64,000 nucleotides of DNA from the NCBI RefSeq assembly GCF_006345805.1, contig NC_043010.1, positions 53,258,001 through 53,322,000 on the forward strand, read 5' to 3'. How positions within the stretch are numbered: the stretch's first letter is position 1; each line of letters starts with the position of its first letter. Made by a program: the position numbers and the translations under genes. Shown here in pieces: positions 1 through 64,000 of the stretch. This stretch comes from Octopus sinensis (lineage: Eukaryota). The notes under the pieces were generated by a model. That model saw nothing but the letters and a program-made list of their open reading frames with translations. It ran no database searches and had not been told where the DNA came from.

Positions 1-46
<46 letters not shown>

Positions 47-120
47 CAGATAGATAGATTGATAAATAGATAGATAGATAGATAGATAAAGAGATAGTGA
101 GCTACATACATATAGATATA

Positions 121-158
<38 letters not shown>

Positions 159-246
159 AAGAAAGAAAGAAAGAAAGACAGAGAGATTAATAAATTATAT
201 GCATACATATATACATAAATTCATAATATATAGATGTATCTATCTA

Positions 247-293
<47 letters not shown>

Positions 294-972
294 TATACGT
301 ATATATAGGTGGGTATATTTTGAATAACAATCCATAAACGCATATATACATATAGAGATATATTTATACACATACATACACCATACACATACACACACAC
401 ACGTGCATACACAAAAATACATACATAGGCACAGGCACACTTACATTGGTACATACATACATACATACATACATGCATACATACACATATACATGAATAC
501 ATACATACATGCGTACATACATACATACATAATATATGCATAAATGCATACATACATACGTATATACACAATATATGCATACATATATACATACATACAT
601 ACATACGTAAATACATAATACTTACATACATGCATATATACATACATACGTACATACATAATACTTACATATATGCATACATACATACATAAAACATACA
701 TTTATAAATAAATACATACATACGTACATACATAATACATACATGCATATATACATACATGCATACATACGTACGTACACACATAATACATACATATATG
801 CATACATACATACATACATACGTATATATATATAATAATGCATATATACATATAAACATACATACGTATATACATAATATATGCATACATGAATACATGA
901 ATACATACATACATACATACATACATACATACATACATACATACATACATACATACATACATACATACATAC
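1..972. repeat. Compound microsatellite block: (GATA)n, (GA)n, (TA)n, degenerate (CATA)n
   Basis: Directly visible tandem repeats; they explain the MYVC/HTYI low-complexity ORFs. Confidence 0.97.
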
Positions 973-1680
973 GAGGACACCGGTGCACTTTCCTCTGTTT
1001 TTATTAATAATCTTTAAACCGGGAGACATTTATGCGTACATCGTCCTGTGACAAGCAAGCATTATCCTACGCAACACACACCTTAGAGACCATAACAGTT
1101 TGATATATCTATTCCTGTCTAGCGTTTGTCGTATCTCATATATTTATGCCTTTGTATACGCATGCGCCCAGTCACAGATACTATCATAAAGAACGAAGAC
1201 GTACGTACAGACGCGTGCATATTTAACATATACGCCATGCGTACGCTTGCGCCTGTTGTTTATCAAAGAGGTTGTGTCTGAGATAATTCGGAGGCATTCA
1301 AGGATGGCTTATGAATATAAATATGCCACAACAAGATCGAGATAGACTAACCCAATACACACGCATGCGCACAAACTCATACACGCAACAAGCACGAATC
1401 AGGATGGGGAGGAGGATGTGCGCACACGCAAACACACGCACACGCACACACATAAGTACAAATGTATGGACATGTATGAAATATATAAATGTGTGTATGT
1501 GTATATGTATGTATGTATATATATATATATATATGGATATATGAATATATATAATATATATATATTACATTATATATATACATTATATATATACATATAT
1601 ATATACATACATGTATACGCAAGTATATATGTGCATATATATATATAAATATGTATATATATATATACATATATATATAT

Positions 1681-1747
<67 letters not shown>

Positions 1748-2489
1748 TATCCGTGTGTGTGTATATTCATATATGCAATCATACATACACACATACAAGC
1801 ATATTTACATTATATGCATCACCTTGTGTATATGTGCCATTTATGTACATATATATTTATTTATTATTATATTTATATGTGTATATATATATATGCAAAC
1901 ATATCAATATCCACGAATTATGTGTACATATTTATGTGTATGTATGTATGTATATGTGTGTATGTGTGTGTATGTGTATGTGCGCACGCGTAGGTGTGTA
2001 TGGTTTTATATTTAATTCTATATATACGTATTTGTATATCTTCATATCCGTTTTCTGCCTTAATATATATTACATCATATGGTAGCTCTAAAATTGAATT
2101 CCTTCTACGTTTATCGAGATCTTTACGAAGAGGATTTGCACGAAATAATTATTTTTGATATATTTGTGCGGTATTTATTTATATTATTAAATAATTGCTA
2201 TTTTTGTAAGTTGACTCTAAATAGTTTTAATGTATATTACAGGTTATTTTGCGCGCACACACCCACACACTTTCAGCCACTCGAACACACACATACACGT
2301 GTGTATGTGTGCCTGTATGTACACGAGTGTGTAATATATGTGTAATTTCTCTCTTCTTAATTTAGAATTAATTTTCTCCGTCCATTTGCTTGATAGCAAG
2401 TTTATGAAGGAAAGAATTGTGTTTTGTTCAGCATTTTCCAAATCGTAAAAATGTCTTGCAGACATTTTATTCTCTCATATATTCTCTTA

Positions 2490-2865
2490 TTCTTTTATTT
2501 GTTTCAGTCATTTGAGTGCGGCCATGCTGGAGCACTACCTATAGTCGAACAAATCGGCGCCAGGACTTATTCTTTGCAAGCCTAGTTCTTATTCTATCGG
2601 GTCCTTTAGCCGAACCGCTAAGTTACAGTGACTTAAATGCGCCAACATCGGTTGTCAAGCGATGGTGGGAGGACAAACACAGACACACACACACATACAT
2701 ATATATAAATATATACGACGGGCTTCTTTCAGTTTCCATTTACCAAATCCACTCACAAGTCTTCAGTGGGCCCGATGTTGTAGTAGAAGACACTTGTGTA
2801 AGGTGCCAGGAACCAGGAACCATGTAGTTGGTAAGCAAGCTACTTACCACACAGCCACACCTGCT
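2490..2865 (-). mobile_element. tRNA-derived SINE family A (CORE-like) with internal microsatellite
   Basis: Reverse complement of the near-complete copies at 29272 and 38304 (tRNA-like head, CACCTTGGGCAAG CORE-like motif, tail ...GACTGAAACAAGTAAAAGA). Confidence 0.9.
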
Positions 2866-3261
2866 TATTTGTAACGTTTATATTAAGGAATTGCATTCTA
2901 GCCCCAAGATCTCAAATTCTTCTATTCTTTGCTTCAGGTGGGTTGGTACCTACCCTATTGCTTCATAGTGGATATGGAGCTAAAAGTGTATTTTTCTTAC
3001 TAGATTTGCACACTCCCTACAAAAGACTAAAAGACGTTTCCTTTCCTAAGTATTTTTGTAACAACATTGGTGTCCAATGGTCCGATAGTCAGTTGATTTC
3101 CATGATTTGTGCTCGTTGCTAGTATGTGTGTGTGTATGTGTGCCTGTGTTTGTGCGCATGTGTGCGTATTAGTCGGTCAATCTAGATCTAATCGTAGCAT
3201 ATTTATATTCATAAGCCATCCTTGAAACTCTTCGAATTATCTCAGACACAACCTCTTCGAT

Positions 3262-3335
3262 TTCCAGGCCGTGTGGGAAGATGAATGAAGGCATAACGTC
3301 GCCATCACTAGTGGTCACTCCAAAAACCATGATGT
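3262..3335 (-). mobile_element. Tiny Tc1/mariner-superfamily transposase fragment
   Basis: Minus strand translates IMVFGVTTSDGDVMPSFIFPHGL, resembling the VMVFG..SDG.VMPPFIF segment of the DD(D/E) domain. Confidence 0.65.
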
Positions 3336-3932
3336 AATTCCACGAAGCAATATTTTCCTTGTTGTGCTTTAACGTAGTAACTATTTTAATTTTAAATTAC
3401 GACCAAAATTCTTTTGGCGCAATGATTTCAACATAGTGAAATTTGTTGTTAAAAACACTTTGTCTTATTATGTCAAAGACTACTCTGATCACTGAAAAAT
3501 GTCTTATGGGAGAATAATGTGAAGAAGAGATAGTCTCTCGGAGAAAACTAGAGTTGATATCTTCAATTCTGGTCTTCAACAACCTGCATTTGTTGTCCAT
3601 TAGTACTGCAGGTATTTCGTGGTAACTTCAAGTAACTGAATGTGTGGAAAGCATAAAAATTGAGGAGAAATGTCTTTCGAAATTTACGGTAACATTTCAG
3701 GTTAAAGCTTCTCAATTTCTGTGCTTTCCAGGCATTTTGGATCGAATTTTCTTCGAGTAAATATGGGAAATGTAAACTTCTTTTGATTGAGCTGTCTTTC
3801 GACGGACGAGCAGCGAGCGGATTACTCCTCGTTCGTACACTTACTACTTCAGAGGTTCTGTTAGCTATAAAAACTTGTAACCTGTATATTATCTACTCCA
3901 TTCTCTAATATTGGATATGTACACACACATAC

Positions 3933-3997
<65 letters not shown>

Positions 3998-4001
<4 letters not shown>

Positions 4002-4221
4002 CTTTACTACCCACAAGGGGCTAAACACAGAGGGGACAAACAAGGACAGACAAACGGGTTAAGTCGATTACATCGATCCCAGTGCGTAACTGGTACTTAA
4101 TTTATCGAACCCGAAAGGATGAAAGGCAAAGTCGACCTCGGCGGAATTTGAACTCAGAACGTAACAGCAGACGAAATACGGCTACGCATTTCGCCCGGCG
4201 TGCTAACGGTTCTGCCAGCTT
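3998..4221 (-). mobile_element. tRNA-derived SINE family B
   Basis: Reverse complement of AGCTGGCAGAA..GTTCAAATTCCGCCGAGGTCGACTTTGCCTTTCATCCTTTCGGG..GTAGTAAAGAAATA; many copies in the window. Confidence 0.92.
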
Positions 4222-4222
4222 G

Positions 4223-4295
<73 letters not shown>

Positions 4296-4297
<2 letters not shown>

Positions 4298-4505
4298 TCA
4301 ATCCAAACTTGAAAACACAATGAGGAGACACAACAACGTGAGGACGTGGAACAAGTATAGTGTTATTGGACGCTCAGGAAAGGAAAGAAATAAGGAGGAT
4401 TTAACGTTTCGAGCACAGCTCTTCGTCAGAAACATAGAAAAAGGAAAGGTTCAAGGAAGGGAAGACGGAGAAAGAAAATTGCCAACGGTATACACGCGGT
4501 CACAT
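4296..4505 (-). mobile_element. Microsatellite-embedded element with minimal hammerhead ribozyme motif (Penelope-like remnant)
   Basis: Minus strand 4429-4401 reads CTGACGA-A-GAGC-tgt-GCTC-GAAAC-GTT; homologous to 50041-50340. Confidence 0.65.
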
Positions 4506-4739
4506 GCACACGCGTATATATTTATATGTAAATTATACATGTGAGGATGTTAATGTAACATGTATTATATAACAAGCAGGATTATGAAACAGCTGTAAAA
4601 GATTGGAATAAACATCTATTTTCTCACCTCACTTCTCTTTTCACTTTTATTCATATAGGGACACATATAACTTCATACCTACATACATACAATCATAGAC
4701 ACATATGTGCATATGCGTGAGTGCGTGTGCATATGTGTA

Positions 4740-4787
<48 letters not shown>

Positions 4788-4994
4788 GTGTGTATGTGTA
4801 TGGAACATAGTGGGCGTATTCTCAATTTTCTTTTAGCCCATTTCGTTAATTTCCGATGTCAATAGAATGCGACATCGGGTCTAATAAACGAAGACTACAT
4901 CTCTGTTTCTCCACGACTACTGCATATGCGCTGCTTCTGAATGCTATGATTTATAGATTATGCCCGAGTAATATAAATATATATATATTATTAT

Positions 4995-5025
<31 letters not shown>

Positions 5026-5041
5026 GTTTGTATAGATATCC

Positions 5042-5104
<63 letters not shown>

Positions 5105-5309
5105 GTTTGTATAGATATCCATTTATATATATATACTTATATATTTTCACACACACACACGCACACTCTGTCTCATACATACACGCACGCACACACGAAT
5201 ATATATATTTAAATATATATAGCGCAAGTATCCTTAATCAAAATGCTACGATGCCTGCAAGTACTAAAACGTATCCAATGTGTTTATAGTGACAGAGAAT
5301 AATACTTAC

Positions 5310-5476
5310 CTTTAATGCTTCCTTATAACTTGTAAAACTTGTTCTGCAGAGCAGCACAGCTGTATCTAAATTCTTTAGAGTATAATGTTCAACGATTGAA
5401 TAGTAACAGATACATTTTATATTCCGAAAAATCTGGAGACAGCTGTGATAGTCTCCTTGCATGTTATAAGGAGCCG
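5310..5476 (-). CDS. Candidate coding exon, Cys-rich extracellular-loop-like ([55 protein letters not shown])
   Basis: Canonical splice acceptor and GTAAGT donor, 167 nt stop-free, non-repetitive sequence. Confidence 0.5.
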
Positions 5477-5588
5477 CTGAAATAAAACTTTGAGTATCAC
5501 AGATATATATATATATATATATATATGCATCTATATATGAATATATATATAGACATATATAAATATATATATGTATATATATATATAT

Positions 5589-5642
<54 letters not shown>

Positions 5643-5809
5643 CATGCGCATAAATATAAATACATACATATATCTTTATGTCTACATGTATGCATATATA
5701 TATATGTATATATAAGTCAAATAAGAAAATGGAGAGGATATACAATCGACAAACGTCAGCCAGTAAAAATTCAATTATATCTATTTATATGTGTGTGTAT
5801 ATGTATTCA

Positions 5810-5842
<33 letters not shown>

Positions 5843-6108
5843 ATAGGAATTTAATAGGATATAAACATTGTAGTTTGCCTTAAAAAGCTCGTCCAAAGTT
5901 TTCAGTTAACAAATACTATCTATCATGCAGTTTGGTTGATATATCACTGGATATACATCTGCAATTCTGTGATATCATTAGAATATGTATACGAGAAATA
6001 GAAAATGGATTGAGTAAAACGTAGTTTCACTAGCAGAATCAAACCTGCCGCATTATATACTATGTATATTAAAAAATCATGTGATTATTATTATTATCAT
6101 CATCATTA

Positions 6109-6167
<59 letters not shown>

Positions 6168-6168
6168 T

Positions 6169-6216
<48 letters not shown>

Positions 6217-6227
6217 TTATTATTATT

Positions 6228-6778
6228 GAGTGAAAGAGCAGTGCATGCCATCAAAGTGAAACTGGGGTAAAATATACGAAGCCAAATATACCCATCATGA
6301 CTACCCGTCTGATAAGGGCACACCAGGCACATGCATCACACCATATGTGCGCGACATGGTGATCTCATATCAAGATAAAACAGACATCCTTACAGGTGGG
6401 GCCCAGTTAGAATTTTCTTCAGGTTGAGTAGCCCATCCCGCTCAAACGGTCCCTGAATAAGGGTTGTTTAAGGATGTTGAAAGAACCACCCATGTTTCCA
6501 GAGGTGAATTATTCAAACCCCAAAGAATCCCTCCCAACACATGGCTATGATGCTCCCCCACTACTTCTGCTCATGATCAGAGATGCACATATCGTCAGCC
6601 ACTAAGGGACATGCTCAACGGGTTAAGGTTAAACAACTGACAAGCAAATCTGTGGTATTGAGCAGAATATTTGCTGTAGCCCATCTTTTATACCAAGACA
6701 AAACAATGTACATGATAACACTTCCAATCAGTTAAGATCAGAAGCCATGAGAGCCATTGCCTGGTACTGCATCAGGGC

Positions 6779-6780
<2 letters not shown>
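6228..6780 (-). mobile_element. ~550-bp non-coding interspersed repeat inserted in (TAA)n
   Basis: Flanked on both sides by (TTA)n; second similar copy at 7323-7970; orientation inferred from the (AAT)n tail. Confidence 0.85.
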
Positions 6781-6830
<50 letters not shown>

Positions 6831-7128
6831 TGATCAAAACTGGCAGCTTATTTTGCTAGGCATTATGGAAAGTGTCAGCTGTCCACAGCCATCATATTAA
6901 TGTGCTGTTTGTTTACCGATCATGCTTCTACTGCGTAGAATCCTTGCAGTTCCAAGCAATGCTGATTTTTGCATTTCCACCAGTCCTTTTCAGCCATCTT
7001 GGTAGTTGAGCGCTTATACTTTCAAGTGCACCAATTGCTATTGGTACCACGTTTACCCTCCTCATTGACCAGAACCTTCGTATTTCGCCACACCAAATCG
7101 TCATAGTTGTTCACTTTTACTTCTTTTC
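6831..7128 (-). mobile_element. R4/Dong-clade non-LTR retrotransposon 3' remnant (restriction-like endonuclease C-terminus)
   Basis: Minus strand: KVNNYDDL..EIRRFWSMRRVNVVPIAIGALESISAQLPRWLK..EMQKSALLGTARILR; sits in (TAA)n, the known Dong-type target. Confidence 0.85.
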
Positions 7129-7149
7129 TATTATTATTATTATTATTAC

Positions 7150-7268
7150 TTTTTTTTTCTTCTTTCAAATTTTCTTCCATTTCTTGCCGAGTGTCTTCCC
7201 GACTCCTAGGGCAAAGACACTCATAGTGTATATTGGTAGGCCATTAAACCAAACTCAGTAGTTCGTTT
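7150..7268 (-). mobile_element. Probable 3' UTR fragment of a second Dong/R4-like element
   Basis: Between (TTA)n runs; stem-loop GAGTGTCTT...AAGACACTC followed on minus by an A-rich/(TAA)n tail. Confidence 0.45.
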
Positions 7269-7282
7269 TATTATTATTATTA

Positions 7283-7322
<40 letters not shown>

Positions 7323-7970
7323 GAGTGAAAGAGCAGTGCATGGCATCAAAGTGACACTGGGGTAAAATATACGAAGCCCAGTATACCCATCATGACTACC
7401 CAACTGATAAGGGTACACTAGGCACATGCATCACAACCATATGTGCGCGACACGGTGATCTCATATCAAGATAAACAGCACCTGACCTTGCAGGTGGAGC
7501 GCAGTTAGAATTTTCTTCTGGTCGAGTAGCCCATCCCCATCAAAAGTTCCCTGAATAATGGTTGCTTAAGGATATTGAACGAAACACCCATGCTTCCAGA
7601 GGTGAATTACTCAAACTCCAAAGAATTCCCCTTAACACATGGCTATGATGCTCCCCCACTACTTCTGCTCGTGATCAGAGATGCACATATCGTCAGCCAC
7701 CAAGGGACATGTTCAACCGGTCAAACAACTGACAAGCAAATCTGTGGTATTAAGCAGAATGTTTGCTGTAGCCCATCTTTTATACCAAGACAAAACAATG
7801 TACATGATCTCATATCAAGATAAAATGCACTTGATCTTGCAAGTGGGGCCCACTTAAAATTTTCTTCATGTCGAGTATCCCATCCCGCTCAAAAAGTCTT
7901 TGAATAAGGGTTGATCAAAGAAATACCCATGTTCCCAAGGGTAAATATATCCAAACCCATGAATATGTTC
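7323..7970 (-). mobile_element. Second copy of the (TAA)n-associated ~550-bp repeat with internal re-duplication
   Basis: Colinear with 6228-6715; 7806-7960 repeats an internal segment. Confidence 0.85.
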
Positions 7971-7972
7971 CT

Positions 7973-8043
<71 letters not shown>

Positions 8044-8365
8044 TGTGTGTGTGTGGTGTTGTGTGTGTGTGTGTGTCTGTGCGTTGGTGTGTCGTGGTGT
8101 TGTGTCAGTGTGTGTACATATACGAATATGCAGCGTATGAGTTTCTTTCCAACGCCGTAATGACCCTATCAATATGCCACCAATATTAACCCTACACAAT
8201 TATGTAGTGATAATTACACAGTATATGCCAAGTAGGCTACTATTCACCTAACCCAGCCAGAGCACGAGGAGGCTTGGATAGAAGACGGAGGACAGCATCT
8301 TAAAATGATACATAGTCTGATGAAAGTAACGGGAATACGTATGTATATATATATATACATATATG

Positions 8366-8748
8366 CGACGGGCTTCTTTCAGTTTCCGTCTACTAAATCC
8401 ACTCACAAGACCTTGGTCGGCCCGAGGCTATAGTAGTAATGGCGGCGAGCTGGCTGAACCGTTAGCACGCCGGGCGAAATGCTTAGAGTTCAAATTCCGC
8501 CGAGGTCGACTTTGCCTTTCATCCTTTCGGGGTCGATTAAATAAGTAGCAGTTACGCACTGGGGTCGACGTAATCGACTTAATCCCTTTGTCTGTCCTTG
8601 TTTGTCCACTCTATGTTTAGCCCCTTGTGGGTAGTAAAGAAATAGAGGCTATAGTAGAAGACACTTGCCCAAGGTGCCACGCAGTGAGACTAAATCCAGA
8701 ACCATGTGGTTGGTAAGCAAGCTACTTACCACATAGCCACTCCTGTGC
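8366..8748 (-). mobile_element. SINE family A (5' part) interrupted by a SINE B insertion
   Basis: Family A sequence on both sides of 8437-8644. Confidence 0.88.
8437..8644 (+). mobile_element. SINE family B nested in SINE A with 13-bp TSD
   Basis: GAGGCTATAGTAG duplicated at 8424-8436 and 8645-8657. Confidence 0.9.
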
Positions 8749-9216
8749 CTTTATAGGATGAAAAGTCGATCTCGGTGGCTTTTGAACGCAACGTGAAGAC
8801 GGAGGAGAACCTGCTGAGCATTTTGCTATACTGTCCCATGTGCTAACGGTTCTGCCAGCTCACCGCCTTATGCAGCCGATACTTATAAGAAAAGAGTAAC
8901 TGAGTAGCAAAACAGAAATACTAAGAGCTTATAACAAAGTCTATATTTCATTTTATTACAAACAGAATCATGACATCAACCGTCAAAATATTTAATATTC
9001 ATAGAAAACAACTGAGAAATACAGAGGTAAATAGTGGTTCTTATTGCATCTCTTTTTAAAAGAAAATTTTAATATCAACAACCGACAAGAAATGTTTCCA
9101 TCGAAAAACTAAGAGTGGGACATTCTTAAAAGTTTATGACATAATGGAATTTGCAAAGTTATGACTCCACAAACGACGTTATAGACTCTGCATTAAAATA
9201 AGTGTGCAAGAGAGTG

Positions 9217-9265
<49 letters not shown>

Positions 9266-9384
9266 TGTGTGTGATGTGTGTGTGTGCGTGTGTGTGTTTT
9301 AAAATGCAGTAATGAAAATAATAAAATGGTGAAATATATGTGAATATATGAATATTTATTGTTTTACCTACGCAAACAATATGT

Positions 9385-9415
<31 letters not shown>

Positions 9416-9422
9416 TATATGA

Positions 9423-9463
<41 letters not shown>

Positions 9464-9982
9464 GTATGTGTTTAGAACTTAAATATCCATATATATACTC
9501 CCACAAAGGCATATATGCGCACGCACACACACACAGACATACATATGTATATGTATGTATGTATATATATATATATATGGGTGTGGGTAGTGGGTGTCTG
9601 TGTGTTTATGTATATGGGTAGTGTTATAATCCAAGGTGTATCTATATATGCATGTATATATGATTTAGTACGGATTAAGAATTTGAACAGATATATATAT
9701 GTATACACACATACACACACACACACATGTATATATACTCATATACTACCATAAATGTATATACCCGCATATTTTCACATACAGTCAGGCATACGCGCAC
9801 TTATCTATATATGTGTACATACATACATGCAAACATACAATCATTCATGTGTGTGTGTGTTAGTGTGTGTGTGTGTGTGTGTGTGTGTACAACTCACACA
9901 TATCTAACTATGGAATTTGAACCCAGAACCTAAAAACTGACGAAGCTATTCTATCAGAGATACTACGGAGAGATATATCTCA

Positions 9983-11215
9983 CAGGGTTTACAATATACA
10001 ACATATCCATAAATTATCTTTACAACTTCCACATTTTATTGCGTTTAATAAATTTGAAATCTATTAATCACTTACTTTGCATGTCGAATTAATATTATTA
10101 AAGTTTTAATTTATGAATGTTGTTTTAATATTTGAATCAATTTTGTTTGTCTTTAAAGGTATTCATTATTATCCCAGACACCACAAGAGAAAGTGCAATG
10201 TGTATCCTGGGCCATAGAGACTATATCAGACATTCAGGTCCAGGGAGTAACCGTACAAAGTATGGAAAAGAACCCTCAGCTCATGTAAGCATCCGTGTCT
10301 GATATAAAAGGTTTATGAAAACAGGAAGCGCCCTATAGAAAACAAAGGCTGGGCGACCGAGAACATCTGTGGAAAATGTTGAGCGAATTCGAAATGTACT
10401 TCATCGTAGACCTACTTATTCCATTCGTCCAGCAAGTAGACATTTAAGTTTACCACGAAAAGCAATTGACAATGCTTTGTACAAGAATTTGAAGCTTTAT
10501 GCTTATAAAATGCAACCTTTGCAAACACTTGAACTAGATATCAAATCCCGGAAGGAAACAATCTGCAGTGGACACGTTAACTTTATTAGATAAAGATGAA
10601 GGCTTCCTTAGAAACATTTGTTTCCGTGATGAACCAAAATTTCATATACCAGGAATGATGAATAAACCCACCAAGATCTGGGGTTCAGAAATCCCACACG
10701 AAACAAGTGAACTGAGAAGAAACAGATCAGAGTTTGATGCAGCCTCATGTTTGTTCGAGTGATTGGCCCATTTTTCTTTACAAAAGAAACGATTACTTTC
10801 AACACTTACCTTGATCTTTTACAAGAATTCCTTAAACTGCAGTTCCACCAATTCTAATCAATAAATATTTTCCAACAAGACGGTGCACTGCCCCAATTGG
10901 TTTGAGTGTTCGAGAGATTCTTAGTGAAACCTTTCCTAAACTGGTGGATTGGCTGCCTAGTTCACCAGATATTACACCGCTGGACTTCTTATGGGCTGCA
11001 TTAAAGAGAGACTCTGTAATAAAAAAAAGTTCAAAACTTGAATTATCTTAAAGAAAAATACACGACATATCCAAAATTGATGAAGGCACATGGTCAGAAA
11101 ATGGGCATCGAATACATACGTTGTGCGCAACCAATAGCGACTACTTGGAAGCTATCTGATGCTTCCCATATACTTTGCCAAGTCATCATTATTTTTCATT
11201 TCCATAGACACCCTG
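9983..11215 (+). mobile_element. Decayed IS630-Tc1-mariner element (DUF4817-type/rosa-like transposase pseudogene)
   Basis: Frameshifted motifs GRPRTSVENVERIR, SIR.ASR.L, ICFRDEPKFH, IWGSE.PH, IGPFFF, FQQDGA, SPDITPLDF; ends CAGGGT... / ...ACACCCTG-TA. Confidence 0.9.
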
Positions 11216-11794
11216 TATTACGTCAGACATAATAAAAATCCTTCAGAGCTTCAGTTACGTCTATAGTCGTAATTGTCAAAACGTCAGATCAACCGAGATT
11301 AGTGAGTCACATGTTCGAAGGTATTTCAGGTATTACCATTCTGTCTGTTGTTTTCTTCTCTTCTTTTTTTCCTAAACAGAACTATCTGGAATTGTAACAT
11401 TACGTCCTTTCTTCAAAACGTAAACGTGTGATAAGAAGGCAGGCGATATAACTGCTATTTCTAACCGGCAGAGGTGCTATAGAGAGCACCTCCTTTGTTG
11501 AATCACTTCAAGTATATTTCATGTAACATGTGACGAGATGATCTTTTTATGTATGTCTGGTTTTCATGCGGGAGAATTTAATCTATTAATTACTATTATA
11601 TAGTCCGTGTTATTTTTTTTCCTTTTTCTTTCTCTAGTTAATTGCCTCTGATTCTTCCGGACCAGTAATCTCTTTTATTAGTCTTATTGATTGCCATACC
11701 ATAACTATTATCTTATTGATTCTGAATTCCTGTGATCTACAATATTGTCTATCGTCGAAAATTGCATCGCGCGTCAGTCTAAATAAGTCATTAG

Positions 11795-11828
<34 letters not shown>

Positions 11829-12169
11829 GCAATGGGGATGATGATGACAGCGGTAGTGGTGGTGTTCTTCGTCATTTAGCCCCAGGGGAGCTTTGATGAA
11901 ATAGACCTGTGATAAAAAAACAAAAAGAAAGAACACACCGTTTCAGTCATGGCTATTCTGTCTTTGTAGAGGTATAACAAGGAGAACATTTTTCCAATGT
12001 GCCATCTGACCTCCTAATTCAAAAGAATCTTATCTGAGGGAGATTTGGTTGCTATCTCTAAAATTCAAGTAAACACTACATGAGAAATGCAAAACATTCA
12101 ATTGCTACATATTAGTCTATATATGCACCACTGTGTGAGTGCTTGCTATCGTGTTCATATATGTATGCT

Positions 12170-12212
<43 letters not shown>

Positions 12213-12247
12213 GAAACAAAGTGTACGTATGCCGCTATATACATATA

Positions 12248-12636
12248 CTAGCAGTATCGCCCGGCGTTGCTCAGGTTTGTAAGGGAAATAACTATAAAGC
12301 ATTTTTAGAGAGCTATAGCCAAAAAATAGCAAAAAAATGGAAAAAAATGATGGTAAATTTTTTTTTGAGATTTAAAAAAGGTGGAGTTGCGTCCCCATGA
12401 CAGTTTGTGGTTCGTGTTTCTGATTCTCGACCCCATGTCGAATTTATCGATTTTTTTCAGAACTGGGGGAACTTTTCAAAATTTTCGCTACGTTAGTTTT
12501 GAATTATGACATTGGGCTATGTGTGTGTCAAGTGTCATCAGAATCGGTTGAAAGCCGTGGTCAGGGTGAGGGTACAACCTAACAGACACACAGAAACACA
12601 CACAGACAAACTACCGTTTATATATATATATATATA
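12248..12636 (-). mobile_element. Non-autonomous Helitron-like element
   Basis: Minus-strand 3' end ...CTGAGCAACGCCGGGCGATACTG-CTAG-T (subterminal GC-rich imperfect hairpin + CTRR); other end grades into TATATA with an ACAG/AC microsatellite nearby. Confidence 0.65.
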
Positions 12637-12830
12637 AAATACAAAATAGAAGAACCCAAAACATTCGGACAACTAGATGATACAAAAAGGGACAACAAAG
12701 CATCCAGACGATACAAAAAAAAAAAAAAAACAAGGACGGGTCATTCGAAGCCTTTTATCTTCAGTCAAAAACCGGATCATCCTCGCAATTTCGGCAAATG
12801 AAAAGGTACAAAATATGATGATTAGTCAAA
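12637..12830 (-). mobile_element. (TA)n-abutting element with CTGAAGA/GAAA motifs (related to 17270-17480)
   Basis: Shares ..AGACGATACAAA..CATTCG..TCAGTCAA..ATCATC..TTTC layout with the 17270 copy. Confidence 0.5.
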
Positions 12831-13346
12831 TACCAGGTTTCGTCGTTACAACTTACATATTTACATATCGGTTTAAATTAATATTAATCAAATTAATATT
12901 CAATTTTTTTTTACTCTTATTATTTAAATTTGAATAACCATGTTCTCTAACAGGTAGGATTCACTGCAGAAAATTATTTTATGCAGAATTATTTCCGGAT
13001 TTTGCGGGCCAAAACGATGACATTTGAAGTATGCCCACAAATATAATTGGCAAAACTATATGCATGTTCAATTTCGTGTGGACGCTTCGTGTATAGTTCT
13101 GCGAATTATATTTTGCTATGACGGTCACACTGATGAATTGCGGACATTTATGTAAGTATTGCGTAAGTGCAACAATGAAATCTGGTATGTGTCTAATCTT
13201 TGTATCTTGTATATTTTCCTTTGTCTTGCTCGCTTACGTTCTGGCGTTTGCTGAATTTTCTTGAGAACAATCTTTTCTTAGTGGTCAGATATTAAGGTTC
13301 TCTTTTTTAAAATGAGAGTTACAGGGGGAAAAAACAAGTATAGTGA

Positions 13347-14152
13347 GGCGGCGAGCTGGCAGAAACACTAGCACGCCGGGCGAAATGCTTAGCGGTATTT
13401 CGTCTGCCACTACGTTCTGAGTTCAAGTTCTGCCAAGGTCGACTTTGCCTTTCATCCGTTCGGGGTCGATAAATTAAGTACCAGTTATGCACTGGTGTCG
13501 ATGTAATCGACTTAATCACTTTGTCTGTCTTTGTTTGTCCTCTTTGTGTTTAGCGCATTGTGGGTAGTAAAGAAACAGGTATTTCGTCTGCCACTACGTT
13601 CTGAGTTCAAGTTCTGCCAAGGTCGACTTTGCCTTTCATCCGTTAGGGGTCGATAAATTAAGTACCAGTTATGCACTGGTGTCGATGTAATCGACTTAAT
13701 CACTTTGTCTGTCTTTGTTTGTCCTCTTTGTGTTTAGCGCATTGTGGGTAGTAAAGAAACAGGTATTTCGCCTGCCGCTACGTTCTGATTTCAAATTCCG
13801 CTGAGGTCGACTTTGCTTTTCATCCTTTCGGGGTCGATTAAATAAGTACCTCTGGGTTGATTAAATAAGTACCAGTTACGCACTGGGGTCGATATAATCG
13901 ACTTAATCTGTTTGTCTGTCCTTGATTGTCCGCTCTGTGTTTAGCCCCTTGTGGGTAGTAAAGAAATAGGTATTTCGCCTGCCACTACGTTCTGAGTTCA
14001 AATTCCGACGAGGACGACTTTACCTTTCATCCTTTCGGGGTTGATAAATAAAGTACCAGTTACTCACTGGGGTTGATATAATCGACTTAATCCGTTTGTC
14101 TGTCCTTGTTTGTCCCCTCTATGTTTAGCCCCTTATGGGCAATAAAGAAATA
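13347..14152 (+). mobile_element. SINE family B tetramer (one head + four tandem body units)
   Basis: Units start with GGTATTTCG at 13394, 13578, 13762, 13969. Confidence 0.92.
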
Positions 14153-15055
14153 AGTATATTGAGAGAGTACTTACCTAAGCTAGAAATTATTGGTGCGAAG
14201 TGTAATTATAGCGCTAAGGAGTAAAGGGATAAGAGGAAGGAATTTCTGCATTTCAACTCACATCGAAAAAGGCCAAGAGGAAGCATTCTTTCCTAAGATT
14301 CTAATGATCCTGCCACTTCTCAATAGTCAAGGAGTATAAGAAAATACTATACGTTATAACATAACAGTTAGTAAACAAAACCAACGAAGTTAGTAATATT
14401 AACCACAGTAAAATGTCAAGAACAATAACAGTTTTCAAATACAACTGCAACGCACACTAAAGCTGGTGTACCGAGATAAATGTGAGGAAATATATTACAG
14501 AGTATTGTGAATGGAATGGTGCATAACTAACATCCCTAGGGCTATTATATATTTATATATGGAAGTATGCATATGCGAGGATATAAATATATATATATAT
14601 ATTATATATATATATGGGTGTGTGTTCGGATGTGTCAGGGAATGTGTTTATGTCGGAGTATGTAGATGCAAACGAGCCGCGAAGGGACGCACAGTGAACG
14701 AAAAAAGAGAAGTTGGGAGATTGGGATATACATATGTATGTGTGTGTTTGTGTATGTTTCTGTGTGTGTGTGTGTGTGTGTGTATTGCTGCGTGTGTGTG
14801 TGTGTGTGTGTGTGTGTATTTGTGTGTGTGTGTGTGTGTTTGTGTGTATAAGAGGTGGATAGGTAAATAAATAGACAGAATGACAGAATAGAATGTAGAT
14901 AAAATCTGACATATAAAGAGCGAAGGAAAGATATAAAGGAAGAAAATATGTATCGCTGTTTCTTTCTTCTCTCTCTCTGTCTCAATATATGTGTGTATAT
15001 ATGTGTGTATATATATTATATATATATATGCATATATATATATATATATATATGC

Positions 15056-15095
<40 letters not shown>

Positions 15096-15169
15096 TATAT
15101 ATATGATATATATATATTATATATATATATATGCATATATATTTATTATTGCATATATATATATATATA

Positions 15170-15229
<60 letters not shown>

Positions 15230-15677
15230 GATGAGTTCTGAGAGATGCATAGACGTATTTAGATAGCTGGGCAGACGAAGAGTAGGGAATCAAGAGAAAC
15301 AGAGAGAAGGATTGTCAGATTAAAATAGATACAGAAACATGGGTATATGTTTATGTATGGCTTAAAAGATGATCACATGACGATTTATTGCAGGAAGATG
15401 TCTATATTTTCCCCTTGTCAATTCGCGCTTCTTTGTGCCTATTGAATATATGCTTTGTGTAAATATTTATGTATTGTGTGTGTTTTTGTGTAAGTGCTCA
15501 TGTACTTCCATAGGTAAAATATATATGTACGAATATACATACATACATACATACATACACACACACACATATATACATATATATATATATAAATATATAT
15601 ATATACACACACATATATGTATTCATATATACACACAAAAGCACGCACACACACCCACGCAGCATATATATATGTAT

Positions 15678-15719
<42 letters not shown>

Positions 15720-15720
15720 G

Positions 15721-15811
<91 letters not shown>

Positions 15812-15814
15812 TGG

Positions 15815-16530
15815 ATATCTGATTTGGACCACCAAGAGCTGAAGTTAAGTTCTGATCTTTGGGGATCTTAAAACGTCTTTTGGGGCCTCTTTTAGATTTG
15901 CAGACCTTATGACATACACGGCATTGAAAGGTGTGCACAGATATATAGGCAGGGTAGTTGGTGGAAGTCTGTTTTCCATGGGCCTGGAAATGGGATTCCA
16001 GCCCAGCAAAAGAAAGGCATGCTCTATCACAGACAGTGCACACAAAAAGGTCACTGAGATTCACGTTCTCGATCGCAATATTCTTCTTTAAATCTCGCTT
16101 GAGTCTTGCATGTGTCATCCTGGTCGCCTCAGAAGCTTCACTGCACGCTTCTGTTCGCCATCCAGCTCGATCCGAAGCAAGCATGTCTAGGCCTCTGGGC
16201 TTCATGGTAGTCCTTATGCAGTCTATAATCCTCTTTTTAGGTTTACACCGATTGTGTTTCCCCTCTGAAAGCTCGCTATAAAAACAGCTGTTTTGGGTGT
16301 GCTTCCATCCGCCGCTCGAACAAAATGGCCATGCCATCTTATTTACTTTCTCTGAGTCATTGATTTAATTGAACTGATACCTGCAGGTGCAAAGACATGT
16401 GTGTCTTGTGTTTAAAAGCCCCAATTAATGTTTAGGGTGCGGCGAAAGCATTTTTGGTGGAATCGTTCTAACAATTTGAAATCTCTTTCATAACATGTCT
16501 ATGTTCCAGAAGATTTGTAAAGAGCCGAAT
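15815..16530 (-). mobile_element. RTE-clade LINE 3' remnant (post-RT region with C2H2-like fingers)
   Basis: LLERFHQKCFRRTLNINW..; FYSELSEGKHNRCKPKKRIIDC..LASDRAGWR; CTVCDRACLSFAGLESHFQAH; CRVCHKVCKS; stops and frameshifts. Confidence 0.88.
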
Positions 16531-16646
16531 TTGTGTTGTTATTTGTATACACACACACACACACACAAACATATATATATATATATATATATGTATATGA
16601 GTCGGAGGTGCGTGTCGTGTATATATATATGTGTGTGTGTGTGTGT

Positions 16647-16700
<54 letters not shown>

Positions 16701-17269
16701 CGTGTGTGCGTGCGTGTGTGTAAAGAATAAAGTGTTTTGAATGACGCAACAATGGTCTATAATAACTGTAGTAATATAATCATCCATAGTGTGATATATT
16801 TCGGAATATAAAAATTCCTTCTTCAGATATCCCTAGGAGTTGATGGAGTCGCTGCTACAATCGGTTTTAAAACGGCTTTATTTTTTTTCGCAAGCGTCTC
16901 AGCAGTGGTCTCAGGAAACTCCTTCCGGAATGCCTCATGACAAGTGCGTGAGGTCGACCATATCTCACGCTCAGGTGTGGTGGTACATCCGTAGCGCTGC
17001 TGCTAAGTTATGTATTATACGTGCAGGTTCCTTCTTTTTCCGACTCCCTATATACATATATATACTCTTCTCAACGTAAACATAACGATGTAAGAAATTT
17101 GAAAAGCTGAACGCGAAACCGGTCATTTCTTCAAAAACTATGTCATTGTATGAAAAAAAATTATAACATTCTTCAGACATATTGACTCAAATATATATTT
17201 TTTAACCTTTTAAAACAAGCCTTCTGTAGTTTTTTCACTTTTTACTATTTTCTATATATATATATTTAA

Positions 17270-17780
17270 ATCCAGAAAACGGAATAAGAACATAACGGAC
17301 GGCAATAAAAACATACGGACAGATAGACGATACAAAGACGGACAGGAAAAAAACAGAACAGAACATTCGTGGCTTTCTTTCATCAGTCAAGCTTCTAATC
17401 ATCATTACACTTTCAGCTTGTTACACGTGAGACTGTTCAAAGTTGGTAGGCCTGAAAAATCTAAGCTAAGACCATTAAATTTGGGGAAGAAAGTAAGCGA
17501 ATATGCGCGACAGCACAGACAAAAGCATTGAGAAAACGGAGAAATGGTTACACGATTACAAATACAAACAAAGACAACAACAGGTGTCATATGACTGATA
17601 AGGAGAAGTTAAATCATGGCTGGCGTGTAAACTGGAAATCTTCAAGGCACAAATATAGATGAAAGTAAGGAGACGGGAGAGACCAAATACCGATCACGTG
17701 GGAGCAAGAGAGAGAGGTAGGAGGCAGATGGGATAGAAGGATTAGGGAAGGGACTGTGGAAGAGAGAAAACAGAGGAAAG
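17270..17780 (-). mobile_element. (TA)n-abutting purine-skewed element with CTGATGA motif
   Basis: Minus strand GCTGAAAGTGTA..TTGACTGATGAAAG; similar to 12637-12830. Confidence 0.5.
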
Positions 17781-17869
17781 TAGAGAGACTGGTTGCAACA
17801 TTTGACACAAGGCCATCAATTTCGGTCAGGAGATAGGTTGATCACATAGACACCTGTATTCAAGCGGTG

Positions 17870-18050
17870 CGTCGTTGCGTTGTGAGTTCAAATTCCGCCG
17901 AGGTTGACTTTGCCTTTCATCCTTTCGGGGTCGATAAATTAAATACCAGTTACGCACTGGGGTCGATGTAATCGACTTAATACCTATGTCTGTCCTTGTT
18001 TGTCCCCTCTGTGTTTAGCCCCTTGTGGGTAATAAAGAATTAGGTATTTA
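17870..18050 (+). mobile_element. SINE family B body
   Basis: GAGTTCAAATTCCGCCGAGGTTGACTTTGCCTTTCATCC...GTAATAAAGAATTAGGTATTT. Confidence 0.9.
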
Positions 18051-18277
18051 TTCAACCGCCCCTCAAGGGATGAATTTCAGTCAAGAAGGTAAACCCGGAC
18101 GAAATGCCACGTAGCATTCCACCCGGGGTGCTAGCGATACTGCCAGTTCGCCTAGTATATGTATATATATCACGCTTGACCGACCAAGCTATATGTTCCT
18201 ACACATCGCCGGTCAAAATGCACTTCGCATTGTTTAAGCCTTCAATGACGCCACTCCGCTGGCTAAGCGAGCAGGCC

Positions 18278-18337
<60 letters not shown>

Positions 18338-18340
18338 TAT

Positions 18341-18385
<45 letters not shown>

Positions 18386-18687
18386 GTATATACATATATA
18401 TAGGTATAATAATATATATGTATATATAGATATATATATATATATATATATATTTATGCATATACATACATGCTTACAAATATATACAACACGTAGAGAG
18501 AAATGAATGAATGCATGTATGTGTAAATCTATATATATAATATATAAATAAAATAAATATATATATATATTCATTTACACATATATACATATATAACATC
18601 ATATATATACAACATATACATACATATATAATATAACATATATATGTATATATATACATATAATATGTATATATATGTATAATATAT

Positions 18688-18756
<69 letters not shown>

Positions 18757-19162
18757 ATATATCATGCGGATTTAGTCGTAATGTTCACTTCCTGATGTTT
18801 ATTCGTCGTGAAGGAAATGTTTCCCTGTAGAAACGTTCGTGCTTATAGCCATCTTACCGGTTACTCCCAGGATAGTGTACACCGGAATGATATAGATGTA
18901 TGCAGAGAGAATGTCTCACTGCGTGTTTGGGCACTCGAGCGCATTTATGCCGATTGTTATGTATATGCAGAAAATACATTCATATATTAGTATTGTGTGT
19001 TGTTACACACAGATACACACAAAGACATATATATATATATATATATATAGGGTTAGAGATGTATATATGCCGATATATGCATAGTGAGAAGGCAAGAGAG
19101 AATATAAGATATATAGACACGTAGATTGACGGATAATTATCTAGTTATATATGTAGATTTCC

Positions 19163-19243
<81 letters not shown>

Positions 19244-19393
19244 GTGAATGCTAATGAAGATATCTCTCTCTGTCAATATATTCTGGTATTTTTCTCTCGA
19301 ACACCATACTATTTCTCAGTCTCTCGCCTACTCTACTCACTCACACTCGCTCTCACCCCTCTCAGTATTGATATATATTATATATATAGATAT

Positions 19394-19429
<36 letters not shown>

Positions 19430-19794
19430 GTGTGGGTGTGTGTGTGTGTGTGTGTGTGTGTACGTATATATACATATATAATATATCACAACACATATCT
19501 ATGTATATATATGCATGTCTTCATATGCATTTATGTATGGATATATATGTATATTTGTATGCATATGTATATAACTTGTATATGTTACTCCATGAGAATA
19601 TGGATCTACGTATGAATAGTCTAGCAGCGTCCATATTAAGATTAAACCAAGCAACATCAACAAAAATCAAGAAAAAAATGTGCTCCATTGATTTATAGTC
19701 GCCTCATATTCTGGAAATTTCGAAGCTAGAAGGAAATCACGTTATAAATATATATAGAGGTGTATATGCATATATTGTAATATATATCAAATAC

Positions 19795-19902
<108 letters not shown>

Positions 19903-19905
19903 CAT

Positions 19906-19942
<37 letters not shown>

Positions 19943-20444
19943 CATATATATATATATAATATATATATATTAATATATTATATATATAAATATATATATT
20001 CATATATATATTCATATATATATTATATATTTATGTTTCTATATGAATGTATATATATAAATGATATCTTATATATATATATCATATTCTATATTCATAT
20101 ATATATATATATGTAATATAAATATTATATCATATTCACATATATATATAGTCATATACTTATATATGTAGGTATGTATGTGTGTGTACGTACATATATT
20201 AGCAAATTCGTGCGTGTATTGGTGTATATATATATACATATATACACACACACACACACGTGTGTGTGTGTGTGATCGTGCGTGTATGTGTGTATGTGTG
20301 TGTGTATGTGTGTGTGAGTGTGTGTGTGTGTATGTATGTGTGTGTGTTTGTGTGTGTGTGTGTACAATCTCACACCTCTTTCCATTTACTTCAGAATCCG
20401 ACTGTTGGTCTTCAACAAGATTTACGTGCAGCTGCGCTCACACT

Positions 20445-20780
<336 letters not shown>

Positions 20781-21486
20781 GATGAAAACCACTAACTTTG
20801 CCACTGCTATTGCAACAGTTACATTGATTCAATTACTCCCAATAGCAATTCTGGTCCGGCCATTGATTCTGCAAGCCTATGTATTGGAAAACGAAAAAGA
20901 AAGCGAATAACTGAACGACCAAACTGTAGTCCTACAAGCGGAGTGATTCTAATTTGCTATGAAGAAATGCATCGTGATGCGTCAGCGTTTCCTTAACGTT
21001 TACTGCCTACAGGTTTTAAGTGCATAGTGTCTGGCGTCTGAATCTACAATTGTTTTTGTTGTTTGCCCTCGGGTCAGCTCTGATCTTGAAGACCTAGCAA
21101 TGAAAAGTGTTCCCAGCTTCTCGTCTTAATGTCTTTATTTCTGACATGGCGTATCTAGAACTGCGTTATCGAATGTGTCTATTCTCTTTAAAATGATTGG
21201 ACATGATTACGGAGTGGTGTTGCGGTTATTTCTAACAAATGCGGGCATAGCTTTGTGGTCAAGAACCATGCTATGCAACCAGATGATTTTTAGGTTCAGT
21301 ACCATTGTGTGGCACCACGCGGGCAAGTGTCTTCTACTACAGCATCGGACCAACCAATACCTTGTGTATAGTCGGAAGTTGTAGTCGGAAATGTGCAGAA
21401 CCTGTCGTAAATATATCTATCTACCTATATAAATAATAAATATATATATATATATATATAGTATATATATATATATATATATATAG

Positions 21487-21836
21487 GGGTAAAATATGGA
21501 ATATCAACGAAAATGCACATTGCAAATAGAAAAAGGCTTTTTATGACAGGTAACGACAAATATATACATTTAGATGGACTGAGGTAGTAATAAAAGTCAT
21601 AAAAGTCATTATTATGAAATGATTATAAGATGATAATAAAATTATCTTATAACCATTTCATAATAATGATTATATGACTTTTATTACTACCTCAGTCCCA
21701 TCTAAATGTATGTATTTGTCGTTACCTGTCATAAAAAGCCTTTTTCTATTTGCAATGTGCATTTCGTTGATTTTTCATATTTTACCCTTACGTTTCCACG
21801 TGTATCTTATATCTTCTTTTTGTAACATATTTCTAC
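21487..21836. repeat. ~300-bp foldback (inverted repeat) + ~50-bp tail inside (TA)n
   Basis: GGGTAAAATATG..GCACATTGCAAATAGAAAAAGGC.. pairs with ..GCCTTTTTCTATTTGCAATGTGC..CATATTTTACCC. Confidence 0.92.
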
Positions 21837-21839
21837 TAT

Positions 21840-21900
<61 letters not shown>

Positions 21901-22857
21901 AGAGAGAGGAGGAGAAAGAGAGAGAGGGTAGTGATACAACAAGGCACCAATGTTTACTGGAAGTAGCAGTCGATACATTTATGATGCTATAGTAAATTTT
22001 CCCTGTGTATATACTGGTTGCCAGGACCTGTGAGGGCAGCGTACATACAAAATTTCGTCTAACCTCTAGAAAGAACATTAGATAAATGGACAACCCTGAA
22101 TCGGATAATCTTGTACCCAGCTTTCGGACTCTTCAAATACGTTTATCGTGAATCTGATTAGTTTTCTTCAGGTAGATTTACTTGGACAATATTTCAAATG
22201 TTGCTACATCAATGCCTAGCCTTTAACAGACCAGAGAACAGTGACTTTTCTACCCAAAAGTGTTTTTCAATCCAATATTTACACGCTAGTATTTATAGCT
22301 TTATGTGCTTCGAGATGCGTTGTTCCCCCCAAAAAAAACTATTATTTCACATTCACTCGAAATTTTCATATGCACTCATGTGTGTATGCTTGTCTCCAAA
22401 CACCACGTAACTACAGGTGTTTGTTTCTTTACGTCCACGTAACAGTTTCAGTCCATTGGCTGTAAGAGATAAAAGATGATAACCAAGATATCGACTGTGT
22501 GTATGAATGTTGATATGTGTGTGTGGATGACGAGAGGAAAGTCTGTTCAAATTTATTTCAAGATATAAGAAACGGATTATGTTAAAATACAAGGTAAATT
22601 AGAATATTATCTTGTTTCATTCAAAACAGATGACAACTGGCAAATTATCACTACCCTGCATCTACTCACTGGTTTATCTAATCAACATTTATACACTGTG
22701 TATTCGTTTGCTTCTTTTCTTTACACATTACTAGAAGTAACAAATTAACCTACTGTCTGATTTCAGATTATCTCCTCAATAATAATTATGGATAGGTGTT
22801 GCGTTATATTGATGCGAATATGGTGTCTTATTTGTTCATATATATATATATATATAT

Positions 22858-23184
22858 GTAAATGAAAGAATGGAGTTGAACGACGATTTAACAAAATTCA
22901 TTTATTCTCGACATATGTTTCGAAGGCTGCATATTCCTAATTTCGAATATATACATTTCGAATATATATATATATACATTTTGAATATATACATTTCCTT
23001 CGAAATTAGGAATATGCAGCCTTCGAAACATATGTCGAGAATAAAGGAATTTTGTTCCACACGAAAGCACGTGATCTCTGCCCTTGGCATGTAGCTTCAC
23101 CCGTGTTTTTCTGACGTGAATTTGCTACCCAGGTATCGGTTAACCGAATTATCCATACTAAGATAATTCATTCAACTACTTACC
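22858..23184. repeat. Foldback element in (TA)n with 58-bp arms carrying a hammerhead 3' half (GAAACATATGTC)
   Basis: 22890-22947 is the near-perfect reverse complement of 22999-23056. Confidence 0.85.
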
Positions 23185-23223
23185 TATATATATATATACA
23201 TACATATGTAAATATATATATAC

Positions 23224-23300
<77 letters not shown>

Positions 23301-23502
23301 CATATATGTCCAAGAAGGAGACGAACACCAGTGTCCCATGTGACAGGTTCCATAATGTAGAGAGATATGTCGCTCAACATGGAACAAATTGTAGCCTAGT
23401 TAAACCCAAATAAAGAATATTTCTCCACCAGTTCGGTGACGAGCACTCATTCTCAGAGTTCAATTTTAAGGTTTATGTATATATACATATATATATATGT
23501 TG

Positions 23503-23574
<72 letters not shown>

Positions 23575-23779
23575 AATTAAGGACTGAACACGAAAAGTGG
23601 ACAGTCAACATGCTAGATATAGACGTCAAATCGCCATTCACCACAAAAGATTATGTATATAAAGATTATATATATAAAAAATATATATATGTATATATAC
23701 ATATACCTTTATTCCAATATATATATATATATATATACACACGAAAACAAGAGTATAAACAACAAGAAGGTGTGTTAAT

Positions 23780-23825
<46 letters not shown>

Positions 23826-23828
<3 letters not shown>

Positions 23829-24200
23829 GAAAACAAGTGTATAAACAAGAAGGTGTGTTAGTTTGATGCGCGTAAAGGTGAGAAAGTCTTTTACATTTTG
23901 AGCCTACGCTCTTCAACAGAAAGGAACCCGATGAAATAAACAGAGAGAGGATTTAAAACTTTTTGGAGTTAGTAGTCAATCATAGCGACTTGTTGGACAT
24001 GGGAAGTTAGTCAGGAGAGCTAGGAAGAATGGGAGATAATGAAGTACTGGTGATCCCAAAACAAAGGTGCGCATGCGTGTGTGTATGTGGGAGTGTGTAA
24101 GTGTGTGCGTGTGGATAGGGGATGGTGACTTTGCCATGTGAATGTGTGCGTCTATAAGGTGTTGGTGTTTAAATGATGGTGTGGGTGCTGGGGAAGGGGT
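23826..24200 (-). mobile_element. Decayed hammerhead-bearing element (family of 54040-54270)
   Basis: Minus 23919-23891 CTGTTGAAGAGCGTAGGCTCAAAATGTA, same stem II as 54136. Confidence 0.55.
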
Positions 24201-24232
24201 CAATTATAGTGATCAGTTATAGATATATAAAT

Positions 24233-24400
24233 GGAGCACTCCGTCGGTCATGACGACGCGGGTCTCAGCTGATATGATCAACGGAACAACTTGCTCGTGA
24301 AATTGTGGAAGTCGCAGAACATTCCACAAACTCGTTACCCTTGTCGTAGTTCTCAGGGAGATTCAGCCTGACAAGGCCTGGGCCTTTGAAATCCAAGTAT
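24233..24400 (+). mobile_element. Fragment of another interspersed repeat
   Basis: GAGCACTCCGTCGGT..ATCAACGGAACA..GCTCGTGAAAT recognised from recall as a common octopus repeat; single copy here. Confidence 0.4.
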
Positions 24401-24747
24401 TACTCTATATTGTTATATATATATATATAATATATATATATATATAATATATAATATATATATATATATATTGTTTTTAAAGTTTGGCACATGGTCAGTA
24501 GCTTTTGAGCAGAAAGGGTAGTCGATTACATTGATTGATCCCCAATCTTCAACTGATACTTTATCTTAATGACCACGAAAGGACGAAGTGAATTTGAACT
24601 CAGAACGTAAAGTCGGGCGAAATGCCGCTAAGCATTATATTCGGCGTCCTAAAGAATCTCCCAGCTCGCTCTGTTGATATCGATATACACACATCCATAC
24701 ATACAAACAGACCGACCGACATTCATACATACATACATACATATATA

Positions 24748-24975
24748 CCGAAAATCCTCGAGTATAGTCCACCCTTGAATATAATACGCAGGGGAAAGGT
24801 ATTTTCGCGCCCGACATCACAAAATGCGTCTGAATAAACATCGCAGAACAGCAAATAGAGACTCAGACATTGCTTAGAAAATATTTTTTAATTTTCACCT
24901 TGTATATAGTACGCACTAGTGATTTTGACCTTTAAATTTTGGGGGAAAATGCGGATTATACTCGAGGATTTACGG
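24748..24975. mobile_element. 228-bp Tc2/pogo-type MITE
   Basis: TIRs CCGAAAATCCTCGAGTATAGTCC / GGATTATACTCGAGGATTTACGG, flanked by TA on both sides. Confidence 0.88.
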
Positions 24976-25047
24976 TATATATTGGTCTTGGGTTGTATTA
25001 TCGTTTATCTTTAGATGTTTAGATGTAAATTTTGTGATATTAATATG

Positions 25048-25101
<54 letters not shown>

Positions 25102-26751
25102 TGCGTGTGTATTAGTAATATTAGCATGAGTTGGCAGTGATCCAATTCCTTACGATCTCATATCTTTTTGTGGGGTGGAGAATTCTACAGTTATTTCTAA
25201 TCTGTTATCTGTGGTCCTTTATATTGGGGATGTGTTTGTTTATGGATTTGAGAAAGTTTTCTGTGGATAATGCTACTTTGAGACGATGTTTTTGCTGTTT
25301 TCAATTGTCATTTGTTAATTATACGATCGGATCATCAATGTGTTTTCTCTTAAATGAAGTTCAACAGTCTCCGGTGACAAACAACAGCTCTATGTGAAAT
25401 ATCAATGTCTACAATCTGTTATTGAGAGTTTCAATACCTTAAGTGCTATGAAGTTAACAAGTACATTTTCCGCCATTTAAAAATTACCATCAACGCACAG
25501 TGCTCTAGCTAGTAATTAGTATTCATCTGTTTATTCAGTTGACAATAAACAATTTTGCCAGCATATGATACGCACTCTCACATAAGGCACATCACTCTTC
25601 CCCAAGTATATTTTCGAACAAGGAAAACAAACTTAGTTATCTTTCATCATACATTTGTTGAGAGATATTTTAAAGTGGTTTTGTAAAGGAAAATGGACGA
25701 ATCTCTACAATGTACATATAACAGTTTATTGGAATAAAATATATAACCGTAAATTATATGGCTATATGAGTACTATCTTTGAACTTTAAACTTTATTGTT
25801 AACAATTGTATAGCTATTTATATTTGGATCAAGAAAATTGCCATATAGGATACAAACTCGTATTTCTGGCTGTTATATCTTGAGTAATTGTAACTGGCCA
25901 ACAGGGTGGCGCGCCACCGCTATGATTTTGTTGTCATCCATTCATTGCAAATAGATAATAGCTGATGAAGACTCGTTAACATTCCTTTATCTTACTTGGA
26001 AAAGTTTTCATTTGCCTAAGTAATGAAATGTTTATTAAAGATAACATGAACATTAAATAATATAAGGTATATATCAAGTGAGGGTTATGTACGCTAGGAA
26101 ACGAGGTGTAACTAGAGTATAAGACCACCTCACATTTCTGTAAGTACTATAAGCGATTTTTCATACGTTTCTGCTAACAGTCTATGATAATTTCGCCTGT
26201 TTTCAGTATATTACTATGTGTAACTCTCATTCTAGCGGACTTATACTCATGCGTCTTCCTACATTAAAGTTTAGAAAAAATGTGTTATGTACGCAGGTAA
26301 ATGCGGCAAATTCGTGGTAAATCTTGTTATTCAGCATCAGTACAATGTTAATCATTAAATGTTTCAATACTTAGGATGTTATCAAATTATTATGTACAGA
26401 GTTTGCCTCCATTCACTTATCGTTTATGCATTGTGTTGTCACCAACTAGTTTATAGTGTTTATTTATAAAAATGAACTCAACAGACTGTTTATTCATTTA
26501 ACTACTATATGTTAAGAATATTATTGAACATTAGTAAAATGTGTTTATCAATTCAACATCTACGTTTTGCTACTATACGTAGACTAAATTTGTAACAAAA
26601 TGCTTGAGTCTGACTACATGTAAACGATAGAGATCTTATTCAGCCAACTGTTTTGGGTCTATTTAGCTGTTATTCAATATAATTGTATGTGTGTGTATAT
26701 GTGTATGTATGTATATGTATGATATATATAGATGTGTATAGGTGCATACAT

Positions 26752-26845
<94 letters not shown>

Positions 26846-26869
26846 TGTGTGTGTTTGTGTGTGTTTGTT

Positions 26870-26952
<83 letters not shown>

Positions 26953-27470
26953 TGTGTTTATATATTCAATTAAAATACCAGCCATTGTTAATGTCGGAAA
27001 TCTATGCTCTCTATTAAGTCGGATGTTTTCTCTAGACTATGTTTATCTTCGTAAATTACTGAATTTAACATAATTTCTTTGTTTGAATTCATGCTGTGCT
27101 GAAGATACCCAAAAAGGATGAAATAAGGCTATACATGTCTACCTACAACTAGAAAATTTAGGAACTTTATCATGTGCAAAAATAACTATGAGTATTGTCT
27201 GTACATTTTTACTATTCGGTGTAAATTCTTAAACTTTCAAAACTGCGGTAACTTAATTTAAAAGCCGTTGTATCTCGTATGATATATACCTGCTAGGGGC
27301 ACATCAAGTGTTTACATATTTTATTTAGCTAGTTCACATCCACCATAGCTACCTTGACAATATCTACATACTGTGATCTATCTGATTAGTAGCTTACGTA
27401 TCATTCCGGACAAATGAGTGTGGATATATAAAAAATGCAGAATTCTATAAGCAATATATATATATATATA

Positions 27471-27863
27471 TATTAGTCATACGATATAGTGTTTATTTAA
27501 ACACATAAGAAATCCACTTATAGGAATTCAACACGCTAGAAAGAACAGCTAGGTTCTATATCCACAAAATTTAGGGATAAAATTCTCATAGGAACGAATT
27601 GAAAAATGAAAAACATAATGGTAAAATGTTTTGCATTTCTCAATTTATTCCTGTCGAATTTTATCCCTAATTTTTGTGGTTATAGAACCTAGCTGCTCTT
27701 CCTAGCATGTTGAATTCCTATAAGTGGATTCCCTATGTGTTTAAATATACAAATATACACTATATCGTATGACTAATATATAGTGTTTTTTGACAAAATT
27801 TTTTACACGTTAGACCACTGGAAATGTAAATTTCAATTAATTTCCATTTCCCTTTGATATGAT

Positions 27864-27864
<1 letters not shown>
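27471..27864. repeat. ~310-bp foldback + ~85-bp tail inside (TA)n
   Basis: TATTAGTCATACGATATAGTGT..CCACTTATAGGAATTCAACA.. pairs with ..TGTTGAATTCCTATAAGTGG..ACACTATATCGTATGACTAATA. Confidence 0.92.
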
Positions 27865-27899
<35 letters not shown>

Positions 27900-27989
27900 A
27901 TATATAGATATATATATATATATATATATATATGCAATACATATATTATACATATACATAAGTTAAACTTTCTTGGAGATAGATGCTCG

Positions 27990-28215
27990 GCGTTCAATCA
28001 TACAATAGTATAAATCGTTACAAAATGTAAACAACATGAATTACAAAATACCAAAACAACATGAATTACGAAGGCAAACGAACAACGAGAGAAACAAATG
28101 GAAAACAAGACAAGTAACATAAAGACCGACCCTTCATCAGTTGTCGGCTGTTCATCTACTCCATATTTCGAGCAATTAACGACAATATGAGATTTGAAAA
28201 ACAGTTGTTCCCGCG
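27990..28215 (-). mobile_element. Element with GAAA...CTGATGA motif (related to 42478-42955)
   Basis: CTTCATCAGTTGTC..TTTCG..GACAATA..AAACAGT..TTCCCG shared with the 42600 region. Confidence 0.55.
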
Positions 28216-28431
28216 AATCACTGACGATTTGATAGGAGCGAGTTCTTTCTTTTTACGTTCTATCTGCGCCTCGGTCCTTTTCAATTCATTATTTTTCAGG
28301 GCCACAGTAATCACATTATTGAGTGGGTCATTTTCGACAGCAGCCCAAGCCCGGAGGAGTAGGTCTATTTCTGTATCCTTCCAGCGTGTGATGTATTGGC
28401 GAGTGCAGAGAGAGGAAGAGAGGGGGGATCG
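28156..28431 (-). pseudogene. Myb/SANT-like domain fragment, probably transposon-derived
   Basis: Stop-free frame lacking a start codon: ..TRWKDTEIDLLLRAWAAVENDPLNNVITVALKNNELKRTEAQIERKKKEL..; W..(E)..LL..W and RT..QI..K...L pattern. Confidence 0.55.
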
Positions 28432-28744
28432 TTATAGGGATATCACGAGGAGTAGGGGAAGAGTAGATGAGAAGAGAATAGAGCAGAAGAGTCCACTAGA
28501 AGGGAGGGATGGGAGGAGAGTAGAGTAGAAGAGTACAGTAGGAGAGGGAAGGAGATTAGGCGAGAAAAGTGAGGAGAGCAAATTGATAGAAAAGAGGAGG
28601 AATAGGGTTTCTATAATCGTACGGATAATTGACTCAAGGAAGTTTAGCTGATACAAGTTAACTCCCTTTATTTTTTCAAACGTCCGGGTGTGTGAGACAA
28701 ATTTACGTCAAAAAGATTATATCAGACGGTGTTAATTAGCTTAT

Positions 28745-29081
28745 GAAGGCTCATGGTTCAGTGGTTAGAGCGTCTTGCTTACGATCGTGAGGTTGTGAGT
28801 TCGAATCCCGGACCGGGCTGTGTGCTATGTTCTTGAGCAAGGCACTTTATTTCACATTGTTCCAGTTCACTCAGAAATGAGTAGAAATGAGTTGCGACGT
28901 CACAGGTGTCAAGCTGTATCGGCCCCTTTGCCTTTCCCTTGGATAACACTGGTGGCGTGGAGAGGGGAGGTTGGTATGCATGGGCGACTGCTGGTCTTGC
29001 ATAAACAACCTTGCCCGGACTTGTACCTGGGAGGGTAACTTTCTAGGTGTAATCCCACGGTCAGTCATGACCGAAAGGGGA
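28745..29081 (+). mobile_element. tRNA-derived SINE family C
   Basis: A box TGGTTCAGTGG, B box GTTCGAATCC, CTTGAGCAAGGCACTT core; homologous minus copies at 40160-40398 and 52870-53140. Confidence 0.9.
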
Positions 29082-29271
29082 TTTCGGCATTAATTAGCTC
29101 AACGGGCTTTTCCCTTGCATTTTTTAAGTCGATTTATTTATTTACTTATTTATTTATTTATATTTGTATATATGTACTCCTCTCTGTGATTTTGTAAGGG
29201 AAATAAAGTTGAAAAGTGTCGAATCGAAGATGTAAACAAAGCGATCGATTATCGGTATTTAGGGGTATTTT

Positions 29272-29677
29272 AGGCGCAGGAGTAGCTGTGTGGTAAGTAG
29301 CTTGTTTACCAACCACATGGTTCCGGGTTCAGTCCTACTGCGTGGCACCTTGGGCAAGTGTCTTCTACTATAGCCTTGGGCCGACCAAAGCCTTGTGAGT
29401 GGATTTGGTAGACGGAAACTGAAAGAAGCCTGTCGTATATATGAATATATATATATATGTATGCGTGTGTGTGTTTGTGTGTCTGTGTTTGTCCCCCTAG
29501 CATTGCTTGACAACCGATGCTGGTGTGTTTATGTCCCCGTTACTTAGCGGTTCGGCAAAACAGACCGATAGAATAAGTACTGGGCTTACAAAAAGAATAA
29601 GTACCAGGGTCGAGTTGCTCGATTAAAGGCGGTGCTCCAGCATGGCCGCAGTCAAATGACTGAAACAAGTAAAAGAG
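29272..29677 (+). mobile_element. SINE family A, full length
   Basis: GGCGCAGGAGTAGCTGTGTGG head to GACTGAAACAAGTAAAAGAG tail with internal (TA)/(TG). Confidence 0.93.
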
Positions 29678-29739
29678 ATATATAAAAAGATAAAGATATA
29701 TATTTTGTTCCATACACACACTATACACACACGTATATG

Positions 29740-29818
<79 letters not shown>

Positions 29819-29819
<1 letters not shown>

Positions 29820-30107
29820 GAGATGCAATGGCCCTCTCGGTGTCGGAGGATGGCGGTTTCGATTCCCAGACCGGGCGTTTTTTGTGTGTACTGAACGAAA
29901 ACACCTAAAAGCTCCACGAGGCTCCGGCAGGGGGTCGTGACGACCCCTGTTGTACGCTTTCGCCACAACTTTCTTTCACTCTCTCTTCCTATTTCTTTAG
30001 TAACGCTGCTGTGGACTGCCGTCACGTCCAGCTGAAGGGGAACACATACGACACAGAAACAGGGAAACCGGGCCCATGAGCCTGGCTTGGCTTGAAAAGG
30101 GCGACGT
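29819..30107 (+). mobile_element. tRNA-derived SINE family D (diverged)
   Basis: Colinear with the reverse complement of 39378-39654 (ACACCTAA.GCTCCACG.GGCTCCGGCAG..CCACAACTTTCT..GGAAACCGG). Confidence 0.8.
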
Positions 30108-30120
30108 TTATCGTTATATA

Positions 30121-30196
<76 letters not shown>

Positions 30197-30927
30197 TGTA
30201 CTTACACACTTTCTCTTAATATAGCTTATTTATTTATTTCCTTTTCTTCCAAGGTTTCGGATCGAAAATGTAAAAAGGATTTACGCTTACCTTCCGTATC
30301 CCACGCGGAAAAACTTTCTTTCAGTGACCACGATATCTTACTGGTGTATTGTGTTTTATCCCAATATATCTCCTAGTAATATATTGAATTACACTCGACA
30401 TGCAGCGGCGTTTGGTTGGGTACTTCACTTATTTCGAACGGTTTCAACACTTATTTCAAATATTCCACTTAGAAGGAACACGGTAAAAGATAACTTGAAA
30501 TACTTCAGAGCGTGTCTACAAATACGATAACTTTCTGATCTATTGTATTTCATTCCAACATATTTTCTTGTAATAAATTGAAAATACACTCAATATGCAG
30601 CGACTTCTGCGTGGATTATTCCACTTATTTCGAACGCTTTCAAGGTATCCAAAGGAGATTTTCTTACAGATTCTCTGGAGGAAATATTGGCACGTCTTTA
30701 GTGTGCGGAGACCGGAAGTATATATAATATTATTTTATATGAATATGTGGATTCGTTATTTATTTATTTATTATTTTTTTCTTTTTTTGCCTACGTAAAA
30801 AAAAGTCTGTTACTGTCTGGGAGATCGTTATGGTAGTGAAAAAGGCATTTATCTCCTACTTCTAAGATCAGTGCGTGTCGAAGCTATTAGCTGACTCCTT
30901 TATTATAATTATGTATATAATTATAGA

Positions 30928-30958
<31 letters not shown>

Positions 30959-31008
30959 CGTCACATATATTTTATAACTTATATGTAAAATAGGTACAAT
31001 AATATATA

Positions 31009-31061
<53 letters not shown>

Positions 31062-31370
31062 TATATACATACTTTATATACACCCACCCACATATTTGTA
31101 TATATAACGTATTGCATACTTACAAATGTTATATATTTTTATACATACATACATACATACATACTTAGAGAGACAGATACAGTCATGTATATATATATAT
31201 ATATATGTATATATATGTATGTATGTATATGTATATATATATACATAGAGGTACATACATACATATATATATATATATATTTATATACATATGTGTGTAT
31301 GTATATATACATATATATATACATATATATACATATATACACTAACACACACACACACACATATATATAT

Positions 31371-31419
<49 letters not shown>

Positions 31420-32294
31420 CAATGACATTGTCTAGCCAGTTGACACTTATATCTATTATATCCTATGTAATCAACAATCAACGATCTAAACTGTGAGTCT
31501 ATCCAATCATCATATTCAGACTGTGTCAGACTTGTCATCTTCTAAATGAGTGTTCCTCGGAAATAACTAATGGCGGCTAAGCCAAAGAACCATATATTTA
31601 CAACTAACGACACAATCACCCCCGACTCCTAACTACTTCTACTTCAACAACAATAACAACAACAACAACAACAGCAGCAGCAAAAACTGTTGATCATCGT
31701 GATCAACAGGAAAGATTTTTCCGATACGGTGTTTTATATTTCGGTTTTTCGTTTTGGATTTTAGCTGCTTTTACATCCTTTGTTTTCTAAATTCCATTTA
31801 TTGGTTTGCATTGTTGTGATAGTTAATGACGAAAACAACAACAAACAAAAAATACAAAAATGCAACAAAAAAAAAAAAGAATCTCATGTCCGCCATAATT
31901 TCTAAATGCTTCATTTTTCTAAATATATTTTTCTTTTCTTCAAATTTTCACTTTTGTTTTTCTTTTAAAAAAAAAAACTAACCAGGGATACTACTATAGA
32001 TTATATGTAATTTTAAACTGTAGCCTTTATTCATATTTTATATATCTATATAATTTTTCGCAACACGAAAAAACGAGAATAAGATATCATTCGTTTACAA
32101 CATTTATACGAGAAAATACGATATTTAAATACAGAAGCTGGAAACGCATTCTTTTCGTTCTTTTATAATTTTAACGCTTTTCTAGTTTTAGCATAAATTT
32201 TCCTCTTATTGTTTGTAGAACTTGTATTGTTACCGTTTCTTTCTTATTTATTTTTCCGGCTGTTGCTGCTGTTGTTTTCAGAATTACACTTAAC

Positions 32295-32331
32295 ATTATT
32301 ATTATTATTATCATTATTATTATTATTATTA

Positions 32332-32379
<48 letters not shown>

Positions 32380-32382
32380 CAA

Positions 32383-32422
<40 letters not shown>

Positions 32423-32430
32423 TATTATTA

Positions 32431-32484
<54 letters not shown>

Positions 32485-32492
32485 TATTATTT

Positions 32493-32536
<44 letters not shown>

Positions 32537-32551
32537 TATTATTATTATCAA

Positions 32552-32600
<49 letters not shown>

Positions 32601-32680
32601 TATTATTATTTATTATTATTATATTATTATTTATTATTATTATTATATTCATCATCATCATCATCATGACCATCATCATT
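32295..32680. repeat. (TTA)n/(CAT)n microsatellite
   Basis: Directly visible. Confidence 0.97.
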
Positions 32681-32920
32681 AATGTTGCTGTTGTTATCGT
32701 TGTTGTTTTGTTTTTTTTTGTTATTGTTGTCGGTGTTTTGTTATTATGGATTTGTTGTTTTGCAGTTTGGTTAAAGGGTGATATGATGTTTATTTCGATT
32801 CTGACGAGTTATTCAGTACAATCTGGTTTTCACAGATTCTCAGTAAAGAAGAAAACAGTACGCCATGAAACAACGTAATGTATACATAAATACATATATA
32901 TATATCTGTGTGTGTGTATG

Positions 32921-32926
32921 TACACA

Positions 32927-32964
<38 letters not shown>

Positions 32965-33009
32965 AGCATACATATGTACATACATACATATATATGCAAA
33001 CACATATAC

Positions 33010-33057
<48 letters not shown>

Positions 33058-33103
33058 GTATATGTGTTTGCATATATATGTATGTATGTACATATGTATG
33101 CTG

Positions 33104-33134
<31 letters not shown>

Positions 33135-33144
33135 TATATGTGTA
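32921..33144. repeat. Palindrome centred on (TA)n
   Basis: 32961-33016 is the exact reverse complement of 33051-33106. Confidence 0.9.
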
Positions 33145-33176
33145 CATACATATATAATAATATATATAGTATATAT

Positions 33177-33220
<44 letters not shown>

Positions 33221-33334
33221 ATATATATACTATATATATTATTATATCACATGTGACATATGTATATACTTTTATAAATATGTATATATGCATATTTATA
33301 TGTGTAAATATATATATGCGTGTATGTATATATG

Positions 33335-33379
<45 letters not shown>

Positions 33380-33486
33380 CGTATGCATGTTTGTGTGTCT
33401 ACATACACACGCATATACATGCGTATTTAAATACGTATGTATGTGGCCGTACATACTGTAGATAGATAGATAGCTACATAGACAGT

Positions 33487-33519
<33 letters not shown>

Positions 33520-33599
33520 ACAAACAGACAGACAGATAGATAGGTAGATACATACATAGATAGATAGATGGACAGACAGACAGTCAGATATATATATAG

Positions 33600-33650
<51 letters not shown>

Positions 33651-33651
33651 G

Positions 33652-33717
<66 letters not shown>

Positions 33718-33718
33718 C

Positions 33719-33768
<50 letters not shown>

Positions 33769-34861
33769 GGACAGACAGACAGACAGGCAGACAGACAGGC
33801 AGAGAGGTAGACAGCCTAACTGAAAATTTAAAGCTAAAATGAACACGTTCAGATTTTTGTTTTTTTTTCCTTTATTTTTGGTGAACTTTATTTCGATTAT
33901 TGTTATCATTCCCGACATCATTGTTCTTTTGTTCTTTGTTTTTTTTTTGTGTGCATGTTTTTGTTGTTGCTGTTGTTATTGTCTCTTCCATTATTATTGC
34001 TATTTTCATTCGTGTTATCATTCTTACCGTTGAATAGTCTGATGGTACTCTTGTTTATAATGTCGTTCTTAATGTATTGCCATTGCTACAGCTGTTCTCT
34101 CTGGCACTGTCTTTATCGTATGTTATGTTTTGCAATTTTTGATAATAACAATAATAATAATTTTGATACTGTTCTTATTGGTTAGCCTTAGGTCATATAC
34201 TGTAATGCGAATCCATTTCTATTCATTCATGTGAGGTCTCATGTGTTGAGGCCAATCCCAGTCGCTGATAATATGTAACATTTCTCAGCAAAGCCCATTT
34301 TCCTTCAGTTTTTTCCGTTACTGGATTTTGTGGATATGTTTTGCAAATACTCCATTTTATCATGGCGTTTTTGATATTCCAACTTCACAATTATCGCAAT
34401 GTATAGTAATAGAATCGGTGAATAATTATCCACACGTAACCATATAGAAAAAATATATCCCTTAGCATAGTTGAAGCAGAAATACTTGAAACTTTGTATT
34501 GCAGTAGTTTTAACATTTCCTTGACGGAAACCTGACTTCTCATAACATAATCCATTGAATTAATCTAAGGAATATCAGGCCTTATGAATAAGGAAAGCAT
34601 AGATGAAGTTATCATGTATAAGCATATCTTGAATGAAGATAACCTAGATTTATCCCCTGTGTAACTATTACAATATATACCCTAATACATATAGCATATT
34701 ACTTTCACATCACATGAAAGCTTATGGATAAAAATCATTTCATATTCACGTTGGGTAGAATCCAATCGCTAAGACACATTTATGTCGCGAATGATAGCAC
34801 ACACATACACACACACAAACTCACACACATGCGCACATATATATAACATATCATATATATA

Positions 34862-34892
<31 letters not shown>

Positions 34893-34917
34893 GTGTGTGT
34901 GTATATATATATATGTA

Positions 34918-35320
34918 TTGGGTTGTCCGGAAAGTTCGTGCCGATTTTTAAAGGAAAGGAAAAGGTCAATAAATACTTGCCGTTACATTTTTAATGAACC
35001 AAATATGAAACATTTTGTTGCACAATGCGTCTCCATCTTTCCTTTAACTTGAAAATACCCTCTTCCCAGAATTGAGGGGGTTTCATGGCAAAGAATTCAT
35101 CAAGGTATCTTTTTACGTCATCCAAGGAATTGAAATTTTTACCATTAAGACCATTCTGCAGAGACCTGAATAAGTAGAAATCCGAAGGAGCAATATCTGT
35201 TGAATATGGAGGGTGGGGTAACACATCCCAGCCGAGCTGCAGCAAATTTTTGTCTGGTTCCCAAAGCATCAAGTGCCGAAAATGAACTTGCTTATTTTCC
35301 ATTTTAATGAAATCCAATCA
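34918..35320 (-). mobile_element. Internally deleted mariner (DD34D) element
   Basis: ORF 35317-34991 fuses N-terminal MENKQVHFRHLMLWE to C-terminal LGWDVLPHPPYSTDIAPSDFYLFRSLQ; TIR TA-TTGGGTTGTCCGGAAAGTTCGTGCCGATTTT at 34916. Confidence 0.92.
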
Positions 35321-36428
35321 ATGACAGCTACATAACATTCAACTATCCTGAGTTGTCAGCTGCCTCTGAATCTTGTAGCTAACTCTTTGCTATTGATAGG
35401 GTCCAAATTCTTCAGATTTTGAAGAGAAGTAAATTCATGTTGGATACTATTTCAAGTCTCTTTCCCAATTGTTTTAAGTGCTCTTTCACCGGCTAAAATC
35501 TGCTAACTCTGTGCTTTAAATCGTTTTCGTCCAGCCTTCAGCAATTCGATTGTCGTCCCTGAAAAGTCCATCATATCCGACGGATTTAAGAATCTCTGGT
35601 TGTGGAGACATCATTTTAATTGGCTGTCTTTAGCGAAGCTCACAGTTTTGCAACTATTTGGGCCAGGTTTTTTGGGTTGAAGTTACCTTTCTAACTAGTT
35701 CCATCGAGCCATTTCTGTAAAGGTCTGTAAAGGTTCTGTAAAGATCAAGGTCACTGTCTTTCTTCTCATTAACTACAAACAAAAGCAAAGATCCAGGCAG
35801 AAACAAATTGTTGCAAACAAATTTTTGATTCTAGATTAACAAAATAATGTATTATCTTGCTTAAAAAATATCTATGATGTCATCAATTTTATATCAACTT
35901 TCTCACCCCTTTACTAACATGTATTAGCTATTCTCCTTTTGCTAGAAAAGTGGTTCGTTCATTTCATCACCTGATAATTGTATATAATTTCATTCTTTTA
36001 TGTTATTAAACATTAAAATAATATTCAATATATGTGAGCAATTGTTATTTTTCTGTAACCATTTCCGATCATAAGTTTGCTTTTGTTTATACAATTCAAA
36101 GTATAGCAGCCGACAGCTAATCGTCTGCTTTTCACCTGTTGAAAAATACAAGGACGTTTTTCTTTCTCTACTCTTCAAGGTTGTCTGCATTATTTTTGCA
36201 ATTGCTATCACTGTAAACTAATGAACACTTTTTCTTTACCCCAGCGTATTTGTCCAGTTAATGGATTCACAAACCTCTTGTGACAGAATTTAAAGATGTT
36301 GTTTTAATTGTCGGTTGTAAAGCAAAGATTTTTTCTGAAGATTATATGCTTTGATATCAATTAATGCAGCTAAAATTTCGTTGACACACCACGCTACATG
36401 TGCCCCACGATATGCTTATTATGATAAT

Positions 36429-37010
36429 GTAGCAAGCTGGCAGAAACGTTTGCACGCCGGGCGGAATGCATAACGGTATTTCGTCTGCCGTTACGTTCTC
36501 AGTTCAAATTCCACCCAGGTCGACTTTGCCTTTCATCTTTTCGGGGTCGATTAAAATAAGTACCAGTTACGCATTGGGGCCGATATAATAGACTTAAATC
36601 TGTTTGTCTGTCCTTGTTTGTCCTCTCTGAGTTTAGCCCCTTGTGGGTAGTAAAGAAATAGGTATTTCGACTGCCGCTACGTTCTGACCACAAATTCCGC
36701 CGAGGTCGACTTTGACTTTCATCCTTTCAGGGCTGATTAAATAAGTACCAGTTACGCACTGAGGTCGATATAATCGATTTAACGCGTTCATCTGTCCTTG
36801 TTTGTCCTTTCTGTGTTTAGCCCCTTGTGGGTAATAAACAAATAGGTATTTTGTCTGCCGCTACGTCCTGATTTCAAATTCTGCCGAGGTTGACATTGCC
36901 TTTCATCCTTTCGGAGTCGGTAATTAAGTATCAGTTGCGTACTGGAGTCAATCTAATCGACTGGCCCCCTCCCAAAAAATTCCGGGAGTTGTGTCAAGAG
37001 TAGAAAAGGA
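36429..37010 (+). mobile_element. SINE family B trimer
   Basis: Units start GGTATTT at 36475, 36661, 36845; last unit has an alternative tail. Confidence 0.9.
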
Positions 37011-37282
37011 CATGTTAGCCGGTGTTTTTTGCATTTTAGTGATTCCAAATTTTTATTGATTCGCTAATAATTGTTTGAAATATTGGACACAAAGGCCACA
37101 ATTGTATAAGGGAGGCAGAGATTAATCGATTACATCGACCTCAGTAATCGATTGGTCCTTATTTTATCGACTCCGAAAGATGAAAAGCAAAGTCCACCTC
37201 GGTGGTATTTGAACGCAGAACACAAGAATATTTTGACTGGCGAGCTAACTATTCTGTTCGTTAATACTGAAAATCGTTTGTA

Positions 37283-37313
<31 letters not shown>

Positions 37314-37361
37314 TGTATGTATGTATGTATGTATTATGTATGTATTTATGTATGTATGTAT

Positions 37362-37590
37362 CATGCGCGGGGACACAGAAATAATCGGACTGTATACCCG
37401 ATCGCGCGGTTAAACCATTGGGAGTGAAGGACTCCTAGCCTTTGTTAGGGCATCCTTCTAGGAGAAGGTAACTCAGGTAACTGGGATTATTCCGACATAA
37501 AACCTGCGGCTCAGTGGTTACCGATGATGTTGACTTGTTCTTCTTTTCGGATTATGGCTGCTGTTCCTTAGTGAGTGGGATTGACACAAG
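37362..37590 (+). mobile_element. RTE-type 5' UTR-like fragment with possible HDV-like ribozyme fold
   Basis: AGGGCATCCTTCTAGGAGAAGGTAACTC resembles the RTE leader motif; nested pairings fit the P1/P2/P3 order. Confidence 0.4.
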
Positions 37591-38303
37591 GCCTAAAATT
37601 TGATGGGTGGGAATAGTCGGCTAAATGCACTGCGGTACTTGGCTGCTACGATATTTCATAGAGTCTGCAGGGAGGAGAAAGGAAACCTACGGTATTTAAG
37701 AAATACTAGAAAGCATTTTTTCCCGACGATATAACGATTCTGTCCATCTGATAAAAGGCTAATGCTGATGTTGTTGTTGTTGTTGATGATGGTGGTGGAG
37801 GAGGAGGAGGTGGAAGAGGAGAAGGATGATGATATTGAAGAGAAACAGTAGGGGTACGTTGATGGAGTGGGAGGACCTGAAGGAGGAGGAGGAAACAGTG
37901 AAAGGGAAGGAGTGGAAGAAGGAGAAAAAGAAGAGGAAAAGAAGAGGGAGGGGGAGGGAGGAGGAAGTGGAAAACCTGAGGAGAAAAATGTAGAGGAGAA
38001 TGAGGAGGAGGAGGACGGGGAAGAGAGTGAGAGGAAGAGGAGAATGGGAAAAGGAAGGATGGGGAGGAAGGGAAGGAGGAGGGGTGAAGGGGGATGAAGG
38101 GAAGGAGAGGAGGAGGAGGAAGGAGGCACGTGATCAGCGATTTTGGTCAGAGTTTTAAGTCGAAACATCGACACCAATTCTTGATTAGTACTTTATTTTA
38201 TCCACACCTCACCCCATCCCACCCCACCACAAGAAAGGCGAAAATCAAGTACACTTCGACGGTGTTTGAACTCAGCACGGAAATCAGGTGGAAGAAACAC
38301 AGC

Positions 38304-38720
38304 AGGCGCAGGAGTGGCTGTGTGGTAAGTAGCTTGTCTACCAGCCACATGGTTCCGGGTTCAGTCCCACTGCGTGGCACCTTGGGCAAGTGTCTTCTAC
38401 TATAGCCTCGGGCCGACCAAAGCCTTGTGAGTGGATTTGGTAGACGGAAACTGAAAGAAGCCCGTCGTATATATGTATATATATATATATATATGTATGC
38501 GTGTGTGTGTTTGTGTGTATATGTTTGTCCCCCTAGCATTGCTTGACAACCGATGCTGGTGTTTTTATGTCCCCGTTACTTAGCGGTTCGGCCAAAGAGA
38601 CCGATAGAATAACTACTGGGCTTACAAAAGAATAAGTCCCGAGGTGGTCGAGTTGCTCGATTAAAGGCGGTGCTCCAGCATGGCCGCAGTCAAATGACTG
38701 AAACAAGTAAAAGAGTTAAA
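38304..38720 (+). mobile_element. SINE family A, full length
   Basis: Near-identical to 29272-29677. Confidence 0.93.
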
Positions 38721-39377
38721 GAGCAGAGCATTTTATGCCGATGCTCTAACGATTCGAATTCCAACTAGCAACAACCAAGCGTCGATTTTATCAGGTTCAC
38801 CGCGATACAGTCTTGGCACAGTAATAATAATTGAATATGAAATATAATTCTGTTTCCTTTATTTGTTGTGATATTGTATATAACTATTTTATTCAGTATG
38901 TTGGTATGCGACAGAAACTATAAACTGCCGGATTAAATGTTTTTCTTTTCTCTAAATATAATGTATCTCTCTATATTCAGATTCTATATTCCCCTATCAC
39001 TGTCTTTCTTTATCGTATTTCTATTTCTACTATTTTAAATAAATGATATAGTGATGTCTGTTATTCGATCTATCACCGAACATTTAGCTTTGCAAAAATT
39101 AATCAATTTTATATTTATTTATTAAAACATTTTTTTTTTAAAAGATAATAATATTTTCAAAAAGTAAGTTTTGTGAGAATTGTTTACCAATGAGACTTGT
39201 AAACATAATCTACTTCATTTTTCTTTTCCTTTCTTCTGTTCGCGTTCAAGTTTGTTACATGATCGTTTATGCTTCTGATTTCAATCTTGTGGTTTGGTGG
39301 GCGTTGAAAGAACCTGGTTAAATGTCCATACGCTCATGTTGCATATCCCAACCACGTTCTAGCTTTGTTATAATTGT

Positions 39378-39691
39378 TGTCTGTTCCTTCTCGAGCCAAG
39401 CCTGGCTCATAATGGCCGGTTTCCCGGTTTCCTTGGCGCATAGGTTCCCCGCTGGTGAGCTGCAAGATTAAGGAGGAAAGAGTGAAAGAAAGTTGTGGCG
39501 AAAGAGTCAGCAGAAGTTCGCCATTACCTTCTGCCGGAGCCGCGTGGAGCTTAGGTGTTTCGCTCATAAACACACACATTACCCGTTCTGAGATTCGAAC
39601 CCGCGATCCCTCGACCGCGAATCCGCTGCCCTAACCACTAGGCCATGTGTCTCCACACATACATACATGCATGCATACATACATACATACA

Positions 39692-39725
<34 letters not shown>

Positions 39726-40040
39726 CATACATACATACATACATTGTTTGTTCCTTCTCGAGCCACGACTGGCTCATAAGGGCCGGTTTCCCGGTTTCCT
39801 TGGCGCACAGGTTCCCCACCTGGACGGGACGACGGTCCGTCGCAGTGAGCTGCAAGATGCAGGAGGAAAGAGTGAGAGAAAGTTGTGGCAAAAGAATCAG
39901 CAGACGTTCGCCATAACCTTCAGCCGGGGCCGCTTGGAGCTTAGGTGATTCGCTTATAAACACACACATCGCCCTGTCTGAGATTCGAACCCGCGATCCC
40001 TCGACCACGAATCCGCTGCTCTAACCACTAGGCCATGTGC
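39378..40040 (-). mobile_element. Two tandem SINE family D copies (39378-39654, 39745-40040) separated by (CATA)n
   Basis: Minus-strand heads CACATGGCCTAGTGGTTAG..GGTTCGAATCTC (A and B boxes). Confidence 0.92.
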
Positions 40041-40159
40041 TTTGTTGTAATACTTCCCCTGTACATTTTATCTGAGGTTAAAGACGAAAAAAAACATAAA
40101 GCCCACCATATAATTTAACTATCATATGATTCGGCATCGTTTATTTCTGTAGCCTATAA

Positions 40160-40398
40160 AGGGTAAAGGGTAAAGTCCCGTTTTGCTCATGAATGACCAT
40201 AGGATTGTACTTGGAAGTAACCCTCCGAGGCACAAGTCCCGGCAAGGTTGTTTATTGATTAGGGTTAGGGTTAGTATGCAGTCGGGTTAGGTTGGTATGT
40301 AGTCGCCCATGCATACCAGCCTCTCCTCTGTACACCAATGATGTTATTCAAGGGAAATGTAAAAGCCGATATAGCTTGGCACCAGTGACATCGCAACG
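40160..40398 (-). mobile_element. SINE family C 3' part with TTAGGG-containing insertion
   Basis: Matches the reverse complement of 28890-29081. Confidence 0.8.
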
Positions 40399-41149
40399 GA
40401 TGGAAGTCCTCCGCCCACGGGATCAACTGACTAGTGTATAAGCGTCGACATTCGATCTTAAGTCCTTCATCTCGGGATCATTAGCATCATTCAAAGTATG
40501 AAGTCATACACGTCCGAAATGCCTTATAGGAATACTGGCATATTTTATTTGCTGTTGAAAGAAGTCAAATTTGGTTCAGATTTGCAAAATAGCAGCCACA
40601 AAAATAAATACAATGTAGAGATTCAATAAAGAAGTTTTTACAATTTACTGCACAGTGTACCAAAACGTGTTACTAAACAGCTTCATAAGATTTTGTCATG
40701 CAGCTATATTCAGTAACCAAAATTGATATCTGACAAAACTTAATATATTGGCAGTCACAACTGTCAGGACTGCCTTCAGCTACGGAAACGAGAGACAGTC
40801 TTATATGAAACGAGCAGCAGTTCTTTGCCTTTAATGCAAAGCACAAGCTGATTCTATCGCACAGTCAGCGAGACAGTCATGTCTGCAATAATGTTGTTTT
40901 TTTTTTGTTGTTTTTTTTTAATGCCAGAGTGATTGTTCCTAAAGCAAAAAAGAAAAGCCTGTCTGTAATATCCTTCAACATATAAAGTTTTCCTGCATTT
41001 ATCACTTGTTTTACTTATGCCTTTCGCTTCTTATGCAGATCTGGTTTGAGCTCTCCTTTCTTCTCCTCTCTTGCAAAATGCCTTCTTTTTAAGCTCAGCC
41101 TCAGTAAAATATCCCCCATCAGCAAAATAGTTCTTTCTCCAATAGGATA

Positions 41150-41340
41150 GTCACAAGGCCTGAAATTTGGGGTAGGGGGTTAGTCGATAACATCGACCGC
41201 AGTGCGTGACGTATTTATCTCATCGACACCAAAAGGATGACAGGCAAAGTCGATCTCGACTGAATTTAAACTCAGAATGTAAACCCAAAAGAAATGCCGC
41301 TAAGCACTTTTACCGGCGAGCTAACGACTCTGCCAGCTCA
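41150..41340 (-). mobile_element. Diverged SINE family B (further degenerate copies near 8755, 24480, 37085, 44980, 45170, 59400)
   Basis: AAAGGATGA.AGGCAAAGTCGA..AACTCAGAA..CTGCCAGCTC. Confidence 0.8.
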
Positions 41341-42340
41341 TAATGAATATAATAATGGTATATGTTTCGTTAAGAGACGGATTTCGTTTCGCAGGTCTTG
41401 GCTTTGAATTATAATCCATACTTTTTAGGTAAAGGTATTGAACCTACACAAGCCCAATTTTATCTCAGAGAAGAGATAGTTTACATTAATTTGACCTCTG
41501 TACTTTGACATATCCATCATAGATAGTGTCCCATTCTTAGACACAACCATAACAAGTTTTAGTCGCAAAGGTCGACCTCAGTTAATTCTAATAGACTTCT
41601 GGGTTGTTTTTGATGGCTCTGATTTAGTGAGTGACAATGAGAGGGATTTATAAGTTGGGAATCTTGCTTCTTTAGGTAATCTTATACGTCCACTATTCTC
41701 GTTTCACTTTGCAATGCAAATGGCCGGTGCGCAGCCTAAGGGGGTAAGTTAATCGTTTTATGGACTTTGCGTTTTATTGTTACCAGGAGCATGCGCTCCG
41801 ATGGCATAGCTCTAACAGTCATTGATGCAAACAGCAAAGACTGGACCTTGTGATGGACGTTAATCACCGGGAAAAAATAAATTCGACAGTTTATACAACT
41901 GCTATTACATGAACATTTAATGCAGAAAATATATTTTTTGCTGAGCAAAAGAATATATTTTTCTCAAGCGAATTAACAGAGAAAACGAAATGACTACAAA
42001 AGAGAATTTAAACCAGAATGCAGAGACAATTAACTGCGTATATCTATTTAGAATGTTTCTTTTATCCGTTCTTATCTTCCACCAGTTTCAGTTATTGGAC
42101 TGCGGCTATGCTGGGACACTGCCATGTAAGATTTAGCCGAATAAATCGACGTAATACTAGTTTGGTAAGTTCGGTATTTACTGTATCAGTTTGCTTTGCA
42201 GAACCACTAGTTTCAGGAACGTAAACAAACCAACACTGTTGTCAAGCGGTGGTAGAGATCAAACAGAACACAAACATCCACGCCACACACACACCTTATA
42301 TATATATATTCGTATATATACATACACCACATATATATAG

Positions 42341-42394
<54 letters not shown>

Positions 42395-42477
42395 TATAAA
42401 TAGTATATAAATATATGCATATATACATACATATATGTACATACCTACATATATATGTATATATACATGCATATATA

Positions 42478-42952
42478 GGTACAGGACATCAAAAAAACGT
42501 TGAACACAATGAGAAACGAAAACATAAACACAAAAACATAGAAAACGAACTTTTTTTTAACAAAGAGAAAACCAACAGAGAAACGAGACATGCCACATAG
42601 AGAATATTCCACTTCATCAGTTGTCACCGTTTCAACTACTACGCGTTACGTGAGCAAGGACAATACGCGACTTCGTTGAAACAGTCCTTCCCGTAAAACA
42701 GATTACATAAAATTTGGGATCCTTATGCGAAGGTGAAAGTGGTAACAAGAACAGAACTGTGAGAACAAGACAGTAAAAACAAACGGTGAGGGCTGTTGAG
42801 CCAAGACGATAGAAAAATTATTATGAACGCTTGGAGGACGAGCTTATGAGAGGAGACGGGTATTAGAACGTGTTGTCTTTAGGAAGGAAATGGGCAGAAA
42901 GATAGATTCCCTTTCGTCATGTGTCAGCAACGAGAGAGTCAAGGAGGAAGAG

Positions 42953-42955
<3 letters not shown>
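42478..42955 (-). mobile_element. (TA)n-embedded element with ACGCGTA...CTGATGA motif
   Basis: Flanked by TA repeats on both sides; homologous to 27990-28215. Confidence 0.55.
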
Positions 42956-43006
<51 letters not shown>

Positions 43007-43498
43007 GTTAGACAAATTCACTGAGAAAGTTCGAGGGAATACATTAAGACACCAAACCTGCCGCACAGTCAGATTGAACCCAAAACCACGCGATCGCAAA
43101 ACGAGCTTCTTAACCATATTGCTATGTCTACATCTTCGCTTGTGAATTTAAAAAAAAGCTGACGTGAGTTATATAATAGAAACAGACTAAATAACTTAAT
43201 AGATAACAACAATTCATTCTTAAACATGAATTGTTATCTAGCGATGAGAAGAGAAAGATTGATACGTTACTAATGATGTCTAGATATGTTACTAGCTCAG
43301 GATAGATGTATGAAATAGCATAACGGTAAATCAACTCACTTGGCAAACAAGTACAGCTCCGAAATATACATTATAATTGTAAATAATGTGTGCTTCTATA
43401 AAATATAGATTTTCTTCATAAAGTTGTATGAAATCATGTATAGCAATTCCAGTTAACAAAACTGGTTTGGAAATTCTGTTTCTTTTCTCCAACTCCCC

Positions 43499-43560
<62 letters not shown>

Positions 43561-44338
43561 ATACGTTTTCTCTGTGTCTTTTCTTGACTAGAAACATGCC
43601 TTTGTTTATGCTAAGGTCGAGGAAATATTTTCAGACTGCGTTGGTGTAGACAAAAGGCAACCTACAATTCCAGAGTTTAACGTCTGCGGAAATGTATGAA
43701 GGTGAAAACTAGAATGTCTTGTGGTTTTGCAACAGAAATCTTTAGGTTCTGACGTCATAACTGAACTATTTCACAAACTCCAAATGAAAAATCAAACGAA
43801 ATTATAATTTACTAAATTTGTAATCAGCAAACCATCCCTACCCCCATCCTCTCTTTACCTTTCACATTTTTGAAAAATATTGATTTTGATGACGTCATAA
43901 ATGTTTTGCCCCCCCCACACACACACACACACGCACACACAAGTTCCACCCAATTTTCAAATACGTCTGAACGTTGATATCAATGAAATTAAATAAAATT
44001 TGTTTAAAGTTTACAGTTAATTCATTTATTCGACCGATAGCTTTGACGAAAAAAAAATTATATATTAAATTGTGAGGTTTCTAATAGACAGACAACATGG
44101 AGTCTTATGCTTCAGGATTAGTGTCAAATGAGGTATGAAATGATTCGAACCAGAATTTGAAGTGAATGAAAGATGCTAATCATTTCTTACAAGAAGGTAT
44201 TCGACCTTTTCATTTTGTTTATTATATTTTATTATTTGTTTATGTCTATCGTTGACACGTCCCATTCATTGAACCGCGGCCATGCTGGGGCTTTACCTTG
44301 ACAGGACTTAATCGAAAATATCTCTCCAGGTTTTAAAA

Positions 44339-44649
44339 CAGTGGTTTTCAATCGGGGTCCACATGGCACCTGAGCGTCCATATTTAGTATTTAGGGTTTC
44401 GCGCAACAAAATAGCAAATTCGGGATCCATAATAATATTTTAAGCAACTCTGAAAAAAAATTGCATTCGATGTAAGCATTGGTATATATTGCAAGAAACA
44501 ACCAGGTTTCTTTCTCTAACATTTTACAAAGTTCAACCTAAACAAATTAATGTGTGATAAACAAAATGGAAATTTATGGGAATCCACCAGAATAAATTAG
44601 CTATCAAAGGGGTCCTTAGATAAAAAAAAAAAATGGTGGAGAACCCCTG
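44339..44649. mobile_element. hAT-type MITE
   Basis: Ends CAGTGGTTTTCAA / TGGAGAACCCCTG; 8-bp flanks TTTTAAAA vs TTTCAGAA (degenerate TSD). Confidence 0.75.
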
Positions 44650-45398
44650 TTTCAGAATGTTGTTCGTGGTTTTATAATTTGTGAATCTTGCTGCTGCAGT
44701 AAACCTTGCCCCTCAAATGACTGAAACGAATAAAGGAATAAAAGAATACTTCAAGGTGGTGCTCCAGCATAGCCGCAGTCAAATAACCGAAACAAGGTAA
44801 AAAAAAAAAATTAAGTGAAAGAATATAAATCCCATTTTTTTTTCCATAAAAAGTCTGGAGTAGCTTTCAGACCAGGAAATGCGTAGAAGCATGTGAATAT
44901 TTCAAACACCAAGAAAAGTTATTCAGAATGCCAAGTTCATAATAAAAAGAGTGAATAAGTATTTTTCAATAGTGGATTAAAATTTTGGCCGAAGACCAGT
45001 AATTTGGAGAGATGGATTGGGGTCGATTACCCCAGAAGGATGAAAAGCAAGATCGACCTCTCGGTAGTATTTGGAGTCAAAACGTAATGACTGACGAAAT
45101 GCTGCTAAACATTTTGGTCGACACCCTAACGATTCTATAAGCTTACTGCCTTCATCGGCTTTAATATTGGTTTTGATACAGTCCAGCAATTTCGGGGAAG
45201 GGGATATGTCGATTACTGGTATTTATTTTATCAACCCCAAAAGAAAGAGAGGCGAAGACTACCATGGCCGAAATTTCAACTCAAAACATAAAGACGAACA
45301 AAATGACGCTAAGCATTTTGTTCGGCGTGCCAGCGTTTCTTCAAACTCGCTGCTTTTTAGTCTTCTTCAACACTACCAACTTATACTAATATTGTATG

Positions 45399-48300
45399 GA
45401 TTCAGATTATCCACTGGATACAAAATGAATATTTGACAGAGGAACCGAACCAACATTTGGTGGTGCTTCTTTCAGTTGAATTCTGTATCTTCTCTATCAC
45501 GTCTGACAAGAACAAAAGACAATTTTGAAGGCGAAAACAGAGAGTTAGCTGATTCAGATTATACTGGATACAAAATGAATATTTGACAGAGGAACCGAAC
45601 CAACATTTGTGGTGCTTCTTTCAGTTGAATTCTGTATCTCCTCTATCACGTCTGACAAGAACAAAAGACAATTTTGAAGGCGAAAACAGAGAGTTAGCTG
45701 ATTCAGATTATCACTGGATACAAAATGAATATTTGACAGAGGAACCGAACCAACATTTGGTGGTGCTTCTTTCAGTTGAATTCTGTATCTCCTCTATCAC
45801 GTCTGACAAGAACAAAAGACAATTTTGAAGGCGAAAACAGAGAGTTAGCTGATTCAGATTATCACTGGATACAAAATGAATATTTGACAGAGGAACCGAA
45901 CCAACATTTGGTGGTGCTTCTTTCAGTTGAATTCTGTATCTCCTCTATCACGTCTGACAAGAACAAAAAACAATTTTGAAGGCGAAAACAGAGAGTTAGC
46001 TGATTCAGATTATCACTGGATACAAAATGAATATTTGACAGAGGAACCGAACCAACATTTGGTGGTGCTTCTTTCAGTTGAATTCTGTATCTCCTCTATC
46101 ACGTCTGACAAGAACAAAAGACAATTTTGAAGGCGAAAACAGAGAGTTAGCTGATTCAGATTATCACTGGATACAAAATGAATATTTGACAGAGGAACCG
46201 AACCAACATTTGGTGGTGCTTCTTTCAGTTGAATTCTGTATCTCCTCTATCACGTCTGACAAGAACAAAAGACAATTTTGAAGGCGAAAACAGAGAGTTA
46301 GCTGATTCAGATTATCACTGGATACAAAATGAATATTTGACAGAGGAACCGAACCAACATTTGGTGGTGCTTCTTTCAGTTGAATTCTGTATCTCCTCTA
46401 TCACGTCTGACAAGAACAAAAGACAATTTTGAAGGCGAAAACAGAGAGTTAGCTGATTCAGATTATCACTGGATACAAAATGAATATTTGACAGAGGAAC
46501 CGAACCAACATTTGGTGGTACTTCTTTCAGTTGAATTCTGTATCTCCTCTATCACGTCTGACAAGAACAAAAGACAATTTTGAAGGCGAAAACAGAGAGT
46601 TAGCTGATTCAGATTATCACTGGATACAAAATGAATATCTGACAGAGGAACCGAACCAACATTTGGTGGTGCTTCTTTCAGTTGAATTCTGTATCTTCTC
46701 TATCACGTCTGACAAGAACAAAAGACAATTTTGAAGGCGAAAACAGAGAGTTAGCTGATTCAGATTATCACTGGATACAAAATGAATATTTGACAGAGGA
46801 ACCGAACCAACATTTGGTGGTGCTTCTTTCAGTTGAATTCTGTATCTCCTCTATCACGTCTGACAAGAACAAAAGACAATTTTGAAGGCGAAAACAGACA
46901 GTTAGCTGATTCAGATTATCACTGGATACAAAATGAATATTTGACAGAGGAACCGAACCAACATTTGGTGGTGCTTCTTTCAGTTGAATTCTGTATCTCC
47001 TCTATCACGTCTGACAAGAACAAAAGACAATTTTGAAGGCGAAAACAGAGAGTTAGCTGATTCAGATTATCACTGGATACAAAATGAATATTTGACAGAG
47101 GAACCGAACCAACATTTGGTGGTGCTTCTTTCAGTTGAATTCTGTATCTTCTCTATCACGTCTGACAAGAACAAAAGACAATTTTGAAGGCGAAAACAGA
47201 GAGTTAGCTGATTCAGATTATCACTGGATACAAAATGAATATTTGACAGAGGAACCGAACCAACATTTGGTGGTGCTTCTTTCAGTGAATTCTGTATCTC
47301 CTCTATCACGTCTGACAAGAACAAAAGACAATTTTGAAGGCGAAAACAGAGAGTTAGCTGATTCAGATTATCACTGGATACAAAATGAATATTTGACAGA
47401 GGAACCGAACCAACATTTGGTGGTGCTTCTTTCAGTTGAATTCTGTATCTCCTCTATCACGTCTGACAAGAACAAAAGACAATTTTGAAGGCGAAAACAG
47501 AGAGTTAGCTGATTCAGATTATCACTGGATACAAAATGAATATTTGACAGAGGAACCGAACCAACATTTGGTGGTGCTTCTTTCAGTTGAATTCTGTATC
47601 TTCTCTATCACGTCTGACAAGAACAAAAGACAATTTTGAAGGCGAAAACAGACAGTTAGCTGATTCAGATTATCACTGGATACAAAATGAATATTTGACA
47701 GAGGAACCGAACCAACATTTGGTGGTGCTTCTTTCAGTTGAATTCTGTATCTCCTCTATCACGTCTGACAAGAACAAAAGACAATTTTGAAGGCGAAAAC
47801 AGAGAGTTAGCTGATTCAGATTATCACTGGATACAAAATGAATATTTGACAGAGGAACCGAACCAACATTTGGTGGTGCTTCTTTCAGTTGAATTCTGTA
47901 TCTCCTCTATCACGTCTGACAAGAACAAAAGACAATTTTGAAGGCGAAAACAGAGAGTTAGCTGATTCAGATTATCACTGGATACAAAATGAATATTTGA
48001 CAGAGGAACCGAACCAACATTTGGTGGTGCTTCTTTCAGTTGAATTCTGTATCTTCTCTATCACGTCTGACAAGAACAAAAGACAATTTTGAAGGCGAAA
48101 ACAGAGAGTTAGCTGATTCAGATTATCACTGGATACAAAATGAATATTTGACAGAGGAACCGAACCAACATTTGGTGGTGCTTCTTTCAGTTGAATTCTG
48201 TATCTTCTCTATCACGTCTGACAAGAACAAAAGACAATTTTGAAGGCGAAAACAGAGAGTTAGCTGATTCAGATTATCACTGGATACAAAACGAATATTT

Positions 48301-49470
48301 GACAGAGGAACCGAACCAACATTTGGTGGTGCTTCTTTCAGTTGAATTCTGTATCTCCTCTATCACGTCTGACAAGAACAAAAGACATTTTGAAGGCGAA
48401 AACAGAGAGTTAGCTGATTCAGATTATCACTGGATACAAAATGAATATTTGACAGAGGAACCGAACCAACATTTGGTGGTGCTTCTTTCAGTTGAATTCT
48501 GTATCTCCTCTATCACGTCTGACAAGAACAAAAGACAATTTTGAAGGCGAAAACAGAGAGTTAGCTGATTCAGATTATCACTGGATACAAAATGAATATT
48601 TGACAGAGGAACCGAACCAACATTTGGTGGTGCTTCTTTCAGTTGAATTCTGTATCTCCTCTATCACGTCTGACAAGAACAAAAGACAATTTTGAAGGCG
48701 CGAAAACAGAGAGTTAGCTGATTCAGATTATCACTGGATACAAAATGAATATTTGACAGAGGAACCGAACCAACATTTGGTGGTGCTTCTTTCAGTTGAA
48801 TTCTGTATCTTCTCTATCACGTCTGACAAGAACAAAAGACAATTTTGAAGGCGAAAACAGAGAGTTAGCTGATTCAGATTATCACTGGATACAAAATGAA
48901 TATTTGACAGAGGAACCGAACCAACATTTGGTGGTGCTTCTTTCAGTTGAATTCTGTATCTTCTCTATCACGTCTGACAAGAACAAAAGACAATTTTGAA
49001 GGCGAAAACAGAGAGTTAGCTGATTCAGATTATCACTGGATACAAAATGAATATTTGACAGAGGAACCGAACCAACATTTGGTGGTGCTTCTTTCAGTTG
49101 AATTCTGTATCTTCTCTATCACGTCTGACAAGAACAAAAGACAATTTTGAAGGCGAAAACAGAGAGTTAGCTGATTCAGATTATCACTGGATACAAAATG
49201 AATATTTGACAGAGGAACCGAACCAACATTTGGTGGTGCTTCTTTCAGTTGAATTCTGTATCTCCTCTATCACGTCTGACAAGAACAAAAGACAATTTTG
49301 AAGGCGAAAACAGAGAGTTAGCTGATTCAGATTATCACTGGATACAAAATGAATATTTGACAGAGGAACCGAACCAACATTTGGTGGTGCTTCTTTCAGT
49401 TGAATTCTGTATCTTCTCTATCACGTCTGACAAGAACAAAAGACAATTTTGAAGGCGAAAAAAAAGAGTT
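45399..49470. repeat. Tandem array of ~27 near-identical 151-bp units (satellite/VNTR)
   Basis: Unit GATTCAGATTATCACTGG...GAGAGTTAGCT; 151-bp periodicity also visible in the ORF starts; one EcoRI site per unit. Confidence 0.98.
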
Positions 49471-49970
49471 ACCTTATCCCTGCTCAAAATCAAGCATATT
49501 TTTGGTTTCCTTTCTACGTCATTCAGCTACGTGTGCTTTGAATGCTGTAGATGTGTTCTGCGCAATGTATGATGTTTGTCGTTTTGCAGGTATTATGTTA
49601 TTTTGTCGTTGAGTGTGATGTAGGTTCTCTTATCATTAATGTTCTCCGGTGTTGCTAAGAAGGGACACTTGGGATTTAAAAGACATTTTACATCTGATTC
49701 TTTATTCAGAATTTGAAACATGAGAGTTTGGATGCTGTAAAAATCATGTCATAGTGAAGTATCTTATAACGTTGCACATAGGGGTTTAATGTATATGGAG
49801 TTTCATTTGTGTTATTGTGATGAAAACAAGATAACATCGGTAAATAAAAATTACTTTTTGCCTTCATTCTTCTCCCTAGGTTTTTTACTGTACAAGTGTT
49901 CGAAATACGGCGAATAACATTTACACATACATACATACATACATACATACATACATACATACATACATAA

Positions 49971-50040
<70 letters not shown>

Positions 50041-50041
<1 letters not shown>

Positions 50042-50340
50042 TAATCCAAACAAGAAAAACAAAAAAGACAACAACGCAAAAGGTGGAACAAGTAAAGTAT
50101 TATTAGGCGCTCAGGAAAAAAGGGAAGAAGGAGGGTATCACGTTTCGAGCGGAGCTCTTCGTCGGAAACATAAGAGAAAGAAAGATCCCGAGGTGGGAGG
50201 ACAGAGGGAAAAAAACGCGAGTGGTCTTCACGAAGTAAACATACTGAGAGGCGGAAGTCGTAGACGAGAGGGGACAGGTTTTCAAAGACAGGAGAGCGGA
50301 AAAAGAAGGAAGGTAAAAACACAATGAGTGAGATGAAGAG
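50041..50340 (-). mobile_element. Hammerhead-bearing element (family of 4296-4505), core mutated
   Basis: Minus 50165-50138 CCGACGAAGAGCTCCGCTCGAAACGTG; abuts (TA)n. Confidence 0.65.
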
Positions 50341-50711
50341 TGTGTGTATGTGAGTGTGTGGGTGTGTGTGTATGTATATATACATATACATACATATATA
50401 CATACATATACGTACACAGACATTCATATATTCATAACACTAATAATTGATGTATGAGAGATATAGTGTTACATCGTCTTAGCGACACTACTTTCGTTCC
50501 AATAGTCTCTCATTAAGAAACTCAAAGCTAGACTTAGGTCATTGAGGGGTTAGCATGAGTGTATAACTGTAAAGAAATACCAAGGCGGATTCCAATAAAC
50601 TAATTGGTTTCTTCAGAATAACAAAAAAAAAAGCCTCATGCAGCAACCATGGCAATATTCAGTAATATATTTTGACAATACCTTCTTCTGATTATTTATG
50701 ATCTGAGTGAA

Positions 50712-50960
50712 TAATGGCTGTGTGGTAGGAAGCTTGCCTCCCAACCACATGCTTCGATATTCAGTCCCACTGCGTGGCACCTTGGGCAAGTGTCTTCTAT
50801 TATATTCTCTAGCCTACGAAAATGAGTGGATTTTGTAGACGGAAATTAGAAGGCTTCGATATTCAGTCCCACTGCGTGGCACCTTGGGCAAGTGTCTTCT
50901 ATTATATTCTCTAGCCTACGAAAATGAGTGGATTTTGTAGACGGAAATTAGAAGGAGCCA
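50712..50960 (+). mobile_element. SINE family A 5' part with internal tandem duplication; 3' part resumes at ~51220-51430
   Basis: GCTTCGATATTCAGTCCCAC..GGAAATTAGAAGG occurs twice. Confidence 0.85.
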
Positions 50961-50961
50961 T

Positions 50962-51021
<60 letters not shown>

Positions 51022-51026
<5 letters not shown>

Positions 51027-51168
51027 GTGAATATAATATGTGACAATGATTCGGTACCCAAGATAAAACTCTGAGTTTTGGATAACGAGGTGGAAATACA
51101 CACCGCCATGTCTTCAGTTTACATAATATTGAGATCTCTTTCTTTCTTTTGTTATCTTACCATTTTTA

Positions 51169-51172
<4 letters not shown>
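51022..51172 (-). mobile_element. Short hammerhead-bearing element (family of 59770-60836) inserted in the internal (TA)n of a SINE A
   Basis: ATCTGT.AAT.TAATATGTGACAAT.ATTCGGTA.. matches 60181-60280; inverted tail TTTTGTTATCTTACCATTTTTACCAA. Confidence 0.75.
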
Positions 51173-51219
<47 letters not shown>

Positions 51220-51644
51220 GTGTGTCCTTGTATCTGCGTTTGCTGACACATACCCACACACATCACCACTTGGTATTGCTGTTTTTACGTTTCATTAACT
51301 TAGAAATTTCAGGCTTTAAAAAAATAAGTGCCGCGGTCGATTCATTCGACTAAACATTTTGAAAAGTGGTGCCCCCGCATGGTCGCAGTCTAATAATAGA
51401 AACAAGTAAAAGACAAAGAATAAAAGATTCTGCAAGAGGCGATAAAATCAGTACCAGTTTTTCACAGGGGTTCTCGTAATTGATTAACCATCTTTCTGAA
51501 ACGTTTTAGTCCTTTTGCCGATAGCAGGAGGAAATTCTTTTTAAAAATACATTCAGAATATCAAATCTATTTATAAAATGTTCGGTAATCCTTCGTGTAT
51601 GGGTATCTATTCATAAATACGTACGCCTTGACTCTTATCAACAG

Positions 51645-51755
51645 TTTAAAATGGATTCTCATGAAATTACAGCTGGAATTTTTAAAAATACATGCTGTTT
51701 CCTCTATTATGATGACAGCTATTACAATGGAGGTGCTCTTATGGATATTCCACAG
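51645..51755 (+). CDS. Possible isolated 111-nt exon (FKMDSHEITAGIFKNTCCFLYYDDSYYNGGALMDIPQ)
   Basis: ctcttatcaacAG acceptor, CAG|GTATTT donor, stop-free, phase 0-0; no family recognised. Confidence 0.2.
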
Positions 51756-52229
51756 GTATTTTGAAAATTGTAAGATGATTGCAAGTTTGGAGATAACCAT
51801 ATGTGATTTCTGTACAATTTGTATTTTTCTATGTTTCTGAGATGAGGAATTTCATATCATGTATTAGTCGAATTGTGTCCTTATCTTGATAGTTGCTTTC
51901 ACATCGTTGCAGCTGTGAACGTTCCAGACTTCTTCAGGTGTATTGTGGTGCATCTTAGTGACACTGACTACGGGGCATGGAGCTGGTTAATGCAGTACGG
52001 TCACTCAGAGATTCTGAGTACAATCTTAGGCAAGGCACTAAAGTGAATGACAATACGCCTCAAGAAGAATGGAGCGAACGCAGCCGAAACATAATGGAAA
52101 CAACAATCAAAACCAGGACAGCACTCCGATGAATTCATGTTTCGTATTACGCTTGAAAGAGATTTGTTTATATTATAGAACCCACTTCGGCCATGGGATT
52201 ACACTTTGGATGAAAATAAAGCATGTATT

Positions 52230-52436
52230 TCTTTTATTCTTTTATCTGTTTCAGTCGTTTGAATGCGGCCATGCTGGAGTACCGCCTTTAGTCGAGCAAT
52301 AGGACCCCAGGACTTATTCTTTGTAAGCCTAGTACTCATTCTATCCGTCTCTCTTGCGGATCCGCTAAGTTACGGGCATGTAAATACACCAGCGTCGGTT
52401 GTCAAGCGATGCTGGGGAGACAAACACAGACATACA

Positions 52437-52508
<72 letters not shown>

Positions 52509-52675
52509 TATACAACGGGCTTCTTTCAGTTTCCGTCTACCAAATCCACTCACAAGACTTTTGTCGGCCCGAGGCTATAGTAGAAGACACTTGCCCAAGT
52601 TGCCACGCCTTGGGAGTGAACCCGGAACCAGGTGGTTGGTAAGCAAGCTACTTACCACACAGCCACTCCTGCACC
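52230..52675 (-). mobile_element. SINE family A, full length
   Basis: Reverse complement of the family consensus. Confidence 0.92.
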
Positions 52676-52869
52676 TATATTTGTTCAGGAAAATATAGGA
52701 GCTACATTGGGATCTTAAAACAAAGGGCCAAGTGTCAAGACACAATTTGAAGAAAATGCTATGATTGCGAACTAGCAAAGTCGTTAGCACTCCGGACAAA
52801 AGGCTCAACGGAATTTCTTATGATTATTTATGATGTGAGTACATATCGGCTCTGTGGTCGGAAGCTTGC

Positions 52870-53140
52870 CTCGCACTGAGGCACAAGTCGCGGCAAGTTT
52901 GTTTATGGAAGACTAGCAGTCGCCCAGGCATAACAGTCTCTCCTCTCCACGCCACTGATGTTATCCAAGGGAAAGGTAAAGGCCGATACAGCTTGGCATC
53001 TGTGACGTCGCAATTTATTTCTACAGCTGAGTGAACTGGAGCAACGTGAAATGAAGTGTCTTGCTCAAGAACACAACACGCAGCCTGGTCCAGGTATCGA
53101 ACTCGCCACATTATGATTGTGACTCCGACTCTCTAATCAC
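52870..53140 (-). mobile_element. SINE family C
   Basis: Reverse complement of 28745-29030. Confidence 0.88.
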
Positions 53141-53174
53141 TAGTATAAAATGCAGCAAACGTAGTACTGTATAC

Positions 53175-53412
53175 TCTTTACTCTCTTTTACTCTTTTACT
53201 TGTTTCAGTCATGTGACTGTGGCCATGCTGGAGCACCGCCTTTAGTCGAGCAAATCAACCCAAGGACATATTCTTTGTAAGCGTAGTACTTATTCTATCG
53301 GTCGCTATTGCCGAACCGCTAAGGCTTTGGTCGATCCGAGGCTATAGTAGAAGACACTTGCCCAAGGTGCCACGCAGTGGGAGCGAACCCGGAACCACAC
53401 AGCCACTCCTAC
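53175..53412 (-). mobile_element. SINE family A, internally deleted
   Basis: CCGCTAAG joined directly to GCTTTGGTCG; central microsatellite absent. Confidence 0.88.
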
Positions 53413-53859
53413 ACCACTGTATGTGGCATTTTAAGAAACATCTCTGCAATGAATAGTCCTTTTTCTAGCCTAGTCACCTCTTGAATAACCGACAGGTGTT
53501 ATCTATTATTTTTTTTACTTACGTTAAGGCGTAAACACTCAAACTATGGAACGGAATTTAACATAATACATATAATTCTACAAATCTAAGTGTTCGTAGG
53601 AGAAGCTTTAACGAATCTTAATATGCTGAATAAATGAATAAAAATATATAAATGCCATACTTGATTCAATTTATTTATTTATATTATTATAATTGTAACA
53701 ATTGGCTTCAGATATTTCAAATATGCTTAACATGGCTGCGACTTCAGCTGCAAATTGACTCCTTCTTTAGGTTTTACGTATGTTTTCATATTTACTCTCA
53801 GTGTACACACACATACACACACACACACACACATAGTATATGCTTAATGCCATACATTA

Positions 53860-53905
<46 letters not shown>

Positions 53906-53960
53906 GCATGTATGTATATGTATGTATGTATTATGTGTGTATGTATGTATGTATGTTTAT

Positions 53961-53991
<31 letters not shown>

Positions 53992-54039
53992 ATATATATA
54001 TGTATATATCTATATATATGTATATATATGTATGCATGC

Positions 54040-54270
54040 ATATATATACATTTTCCTGCATTTTTATTCGTTAGTTACTGCACGCATTTTTTTCTCTCCT
54101 TCTTTCTGTGTTTTTTTTTCTCTCTGTGTATCTTTCTGTTGAAGAGCGTAGGCTCGAAACGTTAAAGACTTGTTTTATTTATATTTCCTGAGCGCCATAC
54201 TAATACAATTGGTTGTTTGTTTTCCACCTGCCTTCGTCTTTTGTCTATTTTCATAAAGCTTCCCGTTATA
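54040..54270 (+). mobile_element. (TA)n-embedded element with minimal hammerhead (CUGUUGA variant)
   Basis: TCTTT-CTGTTGA-A-GAGC-gtag-GCTC-GAAAC-GTT-AAAGA at 54131-54168; TTTCCTGAGCG motif shared with the 4296/50041 family. Confidence 0.65.
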
Positions 54271-54983
54271 TATACATATATATATAAACATACATACATA
54301 AATTTATATACGTATATATATATATATATATATATATATACGTATAAAAGAAAGCAAGGCACTTACAGAATTCTGTCTACCTCTCTATCTATCTATCTCG
54401 CTCTCTCTATATATATATACATATATATACGTATATGTATATATGTGTGTGTGTGTGGTGTGTGTGTGTGTTCTTGTACAAATAACTTTAAAGTGTGATG
54501 TCCACATAATACACGTAATATATGTATGTATAAATAAATCTTACCATTTTTTTCCGTTCTTGTAAGAAAATAATTACTTTGAAATGTAATTATATAATTC
54601 AAAAAAACACTTCAAAGAAACGTAGAGAGAATGGGAGGAGAGAGAGGATGATGAGGCACAAAAAGATAAAGAACGGTAAAAACCCGAAAGAGAAGCAGAA
54701 AAGTAGAACAATGAGATAACGAAAGACGCTATGACGTCACAAACTTTGCAGTATTCTTATATTCTTCATTCTCCTGCCCCTTTCATGTCAAAATTTCCTT
54801 ACCACTTTCCTTTTCCCTTTCTGTATCTCTCTTTCTGTCTGTCTGTCTGTCTATATATTTATCTCTTTAACTCCCCCCTCCCGATCCTTCTGCATGGTTT
54901 TTCCTTCGGAGTAAAATTGCGAGAGTGTTACGCAAAGGATAGCAAGGCACTTACTGAATTGTGTCTATCCCTCTATCTATCTT

Positions 54984-55038
<55 letters not shown>

Positions 55039-55121
55039 CGCCCCACCTTTCTCATTCTCTCTTTCTGTCTCTCTGTCTCTCTATATATACATGTATGTGA
55101 TTATATATGTGCATTTATATA

Positions 55122-55177
<56 letters not shown>

Positions 55178-55835
55178 TTTATATTGTATAGAGGGCATTA
55201 TTACACATAAATGCCTCACACTAAGAGGGACATAAGTCATTACTACCAAAATTTCACTAATCATATCTAATGCAGTTTTTCAAAGCAAGACATTTAAAAA
55301 ATGAATTTAGTTCTATATCACCTGTGATTTCACATTTACCGCATATAAAATATGCGTCTATGCTCATCAGTAGAACTAATTCTGAACACATCATAAATAA
55401 ACGACCGACATTACCTGGCGAAGTCGAACAGACAACTGCTCTCTCCGGCGAAGCACATGGAGATGTTTATAAATCATATATTCGGTAAATGGCGGGCTTT
55501 TTCGAACTGCATTTCGGTTAGGAAAAGTTTTTTCGGAATAAATTTAACAATTAAGGATAACTTCTTAATAAAGAATCTTAACAAGTAATTATCAGGTAGT
55601 TAGCGTGAAAAACCTCATAAGAAAAAAATTCGAAAATACTTTTTTCTTTTGAACATATTAATTTATATTGTATAGAGGGCATTATTACACATAAATGCCT
55701 CACACTATATATATATATATATAAATACACACACATATGTATGTTTGTGTGTATGTACGAATCTTTGTATGTAAGGATGTATGTATATATATATATATAT
55801 ATACATATATGTATATGTATGTATATATATGTATA

Positions 55836-56008
55836 TACTTTATTTAAAGCAGCAGAAAATTCTACAAAACCTGTTACTCTGAGTTTCGCGTTGCCGTTCA
55901 TCGGACAGTTTTTGCTTATAGCTGCTTTAAATAAAGCATATTACTCTACCACTGATATTTGAGTACTCTTTTTTTCCACCTTGTTTCACATTTATGTGTT
56001 TATTCCGT
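55836..56008 (-). mobile_element. (TA)n-embedded element: hammerhead enclosed in a 15-bp stem + tail
   Basis: Minus CTGT-CCGATGA-ACG-gcaa-CGC-GAAACTCAGAGTA-ACAG (55908-55871); TTTATTTAAAGCAGC / GCTGCTTTAAATAAA. Confidence 0.7.
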
Positions 56009-56033
56009 ATATATATAATATATATATATATAT

Positions 56034-56068
<35 letters not shown>

Positions 56069-56126
56069 GTGTGTGGTGTGTGTGTGTGTGTGTGTATGTA
56101 TATGTATATATTATGTATATCTAAGC

Positions 56127-56170
<44 letters not shown>

Positions 56171-56173
<3 letters not shown>

Positions 56174-56588
56174 TGTGTGCTAAGTAGCTTTCTTACCAAT
56201 CACATGTATCCGGGTTCCGTTCCACTGCGGGGCACCTTGGGCAAGTATCTTCTTCTACTATAGCCTCGGGCCGACCAAAGCGTTGTGAGTGGATTTGGTA
56301 GACGGAGACTGAAAGAAGCCCGTCGTGTATAATATATATATATATGTGTGTGTACGTGTGAGTGCGTGTTGTGTGTATGTATGTGGGGTTGTGTCTGTGT
56401 TTGTCCCTCCAACATCGCCTGACAACCGATGTTGATGTTTTTATATCCCCGTAACGAAACTGTTCGGCAAAAGCGTCCGATAGAATAAGTATTAGGTTAC
56501 AAAGAATAAGTCCTGGGTTCGATTTGCTCGACTAAAGGCGGTGCTCCATCATGGCCACAGTCAAATGACTGAAGAAATAAAAGAATAA
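56171..56588 (+). mobile_element. SINE family A
   Basis: Colinear with 38304-38720. Confidence 0.9.
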
Positions 56589-56611
56589 AAAATTCTATAT
56601 ATATATATAAT

Positions 56612-56642
<31 letters not shown>

Positions 56643-56664
56643 CCAGATACACATATATTCATAC

Positions 56665-56699
<35 letters not shown>

Positions 56700-57679
56700 A
56701 CATATATATATGTGTGTGTAGATGTCTGTATCGATATGTGAATGAGTGTGTGTGTGTGTCTGTTAATGTGTGTGTGCGTGTAAACGCTGTCCTTACGTTT
56801 CCGGACTACCAAATATTTATTCACAAGGGAATTGGTGCCACAAAAAAAGGAACTCGCCCACAGTTAAGTGCCGTGGATCGAACATAAGAACACGTTACAT
56901 CTTTCCCTCAGATATGTCGGTACGTCAGTAACATTATTCTAATCTTCTTGTTCTATTCTCTTTTCAAATATAACTCTTTTCAAATTTATATAAAAATGGA
57001 ACACCCATTTCATCGAGGGCAGAACATTGGAAAGCAAGAGTTTTGAACTGAAAATATAAATCCTCTTTAATTAATTGCTGCGAGGGTTTTGTACGACGCA
57101 CCAGCGAAGCTGCCAATGATATTCATATATGTATCATAAGATATATTATTATTACTTCATCGTGATATGATTTATTACGTATTATTACTAATATATATTA
57201 TTATCATATGTCTATAGTCATAAGTTATTAATATTTTATTTGTTATTTATATTATCGATTATATATATATATTATATATGTTCACATACATGGAAGTATA
57301 TATATATATATATACGAATTATTTATTAGCCTATATATGTTGGTTGTTTTAATATCGAATATGAATCAACGTGGCAACTTGGACTGCAATAAAATGGTCG
57401 TTGCAAATACAGTGACAATAAATTTTATTAGTGTTATTGTGGCGCTTATTATATTTTTTTGTTTATTATCGGTGCTCTTATCACACAAATTTGCATATGG
57501 ATACATATATATGTGTGTGTGTGTGTGTAAGTGTGTGTGTGTAAGTGTGTGTGTGTAAGTGTGTGTGTGTGTGTCTGTATGTGGGTGCTTATCATACTTA
57601 CATACATATATACTGTTTGCATATGTATATTATTAAAAATGATATAATATACATACGAACATATACATGCATGTATATA

Positions 57680-57751
<72 letters not shown>

Positions 57752-58315
57752 TATATGTATTATACGTATATATATGTATATATACATATATTATATATAT
57801 ATATATATATACAATATTTATATATTTATATATATACATATTCACATGTGTGTTCCTTTATATATGTCTATATATATAAATGTATACGTGTATATGAATT
57901 ATATATAAATAAATATTTGTATGAATGTGTATATAATTGCATATGTCTATACGCATGTATGTAAGCTGTCAGACAATATATTTCATATAGCAAAACATAG
58001 ATATATGTATATGACTACATGTTGTTTCTCTTCCTCTCTATAACACATCTCTCTCCCTCCCTTTGTATCTCTCTCACCCTTCCTCTCTTTCTGTCTGTCT
58101 GCCTCTCTATTTCTCTCTCTCTCTCTCTCTGCTATACATATATATATATATATATATATAATATCAAGATATATTTATATATGTATATATATTCAAAGAT
58201 ATAGATATTATTTATATATATATATATATATATATTTAATATATATTCAAAGATATATATATATATGTATGTATATATACTCTAATTATTATTATACATA
58301 TATGGAAATGTTTAC

Positions 58316-58354
<39 letters not shown>

Positions 58355-59098
58355 CACATATATATATTATATATATATATATATATATAATAAGTGAGTG
58401 TGTATTGTTTATGTGTGCGTGTGTATGTGTGTGTATGTATGTATTTATATGTGATTGGGTTGCCACTGTGTACATATGTATGGTTCGAATGGAAATATGT
58501 AGTTTCCTGTAGACGTATCTAATTTCAATGTTCACTACAATATAAGCAGCGGGTGGCACTTATTATTATTAAGCGAGTAGAAATGACATATTTTGGCAGA
58601 GACCAAAAACAAGTTGACTTCCTTCGTATGTGATTTGCCAGGTTATTTCGTTGGTTCGTCTCTAATACTACATGTAACCGTCGTTGTTGCCGGTCTGGAC
58701 TGAAGCCACTTAAAACACGTATATACGTACATATACAAACGTGGCGGAATAATAGTGTAAGTACCAATATATATTAAGTTTATTACTGTAGATGTACGAG
58801 TTTTTAACAAAGCAACAGGCTGAACAGCAACTGTTGTTTTCATAGTAATAAATACCACCACCACCATGACCACTACCACTACTACTACTACTACTACTAC
58901 CACTGTGACAACAACAAAAATAATAGCAGTAACAGACAGGAAAGCAGTGCCACAGTAAATTTAATAAACGTGGTACAATGAAGAATGAGAAAACTTGCAC
59001 TACTATATACACTCACACGCACTCGCATATAGACCAAAAGACATACACACGCATATATATATATTTACATAAATATATATATATATATTATATATTAC

Positions 59099-59129
<31 letters not shown>

Positions 59130-59167
59130 ATATATATAAATATATATATATGTATATATATATATAT

Positions 59168-59199
<32 letters not shown>

Positions 59200-59769
59200 C
59201 ATATACGTGTGCCTGTGCGTACGTATGTATTTATCTGTATATGGATATGTACATGTATTTATAAAACTATATAATATATATATATATAAATTATAATATA
59301 CAGGTTCTATAGAATTCAAGCAGCGTATATATATATATATATATTGTGTGTGTGTGTGTTTGTATGAATGTACGTATATATGCTTATCTATTTATATTTT
59401 GCCAATTCTAGAGAGATTTAGACTCGGACACACTTGATTAAACGACCGACACAATTGTTTATAATGAAACATTTGATTAAATCGACCCAAGATCTTGACT
59501 CTTGTACATATTTTATTACTTTCGGGGTGATAAAATATAAAGCCATGTCCAGTGTGCCTTGAACTCTTAGCGTAAAGGTCTCTAACTAATTTCTATAAAA
59601 TATCTGTACTCTGTCACTTTTACTAGATTTCCCGCTTACCTACTTATAGGGCCCCCGTGGTGGTGTGTGCGCCTGTAAATACAACTACACAAACACGCAC
59701 ACACATACACACACACACATATATATATTATATATATATATAATAATATATATATATATATATATATAT

Positions 59770-60836
59770 ATTGATATAATAGTAAGACAACAAAAAATAT
59801 ATATATTGATAAAAATGGAAAGACAACAATGTGTAGGTATGCACATGCGCGCTTACACGAATACTAAGAACTTTTTTACCTCCTTATTTTACTCCCTCCC
59901 CTCACGTAGCAGTCATTCAAATAGCTCTTTTGTCTTAATATCCGTCAGCCATATAGTCATTACCCTTTGTATAATGGTCATTTCTCATAGCATTTTTCCG
60001 ATGGCCGGATAACTGAAGAGATGGCGCCGTGGGTTTCCACCTCGGCATCCGAAACTCGGACTCTTATCATGGCTACCGAATAATTGTCACATATTACATT
60101 TACAGATATATATATATATATATATTGATAAAAACGGTAAGATAACAAAAGACCTCGATATCATGTAAATAGAGGAATTTATCTGTAAATGTAATATGTG
60201 ACAATTATTCGGTAGCCATGATAAAACTCCGAGTTTCTGATGCCGATGTGGTAATCCACGTAGACATCTCTTCATTTATCCGGCTATCGGAAAAACACAA
60301 TAAAAAATGACCGTTATACAAAGGGAAATTACTGTGTGATTGACCGTTATGAAGACAAAAGAGCTATTCGAATGACCGCTAAGTAAGGGAGTAAAGTAAG
60401 GAGGTAAAAAGTCCATAGTATTCGCGTAAGCGCGCCTGTTCATACCTGCACATGTGCGCCCGCACACACACGTGCGTGCGCATATATTCATCCACCCTCA
60501 CTTGAAACACGTACGCATCCTCACTCGCATCCTTCGCCAAATGTATATGCATATACATATAAACCCACACAAACACGCGCACCATAAAGGTTCATACACA
60601 CGGTGCGCGCGTGTGTGTGTGTTTGTTTATATGTATAGGCATATACATTTGGCGAAGGATGCGAGTGAGCATGTGTACGTATTTCAAGTGAGAGTGGATG
60701 AATATATGCACACGCACGTATGTGTGCGGGCGCACATGTGTAGGTATGAACAGGCGCGCTTACGCGAATACTATGAACTATTTAGCCCCTTATTTAGCGG
60801 TCATTCGAATAGCTCTTTTGTCTAAATCACGGTCAA
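59770..60836. mobile_element. Two head-to-head hammerhead-bearing foldback elements (Penelope-like inverted terminal-repeat structure)
   Basis: 59829-60108 is inverted relative to 60181-60453, and 60340-60583 to 60602-60836; hammerheads at 60008-60068 (+) and 60280-60220 (-). Confidence 0.75.
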
Positions 60837-60837
60837 T

Positions 60838-61345
60838 TCATGGGGTACCCATTTTCCAGGTTTAGGAAACTTTCCAAGTTGTTGAAGATGACCATGAACG
60901 GTTGTATGGTTTGAACTAAGCTTTATTGCCAATTCTTCATCTGATAATGCAGGATTTTCTTCAAGTAATGCTTCAAGGAGCTTAACATCAAACTCAACTG
61001 GACACCTTGTTCGATCTTCATCATCAAGGTTGAAATCTCCACTTCTGAATTTTGCAAACCATCTGCAAATTCTTTCAATGAAGCATTCTTTACCATAAAC
61101 TTCCGAGTCGCTTCGGCTGCAGAGTTTCCTTTTTTGTACTCATAAAGCATTATGTACCTCAAATGTTAGAAAGGGTTTTAATCAAAAACTTTTGATTCTA
61201 TTATTCCGTAAAATAATATTTGATTAGTATAAATGTACACAAATGCATAACAATTTTTAATTCCATTAGACATTCTAAAATACTACTAAATTTCATACAA
61301 TTATAAAAAAGGCAAAATCGGACAGAACTTATGGGATGACCGGAT
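60838..61345 (-). mobile_element. Mariner element 5' half (HTH region) with TIR
   Basis: LRYIMLYEYKKGNSAAEATR..RWFAKFRSGDFNLDDEDR..LGKFPKPGKWVPH; TIR ..AAAATCGGACAGAACTTATGGGATGACC. Confidence 0.9.
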
Positions 61346-62519
61346 AATAGATCAAGAAACAGCTGACAACTATTGGAATAAACATCTCTTCTGTCACTCT
61401 TATCCAATAATTCATATATAGATAGATAGATAGATAGATGGACACATACACGCACACAAACATATAATATACACACACAATTTATATGTATACACATATA
61501 TACATATGCATATAGACATATACATATATACATATATATGTATATATATTACCTATATACATATATATATACGCATATATGTATATATATTCATACATAT
61601 ATGCATGTACATATATATATATATACATATATATGTAAATATATACATATATATATATATATGTATATAGGTATATGCATACATATATATATAGATATAT
61701 GTATGTATATACATATATATATATGCGTATATACAAGTTGACATATATGCATATACATATATGTATGCATTCATGTACGCATATATGTATACGCTTATGA
61801 ATGCGTCTCTATGAGTGTGACTGTCTTCGTGTTTTCTTTTGTATGTATATATATTTATTATGCCAATAATGAGAGGAAATAACCACACCAATAAGAAGAA
61901 TAACATTTACTGCCGTAATATTTACAGACATTGCTGTAGTTCAATTTACAAGATTAATTAATATGGCACTCAGTTTGATGCTACTGACATTTTGTCTTGT
62001 GTTATGTATTTCTTCTTCTTATGGCATTAGATGTAGCGTATGTCATTAAAGGACGGCCCGAAGAAGTTCTGCGAAATGTTGATAACCATATAATTAGTCT
62101 AAGCAAAGCTTAACAAGAGTTAGCGTAGTACTGTAATGGTTTTTGTACTGAGACACTAATCTAAGTATTCGAGGAGAAAAAAAAATGGTATTTTCATGTC
62201 ATCATCATCATTATCATTATCATCAACGTCGTCTTCGACGTTGTCATCGTGATCGTCGCCATAATCGTTGTGATCGTCGTCGACATCCTCCTTCTCACCA
62301 TCATTATTATCATTATACACATCGTCTATTCGTTATTGTCGTCTTCGTCACAATCATCATCATCATTATCATCATCATCATCCTTATAAGTCATGCGTCG
62401 ACTGGCGAAGATGACTTTCCGTGTGCACACATCTGTCTATGAGTGTTTTCCTTCAGTAACAGAACTTAAGGGTACCAAATCGCCAGCGTTAAAACAGCCG
62501 CGCCCAGTTCTCTCATTCT

Positions 62520-62752
62520 TATTCCTTTATTGCCCACAAGGAGCTAAACATAGAGGAGACAAACAAGGACAGACAATGGGATTAAGTCGATTATATCGAC
62601 TCCAGTACGTAACTGGTACTTATTTAATCGACCCCGAAAGGATGAAAGGCAAAGTCGACCTCGGCGGAATTTGAACTCGGAACGTAACGGAAGACAAAAT
62701 ACCGCTAAGCATTTCGCTCGACGTGCTAAAGTTTCTGCCAGTTCGCCGCCGC
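62520..62752 (-). mobile_element. SINE family B, full length
   Basis: Reverse complement of the consensus. Confidence 0.92.
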
Positions 62753-63444
62753 CAATTCTCTCATTCTCTCCATTGCTGGTCTTTCGGCTATCCAAATGCC
62801 AAGCTGACCATTATCATCCTGCGATCTAATTTCTACACCGGTCTAGTACTGATAATGATTGTACAACCCAAACAGGTTAAAGTAACTCGTCACTACGAAC
62901 TCTCGAACTTCGACAACAATCGGCTCAGACTGTTCAATCTCAATTGCATCTGGGCTTCGCGATGAGAAGATTTTGGCCTTCAAGATCTTACTATTGAAAC
63001 AGAAATTTTAATCGCATCATGAAAGTAATCCACCAGAGAATGCTTGTTTTCTGCCCTGCAAAATGTAGCAACATTCATCAGCAAATACTTCTCTCGGCTG
63101 TAAGCATCTTCGGTCTTAAATCTTGGTCGCGATATTTTCACCGAGGTAACATCAAGTTTTCTGTTGAATTGTGGAATAATTTCATGATTATCACTGACTA
63201 TAAGTGTGGGAATTTGCTAGCTCTAGCAGACAGAGATTGTTTAAAGTTCAACTTAACATTAGGCGATTCTGTTGAATCGGGTGGTAGAGTATTATCAGTC
63301 ATATGATATGGTGGATAACTTATGAGGTATACTTTTTCATCGTGGGTAATATCAGGAAAAATAATATACACAACAAAAGCACTAACAGAGCGCAAACCTG
63401 CGCCAAAGCAACACCAACGTCCTCTCAACGATTAGCCGGAGATG

Positions 63445-63732
63445 ATTTTTAAAATGAGAATATCAGAAATAAATTCGACTGCGCTCACAAACGAGAATAC
63501 TGAAAATGAACCCGAGTCATCTCAGAAAAAGTTAAAAAACCGGAAAAATAATCCAGAATCTTTGTCCAGTACCGAATCAATCCCAAAATCTAACCAGTTC
63601 GTGCGAGTCACGTGGCCAAACAACCCTGAAAGTTTCATCAGAATCGATCCAGCAGTTATTGAGATATTCTGTCCACAAACAAGCAAACAGGACTGATAAC
63701 AAAATGTCTGCCTTCGCTAAGGTGGAGGTAAT
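63445..63732 (+). mobile_element. Helentron/HINE-like non-autonomous element
   Basis: AAGTTTCATCAGAATCG..ACAAAC repeat followed by terminal hairpin CTGCCTT-cgct-AAGGTGG-AGGTAAT; left boundary uncertain. Confidence 0.55.
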
Positions 63733-64000
63733 TATCATTTAACTTTTAAAAAAATTTCTTGGTGCTTATACAAGCTAATGAAATAAACACTTATTTTCAA
63801 ATGGAAAATACTTATTACCTTGAAATAAAATTAAATCGAACAAATTTCTCGTTTCTATATTGTGGAAATGGTTTATATTTTTCTAAATTTTATCATCTTA
63901 TTCGCAATTTACTCCATGGAAAAGCTATCTCTGGAAACTTTCATTTAAGACTTGCGTTTTGTCAGATAGATATTAGACACCCATTTGGTGCCTTCTACAT

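What the first reader, a model, noticed from the sequence alone, without database searches (positions are those of the whole stretch)
59770..60836. Nested double palindrome showing an 'inverted arm + tail' insertion architecture
Taking the sense end as ...hammerhead...TTTACAGAT + tail (...TTTTGTTATCTTACCGTTTTTATCAA)-(TA)n: copy 1 (59770-60108) is truncated antisense tail + sense body stopping at ACAGAT. Copy 2 (60125-60836) is antisense tail + body followed by an inverted partial copy, ending at a mariner fragment. The independent insertion at 51022-51172 has the same layout as copy 1 and the same stop point. This resembles the inverted, truncated pseudo-LTR with 3' tail known for Penelope-like elements. 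The consensus hammerhead GATAA-CTGAAGA-GATG..CATC-C-GAAACTCGGAGTY-TTATC has a perfect 5-bp stem I, and the two copies carry different core or stem lesions.
Basis: partly seen in the sequence, partly recalled or inferred. Interest (0 to 1): 0.72.

Follow-up and report, generated by a model that had tools for sequence, protein, structure and literature searches.

The report
Penelope-like retroelement stubs in TA repeat
The mirrored repeats are worn, cut-short copies of a very abundant Penelope-like jumping gene lying in a TA microsatellite, each made of one arm with and one arm without a short tail, a known footprint that likely arises because both strands of the cut target are copied from the element's RNA.

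Summary

The repeat is the 3' end (pseudo-LTR) of an autonomous Penelope-like element (PLE). [quoted passage not shown] Its motifs match the published Hydra clade of PLEs, but it is a different and far more abundant family than the published Hydra-1_Obim.

Across the genome the outer ends are fixed at two sites. Site A is ..ACAGAT, with 649 exact junctions to (AT)n. Site B lies about 55-65 nt further on, at ..TTTTTATCAA; 1103 copies read on from site A into the tail that ends there.

Every classifiable head-to-head pair joins one tail-bearing arm to one tail-less arm: 27 of 27, 14 of 14 and 19 of 20. The inner breakpoints vary.

The hammerhead-like motif resembles published Hydra-clade hammerheads. 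It is damaged in all three window copies. In the youngest subfamily it carries C at core position 4 in 41 of 41 instances.

This is a known kind of element and footprint, and this scan has met it before on other DNA. Interest is low to moderate.

The parts
59700..59770 (.). (CA)n/(TA)n microsatellite, the left flank of the insertion site
   Evidence: sequence
59771..59797 (-). 27-nt tail-only fragment (antisense end of the tail, ..ATCAA), flanked by TA repeats
   Evidence: sequence; compared with tail ends
59806..59829 (-). Insertion A, tail-bearing arm, only 24 nt long (site B end)
   Evidence: sequence; same layout as L053 and L061
59829..60108 (+). Insertion A, tail-less arm (ref 2473-2738), ending at ACAGAT (site A)
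   Evidence: 81% over 280 nt, E 9e-74
60007..60069 (+). Hammerhead-like motif of copy 1, with stem III lesion (AGT>ACT)
60109..60124 (.). (AT)8 left between the two insertions
   Evidence: sequence
60125..60602 (-). Insertion B, tail-bearing arm (ref 2322-2802); the tail is about 60125-60180
   Evidence: 85% over 489 nt, E 7e-158
60220..60281 (-). Hammerhead-like motif of copy 2, with C3>A and C>A before GAAA
60607..60837 (+). Insertion B, second arm (ref 2344-2579), head-to-head with the first; its 3' part is missing, so its end type cannot be read
60822..61165 (-). Frameshifted N-terminal fragment of a mariner-type transposase that abuts the cut arm
   Evidence: HTH_48, E 2e-08
51022..51119 (-). 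Separate insertion, tail-less arm (ref 2641-2738) with hammerhead-like motif (GAAA>AAAA)
51118..51172 (+). Separate insertion, tail-bearing arm (ref 2749-2802), flanked by (TA)n

Best explanation
These are old, 5'-truncated insertions of a high-copy Penelope-like retroelement of the Hydra clade in a (TA)n microsatellite, and each was likely made by reverse transcription primed on both strands of the cut target.

Shown:
- Copies end at one of two fixed sites. Site A is ..ACAGAT. Site B is about 55-65 nt further on, at ..TTTTTATCAA.
- The stretch between the two sites is the 'tail'. In full-length copies with an upstream pseudo-LTR it runs straight on into the 5' UTR and ORF.
- Inverted pairs lie head to head, abut directly, and always combine one site-B arm with one site-A arm.
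- Both ends lie next to TA repeats.

Inferred:
- The endonuclease cuts the TA repeat.
- The two freed 3' ends are each extended by RT on element RNA, one from each start site. Both sites sit on the same word ATA|AAT of the template.
- The two cDNAs stop at variable points and are joined head to head.

The hammerhead-like motif is a relic of the clade's pseudo-LTR ribozyme. It is likely inactive in the window copies.
For: Family and coding capacity:
- The own-genome DNA search gave 2614 first-look candidates; the 40 scored gave 44 matches, and copies elsewhere in the genome are 83-89% identical to the query.
- Homology runs upstream into RT and EN remnants.
- The RT protein search gave 12824 first-look candidates, several with open frames up to 717 codons.
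- L108, L109 and L110 each hold a 717-codon frame.

Hydra-clade traits read in that frame, checked against section 11 of PMC8557442:
- RWK (IKRMRWK) and DKT (SDKTKN) are present.
- The linker is CxCX5C (CSCRNKELC); CxxC (CGLC) and CxH (CPH) are present.
- There is no Cys inside the GIY-YIG core.
- The unit is about 2.6 kb and targets (TA)n.
- The ORF is collinear with the Hydra-1_Obim protein printed in the supplement (compared by eye only).

Fixed 3' ends:
- 27 of 30 top loci end with the tail, 2 at ACAGAT and 1 elsewhere; 28 of 30 are followed by TA repeats.
- Exact words: 649 for ACAGAT+(AT)n and 1103 for ACAGAT+tail, with 0 for the reversed controls.

The tail is internal to the unit: in L109 and L110 it continues into the 5' UTR and ATG. 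Of the 40 scored candidates, 16 matches read through the tail end.

Pair rule:
- 16 of 30 tail-less loci and 16 of 30 tailed loci have an abutting inverted partner. That is 27 distinct pairs, all tailed plus tail-less.
- On contig C1 all 14 close opposite-strand pairs are divergent tailed/tail-less, with no tailed/tailed, tail-less/tail-less or convergent pairs.
- Of 20 pairs chosen only by having the motif on both arms, 19 are tailed/tail-less and 1 is unreadable.

Other support:
- Arms of a pair share private variants at 36 of 1477 sites, against 284 of 42698 for unpaired arms (18 of the 24 pairs given had enough sites).
- Site A is followed by AAATTTCC and site B by TAAATCACC, so both lie on ATA|AAT.
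- In vitro, a Poseidon PLE cuts and extends both strands and starts RT at two adjacent internal sites that bound the tail (PMC11167929, text read).
Against: - No RNA or bench data bear on the mechanism. Only assembled contigs were available, and none spans the palindromes.
- The published in vitro work saw no difference in start site between top and bottom strand. The strict one-of-each rule seen here is therefore not explained by that work.
- The inner breakpoints of the two arms are only weakly related (Spearman 0.39, p 0.046, n 27; 0.23, p 0.27 without the two long pairs). Long young pairs have very different arm lengths. A coupled, single-pass synthesis is therefore not supported.
- Pfam does not recognise the ORF (0 families; GIY-YIG only E 0.028, below cut-off). 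PDB sequences give nothing. Clade placement rests on motifs and by-eye collinearity, not on a tree.
- Rfam finds no hammerhead.
- The second arm of insertion B lacks its 3' end, so the rule cannot be checked for that pair.
Confidence: 0.9

Rival explanations
1. The short copies belong to a non-coding 'retrozyme'-type element. That would be a protein-free hammerhead repeat that spreads through self-cleaved, circular RNA and merely borrows the PLE machinery.
For: Half of the unpaired short copies begin within about 35 nt upstream of the motif (14 of 28; read), giving units of about 120-180 nt. One same-strand tandem with 394-nt spacing exists (L075/L076). The abstract of 10.64898/2026.07.22.740005 derives vertebrate retrozymes from PLE pseudo-LTRs.
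Against: The same sequence is contiguous with RT and EN coding sequence in longer copies. Same-strand neighbours are rare: 2 of 16 close pairs on C1. 5' ends do not pile up at the predicted cleavage site (ref 2693/2694). The most abundant subfamily has a non-canonical core.
Confidence: 0.06
2. The palindromes are assembly artefacts, for example collapsed or chimeric joins of repeat copies at a microsatellite.
For: PLE inverted structures are known to trouble assemblies (PMC8557442, passage). No independent contig spans them here.
Against: The same layout, with the same fixed ends and directly abutting arms, recurs at dozens of sampled loci on several contigs. The arms of the inner pair differ at 9% of positions, as expected of aged real copies and not of a duplicated read.
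Confidence: 0.02
3. The inverted arms arose after insertion, by DNA-level fold-back, replication slippage or repair at a fragile TA repeat, and not during retrotransposition.
For: TA microsatellites and palindromes are unstable. Insertion B has clearly suffered a later deletion or rearrangement at the mariner junction.
Against: A post-insertion duplication would copy the tail as well. Yet the second arm lacks the tail in every classifiable pair, and it ends at one fixed site next to TA repeats.
Confidence: 0.02

Closest known systems
Hydra clade of C-terminal EN+ Penelope-like elements (Craig et al. 2021, PMC8557442), including Hydra-1_Obim of Octopus bimaculoides
   Same: [quoted passage not shown] RWK, DKT and CxCX5C motifs, and no CCHH. 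Insertion into (TA)n. A type I hammerhead motif about 100 nt from the 3' end with stem III ACTC-N-GAGT.
   Different: This is a different family. The protein is collinear with the supplement's Hydra-1_Obim protein but clearly diverged (by eye; not computed). Copy number is thousands, against 29 exact hits for the published family's motif word. The published entry is noted as 'no pLTR', whereas this family shows partial tandems. The motif has one unpaired nucleotide between stem II and GAAA and a 13-bp stem II.
PLE insertion footprint: inverted 5'-truncated copy plus one-sided 30-40-bp tail (Craig et al. 2021; Frangieh et al. 2024, PMC11167929)
   Same: Head-to-head inverted truncated copy, a tail at one end only, and two alternative 3' ends that bound the tail. 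The tail is internal to the tandem unit.
   Different: The tail here is longer (about 55-65 nt). Both ends share 3 nt (ATA) with the TA target, whereas the Anolis element started at a site not homologous to the cut DNA. The one-of-each rule is quantified here.
Animal non-LTR retrozymes (abstract of 10.64898/2026.07.22.740005; Cervera and de la Pena 2020, recalled and not read)
   Same: Short hammerhead-bearing repeats related to PLE pseudo-LTRs.
   Different: There are no long head-to-tail arrays here. The repeat is part of a coding element, and the motif is degenerate.

Membership tests
Penelope-like elements (EN+) | Single ORF with reverse transcriptase and GIY-YIG endonuclease | tested here: met
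   717-codon frames in L108-L110. They hold RT-like blocks (FDIVDFY.SI, MGSYDGA) and a GIY-YIG-like block (IIYEATV..YVGLTEGNFK.RFNNH). Pfam GIY-YIG is only E 0.028, below cut-off. Atlas neighbours carry GIY-YIG and RVT_1. Collinear by eye with the published Hydra-1_Obim protein.
Penelope-like elements (EN+) | Pseudo-LTRs formed by partial tandems | tested here: met
   L105, L112, L114, L116-L118 and L124-L125 show a truncated upstream copy running into a full unit.
Penelope-like elements (EN+) | Inverted 5'-truncated copy at the 5' side and a tail at one end only | tested here: met
   27 of 27, 14 of 14 and 19 of 20 pairs.
Hydra clade of PLEs | RWK present, DKG changed to DKT, linker CxCX5C, no CCHH in EN, length under 3 kb | tested here: met
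   Read in the translations against section 11 of PMC8557442.
Hydra clade of PLEs | Insertion into (TA)n | tested here: met
   28 of 30 loci; 649 exact ACAGAT+(AT)n junctions.
Hydra clade of PLEs | Placement within the clade in an RT/EN phylogeny | not tested
   Reference sequences are only in a paper's supplement and were not entered into tools.
Type I hammerhead ribozyme | Core CUGANGA .. GAAA, stem III closed by A15.1-U16.1, H17, open stem I | tested here: inconclusive
   The pattern is present in 22 of 44 sampled copies of the window's subfamily. It is broken in all three window copies. The young subfamily has C at position 4 in 41 of 41. There is one extra nucleotide between stem II and GAAA.
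Type I hammerhead ribozyme | Match to Rfam hammerhead covariance models | tested here: inconclusive
   No hit even at E<=10. The published-type Hydra-1_Obim motif in L161 is also missed, so the test is not sensitive for this clade.
Type I hammerhead ribozyme | Self-cleavage | not testable with these tools
   No raw RNA reads were served. Folding gives no three-way junction and z-scores of -0.27 to -2.7.
Animal non-LTR retrozymes | Head-to-tail arrays of short non-coding hammerhead units | tested here: not met
   2 same-strand neighbours among 16 close pairs on C1. The repeat is contiguous with an ORF.

The most novel reading that the evidence does not exclude
One integration complex primes the two strands of a cut TA repeat at two fixed places on the template. 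The places lie 55-65 nt apart and each sits on the word AUA|AAU. Every inverted insertion therefore carries exactly one tail. The ribozyme core is dispensable, because the youngest, ORF-intact subfamily spread with C in place of U4.
Probability: 0.3. Interest if true: 0.5.

Novelty: new member of a known kind. Interest (0 to 1): 0.27.

Why it matters
How Penelope-like elements integrate is still poorly understood. A genome with thousands of copies, two sharply defined 3' ends and a strict one-tailed/one-tail-less pairing gives a natural data set against which the two-start-site model from in vitro work can be checked. For annotation, it explains many hairpin-like 'miRNA' hits and fold-back repeats at TA microsatellites in this genome as retroelement stubs.

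Tried and rejected
- **Rfam.** The search at gathering score over the whole window and at E<=10 over the locus gave only spurious miRNA-hairpin matches caused by the palindromes. A copy with an intact core and a young full unit gave no hammerhead either. The control with the published-type motif was also negative, so these results say nothing either way.\n- **Folding.** Single-sequence folding of four copies gave no three-way junction and weak z-scores.\n- **Protein searches.** Pfam on the full ORF gave 0 families. PDB sequence search gave only chance-level hits.\n- **Sequencing runs.** No RNA holder was listed, and all 24 runs are kept as contigs. Laying 4 DNA runs gave only short repeat-derived pieces, none spanning a palindrome centre or the mariner junction. 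The assembly question stays open from reads.\n- **Snap-back model.** I considered one cDNA copied back on itself, which predicts equal inner breakpoints. It was rejected: breakpoints are only weakly related, and long young pairs differ by more than 1 kb.\n- **Trailing-polymerase model.** I considered that the tailed arm never extends further 5' than the tail-less arm. It was rejected: 6 of 27 short pairs and several long pairs break it.\n- **Compensatory changes.** A by-eye comparison of stem II between the two subfamilies (copies) found none.\n- **Failed calls.** Two paper look-ups failed on term syntax and were re-sent.\n- **Mis-set query.** One search was meant to start in the 5' UTR but used mis-set coordinates, so it queried the pseudo-LTR plus 44 nt of the 5' UTR. 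It was still useful.

Full report
**1. The observation**

The repeat finder reports inverted arms 59899-60125 / 60163-60389 (227 nt, 84%) and 60394-60580 / 60609-60795 (187 nt, 91%).

As a ruler I used a natural longer copy of the family: the reverse complement of L032, where ACAGAT ends at 2737-2738 and the tail ends at 2802. BLAST against it places the pieces as follows:
- 59829-60108 (+) = ref 2473-2738.
- 60126-60602 (-) = ref 2322-2802.
- 60607-60837 (+) = ref 2344-2579.
- At the second site, 51022-51119 (-) = ref 2641-2738, joined to 51118-51171 (+) = ref 2749-2802.

Two short antisense tail ends lie at 59771-59797 and 59806-59829. TA repeats adjoin every outer end. The sequence beyond 60837 is a frameshifted N-terminal piece of a mariner-type transposase (HTH_48, E 2e-08 and 0.0048 in two frames).

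The locus therefore holds two neighbouring insertions in one microsatellite:
- Insertion A is a 24-nt tailed arm plus a 280-nt tail-less arm.
- Insertion B is a roughly 480-nt tailed arm plus a second arm that has lost its 3' part at the mariner junction.

The outer palindrome is formed by arms of A and B facing each other across (AT)8. Only the inner palindrome is a true head-to-head pair.

**2. What the repeat is**

The 459-nt arm has thousands of relatives in the window's own 2.72-Gb genome. The search gave 2614 first-look candidates, and the 40 scored gave 44 matches; copies elsewhere in the genome are 83-89% identical to the query. Homology continues upstream through about 190-bp internal repeats into the end of an ORF, and in L032 and L034 into RT and endonuclease remnants.

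A search with a 286-aa RT piece gave 12824 first-look candidates and open frames up to 717 codons. Three fetched copies (L108-L110) each carry such a frame. Other copies are 94-99% identical to one of them, so a young subfamily exists.

Pfam does not recognise the ORF; GIY-YIG reaches only E 0.028 on the endonuclease piece. PDB sequences give nothing. Language-model neighbours are about 700-aa proteins of cnidarians, molluscs and arthropods carrying GIY-YIG, RVT_1, HTH_animal and DUF8422.

**3. Clade**

Section 11 of Craig et al. 2021 (PMC8557442, read whole) defines the Hydra clade by these traits:
- length under 3 kb, with a C-terminal GIY-YIG;
- RWK present, and DKT in place of DKG;
- a CxCX5C linker, with CxxC and CxH near the end;
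- no CCHH;
- (TA)n insertion and canonical hammerheads.

All of these are visible in the translations: IKRMRWK, SDKTKN, CSCRNKELC, CGLC, CPH, and no Cys in IIYEATV...RFNNH.

[quoted passage not shown] That protein is collinear with the present ORF but clearly diverged. I compared them by eye only and did not enter the published sequence into tools.

A 19-nt word of the published Hydra-1_Obim hammerhead occurs 29 times in this genome. The two core variants of the present family occur 2284 and 2930 times. This is a second, far more abundant Hydra-clade family.

PLEs as an order are already annotated in octopus repeat studies (PMC13282606, passages). I did not search curated repeat libraries, so the family may already be catalogued.

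**4. Ends and tail**

Of the 30 best loci, 27 end with ..CTTACCGTTTTTATCAA (site B), 2 end at ..TTTACAGAT (site A) and 1 elsewhere. TA repeats follow in 28 of the 30.

Exact words across the genome give 649 for ATTACATTTACAGAT+ATATATAT and 1103 for ATTACATTTACAGAT+AAATTCCT. The reversed controls give 0.

In full-length copies with an upstream pseudo-LTR (L109, L110), the sequence after site B continues as TAAATCACCTCC... into the 5' UTR and the ATG. Of the 40 scored candidates, 16 matches read through this junction.

The tail is therefore simply the part of the tandem unit that lies between two alternative 3' termini. This matches Frangieh et al. 2024 (PMC11167929; parts 1-2 of the text read). 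They found two adjacent internal RT start sites bounding the tail, and cleavage and extension of both target strands.

In the young subfamily site A is followed by AAATTTCC and site B by TAAATCACC. Both termini therefore sit on ATA|AAT. That hexamer occurs only two more times in the 2.85-kb unit. The three shared letters could pair with a TA-repeat primer; this is an inference.

**5. Pair architecture**

I took the first 30 tail-less and the first 30 tailed exact matches along contig C1. Sixteen of each have an inverted partner abutting their 5' end, with a gap of -13 to +12 nt. Five pairs appear in both sets, which leaves 27 distinct pairs. In all 27 one arm ends at ref 2734-2738 and the other within the tail (2754-2802 region). 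By eye, L053 adds a 26-nt tailed arm, and L041 and L062 have partners further away.

Using only the coordinates of exact words on C1 (37 tail-less, 86 tailed), all 14 close opposite-strand pairs are divergent and tailed/tail-less. Two same-strand tailed neighbours exist. There are no tailed/tailed, tail-less/tail-less or convergent pairs.

As a sample blind to end type, I fetched 20 divergent pairs chosen only because both arms keep the motif word: 13 of the C4 variant and 7 of the U4 variant. Nineteen are tailed/tail-less and one (L154) has both ends degraded.

If arms were drawn independently at the observed frequencies, mixed pairs would be under half. My estimate is about 0.42-0.47, from the counts.

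Inner breakpoints vary. Spearman rho is 0.39 (p 0.046, n 27), falling to 0.23 (p 0.27) without the two long pairs. Young long pairs have arms starting more than 1 kb apart.

Arms of a pair share minority variants at 36 of 1477 sites, against 284 of 42698 for arms of different pairs. Identity is 91.1% against 88.8% (18 of 24 pairs had at least 40 comparable sites). The two arms therefore come from the same or near-identical templates.

**6. Mechanism**

The ends, the pair rule, the tandem continuity and the TA target are shown. The following steps are inferred:
- The GIY-YIG endonuclease cuts the TA repeat.
- Both freed 3' ends prime reverse transcription of element RNA, one at site B and one at site A.
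- Each cDNA stops at its own point.
- The two are joined head to head.

The rule of exactly one of each is not explained by the published in vitro data, which saw no strand difference in start site. A fixed geometry of one dimeric complex on one template is my favoured reading, but it is untested. Two simpler alternatives were rejected on the breakpoint data: a snap-back copy, and a trailing second polymerase that cannot overtake the first.

**7. The hammerhead-like motif**

In the window's subfamily the majority reads GGATAA CTGAAGA [13-bp stem II with two mismatches, loop ATTT] C GAAA CTC-N-GAGT T TTATC.

The published Hydra-clade table shows the same build. The core is ctgaNga plus g or t, stem II follows, then c/t-gaa. 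Stem III is actc-N-gagt in several families, the cleavage nucleotide is t, a or c, and the motif lies about 100 nt from the 3' end.

The present motif differs in having an unpaired nucleotide only on the 3' side of stem II, and in having a long stem II.

Twenty-two of 44 sampled copies keep the core, a 3-bp stem III and H17. The three window copies are each damaged.

In the young subfamily, 41 of 41 instances have C at position 4 and T before GAAA. In the window's subfamily, 32 of 33 have T and C.

Rfam reports no hammerhead for any of these, but it also misses the published-type motif in L161, so that negative carries no weight. Folding is uninformative.

My reading is that this is a homologue of the clade's pseudo-LTR hammerhead. 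It is inactive in the window copies and probably impaired in the young subfamily. That U4 matters for catalysis is recalled knowledge and was not checked here. This fits reports that PLE spread does not need the ribozyme: Naiads lack it, and core mutants still insert in vitro.

**8. Verdict**

The kind of element and its footprint are in print, and earlier notes of this scan reached the same class on other DNA of this and other genomes.
- the identity of the family, a high-copy Hydra-clade PLE distinct from Hydra-1_Obim;
- counts for the two fixed ends;
- the strict tailed/tail-less pairing;
- the shared ATA|AAT word at both ends;
- the C4 core in the young subfamily.

Noticed in passing
window 50752-50955: Two head-to-tail copies of a ~102-nt unit (cttcgatattcagtcccactgcgtggcaccttgggcaagtgtcttct...), probably a SINE-like repeat, directly upstream of the TA microsatellite that holds the 51022 insertion.
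   Followed up: no
L108 4296-6446; L109 and L110 (reverse strand); L097-L107, L111-L140: A young subfamily of the same element: 717-codon open frames and copies 94-99% identical to one another. It is probably recently active. Its 3' UTR is about 740 nt shorter than in the window's subfamily.
   Followed up: partly
ref 2606-2640 of the family (equivalent to window about 59970-60005): Half of the unpaired short copies (14 of 28; read) begin within about 35 nt just upstream of stem I of the motif. [quoted passage not shown] It is unexplained.
   Followed up: partly
L161 1490-1650 (G000:C1:117059600 region) and 28 further places: The published Hydra-1_Obim-type hammerhead word is present 29 times. 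In L161 the element ends about 115 nt downstream of the motif at a TA repeat, and the stretch before that end resembles the start of the published consensus. That family too therefore looks circularly permuted, with a tail.
   Followed up: partly
window 60025-60264 and 60519-60670: At relaxed thresholds the palindromes draw strong-looking but spurious Rfam miRNA-precursor matches (MIR2630 83.9 bits, mir-5014 68.9 bits). This is a likely source of false miRNA calls in this genome.
   Followed up: yes
L158 (G000:C1:68273553-68274704): Two tailed ends face each other across a (TA)n/(GA)n tract with mirrored flanks, next to a normal tailed/tail-less pair. This is a larger palindrome that includes target sequence.
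   Followed up: no
L019 3' flank: Repeated ..ATCAA(TA)n.. words inside the microsatellite downstream of a tailed end. Like the tail-only pieces at window 59771-59829, these may be abortive starts at site B.
   Followed up: no
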